Below, piece by piece: positions 1-24,954 of a stretch of 24,954 nucleotides of DNA. The DNA lies in NCBI GenBank assembly GCA_964617935.1, contig CAZTWM010000001.1, positions 1 to 24,954 on the forward strand. The letters are read 5' to 3'. This stretch comes from an uncultured Thermoplasmatales archaeon (GTDB lineage: Archaea; Thermoplasmatota; E2; UBA202; JdFR-43). How positions within the stretch are numbered: position 1 is the stretch's first letter; each line of letters starts with the position of its first letter. The notes under the pieces were generated by a model, which was not told the DNA's origin, did no database searches, and worked only from the letters and a program-made list of their open reading frames with translations. A program made the translations under genes and the position numbers.

Positions 1-2
1 AA

Positions 3-434
3 TGCAATATTGAAAAAAATACTTATTACTTTACTGGTCCAAATTATCCTCCAGAGAGACCAGAGAAACCTTCTGGAATCACTAGAGGAAAGGTAGGAGA
101 GGAATACACATTTTCGGCAACTGCGTTTGATCCAGACGGTGATAAAATAAGGTATTACTTTGATTGGGGAGACGGTAACATTACAAAAACAGGATATGTG
201 AATTCCGGTGAAACAGTATCGGTTAATTATACATGGAAAAATGGAGGGAAGTACATTGTCAAAGTGAAAGTTCGTGATGAGTATTGGTTGGAAAGTGATT
301 GGTCAGAGCCACTCGTTGTCACTATGCCGAAAACCTATGAAGATATATTATGTACATGGATAGAAAAATTGCTAAATCGAATATTTGGAAGAAACATGCT
401 ACCAAGGATTATTATCTCTGCCCTAATGGAGTGA
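3..434 (+). CDS. PKD/Ig-like domain-containing surface or secreted protein, C-terminal part (5' truncated by window edge)
   Basis: The frame is open from the window start and reads ...NYPPERPEKPSG...YTFSATAFDPDGDKIRYYFDWGDG...VNYTWKNGGKYIVKVKVRDEYWLESDWSEPLVVTMPK. The 'YYFDWGDG' motif and the 'WSEPL.VTMPK' tail are typical of Thermoplasmata PKD modules. The GTG start at 198 in the ORF track is internal. Confidence 0.85.
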   Translation, partial: CNIEKNTYYFTGPNYPPERPEKPSGITRGKVGEEYTFSATAFDPDGDKIRYYFDWGDGNITKTGYVNSGETVSVNYTWKNGGKYIVKVKVRDEYWLESDWSEPLVVTMPKTYEDILCTWIEKLLNRIFGRNMLPRIIISALME

Positions 435-593
435 ATGTTGCATATGGAACATTACGGAATATGAATAAAGACAGCAACTATGGCAGCCAAAAGATTTGTA
501 CATGTTGGTTACAAAAGGCAATTAGTAATAACCCACCCGAAAATGTAAAATTTGCCTTTAATGAAATCGAAGTTTTGAACATGTGGCAGATTC

Positions 594-743
594 ATGACTC
601 ATAAAAGAAAAACCAATCCTATTTCTGAAGTTACAAGAACATTGGGAGCGGGAGAGTTTCATTGGGTTCGAGTTGTGGCCTATGCTATGTTCATTGTCTT
701 TGTTCTATTCTTTGTATTGACCATTCTAATTTTATTCCTGTAA
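594..743 (+). CDS. Possible 49-aa single-pass membrane protein
   Basis: Manual translation: MTHKRKTNPISEVTRTLGAGEFHWVRVVAYAMFIVFVLFFVLTILILFL*. It has a basic N-terminus and one long hydrophobic C-terminal helix. It is below the ORF-track cutoff and I recognise no family. Confidence 0.35.
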   Translation: MTHKRKTNPISEVTRTLGAGEFHWVRVVAYAMFIVFVLFFVLTILILFL

Positions 744-1406
744 AACCAGATTTTTACTCAAAAATATAGAAATTCGGCATTTTTCATTTTACTCTGAAAA
801 ACTATGAAAGGTATATTACTTGGTCGCATAATAAACACCAATGGTTGCGAAGTGTTTGTAGAGGGAGGAGGCATCCCAAAACAAAATGTTTTACGGATTG
901 AAGGGGAAAAAGAAGAGTATCTAAAAAGGAAAAATGTTAATAGTTGCGACAAGAGAGGGCGTGAAGATATGAGTAAGGATGATAGTGAGCAATATTATGA
1001 TTAATCTGAAGGAAAAAAGTCATTTGAAATACCTTTTATTCAGCAGTCTTTATTTTTCAGAAGGCATGGCGCTCTCAGTAAGCTGTAATTGTACCTGTGT
1101 ATCTCGTGGAAAAAGGTGTATTTATCCATACCCTTATTGCTGAACTGGCTGCAACGCATTGGATGCTCAAATTTATATAGGGTAGGATAGTTGATCATTT
1201 TATCCAATTGGGAAGAAAACGATTTGTCTGATAGGAGGAGTTGACAGTAGCCCTAAATTTTTGTTACTAACTCATTTGCTTTTTCTCACCAAAACCAGCA
1301 GTTGCACTAATTGTTAACAATCAATTCTCTTCTCATATCCTTAGTTTGCAACAAGATTTAGGTCATTGTTCAAATCCACCCGCTATCCTCCTTTCATGCT
1401 GTCACT

Positions 1407-2504
1407 TCAGAAAATAACGAATACATCTACAATATCTTTTGATATGTTCTCGCCATTGTATGCATACACCTCTATCGTATGCAAACCAGGGGATGCATGG
1501 AGAAACCATTCATAGGGCTGCTTTTCATCCACATATTTTAACTCCCCGTCAACATAAAATTCAACTTTATTTGTGTTGCTGGCGTTCACCTTTATTGTAA
1601 GTGATCCAAAAATACGAGGTGCTCCCTCCTGAATGAAAGGTATCTTCCTTATTATCGTCGGAAATTCCCTTCCGAAAATATAGGTATGGTATATCTCTGG
1701 CTGGACTATTTTAACTTTTGGTACATCCGGCATGAGGTTGCCGTAGACACCATCAATATACATTACACCTGTGCCCTTACCATACCATTCCGCTATCGCG
1801 AGATTGTCATAGGCAATCCTTACCCATCCATCTTCGCCCCATCCGGTGCCCCAGCTATTCTTTATAATCCAGCATTGGTTATTGTCGTCATAGCCCATGA
1901 TTGCCATGACATGTCCTCCCGCCAGTCGCCCCCATCTATGCCTGTATATGCCTCCATGGTAATAATAAAAATCCCTCCAGAAATACATGCATACTATGAG
2001 AGGACCATGCTCTATCAATGCCTTTTTCATCGCCTCTGGCGTATGCTCAACCCAGCCCCATTCCTTTATTTTCACCGTTCGATTTTCCCATCCTGGTAAA
2101 CTCTCGAAAGGAAAGTCGTGGGGGCGATGAGGATCGGGAAAGCATCCTTCATCAGGCACACCATGCTCTATCAGATAATCGGCGGCGTGAATCAGATTAA
2201 CATATCCCGCCCTTACGGTACCGCCTGCATAAAAATAAAGATGTGCTTCTGAGAGGTCAGGGTTGTATGCCCTGCCCACCTTATACTGCATTTTGGTCTC
2301 CAGGGCGGCTACCAGTGCATATGCCTCACAGGTTGGAGCAGGAGCCTGATTTTTTACAGGCGTTGTATAATCTGTGCCATTTATATCGCGCCAGTTAAAA
2401 TAAGAAGGCAACCCATTGAATAAAGTATCTCCTCCCGTTTCAACAATTACAGGAGAGATATTTATGAGCATCAGCAGGGTCATTATGGCAATAACCTTCT
2501 TCAT
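1407..2504 (-). CDS. Secreted papain-family (C1A) cysteine peptidase with C-terminal Ig-like domain
   Basis: Signal peptide; LPSYFNWRD at the start of the catalytic domain; VKNQ....TCEAYA (Gln and catalytic Cys); GGHVMAIMGY (His); IIKNSWG (Asn); C-terminal 'KVEFYVDGELKYVDEKQPYEW' Ig-like fold. A GGTGG Shine-Dalgarno-like site precedes the ATG. Confidence 0.9.
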   Translation of the reverse strand: MKKVIAIMTLLMLINISPVIVETGGDTLFNGLPSYFNWRDINGTDYTTPVKNQAPAPTCEAYALVAALETKMQYKVGRAYNPDLSEAHLYFYAGGTVRAGYVNLIHAADYLIEHGVPDEGCFPDPHRPHDFPFESLPGWENRTVKIKEWGWVEHTPEAMKKALIEHGPLIVCMYFWRDFYYYHGGIYRHRWGRLAGGHVMAIMGYDDNNQCWIIKNSWGTGWGEDGWVRIAYDNLAIAEWYGKGTGVMYIDGVYGNLMPDVPKVKIVQPEIYHTYIFGREFPTIIRKIPFIQEGAPRIFGSLTIKVNASNTNKVEFYVDGELKYVDEKQPYEWFLHASPGLHTIEVYAYNGENISKDIVDVFVIF

Positions 2505-2607
2505 GTTCCACCTGAGATATATAAAATTTCGTTATATAAATACTATTCATTTCCCAGAAATTTTCCATCACCACAAAATTTAAGATTTATAGCCCATATA
2601 GGCAGGA

Positions 2608-3915
2608 ATGAAGGATATGATGGATTATATTGGTATAAAAAGCATCCATGAACTTTTTGATGACTTGCCTTCAGAGATAAGAATAGAAGGACTCGATTTG
2701 CCCCCTCCAAAAAGTGACATGGAAGTGGAGATGGGAATAAAAAAGATTCTGGAGAAAAATGTTTCCTTTTTTCACACACCTTTCTTTCTTCCCATAATAA
2801 AGCCCCACTATATTCCCCCAGTGGTCGATGAAATTTTATCTCGCCAGGAATTCTACACTTCCTACACTCCATACCAACCTGAGGCAAGCCAGGGAATGCT
2901 GCAGGCAATGTTTGAATATCAGTCGGTCATAGCAGAGCTCACGGATATGGATGTTGCTAACGTTTCCATGTATGACTCCGCCACCGCTCTGGGGGAGGCG
3001 GCGTTGATGGCTCACAGGATAAATAAAAAAGGGAAGATAGTTATTCCCCGCAACCTTTTCTGGCACAAAAAGAGTGTCCTTGCCAATTATGTAAAAGGAG
3101 CGGGAATGGAAATAGTGGAAATGGATTATGGTGGGGATGGCAGAATGGTTTTAGATTTTGTGGAAGAAGATGTTTCAGCCATATATATTGAGAATCCAAA
3201 TTTTTTCGGAATTCTTGAGGACAGATATCATGAAATCGAGGAGATGAAGGAAAGGATGAATGCAATTTTAATAGCAGGAGTTGACCCCCTTTCCCTTGCC
3301 ATATTCAATCCTCCTTCCCATTATGGAGCAGATATTGTTATAGGAGAAGGTTATCTCGGCAATTCAATGAATTTTGGTGGTCCTTTGCTCGGCATATTCG
3401 CATGCAGAAAGGAATTTGTGAGGCAGATGCCAGGGAAGATAGTGGGAGCAACGACAGATAGCAATGGAAAGCGTGCCTTCTGTATGACTCTGCAGACGAG
3501 GGAGCAGCATATAAGGAGGGGGAGGGCGACAAGCAACATATGCTCCAATCAGGCGCTCTGCTGCATCGCCTTCCTTGCCTATGTGGCTTCCATGGGGAGA
3601 AATGGGCTCAGGAGGGTTGCTCTGGAAAATATGAAAAATGCTTCTTACATGAAATCCCAACTGGAAAAAATAGGGTTTTCTCCCGCCTTTAATGGAAAAT
3701 TCTTTAATGAATTCACCCTCATTGCCCCCATGGAAGGAGGGAAGATTAACAGAAAATTGCTTTCCCATGGAGTTTATGGCGGATTGCCCATTGATGAATT
3801 CATAAGGAATGGAATGATTTTTGGAGTCACTGAAATGCATACAAAGGAAATTATGGATGAGGCGGTTGAGAGAATAAAGATGGTGATGGAGGAGCAAGAT
3901 GATGGCAAAATATGA
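2608..3915 (+). CDS. gcvPA: Glycine cleavage system P protein subunit 1
   Basis: [61 protein letters not shown]. Confidence 0.95.
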
Positions 3916-5305
3916 TGAGCCTTTACTCAATCAAATTGAGGAAGAGGAAGGGGATGATGAGAAAATTCTTGATATGATAGAAAGGAAAAATCTTGCCATT
4001 CCAAATCTTTCTGAAAGAAATGTGATGAAACATTTTTTACACTTGAGCCAGATGAATTATGGAGTTGATACAGGCTTTTACCCCCTTGGTTCATGCACCA
4101 TGAAATACAATCCAAAATTACTGGAGAGAGTTGTGGAGGAAGTAAAATACATTCATCCACTGCAGGACGAAAAAACGGTGCAGGGATGCCTTCAGATAAT
4201 GTATGAACTGGAAAAAATGCTGTGTGAGATAACAGGAATGGATGCCTTCACCCTCCAGCCATGCGCGGGTGCACATGGAGAATTTACAGGAATGCTCATA
4301 ACCCATGCATATTTTGAGAGTATTGGAGAAGGAGATGTCAGAAAGGAGGTGATAGTTCCCGATTCAGCCCATGGAACCAACCCTGCTTCAGCAAGAATGG
4401 CAGGCTTTGACGTAATGGAAATTCCTTCCAAAAATGGAAGGGTTGACATGGACGCACTTCGCCATGTTCTCAGCAAAGAAACTGCCGCCTTCATGCTCAC
4501 CAACCCCAACACACTGGGCATATTTGAAAAGGATATAATGGAAATTTCCAGAGAGGTGAAGAAGGTTGGGGCACTCCTTTACTATGACGGAGCCAATTTG
4601 AATGCAATAATGGGAAAAACAAAGCCAGGGATAATGGGCTTCGACATAGTGCATGTCAATCTCCATAAAACCTTTGCCACACCTCATGGAGGAGGAGGAC
4701 CGGGGGCAGGTCCTGTGGGAGTGAAAAAACATCTGGAGGAATTTCTTCCCGTGCCCAGGATAGAGAAAAAAGGTGATGGCTATACCTTAAACTACAATAA
4801 ACCGAAATCCATAGGAAAGGTGAGCCACTTCTATGGAAATTTTTCCGTTCTACTCAAAGCCTATGCATATATAATGAAGAAGGGGAGGGGGCTGCAAAGT
4901 GTGGCGGAGAGGGCTGTTCTTAATTCCAATTATTTAATGGAGAGGTTGAGGGAAATAGGTTACAGAGTTCCCTACTATGGAAGAAGGATGCATGAATTTG
5001 TCCTTTCCCTTTCGGATTTGAAGGAGAGGGGGGTGAGAGGCATAGATGTGGCGAAACGCCTTCTTGATTATGGGTTGCATCCACCCACCGTATATTTTCC
5101 CCTAATCATTGATGAGGCATTCATGATAGAGCCCACGGAGGATGAAACAAGGCAGAGCATGGATGAATTTGTGGAGGCAATGAAAAAAATCAGGGATGAA
5201 AAGGAAGAGGTTTTGAAGAACTCGCCGCACAACATGCCTGTGGGAAGGGTGGATGAGGTAAAGGCAGTTAAAAATCCCATTCTCACATGGAAGGATATGG
5301 ATTGA
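3899..5305 (+). CDS. gcvPB: Glycine cleavage system P protein subunit 2 (PLP-binding)
   Basis: [53 protein letters not shown] (PLP lysine). It overlaps gcvPA by 17 nt; the start may be at 3902. Confidence 0.95.
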
Positions 5306-5312
5306 TGGAAAA

Positions 5313-5723
5313 TCAGATGGAAAGGAGGATGCCTGCAAGTATTGCAAGGGCTATGCCTGCTGCATTGGGCAGGGAGATTTTTTCCTTCAAAAATAAGATG
5401 CTCAACATCACAGTTACCACAGGATAAAGAGCAGTAAAAGAAGTTACTATGCTTGCCTCACTTTTCTGCAGGACAAAATACCACAGCAGTGTGCCCGCAA
5501 ATCCTGCCAGTGTTGCAACAACGATGGCAACAACCCCTCCATTGAATTCCAGTGTTTTTGGAATGGTATATAGGGCAATGAAAATGCTTATGACAACTCC
5601 AGTGAGATATGTATAAAAGAGAGCATTTTTTATTCCAGTTTGCTGTGAACCCACTTTAAAGAGAAATGCCCATAGCCCCCATAGAACAATTACTCCAATA
5701 CATATCCAAATCGTCCCCCTCAT
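5313..5723 (-). CDS. EamA/DMT family transporter (single-repeat, 136 aa)
   Basis: About five hydrophobic segments; 'ASIVTSFTALYPVVTVMLSILFLKEKIS' is a typical EamA signature. Confidence 0.85.
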   Translation of the reverse strand: MRGTIWICIGVIVLWGLWAFLFKVGSQQTGIKNALFYTYLTGVVISIFIALYTIPKTLEFNGGVVAIVVATLAGFAGTLLWYFVLQKSEASIVTSFTALYPVVTVMLSILFLKEKISLPNAAGIALAILAGILLSI

Positions 5724-6010
5724 TTTTCCATTTCCTTTTCCATCAACTTCTTTCTTTCCTTTGCCGTCCTTCCAGTTGCCTCAAACAAAAAATCGTTCCA
5801 TTTTTTCAATACAGAATAGTCACCTGTCACTTCTTCAGGAGGAACAATATCTATGAGTATGCTTTTTCCCTCCTTTTTTAGATAAACCTTTCCTATGCCT
5901 TCCGCCTGGAATTCCACGCCCTTATCCACATCGCCCTCCACCTGGAAATATTTTTTAAGGAGGGAATTCAAATCCGCCCTATGCCCTCGCTTTATGGAAT
6001 ACCGTCGCAT
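5720..6010 (-). CDS. Conserved archaeal protein, DUF5611-like (96 aa)
   Basis: MRRYSIKRGH...KKWNDFLFEATGRTAKERKK resembles the DUF5611 family ('Y.IKRG' and 'TG.TAKER.K'). I moved the start to the ATG at 6010 because the 6130 extension overlaps pyrH. Its stop overlaps the EamA start by 4 nt (ATGA). Confidence 0.7.
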   Translation of the reverse strand: MRRYSIKRGHRADLNSLLKKYFQVEGDVDKGVEFQAEGIGKVYLKKEGKSILIDIVPPEEVTGDYSVLKKWNDFLFEATGRTAKERKKLMEKEMEK

Positions 6011-6020
6011 GAGGTTATTC

Positions 6021-6044
6021 AAAAAACGTTTATAAAATCTTTCT
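6021..6044. promoter_or_regulatory. Palindromic TATA box (TTTATAAA, 6029-6036) with purine-rich BRE-like flank on each strand; probable bidirectional promoter
   Basis: It is the only TATA-like element in the 45-bp gap between divergent starts at 6010 (-) and 6056 (+), about 19-20 nt from each ATG. The flanks are AAAAAACG (+) and AGAAAGAT (-). Confidence 0.55.
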
Positions 6045-6055
6045 GATACAGAACA

Positions 6056-6712
6056 ATGAAAGTGGTGATTTCGCTGGGTGGCTCCCTCCTTTCCTTGGAA
6101 GATTTGGATTATATAAAAAGAGTAGCCCATCTGATAAAAAAATTATCTGAAAAGCACAAATTATATGTGGTGGTGGGCGGCGGAAGGATTGCAAGAAATT
6201 ACATAAGGGCGGCGAGAAATTTCTGCCAGGATGAGAAATATCTTGATAAAATAGGAATAACAGCCACAAGGTTAAATGCCCTCCTCCTCAATTCCTTTTT
6301 CATGAATGAAATTCCTGAAACCATAGAAAGAGCAGCAAAAATGGATGCACCCGTTATAATGGGGGGAACAACCCCGGGGCATTCAACGGATGCGGTGGCG
6401 GCGACGCTGGCGGCAGAAACTGGAGCGAATCGTCTCATAATCGCCACGGATGTTGATGGGGTTTATGATAAAGACCCGAAGAAATACAGGGATGCCAGAA
6501 AATTCGATACCATTCATATATCAAAACTTCGTGAAATGGCTGGGGAGGAGTGGAAAGATGCTGGAAAAAATGTTGTTATTGACCCCGTTGCATGCAGAAT
6601 TATTGAAAAAAGCAGAATGGAAACTGTTGTTGTGAATGGCAAAAATCTGGAGGAGTTGGAAAAGGCTATATATGGGAAAAAGTTTAAAGGAACAGTGGTG
6701 GAAGTAAAATGA
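6056..6712 (+). CDS. pyrH: UMP kinase, archaeal type
   Basis: VISLGGS, VVVGGGRIARNYI, MGGTTPGHSTDAVAA, ATDVDGVYDKDPKK, IDPVA. Confidence 0.95.
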   Translation: MKVVISLGGSLLSLEDLDYIKRVAHLIKKLSEKHKLYVVVGGGRIARNYIRAARNFCQDEKYLDKIGITATRLNALLLNSFFMNEIPETIERAAKMDAPVIMGGTTPGHSTDAVAATLAAETGANRLIIATDVDGVYDKDPKKYRDARKFDTIHISKLREMAGEEWKDAGKNVVIDPVACRIIEKSRMETVVVNGKNLEELEKAIYGKKFKGTVVEVK

Positions 6713-6897
6713 TTCCTCAGCACAGCCATTGTCAGATATGCGGAAAGGCAATAAAATATGGAGAGATAGTTTGTAGTGAAAAATGCAGGAAGGAATATGA
6801 AAGGCTTGTTAAAAGGAGGAAAATGTACATATACATAATGTATGCTGCCCTTCTTTTCCTGGTAATAATGGTTTTCATGCAGATTGCAGGTTCATGA
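6709..6897 (+). CDS. DUF2116-family Zn-ribbon membrane protein
   Basis: PQHSHCQICGKAI....VCSEKC followed by a C-terminal TM helix; ATGA overlap with the pyrH stop. Confidence 0.85.
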   Translation: MIPQHSHCQICGKAIKYGEIVCSEKCRKEYERLVKRRKMYIYIMYAALLFLVIMVFMQIAGS

Positions 6898-6938
6898 GTG
6901 TTATGGAAAAATTTAACTGGAACATGGATTTACATTAT

Positions 6939-7487
6939 ATGAAATATGCTGCAGTATTTCTTATAGCCCTCCTCCTGCTCTCGGGATGCGTCAAGAAAGA
7001 GGGAAGGACTGTGGCGATAATAAAAACAAATATGGGCACAATAAAGGCGGAGTTGTATACAAAAGAAGCACCCATCACAACAGAGAATTTTATAAAACTT
7101 GCAAAGGATGGATTTTACAATGGCATGGTTTTTCACAGAGTGATAGACAACTTTGTCATTCAGGCAGGCGCCTTCTATCCAAATGGAACATACAAGCAGA
7201 GTCCATATGGAACAATTCCTCTGGAAGTAAAAAAGAACCTTACCCATGTTGATGGAGCACTGGGAATGGCGAGGGCAAGGGATCCAAACAGTGCCAGCAG
7301 CCAGTTTTATATATGCGATGGACCACAGCATGAACTGGATGGCAACTATACCGTCTTTGGAAGGGTAATAGATGGAATGAATGTGGTGAGGGAAATTGCA
7401 TCTGTTAAGACAACAACAAAATATGGGATGCCTAACTGGCCCGTAAATGATGTAATAATAGAAAGCATAACCATAAAAGTGGAATAA
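6939..7487 (+). CDS. Cyclophilin-type peptidyl-prolyl cis-trans isomerase, predicted lipoprotein
   Basis: FYNGMVFHRVIDNFVIQAG, GALGMARARDPNSASSQFYI, YTVFGRVIDG. MKYAAVFLIALLLLSGC is a lipobox-type signal if the start is 6939. The alternative start at 6894 overlaps the DUF2116 stop. Confidence 0.9.
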   Translation: MKYAAVFLIALLLLSGCVKKEGRTVAIIKTNMGTIKAELYTKEAPITTENFIKLAKDGFYNGMVFHRVIDNFVIQAGAFYPNGTYKQSPYGTIPLEVKKNLTHVDGALGMARARDPNSASSQFYICDGPQHELDGNYTVFGRVIDGMNVVREIASVKTTTKYGMPNWPVNDVIIESITIKVE

Positions 7488-7570
7488 ACAATTAATGTCA
7501 GTCATACCTCCTTCGCAAAATGTTTTTACACCAACACATTTATATGAAATGAGAATGTAATTCAGTGGAG

Positions 7571-9151
7571 ATGGAGCAGTTTGTGGAGATGAGTAACATA
7601 CGTCCTGGAACAATTCTGAAAAGAGCCTATCAGATTAATATATTTGAAGCCATCAAAAATAAAAATTCAATGGTTGTGCTTCCTACAGGCTTGGGAAAAA
7701 CAGTGATTGCAGTCATGATGATTGCATATCATGTAACAAAAGGGAAGGTTCTTTTCCTCGCTCCCACAAAGCCATTATGTGAACAGCATTATGCAACTTT
7801 AAAGAAATTGCTTACTGTGGAAGATATTTATCTCATAACTGGGGAGAAAACAAAGAAGGATAAGAGGAAGGAAATATACAGGAAGGCTCAAGTTATAGTT
7901 GCAACCCCCCAGACCATAGAAAATGATATGAAAAGTATTGATTTCTCCAAATTCCGCCTTGCCATATTTGATGAATGCCACAGAACCGTTGGAAACTACG
8001 CATATGTTTCCATAGCAAGGAGATGTGTGGAGGAAGGTGTTATAACCATGGGATTAACAGCATCACCCGGAAGCAGTTATTCCCGTCTGAAGGAAGTGGT
8101 GGAAAATCTGGGCATAGAACATATAGAGGTAAGAAGTGAATATGATAAGGATGTAAAGCCCTATATTCCGGAGAGGAAACTCAAATGGATTCTCATAGAA
8201 ATGCCCCATGAAATAAAGGCTCTTTCCGCCGCCATAGATGCCATAATAAAGGAATTCCTTCAGGAATTGAATAAATACATAAATATATCCACCTCCCCTC
8301 GAAAAGTAACAAAAAAGATGCTTATAAGTTTGCAGAATCGTCTTCAGAGCAGGGTAAAAAACGGAGGGAGCATATATGGGGCGATAAGCATGGTTTCAGC
8401 CCTCATAAAAATATATCATCTCAAAGAAATGCTCACCAGCCAAGGCTTGGAGGCGGCTAAGAATTACATAATGAAAATGGAGGAGGATAAATCCAAGGGG
8501 GGGAAGAAAATAAGGGCAAATTTGAGATATAAGAAAGTGAGGGATGCCATCCTTTCTTTAAACTATGAAAATCCAAAACTTCATTTCACCAGAAAAATAC
8601 TTCTTTCCCATTTTAAGAGCAGGGGGGACGCAAGGGTGATGATATTTGCGGAATACAGGGACACCATAGAAGTGTTATATCAGGAACTCAAGGGTATGGA
8701 AGGAATAAGGGCTGCAAAATTTGTGGGGCAGGCGAAGGGGAGCGATGGAGGAATGAGCCAGGAACAACAGAAAAAAGTGATAGATGACTTCAGGAAGGGC
8801 GTTTACAATGTCCTCATATCCACAAGCATAGGAGAGGAGGGGATAGATATACCCGCAACAAGCCTCGTTCTTTTTTACGAGCCGGTGCCATCTGCCATAA
8901 GGCATATACAGAGAAGAGGGAGAACGGCAAGAGGGGGGATTCCAGGAGAGGTCTACATTTTAATAATGAAGGGTTCAAGAGATGAAGCATATTACTGGAG
9001 TAGCAGGCGGAAAGAAAAGAAAATGATGGAACAGATAAGGAGGTTGAGAGGAATTATAGAAAAAGTGGCGGAGGAGAAAAGAGAAGTAAGGAAAAGGAAG
9101 GAGATGCCAAAAGAGGGGCAGGCAAAACTGGATGCATGGTTAGAAACTTGA
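7571..9151 (+). CDS. hef: Hef/FANCM/Mph1-family SF2 helicase lacking the ERCC4 nuclease domain
   Basis: RAYQ, LPTGLGKT (motif I), FDECHR (II), TASPG (III), STSIGEEGIDIP (V), IQRRGRTAR (VI). The protein ends about 60 aa after motif VI. TTTATATG lies about 26-33 nt upstream of ATG 7571; the alternative start is GTG 7565. Confidence 0.9.
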   Translation: MEQFVEMSNIRPGTILKRAYQINIFEAIKNKNSMVVLPTGLGKTVIAVMMIAYHVTKGKVLFLAPTKPLCEQHYATLKKLLTVEDIYLITGEKTKKDKRKEIYRKAQVIVATPQTIENDMKSIDFSKFRLAIFDECHRTVGNYAYVSIARRCVEEGVITMGLTASPGSSYSRLKEVVENLGIEHIEVRSEYDKDVKPYIPERKLKWILIEMPHEIKALSAAIDAIIKEFLQELNKYINISTSPRKVTKKMLISLQNRLQSRVKNGGSIYGAISMVSALIKIYHLKEMLTSQGLEAAKNYIMKMEEDKSKGGKKIRANLRYKKVRDAILSLNYENPKLHFTRKILLSHFKSRGDARVMIFAEYRDTIEVLYQELKGMEGIRAAKFVGQAKGSDGGMSQEQQKKVIDDFRKGVYNVLISTSIGEEGIDIPATSLVLFYEPVPSAIRHIQRRGRTARGGIPGEVYILIMKGSRDEAYYWSSRRKEKKMMEQIRRLRGIIEKVAEEKREVRKRKEMPKEGQAKLDAWLET

Positions 9152-9171
9152 AGTTGCAACATAATCAAAAA

Positions 9172-9179
9172 TTTTATAC
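9172..9179 (+). promoter_or_regulatory. TATA box for the 9200 gene
   Basis: TTTTATAC, preceded by an A-rich BRE-like stretch, about 21-28 nt upstream of the ATG. Confidence 0.5.
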
Positions 9180-9199
9180 TCACCGCCATATATTCTTTC

Positions 9200-11503
9200 A
9201 TGAAATATATTTCGCTTATAATCGCCTTCATTTTTGTTTTTAATACCCTGTATATCACGGGAAATGCCAATAACATAATAGTGGTAAATGGCGGGAGCAT
9301 ACAGGATGCCATAAATGCTGCCAGTGATGGAGACATCATCTACATCATGGAAGGAAAATATCATGAAAGGGTAATTGTAAACAGGAGTGTAACCATAATT
9401 GGCAAGGGAAAAGTTATTATCGATGGCTATGGAAGCACTGCCATGGACATCAAAAAAAGTGGGGTGACACTGGAGAATCTTGCCCTCACAAATTCAAGTG
9501 ATGCCATTATTAAAACTGAAGAAAAAAATGTAAGAATAAGGGAATGTGAAATATATGGTGGAAGATATGGGATTGTTTCATCATATGCCATAATTGAAGA
9601 ATGCATTTTCCATGAATGTGGAAGAGGGGTTTTACTTTACAGAGGAAATTTAGTTTATAATTCCACATTCAAAAAATGTGGATTGGGTATGGAGATAAGG
9701 GGAAAAGAAAATGTGGTGGATGGATGCAATATTCATACCTGCGGCGTTGGAATATATATGGAAAATTCGGAGTCAAATTTAATTACATCATGCTGGGTGC
9801 ACAAAAATAACAATAACGAAGGAGATATATTTCTGCTAAATTCATCAAAAAATTCCATTATGGACTGCAATATAAGTTATGGAAGTTTTGGAATAAGATT
9901 GGTGGAAAGCAATGAGAATACCATCAAAAATAATAATATCTACAGGAGCAGATACGGAATAAAAATGGAGAAATGCAGTGGAAACAGGGTGGAGGGATGT
10001 AAAATAGACTCCAACAGGTTTGGCATCACAGTGGAGAGATGCAGAAATATAAAGATACAATATAACTGGATAGTTGGAAGCCACATGTATTCCATGGATG
10101 CGAGATATTCCATGGTGGATGCGAGATATAACTGGTGGGGAAGCCTGATACCTCACAAACTCCATTTTATATTCAGCAGAGTAAAAATTTTCCCGTGGTA
10201 TATTTATTCTCCCCATTTTAAAGGAAGTGAAAAATCAGATGATTTAAAGGGAAATAGGGAAAGAGAGGTTGTGCCTGCATCTTCATCGAGGAATGAAAAA
10301 ATCGTTTGCAATGACTTTGACCCATTGGTGGACATAAAGATTGGTTTCAGAATAAAGAGGATGAGGGGTATGTGGGGGAGCGGTGAACATTCATTGAATG
10401 TTTACATTGATGGAAAAGGAAATGGAACAACATTTGAAGGAGATTCATCGCCTTTCATCACTTTCTGGCAAAATGTTGATGATTCTGAGCAGAAGATATC
10501 CATAATCATTGATGTGGATGATGAAAATGCATTTCTCACCTATGACATATCAAGGGGGGAATGGTGTGGCGATGATTATTTAAAGGATGGGGATGGCTAT
10601 GGACATTTGAAGTTTAAAAATGCAGAGATATGGTTTGATGTAATATACAATGATTATGACAATGATGGCTTAACCTATTGGGAGGAAGTGCATGTATATG
10701 GCACAGACCCCACGAAAAGCGATTATGGAAAGGATTATGATAATGACGGCATTCCCATTGAATGGGAGGATAAGTATGGCTATAATCCCTTCGAGCCGGA
10801 AAATCACTCCATGGATTATGATAACGACGGCTTAAATGATTACGAGGAATATTACATGGAAGGAATGCTGGCAGACCCCTTTGCTAAAGACATCTTCATA
10901 GAAGTAGATTACATGCCCGGATATGAAATGTATGAAGAGAGCATTCAAATGCTCTATGACGCCTTTGCCAGACATAACATAACAATGCATATTGATGTGG
11001 ATGAGAAACTGCCCTATATGGAAAGAGTGTATTATGGTGATGCTGTGGATTTTTACTGGGACTATTTTCTTCATGGAGATGTTAATAATCCGAGACATGG
11101 AATATTTCATTATCTCATCCTTGTTTCATATGGCTCTTCAAAAAGAGGGGGACATGTTTTCGTTGGTATGGATAACTGCGATTCCATCCTGCTGGCATGC
11201 CAGTATATAAATGACTGGCGTGTTGGGGATGCGAGAAAGGTGGCATATGCCAGTCTCTTCATGCATGAACTTGGTCATAGCCTGGGGATATTCGATGATA
11301 CTTTTGGAGGAGTGGATAATGAAAGTTGCAATAATCCATGGCATAAGGGATACTGGATTTATGCCAATTACAAAAGTTGCATGAACTACAGATATGCTTT
11401 CCAGCAACTGGATTATTCTGATGGAAATCATGGAAGGAATGACTTTGACGACTGGGATAATATAGATTTAGCGTTCTTCAAAGATTCCTACTACTATCCC
11501 TGA
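9200..11503 (+). CDS. Secreted multidomain protein: parallel beta-helix (NosD/CASH-like) + Ca-binding DxDxDG repeats + metzincin-like zinc metallopeptidase
   Basis: Signal peptide; SIQDAINAASDGDIIYI.EGKYHE beta-helix cap followed by Asn/Cys-ladder repeats and DARYNWWG; three DYDNDG repeats; DPFAKDIFIEVDYM; HELGHSLGIFD zinc motif; SCMNY Met-turn. Confidence 0.85.
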   Translation: MKYISLIIAFIFVFNTLYITGNANNIIVVNGGSIQDAINAASDGDIIYIMEGKYHERVIVNRSVTIIGKGKVIIDGYGSTAMDIKKSGVTLENLALTNSSDAIIKTEEKNVRIRECEIYGGRYGIVSSYAIIEECIFHECGRGVLLYRGNLVYNSTFKKCGLGMEIRGKENVVDGCNIHTCGVGIYMENSESNLITSCWVHKNNNNEGDIFLLNSSKNSIMDCNISYGSFGIRLVESNENTIKNNNIYRSRYGIKMEKCSGNRVEGCKIDSNRFGITVERCRNIKIQYNWIVGSHMYSMDARYSMVDARYNWWGSLIPHKLHFIFSRVKIFPWYIYSPHFKGSEKSDDLKGNREREVVPASSSRNEKIVCNDFDPLVDIKIGFRIKRMRGMWGSGEHSLNVYIDGKGNGTTFEGDSSPFITFWQNVDDSEQKISIIIDVDDENAFLTYDISRGEWCGDDYLKDGDGYGHLKFKNAEIWFDVIYNDYDNDGLTYWEEVHVYGTDPTKSDYGKDYDNDGIPIEWEDKYGYNPFEPENHSMDYDNDGLNDYEEYYMEGMLADPFAKDIFIEVDYMPGYEMYEESIQMLYDAFARHNITMHIDVDEKLPYMERVYYGDAVDFYWDYFLHGDVNNPRHGIFHYLILVSYGSSKRGGHVFVGMDNCDSILLACQYINDWRVGDARKVAYASLFMHELGHSLGIFDDTFGGVDNESCNNPWHKGYWIYANYKSCMNYRYAFQQLDYSDGNHGRNDFDDWDNIDLAFFKDSYYYP
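10652..10831 (+). repeat. Three coding DYDNDG repeats at exact 81-nt (27-aa) spacing
   Basis: GATTATGA(C/T)AA(T/C)GA(T/C)GGC starts at 10652, 10733 and 10814. Confidence 0.85.
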
Positions 11504-12134
11504 TTTTGAGGTAAAAGGGACCTGCAGCAGCATATAATGCAGTGGAAAGTAGAAGGATGACAACAAATTCTTTTATTCCACTCATGGCAAAAATTATTAT
11601 TATCGCCGCAATAATTGCAAAATGTTTTTCTATTCTTGGGTATGGCAAAGGGGATATCATCAAAATTGAAAGGAGGATCATGGAAAAAATTATGGAATAG
11701 GGGGGAAAGGAAAGATAGGAAATGGTTACCAAAATTATGGCAGAGGCTGGTGTGGTTATTCCAATGAAAAAATTCTTTTTCCCCAGATGATACGCCACCA
11801 AATGGAGCATACCTGTGATAAGGAATAAGGCAGAGGAAAAAAGGAAGATGGGAGAGATGGTAACATCATAAACCACATATACAAAGAGAATGGGGGCAAT
11901 CAGAAAAGACACTATATCAGAGAACTCATCCATATATCTGCCCAAATATCCTCCATACCTTCTTGCCATTATGCCATCCATTCCATCCGCCAGCACTGCA
12001 AGAAGAATAAAAATCATGGAGACATGCTTTTCTCCTTCGAGAATAAAAAATATGGAAAATAATCCGCATATCCCATTCATTATGGTGAATGAATCTGCAG
12101 GAGACAGTTTTTTAAGAATATATTTTTCTATCAT
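11478..12134 (-). CDS. pssA: CDP-alcohol phosphatidyltransferase, archaetidylserine synthase-like
   Basis: ADGMDGIMARR...GRYMDEFSDIVSF is the CDP-OH-P-transferase motif; FFIGITTPA; multiple TM helices. The start is placed at ATG 12134 because the ORF-track extension is tRNA sequence. The 3' end overlaps the convergent protease gene by 26 nt. Confidence 0.85.
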   Translation of the reverse strand: MIEKYILKKLSPADSFTIMNGICGLFSIFFILEGEKHVSMIFILLAVLADGMDGIMARRYGGYLGRYMDEFSDIVSFLIAPILFVYVVYDVTISPIFLFSSALFLITGMLHLVAYHLGKKNFFIGITTPASAIILVTISYLSFPPYSIIFSMILLSILMISPLPYPRIEKHFAIIAAIIIIFAMSGIKEFVVILLLSTALYAAAGPFYLKIRDSSRNL

Positions 12135-12139
12135 AAAAA

Positions 12140-12213
12140 TGCCGCGGGAGGGGATCGAACCCTCGACCTTGCGGTCTTCAGCCGCACGCTCTCCCAAACT
12201 GAGCTACCGCGGC
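12140..12213 (-). tRNA. tRNA-Phe (GAA), no intron, CCA not encoded
   Basis: The minus strand reads GCCGCGGTAGCTCAGTTTGGGAGAGCGTGCGGCTGAAGACCGCAAGGTCGAGGGTTCGATCCCCTCCCGCGGCA. Acceptor stem GCCGCGG/CCGCGGC, anticodon stem TGCGG/CCGCA with loop CTGAAGA, T-loop GTTCGAT. Confidence 0.97.
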
Positions 12214-12512
12214 ACATCTTCCGCCAGTTCCTTTACCTTTCTTTCTATCTCTTCTATTGCTTTTCCAAGAGTATGCATGAAATTTTCTGTCTTTTCTGTA
12301 ATTATCGCCCCATTGGCTGAAGGTTCTACCAGATGATGTGTTTCCAGAACTCGAAGGGAATATCTCACCTTGTGGGAAGGCAATCCCGTCTTTTCTGATA
12401 ATTTTATTATGCCTATGGGTCCCTCTCTTTGTATGATTTTCAATATTTGAAGATGTCTTTTCACCACATCTATTTCGCCCATGAGTTTATCCATGAAGTT
12501 TTCTTCTGACAC
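12204..12512 (-). CDS. Winged-helix DNA-binding protein (COG3388-like archaeal putative regulator)
   Basis: RHLQILKII.REGPIGIIKLSEKTGLPSHKVRYSLRVLE...LVEPS..GAI matches a conserved euryarchaeal wHTH family. GTG start with TTTATAC/TTTAAG upstream; alternative ATG at 12494. Confidence 0.85.
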   Translation of the reverse strand: MSEENFMDKLMGEIDVVKRHLQILKIIQREGPIGIIKLSEKTGLPSHKVRYSLRVLETHHLVEPSANGAIITEKTENFMHTLGKAIEEIERKVKELAEDVPR

Positions 12513-12542
12513 AATTGGTAATTCTTAAAGGTATAAAAAATG

Positions 12543-13052
12543 TTATGCTTTTATCCTTTCAACCTCTATTCTGCAGGGTGTAGGAAGTTTTGGTATGGCT
12601 CTTTTGAGGGCATTCCTTGCATTTTCTATATTCTCAGGTGTCGTCCATATGGATATTATTTTCTGTCCCTCTTTAACCTGTGCTGCTGTTCCAACCGGCT
12701 TCCCATAAGCCTTTCTCATACCCTGTGAGACTCTGTCTGCCCCTGCGCCTGTAGCCTGCTTGTTTTCTCTGACCACCACATGTGGATATACCCTTATTTT
12801 CATCCTGTAATTTGCCTTTCCCGCCATTTTCATTATGTGACGGTTCACTGAAATACGAACTGCTTCAAGGGCTCTGTGAAGAATATTGCATTTTTCCTTT
12901 GCTATGAGGGAAATCTCCACAGGAAATTCAGCAGTTAAATTGCCCAGGTCAAACTGACTTATTCTTGGATTGGGGACCCCTCCAATGTATTCCTTCCTCG
13001 TTGTAACCCTTCCTCTGATGTTTCTATACATCCTTGCAGGCTTTCGAGACAT
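12543..13052 (-). CDS. rpl16: 50S ribosomal protein uL16 (L10e)
   Basis: MSRKPARMYR...RKEYIGGVP, ALEAVRISVNR, RVYPHVVVRENKQATGAGADRVSQGMRKAYGKPVGTAA, KLP. Confidence 0.97.
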   Translation of the reverse strand: MSRKPARMYRNIRGRVTTRKEYIGGVPNPRISQFDLGNLTAEFPVEISLIAKEKCNILHRALEAVRISVNRHIMKMAGKANYRMKIRVYPHVVVRENKQATGAGADRVSQGMRKAYGKPVGTAAQVKEGQKIISIWTTPENIENARNALKRAIPKLPTPCRIEVERIKA

Positions 13053-13070
13053 GAAGGTAGATGAGAATTT

Positions 13071-13080
13071 ATTATATAAA
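13071..13080 (-). promoter_or_regulatory. TATA box for rpl16
   Basis: TTTATATAAT on the minus strand about 19-28 nt upstream of ATG 13052, in the 42-bp gyrA-rpl16 gap. Confidence 0.55.
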
Positions 13081-13094
13081 GGTAATGGGATGCG

Positions 13095-15470
13095 TCATAT
13101 TTTTGTTACACTCACCACTTTGTCCCCCTTATTTAGTCTCATGAGCCTCACTCCCATGGTATTTCTTCCCTGTCTTCTTATGTCTGCTGCCCTTATCCTC
13201 ACCATCATCCCCTCCCTGCTTGATATGAGAATTTCATTTTCATCCTTTACTGCTATAACGTCCACCACCTTTCCATTCCTCTCATTGGTTTTTATGGTTA
13301 TGACTCCCCTCGCCCCTCTCTTTGTTATTCTGTATTCATCAATGCTTGTCCTCTTTCCATATCCATTTTCAGTGACAGTGAGCAAATCTCCTTCCTTCGC
13401 AGATTCTATGGAAACAACTTCATCCTCCCTCAGCCTTATGCCCCTCACTCCCATGGCATTTCTTCCCATTTTTCTGAGTTGATTTTCATAAAACATACAT
13501 GCATATCCATTTCTGGTGGAGAGCACCACTCTATCTCCTTCACCAATCATTCTAACGCCTGCAATTTCATCTCCCTCCCTCAACAGGGTTGCTCTTATGC
13601 CATTGGAACGAATGTTTTTCAGCAGCATGAGGGACATCTTTTTCACAATGCCCTTCTTGGTGGCAAAAATGAGGCTGGCATCGCTGAATTCCTTCACTGG
13701 CAGCACTTCCACAATTTCTTTTGTTGGCAACAGATTTATTAATGCCCTGCCCTTTGAATGCCTCCCTCCATGCGGAATTTCATATGCCTTTTTGGCAAAC
13801 ACCCTTCCATCTGAAGAGAAAAAGAGTAAATAATCATGGGTGGATGCCTTGACTATTTTGTATATGGTGTCCTCTTCTTTGGTTTTCATTCCTATCAAAC
13901 CCTTTCCACCCCTTCTCTGACTTCTGTATTCATCAAGAGAAACTCTTTTTATGTATCCTCCTGATGTGAGAATTATAACCATGTCCTCTTCCTGTATCAA
14001 ATCCTCTATATCTATGGATATCTCCCCTTCCTGTATTTCCGTCCTTCTTTCATCGCCATAGGTTTCCTTCAGATACTGCAACTCCTTCTTTATTATTCCA
14101 TCCATTTCCTCCTGATCGGCAAGTATTCTTCTCAGTTCTTCAATCTCCTTTTCCTTCCCCTCCCTTTCCTTCTTCAATTGCTCAAATTCCATTGAAGTCA
14201 AAGACTGCAATCTCATGGAAAGTATTTCCTTAGCCTGCTTTTCAGAAAATTTAAACTTCTTTATCAGATTCTCTCCCGCTTCCTTCACATCTCTGGATTT
14301 CCTTATTGTATCTATCACCTCATCTATGTTCTCCAGTGCCTTTATGAATCCATCCAGGATGTGCTTCCTCTCCTCTGCTTTTTTGAGTAAAAACTGGCTT
14401 CTCCTCCTTATTATCTCCCTTCTATGACGTATATACTCTGCTATTATATCCTTTATATTGAGGAGACGGGGAACACCATCCACCAGCGCTATGCAATTTA
14501 TCCCATATGTTCTCTCCATATTGGTATGTTTGAAAAGTTGATTTTGAACAATCTCTGGATAAAAATCCTTTTTTACGTAAATTACTATTCTCAAACCTTT
14601 CCTGTCTGACTCGTCCCTCAAATCAGAAATTCCTTTAAGGACCTCTTTCCTCACAAGTTCTGCAATATGCTTTATCAAATCCGCCTTATTTACCTGATAG
14701 GGCAATTCTGTCACCACAATTTTATTTCCTTCAATGCGCGTCCTTGCCCTTATCTTTATTCTCCCCTTTCCTGTCTTATAAGCCCTCAGTATATCCCATT
14801 TTCCAGATACTATTCCTCCTGTGGGAAAATCGGGTCCTTTTATATATTGAAGAATTTCCTCAACAGTGATATCAGGATTCTCTATGGTGGCTATTATGGC
14901 ATCCACCACCTCATTGAGATTATGGGGCGGTATTTCAGTAGCCATTCCCACTGCTATGCCCGTGGAGCCGTTAAGTAAAAGATTCGGGAGGAGGGCGGGC
15001 AGAACAATCGGCTCTTTCAATGTGCCGTCAAAATTATCACGCCACTCCACCGTCTCCTTATCAATATCCTTCAGCAATTCCTCGCTTATTTTGCTCAATC
15101 TTGCTTCAGTATATCTCATGGCGGCGGGTGCGTCTCCATCAACACTTCCAAAATTTCCCTGCCCATCTATTAAAGGATATCTCATGGAAAATGACTGAGC
15201 CATTCTTACCAGAGCATCATAAATGGCTGCATCTCCATGAGGATGGAACTTACCAAGCACTTCCCCAACCACTCTCGCCGACTTTCTATGGGGCTTGTTA
15301 TAATGCAATCCCATTTCTTTCATGGCATAAAGAATTCGGCGATGGACAGGCTTTAAACCATCCCTTACATCTGGAAGGGCTCTGCCAACAATTACACTCA
15401 TGGAATAATCGAGATAGGAGGTTTTCATCTCCTCCTCTATGTACCTCGGCAAAACATTTTCAGATATCAA
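13095..15470 (-). CDS. gyrA: DNA gyrase subunit A
   Basis: [34 protein letters not shown] (catalytic Tyr), GyrA-box QRRGGKG, beta-pinwheel CTD repeats. The TTG start overlaps the gyrB stop. Confidence 0.97.
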
Positions 15471-17334
15471 GGTTCACAACCTCCTTCGCATGTTTCCTTA
15501 TAAATTCTCTCCTTTCATCAACATTTTTGCCCATCAAAATGGTGAATAATTTATCAGCCTCTATTGCATCTTCGATTTCCACCCTTTTTAGTATTCTCCT
15601 GTCAGGATTCATTGTCGTCTCCCATAACTGCTCGGGATTCATCTCTCCCAACCCCTTGTAGCGCTGTATGGTAGCCCCATCTTCTGCAATCCTCTTCATC
15701 TCCTCATCACTATATGCATAGTATTCTTTTTTGCCCTTCTTTATCCTGTAAAGGGGTGGCTGTGCTATGTAAACATAACCATTTTGAATTAACGGCTTCA
15801 TATATCTGAAGAAAAAGGTGAGAAGTAAAGTTCTTATGTGTGCCCCATCCACGTCGGCATCTGTCATTATTATTATCTTGTGATAGTTTGCTTTCCTTAT
15901 GTCAAACTCGTCCCCTATACCTGTGCCAATGGAAGCAATTATCGCCTTGATTTCATCATTCTCCAGGATTTTATCAAAACTTGCCTTCTCCACATTAAGT
16001 ATCTTTCCCTTTAAAGGCAGAATTGCCTGCGTCTCCCTGTTCCGCCCCTGCTTGGCAGAGCCGCCAGCGGAATCGCCCTCCACAATAAATAATTCACATT
16101 TTTTGGGGTCGCTGGAAGTGCAGTCAGCGAGTTTTCCTGGAAGGGCAATGGATTCAAGATAACTCTTTTTTCTCACCAGTTCCCTTGCCTTTCTTGCTGC
16201 ATCCCTTGCCTTCGCCGCCTGCATTGCCTTGTCGATTATGGTTTTTGCCACCTGCGGGTTTTCTTCGAGATAGATGGAGAGTTTGTCATACACAATCGTT
16301 TCCACTATGCCCTTCACTTCTGAATTGCCGAGTTTTGTTTTTGTCTGCCCCTCAAACTGGGGGTCTGGAACCTTGCATGAGACTATGGCGGTGAGTCCTT
16401 CCCTCACGTCCTCTCCTCCGAGAGATTCATTGTTTTTGAATATGTTCTTTCTCCCATATTCATTGAGCACACGGGTGAGGGCGGACTTGAAGCCAGAAAG
16501 GTGTGTTCCTCCTTCCCTTGTATTTATGTTATTGACAAAGGTGAATATGTTTTCGGTGTAGCCATCTGTATACTGCAATGCTATTTCCACCTGCACCCCA
16601 TCCTTTTCTCCAAAAAGATATACAACATCATGCAATGGATTTCTGCTCTTGTTTATATATCTAACAAATTCCTCTATCCCTCCTTCATAATGGAATTCAT
16701 CTTCCCTCCCGCTTTTTCTGTCCACAAGCCTTACCTTCAACCCTTTATTCAGGAAGGCAATTTCCTGCAGTCTTTTCCTCAATATATTATAATCAAAGGT
16801 CTTACCTCCAAAAATCTCATCATCCGGCATGAAGGTTATGGTTGTGCCTGTTTCATTTGCGTCTCCCACTATTTCAACAGGGCTTACCGGCTTGCCCCTC
16901 TCATATCTCTGCCTGTATATTTTGCCCTCTCTTTTCACCTCCGCCACAAGCCATTTTGAAAGGGCGTTGACGACGGAAACGCCAACTCCATGCAATCCTC
17001 CCGCCACTTTATATGCCCCGCTCTCAAATTTTCCTCCTGCATGAAGTTTTGTCATAACAACTTCCAAGCCAGAGATTCCAAACTCTTCATGGGTTTCAAC
17101 GGGAATACCTCTTCCATTATCTATAACAGTAATGCTCCCATCTTCATTTATTATAACATCTATTCTGTTGCAGTAGCCAGCCAGCGCTTCATCAACGGAA
17201 TTATCCACCACCTCCTCCACCAGATGATGCAATCCACGCTCATCCGTGGAGCCTATATACATGGCGGGCCTTTTGCGAACTGCTTCTAAGCCCTCCAGTA
17301 CTTTAATCTTATCTACTCCATATTCGTTACTCAT
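15460..17334 (-). CDS. gyrB: DNA gyrase subunit B
   Basis: [77 protein letters not shown]. At 624 aa it lacks the proteobacterial insertion. Confidence 0.97.
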
Positions 17335-17345
17335 TTTCTAAAAAA

Positions 17346-17621
17346 TTAGTGGAAGATTTTTTTTGCTTCTCCTTTCTTATGCTCTTCCATATGTCCTGCT
17401 TCCATTTTATTCCAGCAATTCTCACAATATAACTTACCACATATGGGGCATTCATAAACCATACCTTTATAATTCGGGTCAAGCATATTTATTCCACATA
17501 CACTGCAGGATGTTTCTTCCTTGTAGGTTTCTCTACATTCCTTACACACCACCACATCTGGAGTGAGTAGATTTCTTATCTTTTCCCTTCTGATTTCGTC
17601 CTCATTCATTTTATTCCCCAT
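17346..17621 (-). CDS. Small Cys8 zinc-binding hypothetical protein
   Basis: Four CxxC motifs (CKEC, CSVC, CPIC, CENC); ends 11 nt before the gyrB start; TTTATATG upstream. The start may be 17609. Confidence 0.7.
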   Translation of the reverse strand: MGNKMNEDEIRREKIRNLLTPDVVVCKECRETYKEETSCSVCGINMLDPNYKGMVYECPICGKLYCENCWNKMEAGHMEEHKKGEAKKIFH

Positions 17622-17942
17622 CCAAAATCAATTGGGGCATATAAAGTTTATTGTATGCACTCCTTTTAAAGTGAAATCCGAGAGTATGAAATAAGGACAG
17701 GGAAATCCCATTTCAGGAAATAGGATGTAAAGGGCATGATTTGGCTTATCGCCTTCCCATTAAGATGCTCCAGAAAATTATTTTTGTATTACTCCCATAA
17801 CGATTTAAAGGCCACATAAATGGAAATGGAAATTTCTCATATATGCCACCATTTCCATGTTTCATGAAAAAAGAAGCATACAAAATTATAAAAATACAGA
17901 CCCCAAGACCATAATATAAATATCCCTTCATATTTTATCTCC

Positions 17943-19145
17943 ATGATTTCAAAGCCCCGTGGCACAAGAGATTTCGCTCCAGAAGAAATGAGAAAAAGGA
18001 GGTGGCTTGAGAAAAAAATGATGGAAGTTTTTGAGAAATATGGGTATGAGGAGATTGCCACCCCCACCTTTGAACATCTTGATTTGTTCACTCTCAAGTC
18101 AGGGGAAGGAGTGATAGAGGAAACCTATGCCTTTGAGGATAAATCAGGAAGAAAACTTGCTCTCCGCCCTGAACTCACCGCTCCTGTCATGCGTTTTTAT
18201 GTGGAAAAATTTCAGATGGAGACAAAGCCATTGAAATTCTATTATTTCGGAAACTGCTTCAGATATGACAGACCCCAGAAAGGGAGATACAGAGAATTCT
18301 GGCAGTTTGGATGCGAGATGATAGGAAGCGACAACCCTGAGGCAATTGCTGAACTTATATCCCTTGCCCATTCTGTATTGAAGGAAAGTGGATTGAAGAA
18401 TTTAATAGTGAGGATTGGCAACCTTGATATCCTGCGAAGATTCCTGGATGGGATAGGGGCAAGAGATGCGGAGATAATGCGTCTGATAGACAAAAAGGAT
18501 TTTGATGAACTCGAAAGAAGAATGGGAAAAGAGGATTTCAAAAAATTCATGAAATTCATAGAAGAAAAAAATCTGGAATCCATTGAATTCGAAGAGGCGG
18601 AAAGAATGAGGGAAATCCTTTCATATCTCGAGGAATTTTCTGTGCCATACAACATAGATTTATCCATAGCAAGGGGACTGGACTATTACATTGGAACAGT
18701 CTTTGAAATTGATGCCCCCCGCCTGGGGGCGGAGAAGCAGTTATGTGGAGGAGGAGAATACAATCTTGTCCCCATTCTTGGAGGGAAAAAGATAGCAACA
18801 TCTGGCTTTGCCATTGGATTTGATAGAACACTTCTTGCTCTTGAGATGGAAGGTTTTGAATTTGGAGAGGATGGGGGAAAGATTTACGTGGCATACATGG
18901 AAGGAATGTTGAAGGGGGCAATAAAAGTGGCAAAGATGCTGAGAAAGGAGGGGATAAAAACAGAAATGGACATAATGAGGAGAAATATAAGAAAATCACT
19001 GGATTACGCCAATAAGAAAGGAATAAAGCACGTTGTCATAGTGGCACCAGATGAATGGAAGGAGGGAATGATTCTTCTCAAAAACATGGAAACAGGAGAG
19101 CAGAAGAAGATAAAAATGGAGGAGATTGTAGAAAAACTTTCATAA
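17943..19145 (+). CDS. hisS: Histidine--tRNA ligase
   Basis: KPRGTRDF, LALRPELTAPVMR, FRYDRPQKGRYREFWQFG.E, ARGLDYYIGTVFE, LCGGGEY, GFAIGFDR, anticodon-binding CTD. Confidence 0.97.
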   Translation: MISKPRGTRDFAPEEMRKRRWLEKKMMEVFEKYGYEEIATPTFEHLDLFTLKSGEGVIEETYAFEDKSGRKLALRPELTAPVMRFYVEKFQMETKPLKFYYFGNCFRYDRPQKGRYREFWQFGCEMIGSDNPEAIAELISLAHSVLKESGLKNLIVRIGNLDILRRFLDGIGARDAEIMRLIDKKDFDELERRMGKEDFKKFMKFIEEKNLESIEFEEAERMREILSYLEEFSVPYNIDLSIARGLDYYIGTVFEIDAPRLGAEKQLCGGGEYNLVPILGGKKIATSGFAIGFDRTLLALEMEGFEFGEDGGKIYVAYMEGMLKGAIKVAKMLRKEGIKTEMDIMRRNIRKSLDYANKKGIKHVVIVAPDEWKEGMILLKNMETGEQKKIKMEEIVEKLS

Positions 19146-19150
19146 TGTTT

Positions 19151-20074
19151 TCATGCATGAACATGTGTCCCAGCCTTTCCTTCTAAAGCAATCCATGCAT
19201 TTTCTATGGATGTTATTATTGCCTCCTTCCCTCCATTTTTTATGAATTCAATGGCTGCCTCCACCTTTGGTCCCATAGAGCCCTGGGGAAAATGCCCCTC
19301 TGAATAATATCTTTCCATTTCTTCCACATTAACATCCATTAACCTTTCCTGATTTCTCTTTCCATAGTTTATGTAGATGTTTTCCACATCAGTGATTATT
19401 AGAAGTATATCTGCCCCGATTTCATTCGCCAGTTTCTGGGATGCCAAATCTTTATCTATTACTGCATCCACGCCTTTAAGGGAATCTCCTTTTTTAACCA
19501 CGGGAATTCCTCCGCCTCCTGCTGCTATCACCACTATCCTTTCCTCCATTATCTTTTTTATTGTATCAGATTCAACTATAGAGAGAGGTTTTGGAGAGGG
19601 CACGAGAATACGCCATCCTCCCTCCACCTTCCCCATGGTATACTGTTTTTTCAATTTCTCCGCCTCCTCATCTGAATATACAGGACCAACAGGCTTTGTT
19701 GGATTTTTGAAACCCTCATCATCTTCACTCACAACAACCTGAGTTATTATGGTTGCCACCTCCCTCCTTATACCCTGCCTCCTGAATTCATTGAGGAGGC
19801 ATTGCTGTATTATATATCCAATTTCTCCCTGGGTGAGGGCACCGAGAACATGGAGCGGCATTGGAGGGGTAACATTTATTGCCTCCTTTTGCTGGAGGAG
19901 AAGGGCACCCACCTGCGGTCCATTACCATGGGTTATACATATATGCCACCCATTTTTTATCATCTTTGCAATGGATTTTGCGGTCTTTTCCATTTCAGAA
20001 AACTGCTTTGTTATCTCCGCCTCCCTTTTCTTTCCTGTGAGAGCATTTCCGCCAAGAGCCACTATTGCTTTCAT
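19151..20074 (-). CDS. arcC: Carbamate kinase
   Basis: VALGGNAL, THGNGPQVG, GGGGIPV, AVIDKDLAS, SMGPKVEAA. Start 20074 is supported by a TATA box about 17-26 nt upstream. Confidence 0.95.
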   Translation of the reverse strand: MKAIVALGGNALTGKKREAEITKQFSEMEKTAKSIAKMIKNGWHICITHGNGPQVGALLLQQKEAINVTPPMPLHVLGALTQGEIGYIIQQCLLNEFRRQGIRREVATIITQVVVSEDDEGFKNPTKPVGPVYSDEEAEKLKKQYTMGKVEGGWRILVPSPKPLSIVESDTIKKIMEERIVVIAAGGGGIPVVKKGDSLKGVDAVIDKDLASQKLANEIGADILLIITDVENIYINYGKRNQERLMDVNVEEMERYYSEGHFPQGSMGPKVEAAIEFIKNGGKEAIITSIENAWIALEGKAGTHVHA

Positions 20075-20090
20075 AAAGTTAATATCGTGC

Positions 20091-20100
20091 ATATATAAAA
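20091..20100 (-). promoter_or_regulatory. TATA box for carbamate kinase
   Basis: TTTTATATAT on the minus strand upstream of ATG 20074. Confidence 0.5.
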
Positions 20101-20283
20101 ACTTCCATTTAAATATTGAAATTCATATGAGTTAAAATATGAGATTGTGGTAAAATGAATAACCATTTTTACATTATTATAACTGATAGAGAAGCAAAAT
20201 ATCTACCTATGCCATCTTCATTTGTTTCACAGAGTGAAAAAAGACAACAACTATTTAAGCAATGGGCTTTATAATTGCTGGAA

Positions 20284-21150
20284 ATGTGGAGAAGGAAAAT
20301 AGAAAGAATAGGGGAAAGGGCGATAGAAACAGAGTTTGCCCGCCAGGTTATAAGCCATATAAAGAACAACAGATTATTTCAGATTATTCAGAGGGAGATG
20401 GAGAGAATCCTGGCAAAAAAAATGATGGAAGAGATAAAAAAATATCCCATTCCCCAGCATATTGCCATAATAATGGATGGTAACAGAAGATACGCCATGG
20501 AGCAGGGAATGCCTCCCTATCAGGGGCACGAAATGGGAAAGGATAAACTGAAGGATGTAATAAAATGGTGTCATGAAGTGGGTATAAAAATTTTAACGGT
20601 ATTTGCCTTTTCCACCGATAATTTTAAAAGACCAAAAGAAGAAGTTGACCACCTCATGAAACTGTTTGAACAGGATTTGAAAAGAATGGCAGAGGATAAA
20701 AGAATAAAGGAAAATGAGGTGAGGGTAAAGGTGATTGGAGAAATAGATTTACTGCCTGATAAAGTAAAAAATGCAGCCCTGGAATTGATGAAGAAAACTG
20801 AAAATTATGATAAATACTACTTCAACATCGCCATAGGTTATGGAGGGAGGGAGGAAATAGTGGAGGCAATAAAGAAAATAGGTATGGATATTGAAAGAGG
20901 AAATTTGAAGCCAGAGGAAATAGATAAGGAGATAGTTTCCTCCTACCTGTATACGTCGGATCTCCCCTTTCCCGATCCCGATCTTGTTTTAAGAACATCA
21001 GGAGAGGAGAGGGTGTCCAATTTTCTTCTCTGGCAACTTGCCTACTCCGAATTATATTTTGCGGATGTTTACTGGCCCTCTTTCAGGAAAACAGATTTTT
21101 TAAAGGCGATCCAGTCATATCAGAGGAGGCAGAGGAGATATGGGAAGTAG
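20284..21150 (+). CDS. uppS: cis-prenyltransferase (UppS / polyprenyl diphosphate synthase)
   Basis: IPQHIAIIMDGNRRYA, GHEMG, TVFAFSTDNFKRPKEEV, IGYGGREEI, DPDLVLRTSGEERVSNFLLWQLAYSELYF. ATG 20284 is favoured by TTTAAG about 26-31 nt upstream; the alternative is TTG 20275. Confidence 0.95.
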   Translation: MWRRKIERIGERAIETEFARQVISHIKNNRLFQIIQREMERILAKKMMEEIKKYPIPQHIAIIMDGNRRYAMEQGMPPYQGHEMGKDKLKDVIKWCHEVGIKILTVFAFSTDNFKRPKEEVDHLMKLFEQDLKRMAEDKRIKENEVRVKVIGEIDLLPDKVKNAALELMKKTENYDKYYFNIAIGYGGREEIVEAIKKIGMDIERGNLKPEEIDKEIVSSYLYTSDLPFPDPDLVLRTSGEERVSNFLLWQLAYSELYFADVYWPSFRKTDFLKAIQSYQRRQRRYGK

Positions 21151-21508
21151 GGTGGCACAACTAACGTTTCTCGCAGGCATAATAATGCTTCTCCTTGCCC
21201 TTATTACAGGAGAGGGTAAAGGAGGTATCTTTATCATATTTCCCTTTTTTTATGGCTCGGGAATTTTCAGTATGGCGGGCATGCTCTTAATTTTCCTCTC
21301 TCTTGCCCTCTTCATTTTTTCTTTTCCCGAGAGAATGCTAAAGGAAAATGACATTCCAGAAATGGAAAAAGAAAGGAGAGCAGGGGGAATAATATTCATA
21401 GGTCCTATACCCATAATTTTTTCCACCGATGAAAGCATGGGAAAAACACTTGTTATAATATCAATGTTGATAATTCTCTTTCTTTTAATCTTCCTCCTGC
21501 TTTATTAA
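21140..21508 (+). CDS. DUF131/TIGR00304-family membrane protein
   Basis: GGIFIIFPFF and GGIIFIGPIPIIFSTD motifs, TM helices; overlaps the uppS stop. Confidence 0.8.
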   Translation: MGSRVAQLTFLAGIIMLLLALITGEGKGGIFIIFPFFYGSGIFSMAGMLLIFLSLALFIFSFPERMLKENDIPEMEKERRAGGIIFIGPIPIIFSTDESMGKTLVIISMLIILFLLIFLLLY

Positions 21509-22221
21509 GCAACCCTTCCCATCCTGAATGCTCCAGTAAGTCTTATTTCCTCTCCCTCAAGCAGATAATCAATCCAGTGACGGGATATGACCTCTCCACA
21601 TCCCTGAACACGTAATTGAAACCTCGCCCCTTCTTCCTTCATTTCTATAACTCCGTCCATGAGATGCTTTATTGTCTGCACCTCTATTTCCTCATGCATT
21701 CCTCTTGTCATGCTGAACATGGAAGTGGCGTTGCTTCTTTTGCACATCCCGCTGAGAACCTGCAGAAATCTGAATACAGCCTTTGCATCAGAATAAACAA
21801 TAAGGGTGGAAAGAGAATCAAAAATGATTCTGTATTTTGTTTCTTCCTTCTTGATTATTTGAATTATGGACGATGCTATTCTCTCCCTGTTTATGGGACT
21901 GTCCACAAATGTCGCCCATTCACTCTCCTCCTGCAGTTCCACACTGGGCGAATAAACATCTATATACCTTATTTTCCCATCCCTTTCATATTCCTCATAT
22001 TTTTTATCCAGTTTCAGCATCTCTTCCTTCATATCTTTAAATGATTTATCTGTAAGAATAAAAACCACATTTTCTCCTTCCTGCAATCCAGAAAGAGCAA
22101 AACGCTTGAGTATTATCTCCTTTCCTATAAAAGGCGGGGAATAAACCAGAACATTGCTTTTCAAAGGTATCCCACCTTTCAGAAGTTCATCCAGCCTCTC
22201 AATTCCTGTTTTAGCCAGCAT
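21505..22221 (-). CDS. KaiC/RAD55-like RecA-fold protein, degenerate ATPase motifs
   Basis: KTGIERLDELLKGGIP N-terminal signature; Walker A region SPPFIGKE; IDVYS; Walker B IIFDSLSTL; HLMDGVIEM. Confidence 0.85.
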   Translation of the reverse strand: MLAKTGIERLDELLKGGIPLKSNVLVYSPPFIGKEIILKRFALSGLQEGENVVFILTDKSFKDMKEEMLKLDKKYEEYERDGKIRYIDVYSPSVELQEESEWATFVDSPINRERIASSIIQIIKKEETKYRIIFDSLSTLIVYSDAKAVFRFLQVLSGMCKRSNATSMFSMTRGMHEEIEVQTIKHLMDGVIEMKEEGARFQLRVQGCGEVISRHWIDYLLEGEEIRLTGAFRMGRVA

Positions 22222-23365
22222 TTAAACACTCCAGAATTTTTTCCACCATTCTTTCAAATGCCTCATATACACCCCTTCTTTCTGTTGCAACCGTTTCCAC
22301 CACCTCCATATCCATGCCAAATCTTGCCTTTATTTCCTCCCTTCTCAGCGCGCCCGGCATGTCCTGCTTGTTGGCAACAATTACGCATGGCACACCAGAA
22401 AATTTTTCCAGCATTTTTTTAGCAAACTCAAATTCATTTGGCTTGGTGGAATCCACAACCAGAAATACCCCCATGGAGGAGGCGCCGAGTTTATCAAGTA
22501 ATGGAAGAAATCTTTCCTGCCCCGGTATGCCGAAAATCTCTGCCCTGTATCCCTTATAATCGGCGGTGGCATGTTCCACGCCAACGGTTGCCCCCATCCT
22601 TTCTATGGGAGTAAAACTCTTGGATATGGATTTTATAAAGGTTGTTTTTCCCGCCTGAAAAGGACCGATAACACTTATTTTTGGAATATATATACGGACT
22701 CCATCAGGTTTGAAAATTTTGAAATCGATTTTCTTGCCCTCATTTTCGTTCCAGTCAATTTTTTTGATTTCCATCCTCTGTCTTACACCAACATCCTCAA
22801 CCATGCTCACCTCAATTATTGCATTGAATAATCTCTTTATCATGTAAAGCAATGCTTCTTTATAGGGCCATGAAATGAAGTTGTAGATGGTGGCAAATCC
22901 TGCCGAGCCAGCGTCCTTGTTTATCCTTTCTATACCTTCAAGCGCATCTCTCTCTCCACACATATCAAGGAGGTTGGAAAGAGAATCAAATACTATTATT
23001 CCTCCTCCATTCTTTTCAATTATTTCCAGAATAACATCTTCATAACTCCTTATATCATGGGGTTCTTCCACCACATATTTTTCTTGGGTTGGAGCGCCCA
23101 CCAGAGAGGAATAGCCGTCTACCACTGTAAGATTGTCATATCTCTTCCTATCCCAGTTGAATTCGCTGAATTTTCTTTCCACATTCTTTGGAGAACTTTC
23201 AGATACTACATATATTCCCTTCCTTCCCATTTCAAGATTATGATGAAGAATATGTATGGCGATATCACTCTCCTCAACACCAGGCTCAATGCGGAAAACA
23301 ATGGACTTTCCGGGAGGTATACCTCCCAGATATTCATCCAGTTTTGGTATACCAGTTTCAATCAT
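22211..23365 (-). CDS. Fusion of degenerate KaiC/RAD55-like domain (about aa 1-225) and MglA-like small GTPase (about aa 228-384)
   Basis: N-terminal half: ETGIPKLDEYLGGIPPG, VDGYS, IVFDSLS. C-terminal half: GPFQAGKTT (G1), ATV (G2), FGIPGQERF (G3), ANKQD (G4), TVAT (G5). Confidence 0.9.
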   Translation of the reverse strand: MIETGIPKLDEYLGGIPPGKSIVFRIEPGVEESDIAIHILHHNLEMGRKGIYVVSESSPKNVERKFSEFNWDRKRYDNLTVVDGYSSLVGAPTQEKYVVEEPHDIRSYEDVILEIIEKNGGGIIVFDSLSNLLDMCGERDALEGIERINKDAGSAGFATIYNFISWPYKEALLYMIKRLFNAIIEVSMVEDVGVRQRMEIKKIDWNENEGKKIDFKIFKPDGVRIYIPKISVIGPFQAGKTTFIKSISKSFTPIERMGATVGVEHATADYKGYRAEIFGIPGQERFLPLLDKLGASSMGVFLVVDSTKPNEFEFAKKMLEKFSGVPCVIVANKQDMPGALRREEIKARFGMDMEVVETVATERRGVYEAFERMVEKILECLNAG

Positions 23366-23724
23366 TTTTTCTCCCGCAATACTTTCTCCACCCTCTTTGC
23401 ACCCTCTGCCAGCACATCATCCAGCTTACCAACGTCTCCTTTTGTTACAAGTGCTAAAAGAGCGAAAGGACCTGCCCCCATTGCTATTATCTTCCTCCCC
23501 TTCCCTTCCACAATGACTCTTTTTGGCACACCCCCGCCCACTTCATCCATCGCCACTTCAGCAGAACTGAGAAGGGTTGCAAGCATGGCGGCAAATGCCT
23601 CAGCATGAATTTCCTGCATATCGGAATATATCAGGAGCCCATCTCTTGAAACTATACATCCCCCCTCAACATCCCTTCCCGATTTCATATCAGTCAATAT
23701 CTTTTTGTATATATCCTCCTTCAT
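23362..23724 (-). CDS. Roadblock/LC7 domain protein (MglB-like)
   Basis: 120 aa; IVSRDGLLI, AAMLATLLSSAE, VIVEG...IIAMGAG..ALLALVT. The stop has an ATGA overlap with the GTPase fusion start. Confidence 0.9.
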   Translation of the reverse strand: MKEDIYKKILTDMKSGRDVEGGCIVSRDGLLIYSDMQEIHAEAFAAMLATLLSSAEVAMDEVGGGVPKRVIVEGKGRKIIAMGAGPFALLALVTKGDVGKLDDVLAEGAKRVEKVLREKK

Positions 23725-23748
23725 GATACCAGTTTAATAGAAAAAAGG

Positions 23749-23762
23749 TAATAAAACTTTCT
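23749..23762 (-). promoter_or_regulatory. BRE-TATA promoter of the Roadblock-KaiC/GTPase-KaiC operon
   Basis: The minus strand reads AGAAAG-TTTTATTA, with the TATA box ending 25 nt before ATG 23724; consistent with a leaderless transcript. Confidence 0.6.
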
Positions 23763-23832
23763 AAAAATTTATTTCGATGCTCTCGCCATTCAACTTTCAT
23801 TTTCTTCATGTATCAATTATTCATGCCCTGTA

Positions 23833-24723
23833 TTATTCTTCCTTCCTTGATATGTAATAAATTCCCCCTGCCAGAGATAATATGCCCAAAATCTGGAATG
23901 AGGTTATATTTTCATGCAGAATAAGGAAACCCAGCACAGCGGCGAAAAAGGGGGCAGAGAGTTCCATGGCGGAAACCTGTGCTGCCTTCAGGCGGCGCAA
24001 TCCTTCATAATAGAGGATTGTTCCAGTGCCGACTATGAAGCCAGTCATGATTTGGTAAATATTTGATATAATAAAGGCTGAGGTGGAAACAGTGTATATG
24101 AGAAATAAAAGGGAGGAGATGAAGAAGCGGTAGAATGCTGTTACCCCTCCATCAATGGAATGGAGATATTTTCTTGCCACCAGTGCTGTTGTTGCCCATG
24201 ATATGGTGGCAATGAGAACCATGGCATCTCCTGTTGTGCCTATGCGGAAGGACAATAGATTTTCAGGGGTTTTTGTTGTCACCATTATGCCCGAGAGAAT
24301 CATGAAAAATATTCCTCCATAGTCATAGGAGGTGAGTTTCTCTCTCAGAATAATAAAACCGAGGAGGATTATGAAGATGGGTTGCATATGCCCTATTATA
24401 ACGGCATTCACCACCGGAATTCTGGAGATGGCATAGAAATATAACAGGTCTGCAAATATTGTGCCCATGATGGCAATATAGATTATGGGAGGAAGATATC
24501 TTCTTTCCAGTTTCAGTTTTTTGTTTCTTACTGCCACATAAAAAAAGGCGATGACACAGGCAAAAACAGCCCTTACTGCCGATGTATGTAAAAAATCTGA
24601 ATTCTCATAGGCAATTTTTGCCGCCACAGGCTCCATAGCCCACATTACACTAGCAAAAAGTATGCACAAAATGCCGAGATTTTTACGATTTTTTAATATA
24701 CTATTCCACGATGAAGTTTTCAT
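23833..24723 (-). CDS. EamA/DMT family transporter (two-repeat)
   Basis: About 10 TM helices with two EamA repeats (QPIFIILLGFIILREKL; APFFAAVLGFLILHENI). The start is uncertain (ATG 24723 or GTG 24738); both overlap the upstream gene. Confidence 0.88.
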   Translation of the reverse strand: MKTSSWNSILKNRKNLGILCILFASVMWAMEPVAAKIAYENSDFLHTSAVRAVFACVIAFFYVAVRNKKLKLERRYLPPIIYIAIMGTIFADLLYFYAISRIPVVNAVIIGHMQPIFIILLGFIILREKLTSYDYGGIFFMILSGIMVTTKTPENLLSFRIGTTGDAMVLIATISWATTALVARKYLHSIDGGVTAFYRFFISSLLFLIYTVSTSAFIISNIYQIMTGFIVGTGTILYYEGLRRLKAAQVSAMELSAPFFAAVLGFLILHENITSFQILGILSLAGGIYYISRKEE

Positions 24724-24954
24724 CCAGTTTGTTATCACTTGCCAGTAAAAATTCCTTGCTCATGTGTAAGGCATCGACAGGACACACATCATTGCACTGG
24801 CTGCAGAATATGCATCTCCCTATATATATCCTTATCTTCTTTTCCTCCTCTTTGAACTCTATGGCTTTTGCAGGACATACCTTTATGCACATTCTGCACC
24901 CTATGCATTTTTCTCTGTCATATGTTATTTTACCTCTGAAATCTTCAGGCACTT
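24701..24954 (-). CDS. 2x[4Fe-4S] NuoI-like subunit (MbhN/MbxN-type) of a complex I-related membrane oxidoreductase, 5' truncated
   Basis: PEDFRGKITYDREKCIGCRMCIKVCP ... RCIFCSQCNDVCP: two CxxCxxCxxxCP motifs with the NuoI-type FRG prefix. Confidence 0.85.
   Translation of the reverse strand, partial: VPEDFRGKITYDREKCIGCRMCIKVCPAKAIEFKEEEKKIRIYIGRCIFCSQCNDVCPVDALHMSKEFLLASDNKLDENFIVE

What the first reader, a model, noticed from the sequence alone, without database searches (positions are those of the whole stretch)
21505..23724. Candidate signalling system: Roadblock (MglB-like) + KaiC-like::small GTPase fusion + second KaiC-like protein
Seen in sequence: three co-oriented genes behind one BRE-TATA promoter, with 4-nt and 11-nt overlaps indicating translational coupling. 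The GTPase domain has G1 GPFQAGKTT, G3 FGIPGQERF and G4 NKQD. The Gly in place of the DxxG Asp is typical of the MglA/CvnD-like group that pairs with Roadblock proteins. Established: MglA-MglB is a GTPase-GAP polarity switch in Myxococcus, Roadblock domains partner Rag GTPases in eukaryotes, and KaiC-like ATPases have been proposed as archaeal signal-transduction hubs. Inference: the two KaiC-fold domains hetero-oligomerise into a ring or scaffold that displays the GTPase, and the Roadblock dimer acts as GAP or sensor. That would be a three-component switch wiring a RecA-fold hub to a Ras-like GTPase. No sensor or output gene is in the operon, so targets act in trans. Such fusions may be recorded in comparative surveys, but I know of no experimental characterisation.
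Basis: partly seen in the sequence, partly recalled or inferred. Interest (0 to 1): 0.8.

Follow-up and report, generated by a model that had tools for sequence, protein, structure and literature searches.

The report
Archaeal GTPase switch on dead-KaiC scaffold
Three tightly packed genes encode a Ras-like GTPase welded to an inactivated KaiC-type domain, its Roadblock regulator and a second inactivated KaiC-type protein; this uncharacterised module is conserved across nearly all archaeal phyla and in some lineages sits inside type IV pilus operons.

Summary
On the minus strand lie Roadblock (23362-23724), a KaiC-like::small-GTPase fusion (22211-23365) and a second KaiC-like protein (21505-22221). 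They overlap by 4 and 11 nt and follow a 17-nt BRE/TATA-like element that is invariant in nine relatives. The GTPase has the G[T/I]PGQ G3 motif of MglA groups 2-5, and the Roadblock has the matching DG pair.

Two corrections. Both KaiC-fold units are degenerate: the fusion has E-E-S where Walker A needs G-K-T, and the partner has G-K-E and lacks the catalytic Glu pair. They are scaffolds rather than ATPases. The module is also not local. The fusion occurs in Thermoplasmatota, Halobacteriota, Methanobacteriota, Archaeoglobi, DPANN, TACK and Asgard MAGs. Roadblock is adjacent in 179 of 213 loci and a KaiC-like partner lies within 3 kb in 182, in several gene orders.

The window has no sensor or output gene. 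Relatives place the module in operons with PilB3-like ATPase, PilC-like and pilin genes, CheY-like receivers or V4R proteins.

Best reading: an MglA/MglB-type switch rigidly mounted on an ArlH-like pseudo-ATPase adaptor. It possibly controls a pilus motor. I found no experimental study, and the key survey (Makarova 2017) was not readable.

The parts
23749..23765 (-). Conserved BRE/TATA-like promoter element TTTAGAAAGTTTTATTA. The TATA part ends 24 nt upstream of the Robl ATG, so the transcript is leaderless or has a very short leader.
   Evidence: Invariant in 9 Thermoplasmata loci with diverged flanks (A8). Coordinates verified. Promoter function is inferred, not tested.
23362..23724 (-). Roadblock/LC7 (MglB-like) protein, 120 aa, with the conserved R27-D28-G29 motif (23638-23646).
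   Evidence: PF03259 E 3e-14. Best solved relatives are archaeal Roadblock proteins 7f8m and 9jue, plus CvnB5 3leq. The RDG motif is conserved in both clades. The DG pair is the MglB signature paired with MglA groups 2-5 (PMC4316618).
22685..23365 (-). Fusion protein, N-terminal KaiC/ArlH-fold pseudo-ATPase domain (residues 1-227). The Walker-A-equivalent IEPGVEES lies at 23267-23290. The family-specific motif YNFISWPY lies at 22862-22885.
   Evidence: PF06745 E 2e-15. Aligned to PH0284, G-K-T corresponds to E31-E32-S33. No GK[ST] in any of about 80 relatives, nor in 35 of 36 distant cluster representatives. Foldseek best hit 2dr3, TM 0.83 normalised by target length.
22679..22690 (-). Domain junction Y-I-P-K (residues 226-229). 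P228 and K229 are invariant across the whole family, and one predicted beta-strand (222-233) runs through the boundary.
   Evidence: Invariant columns in A1, A2 and A4. AF2 model pLDDT 92.2, pTM 0.88, strand E222-233.
22214..22684 (-). Fusion protein, C-terminal MglA-like small GTPase domain (residues 228-384). G1 at 22640-22666, switch I RMGAT at 22586-22600, G3 FGIPGQERF at 22508-22534, G4 NKQD at 22361-22372.
   Evidence: Arf E 4e-15, Ras E 1e-10, TIGR00231 45.4 bits against a cutoff of 42.5. Motifs conserved. Switch I is the only low-confidence segment of the model. The nearest unfused relatives are bacterial standalone MglA-like proteins.
21505..22221 (-). Second KaiC/ArlH-fold protein ('K2', 238 aa) with a degenerate nucleotide site. 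Walker-A-equivalent SPPFIGKE at 22117-22140, Walker-B-like IIFDSLS at 21808-21828, and a conserved, predicted-disordered C-terminal tail TGAFRMGRVA at 21508-21537.
   Evidence: PF06745 E 8e-30; also DUF7090, DUF7504 and PAXNEB/Elp4. Below the FlaH and ArlH cutoffs. Aligned to PH0284, G-K-T corresponds to G-K-E and the catalytic E-E to D-K. AF2 pLDDT 91; Foldseek hits PH0284, KaiC CI, Sso2452 and FlaH. It is the most conserved of the three proteins, at 67-87% identity in Thermoplasmata.

Best explanation
The operon encodes an archaeal MglA/MglB-type GTPase switch built onto a nucleotide-dead RecA-fold scaffold.

Shown:
- The GTPase domain is intact: G1, G2 Thr, G3 with catalytic Gln, and NKQD.
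- It is of the MglA 'GTPGQ' type.
- It is always encoded beside a Roadblock protein that carries the MglB 'DG' signature.
- It is joined through an invariant YIPK junction to a KaiC/ArlH-fold domain that has lost its P-loop Gly-Lys.
- A paralogous KaiC/ArlH-fold protein with a crippled site (GKE) nearly always accompanies it.

Inferred:
- The Roadblock dimer binds the GTPase across its switch regions and sets its GTP/GDP state, as a GAP and perhaps also a GEF, as MglB does.
- The two pseudo-ATPase units pair or oligomerise with each other through the usual RecA-fold interfaces, with no ATP turnover. Together they form an adaptor whose conformation or partner affinity follows the nucleotide state of the rigidly attached GTPase.
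- The adaptor docks on a partner machine in the way ArlH docks on the ArlI motor ATPase.
- In Thermoplasmatota the most likely partner is a PilB3/PilC-type type IV pilus assembly motor. Inputs come from CheY-like receivers or, in other phyla, V4R ligand-binding proteins.
- In the window's organism the partner genes are elsewhere in the genome.
For: Domain and motif evidence.

MglA/MglB signature: G3 GTPGQ and the MglB DG pair (PMC4316618).

Conserved module in several gene orders:
- Robl-fusion-K2 in 30 of 30 Thermoplasmata loci.
- K2-fusion-Robl in 46 of 50 Methanoperedens, ANME-2 and related loci.
- In 76 phylogenetically wide loci, Robl is adjacent in 65 and K2 lies within 3 kb in 61.
- In a third set of 57 loci the figures are 38 and 41.

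Translational coupling: the overlaps are conserved.

Rigid two-domain model: pTM 0.88, with a strand crossing the junction.

RecA-fold parts: the closest solved structure is PH0284, whose PDB entry holds six chains. KaiC CI and FlaH/ArlH also match.

T4P linkage in three different arrangements:
- T2SSE-T2SSF-T2SSF-Robl-fusion-K2 in 9 loci, with annotated examples L083 and L085.
- Robl-fusion-K2-T2SSE-T2SSF in L092 and L109.
- RR-Robl-fusion-K2-Pilin_N with 1-4 nt overlaps in L101 and 11 others.

Unfused bacterial relatives of the GTPase sit next to Robl and T2SSE ATPases in Actinomycetes.

Precedents:
- ArlH hexamer binds ArlI (bioRxiv 10.1101/2021.03.19.436134).
- KaiC-family and Roadblock genes were noted in archaeal T4P loci (PMC4858521).
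- MglA activates T4P in Myxococcus (PMC7668184, title and abstract).
Against: - No protein-protein interaction was tested or modelled. No multimer prediction was available.
- The window and its closest relatives (L003-L012, L087) have no T4P, receiver or V4R gene nearby.
- Only about 14% of all loci show T4P genes within 4 kb.
- Other lineages show quite different neighbours: YhbY-S19e in Methanosarcinales, TPR protein plus further KaiC paralogues, not checked for intact catalytic motifs, in Methanobacteriaceae. The output may therefore differ between lineages.
- K2 keeps the P-loop Lys and, in Thermoplasmata, the Walker B Asp, so nucleotide binding cannot be excluded.
- Eight of 31 Thermoplasmata-type members lack the G3 Gln, so GTP hydrolysis is not universally required.
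Confidence: 0.6

Rival explanations
1. K2 is still a working KaiC/ArlH-like nucleotide-binding, autophosphorylating protein. The module would then be a KaiC-type phospho-timer or hub whose state is read out by the fused GTPase, closer to the first reader's 'ATPase hub'.
For: K2 retains the P-loop Gly-Lys (GKE) in almost all members and the Walker B Asp in Thermoplasmata. ArlH itself binds ATP and autophosphorylates. K2 is the most conserved component. Methanobacteriaceae loci carry extra KaiC paralogues (PF06745 E 2e-30 and 3e-27).
Against: The Mg-coordinating Ser/Thr of Walker A is an invariant acidic residue. The first Walker A Gly is lost in Thermoplasmata. The catalytic Glu pair is D-K or R-E. 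Walker B Asp is Asn in the Methanoperedens-type clade. The fusion's own KaiC-like domain has no P-loop Lys at all.
Confidence: 0.2
2. The module acts on translation or ribosome biogenesis rather than on a surface machine.
For: In Methanoperedenaceae and ANME-2 the Robl gene overlaps a YhbY/CRS1-like RNA-binding gene by 4 nt and is followed by S19e and a PDCD5-like gene. TruD lies upstream in ANME-2.
Against: This neighbourhood is confined to one order (Methanosarcinales) and may be inherited synteny. It is absent from Thermoplasmatota, DPANN, TACK and Asgard loci. The GTPase is MglA/Arf-like, not a TRAFAC ribosome-assembly GTPase.
Confidence: 0.08
3. The three proteins work independently, and the clustering is historical accident or a generic gene neighbourhood.
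For: No direct interaction data exist.
Against: Adjacency survives gene-order permutation and about 25-30% sequence identity across archaeal superphyla. Stop/start overlaps are conserved.
Confidence: 0.03
4. It is an anti-virus defence or mobile-element module.
For: P-loop NTPase combinations are common in defence islands.
Against: There are no PADLOC matches except a marginal LeoA P-loop hit at E 0.003. The context is housekeeping: gyrase, HisRS, UPP synthase and a hydrogenase cluster. Distribution is pan-archaeal with lineage-congruent similarity.
Confidence: 0.02

Closest known systems
MglA-MglB GTPase/GAP polarity switch (Myxococcus xanthus, Thermus thermophilus); MglA groups 2-5 of Wuichet & Sogaard-Andersen 2014, including archaeal group 4 and CvnD/CvnB of the actinobacterial conservon
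   Same: A small GTPase with a non-Asp G3 (G-T/I-P-G-Q), encoded beside a Roadblock protein that carries the DG pair. In Myxococcus the switch controls type IV pili, and here relatives sit in T4P operons.
   Different: The GTPase is not a stand-alone ~190-aa protein. It is rigidly fused to a 227-aa KaiC-fold domain and accompanied by a second KaiC-fold protein. There is no CvnA kinase or CvnC (DUF742). That survey was built around single-domain GTPases and reported no conserved neighbours for archaeal group 4.
ArlH (FlaH), the KaiC-like ATP-binding subunit of the archaellum motor that binds the ArlI ATPase as a hexamer
   Same: A single-domain KaiC/RecA fold of about 230 aa (Foldseek hit 4yds; NCBIfam FlaH E 4e-18). 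Some relatives are encoded next to an ArlI/PilB-family ATPase and ArlJ/PilC-family membrane proteins.
   Different: Scores are far below the ArlH and FlaH family cutoffs (39.5 against 215; 65.8 against 194). Walker A Thr is Glu and the catalytic Glu is lost. The associated ATPase is PilB3-like, not ArlI of an archaellum cluster.
Inactivated KaiC-like ('iKaiC') domains and KaiC-family signalling hubs proposed for archaea (Makarova, Galperin & Koonin 2017, mBio; cited in PMC5847659)
   Same: KaiC-superfamily domains with degenerate ATPase motifs, combined with signalling domains. Pfam relatives are DUF835, MEDS, DUF7090, DUF7504 and DUF7125.
   Different: I could not read the 2017 paper, so I cannot say whether this exact iKaiC::GTPase + Roadblock + iKaiC module is described there. 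Nothing in the searchable library mentions it.
Elongator Elp4/5/6 hetero-hexameric RecA-fold ring
   Same: This is a precedent for paralogous RecA-fold subunits assembling into a hetero-oligomeric ring. K2 hits the Elp4 family PAXNEB at E 6e-13 and weakly hits Iki1/Elp5.
   Different: Elp4/5/6 is eukaryotic, acts on tRNA, and has no GTPase or Roadblock partner. The similarity is at superfamily level only.
Rag GTPase-Ragulator (GTPase plus Roadblock-domain scaffolds) of eukaryotes and Asgard Rag-like GTPase::Roadblock fusions (PMC10933270)
   Same: A small GTPase is regulated or scaffolded by Roadblock-fold dimers. The module is present in Asgard MAGs (Freyarchaeota, Jordarchaeia).
   Different: The GTPase is fused to a RecA-fold domain, not to a Roadblock or longin domain, and Roadblock is a separate single-domain protein.

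Membership tests
MglA family small GTPase (groups 2-5, Wuichet 2014) | G3 motif lacks the canonical Asp and reads G-T-P-G-Q | tested here: met
   The window has FGIPGQERF. Relatives have FG[IT]PGQERF, and G279 is invariant in A1 and A2 and nearly invariant (at least 90%) in A4; motif counts. Definition from PMC4316618.
MglA family small GTPase (groups 2-5, Wuichet 2014) | Thr rather than an intrinsic Arg finger immediately before the G2 Thr | tested here: met
   Switch I is R-[LM]-G-[AT]-T. The window has A259-T260 and most relatives have T-T. There is no Arg at the position before the G2 Thr.
MglA family small GTPase (groups 2-5, Wuichet 2014) | Genomic coupling to an MglB/Roadblock gene | tested here: met
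   Robl is adjacent on the same strand in 76 of 80, 65 of 76 and 38 of 57 loci.
MglA family small GTPase (groups 2-5, Wuichet 2014) | Single-domain protein of roughly 160-200 aa | tested here: not met
   384 aa, with a 227-aa KaiC-fold domain N-terminal to the GTPase.
MglA family small GTPase (groups 2-5, Wuichet 2014) | GTP binding and MglB-stimulated hydrolysis | not testable with these tools
   Needs biochemistry.
MglB / Roadblock-LC7 | Robl_LC7 domain above the Pfam gathering score | tested here: met
   52.9 bits against a cutoff of 23.
MglB / Roadblock-LC7 | Conserved Asp-Gly pair of MglBs coupled to group 2-5 MglAs | tested here: met
   R27-D28-G29 in the window. The RDG motif is conserved in almost all of the aligned Robl sequences from the first set of loci; one of the variants listed has REG.
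KaiC-family ATPase (active) | Walker A GxxxxGK[ST] | tested here: not met
   The fusion has P-G-V-E-E-S and K2 has P-P-F-I-G-K-E.
KaiC-family ATPase (active) | Catalytic Glu (pair) after strand beta2, and Walker B Asp | tested here: not met
   The Glu pair aligns to E-S (variable) in the fusion and D-K in K2. Walker B Asp is present in Thermoplasmata but is Gly/Cys (fusion) or Asn (K2) in the other clade.
KaiC-family ATPase (active) | KaiC/RecA fold | tested here: met
   PF06745 hits. Foldseek TM 0.79-0.84 to PH0284, Sso2452 and KaiC CI.
ArlH/FlaH | Score above the NCBIfam equivalog or subfamily cutoff | tested here: not met
   K2 scores 39.5 on ArlH NF052589 (cutoff 215) and 65.8 on FlaH PRK06067 (cutoff 194).
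ArlH/FlaH | Encoded in an archaellum (arl) cluster with ArlI and ArlJ | tested here: not met
   No arl or T4P genes in the window or its 38.8-kb contig. Some relatives neighbour PilB3-like T2SSE and T2SSF genes instead.
Actinobacterial conservon (CvnA-D) | Four-gene set with a CvnA histidine kinase and CvnC (DUF742) | tested here: not met
   Neither is present in the window.

The most novel reading that the evidence does not exclude
The iKaiC::MglA-like GTPase + Roadblock + iKaiC module is an ancient signalling device that pre-dates the split of the major archaeal lineages. It couples a Ras-superfamily switch to hexameric secretion/pilus ATPases through ArlH-like pseudo-ATPase adaptors. On this reading it would be the archaeal counterpart, and possibly a forerunner, of MglA/MglB control of type IV pili, and an early example of Roadblock-regulated GTPases on an oligomeric scaffold, as in Rag-Ragulator. 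It is also present in Asgard archaea.
Probability: 0.25. Interest if true: 0.8.

Novelty: new variant of a known kind. Interest (0 to 1): 0.62.

Why it matters
- Little is known experimentally about small GTPase signalling in archaea. Wuichet & Sogaard-Andersen 2014 note that most prokaryotic small GTPases are uncharacterised, and I found no study of an archaeal MglA/MglB-type pair (the archaeal gap itself is my own reading).
- This module is one of the most widely distributed GTPase-plus-regulator sets in the domain. It forms 84 clusters at 50% identity and occurs in Euryarchaeota, DPANN, TACK and Asgard.
- It gives a concrete, testable three-protein system.
- It offers a case study in how dead P-loop domains are reused as scaffolds.
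- In some lineages it provides a direct genomic lead to the poorly understood regulation of archaeal type IV pili.
- It also bears on how GTPase-Roadblock pairing evolved before eukaryotes.

Tried and rejected
- Makarova et al. 2017 (mBio; DOI and PMC5717392) could not be read. Whether the module is already catalogued there stays open.
- Literature searches for KaiC with Roadblock, GTPase or MglA terms found no description of the fusion. The supplements of the 2016 T4P survey are truncated and gave nothing on arCOG02603.
- A single-protein locus search found only two close relatives. A 13-sequence alignment was too divergent to seed a scan. Smaller alignments worked.
- Defence-system reading: rejected.
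- T4P genes in the window or its longer contig: none.
- The model coordinates are not exposed, so I could not inspect the domain interface or the nucleotide pockets.
- Foldseek on the whole fusion is dominated by the RecA-fold half, so structural placement of the GTPase half relative to MglA versus Arf was not obtained. Sequence hits favour Arf/Arl among solved structures, while motif criteria and the nearest unfused relatives favour MglA.
Full report
**1. The observation**

The window carries three co-oriented minus-strand ORFs at exactly the reported coordinates.
- Roadblock protein: 120 aa, 23362-23724.
- Fusion protein: 384 aa, 22211-23365.
- Second KaiC-like protein ('K2'): 238 aa, 21505-22221.

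The Robl stop and fusion start share ATGA. The fusion stop and K2 start share ATGCTGGCTAA, an 11-nt overlap.

Pfam gives:
- Robl_LC7, E 3e-14.
- In the fusion, KaiC (PF06745) over residues 2-227 at E 2e-15, followed by Arf/Ras over 229-378 at E 4e-15 / 1e-10.
- In K2, KaiC at E 8e-30, plus DUF7090, DUF7504 and PAXNEB/Elp4.

The quoted G motifs are present: G1 GPFQAGKTT (234-242), G3 FGIPGQERF (278-286), G4 NKQD (332-335).

The claimed BRE-TATA promoter cannot be scored with the sigma-70 tool. An alignment of the region upstream of Robl from nine Thermoplasmata relatives shows a 17-nt block, TTTAGAAAG[T/A]TTTATTA, that is invariant while the flanks are unalignable. In the window it lies at 23749-23765, and its TATA part ends 24 nt before the ATG. 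That spacing fits a leaderless or near-leaderless archaeal transcript. The spacing argument is inference; the conservation is observed.

**2.

I aligned both units residue by residue to the archaeal KaiC-like ATPases PH0284 and PH0186.
- In the fusion, the Walker A G-P-G-T-G-K-T corresponds to E-P-G-V-E-E-S. Gly-Lys-Thr has become Glu-Glu-Ser.
- In K2 it corresponds to P-P-F-I-G-K-E. Lys is kept, but the Mg-coordinating Thr is Glu and the first Gly is lost.
- The catalytic Glu-Glu pair aligns to E-S in the fusion, and that position varies in relatives. In K2 it aligns to D-K.

Across about 80 related loci:
- No fusion protein has GK[ST] in the KaiC-like half.
- K2 reads PFIG[KR][ED] or GPPMSGKE.
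- The Walker B Asp is retained only in the Thermoplasmata-type clade. In the Methanoperedens-type clade it is Gly/Cys in the fusion and Asn in K2.

Among 36 representatives down to 22% identity, 35 lack the P-loop Lys in the N-domain.

These are what Galperin et al. 2018 (PMC5847659) call 'iKaiC', inactivated KaiC-like domains, citing Makarova et al. 2017.

The fold itself is intact.
- AlphaFold2 models are confident. The fusion has pLDDT 92.2 and pTM 0.88. K2 has pLDDT 91.0 and pTM 0.90.
- Both RecA-fold parts superpose best on PH0284 (2dr3, six chains in the entry) at TM about 0.83.
- K2 then matches KaiC CI, Sso2452 and FlaH/ArlH. The fusion's N-domain then matches full-length KaiC, Sso2452 and PH0186.

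**3. The GTPase and its Roadblock are of the MglA/MglB type**

Wuichet & Sogaard-Andersen 2014 (PMC4316618) define the family as follows.
- MglA groups 2-5 share a GTPGQ G3 motif in place of DxxGQ.
- They have Thr in place of the group-1 intrinsic Arg finger.
- They include the almost exclusively archaeal group 4 and CvnD.
- Their coupled MglB proteins share an Asp-Gly pair.

Here G3 is FG[IT]PGQERF, and the Gly is invariant among close relatives and nearly so across the wider family.

Switch I (residues 256-260) is the only low-confidence stretch of the model, as expected for a mobile switch.

The nearest unfused relatives of the GTPase half are stand-alone bacterial proteins from Herpetosiphon, Anaerolineae, Actinomycetes, Persephonella and Truepera. 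These phyla are among those listed for MglA groups 2 and 5. Many of them sit beside Robl.

The protein fails one MglA criterion: it is not a single-domain GTPase. The 2014 survey was framed around single-domain Ras-superfamily GTPases, and it reported no conserved neighbours for group 4.

The junction Y-I-P-K has P228 and K229 invariant across the whole family. It lies inside one predicted beta-strand (222-233) that crosses from one domain into the other. Together with pTM 0.88, this argues for rigid coupling rather than a flexible tether.

**4. The trio is a conserved, very widespread module**

*Family size.*
- The fusion has 973 homologues in the 90% clustered database.
- It has 84 clusters at 50% identity with E <= 1e-30, nearly all 370-415 aa long and matching residues 1-379.

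*Phyletic spread.* Three scans of one-genome-per-species contigs found it in:
- Thermoplasmatota, including Methanomassiliicoccales.
- Halobacteriales, Methanosarcinales (Methanoperedens, ANME-2) and Methanocellales, including the cultured Methanocella sp. MCL-LM.
- Methanomicrobiales, Methanobacteriaceae, Archaeoglobaceae and Hydrothermarchaeota.
- Altiarchaeota.
- DPANN: Woese-, Micr-, Aenigmat- and Nano-archaeota, and a nanohaloarchaeon.
- TACK: Bathyarchaeia, Hecatellales, Nitrososphaerota and Thermoproteota.
- Asgard: Freyarchaeota and Jordarchaeia.

*Gene order*.
- All 30 Thermoplasmata loci have Robl-fusion-K2 with the same overlaps as the window.
- 46 of 50 Methanoperedens, ANME-2 and related loci have the permuted order K2-fusion-Robl.
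- Three Methanocellales loci and one other lack an adjacent Robl.

*Co-occurrence, by HMM scan of ORFs*.

| Locus set | Loci with full-length fusion | Robl adjacent, same strand | K2-like within 3 kb |
|---|---|---|---|
| 1 | 80 | 76 | 80 |
| 2 | 76 | 65 | 61 |
| 3 | 57 | 38 | 41 |

The K2 count in set 3 is an undercount, because some K2-like ORFs scored better against the fusion model. The three sets also share a few contigs.

Linkage that survives order permutation and 25-30% identity is strong evidence that the three products work together.

K2 is the slowest-evolving of the three within Thermoplasmata. It is 67-87% identical, against 49-81% for the fusion and 42-68% for Robl.

**5. Context: no partner genes here, but informative ones elsewhere**

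In the window and its 38.8-kb parent contig the neighbours are an Mrp/Mbh-type hydrogenase cluster, a ferredoxin, an EamA transporter, a DUF131 membrane protein, UPP synthase, carbamate kinase, HisRS and gyrase.

Relatives tell more.

(i) Nine Thermoplasmata loci spanning 49-66% identity carry, directly upstream and co-oriented, a PilB3-like T2SSE ATPase and two T2SSF (PilC/ArlJ-like) genes. Independent gene calls and Pfam labels on L083 and L085 confirm this, with 70-83 nt between the last T2SSF gene and Robl.

(ii) In a second Thermoplasmatota clade the same genes lie downstream of K2 (L092, L109) or nearby on the other strand (L091).

(iii) In twelve Thermoplasmatota or Halobacteriales loci, K2 is followed by a 589-aa archaeal type IV pilin (Pilin_N) gene. 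Nine of them also carry a DUF7289 protein gene. A CheY-like receiver often sits just upstream of Robl, with a PAS histidine kinase nearby. In L101 the genes RR, Robl, fusion, K2 and pilin overlap or abut by 1-4 nt.

(iv) Two further uncultured archaea (L183, L185) have fusion, Robl, a KaiC-like gene and T2SSE on one strand, with a T2SSF gene next to them on the opposite strand. Actinomycete stand-alone relatives have Robl, GTPase and T2SSE.

(v) A V4R-domain protein follows or precedes Robl in Archaeoglobaceae, Bathyarchaeia, Hecatellales, Woesearchaeota and some Thermoplasmata.

(vi) In Methanoperedenaceae and ANME-2, Robl overlaps a YhbY-like gene and is followed by S19e and a PDCD5-like gene.

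(vii) Methanobacteriaceae add further KaiC paralogues and a TPR protein.

Overall, 29 of 213 loci have T4P genes within 4 kb. This is a minority, but they occur in at least three distinct arrangements, which is hard to ascribe to inherited synteny alone.

Makarova, Koonin & Albers 2016 (PMC4858521) had already noted KaiC-family proteins and Roadblock proteins (arCOG02603) in archaeal T4P loci, without mentioning a GTPase.

**6. Mechanism**

*Shown:* the domain composition, the intact GTPase motifs, the dead or crippled RecA-fold sites, the rigid predicted two-domain architecture, and the conserved linkage of the three genes.

*Inferred from established family behaviour:*
- Roadblock acts as a dimer on the switch face of the GTPase and sets its nucleotide state, as MglB does (PMC4316618 and PMC11016934, listed).
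- The two RecA-fold units associate through the canonical inter-subunit interfaces. The nearest solved relatives crystallise as multimers. ArlH is a hexamer on ArlI (bioRxiv 10.1101/2021.03.19.436134). Elp4/5/6 shows that paralogous RecA-fold subunits can form hetero-rings.
- Without ATP turnover, the assembly serves as an adaptor whose output follows the GTPase state.

*More speculative:*
- The adaptor docks on a PilB/ArlI-family hexamer, as ArlH does.
- The acidic residues that replace the P-loop Gly-Lys in the fusion mimic bound phosphate at a subunit interface.

I put 0.6 on the core model, meaning a switch plus regulator plus pseudo-ATPase scaffold acting as a complex. I put about 0.3 on a T4P motor being the target in this particular organism.

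*Rivals:*
- K2 is still a nucleotide-binding or autophosphorylating KaiC-like protein: 0.2.
- A translation-linked role: 0.08.
- No functional unit: 0.03.
- Defence system: 0.02. PADLOC was negative.

**7. Comparison and novelty**

The system works like MglA/MglB and, for its RecA-fold half, plausibly like ArlH.
- It is not a member of the single-domain MglA family, because it fails the architecture criterion.
- It is not an active KaiC ATPase, because Walker A and the catalytic Glu criteria fail.
- It is not ArlH/FlaH, because scores are far below cutoff.
- It is not the conservon, because CvnA and CvnC are absent.

It is best described as a new variant of a known kind: an MglA/MglB-type switch fused to and partnered with iKaiC domains.

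I found no experimental or descriptive paper on it in the searchable library. The one survey most likely to list it, Makarova et al. 2017, was not available, so prior cataloguing cannot be excluded.

**8. Verdict**

Interest is 0.62. A specialist would not be astonished by a GTPase beside Roadblock. The pan-archaeal spread, the rigid fusion to a dead KaiC fold, the obligatory second dead KaiC and the recurrent tie to pilus motors make it a worthwhile and directly testable system.

Noticed in passing
window 23749-23765 (minus strand); L003, L005, L006, L009-L013 upstream of Robl: A 17-nt element, TTTAGAAAG[T/A]TTTATTA, is invariant across loci whose proteins are only 58-68% (Robl) identical and whose flanks do not align. 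That is more conservation than a generic TATA box needs, so it may also hold a regulator site.
   Followed up: partly
L089 8856-10011 (JGI contig 3300005098 Ga0072683_105421): On a contig that carries the identical K2 protein, the fusion gene is called as two ORFs: a 168-aa KaiC-like ORF and a 197-aa GTPase ORF. This is either a frameshift or assembly error, or a naturally split variant.
   Followed up: no
window 21508-21537 (K2 residues 229-238); alignment A3: The K2 C-terminal tail TGAFRMGRVA is predicted disordered (residues 234-238 have pLDDT < 50), yet it is invariant in Thermoplasmata. It is recognisable as TGxFxxGR in the consensus of a 41-sequence K2 alignment whose members go down to about 30% identity. 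It may be a docking peptide. It is absent from the Methanoperedens-type K2.
   Followed up: partly
Related loci L013-L032 (fusion G3 motif): Eight of 31 Thermoplasmata-type fusion proteins lack the catalytic Gln (FGIPSHERF, FGIPGREGF, FGIPSYERF, FGLPGLERF, FGIPGHERF). Some lineages may carry hydrolysis-deficient, locked versions.
   Followed up: no
Protein P0367 (alignment A4): One distant family member shows the reverse degeneracy. It has an intact Walker A (GDPGSGKS) in the KaiC-like half but a deletion that removes G2-G3 of the GTPase half.
   Followed up: no
L035-L082 (Methanoperedens, ANME-2), e.g. L035 5535-6728: Robl overlaps a YhbY/CRS1-like RNA-binding gene by 4 nt and is followed by ribosomal protein S19e and a PDCD5-like dsDNA-binding protein. 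In ANME-2, TruD lies upstream. This is either a translation-related link or order-level synteny.
   Followed up: partly
L202-L207, L218, L222, L226 ('Methanobacteriota EA' and Thermoplasmatota MAGs): Downstream of fusion-Robl-Robl lie further ORFs of 240 aa and 535-705 aa that also match the fusion HMM. This suggests larger clusters with several GTPase or iKaiC paralogues.
   Followed up: no
L227, L230, L232, L244, L247 (Actinomycetes); L228, L229, L231, L233, L235, L243 (Anaerolineae/Chloroflexi): Stand-alone bacterial relatives of the GTPase domain lie next to one or two T2SSE (PilB/PilT-like) ATPases and a long Robl-containing protein in Actinomycetes. In Anaerolineae they lie directly after a 250-aa receiver-domain protein.
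   Followed up: no
window 9200-11503 (+); L083 418-2798; L003 upstream: Large NosD/right-handed beta-helix proteins, probably surface proteins, recur near the module. Two lie about 2.4 kb upstream of the T4P-Robl-fusion-K2 cluster in L083, separated from it by four other genes, and one lies 10 kb away in the window.
   Followed up: no
L087 1-7521 (beyond the window's high-coordinate end): The parent contig continues into a 14-gene Mrp/Mbh-type membrane-bound [NiFe] hydrogenase/antiporter cluster. It ends with the ferredoxin whose 5' part is the last ORF of the window (24701-24952).
   Followed up: no
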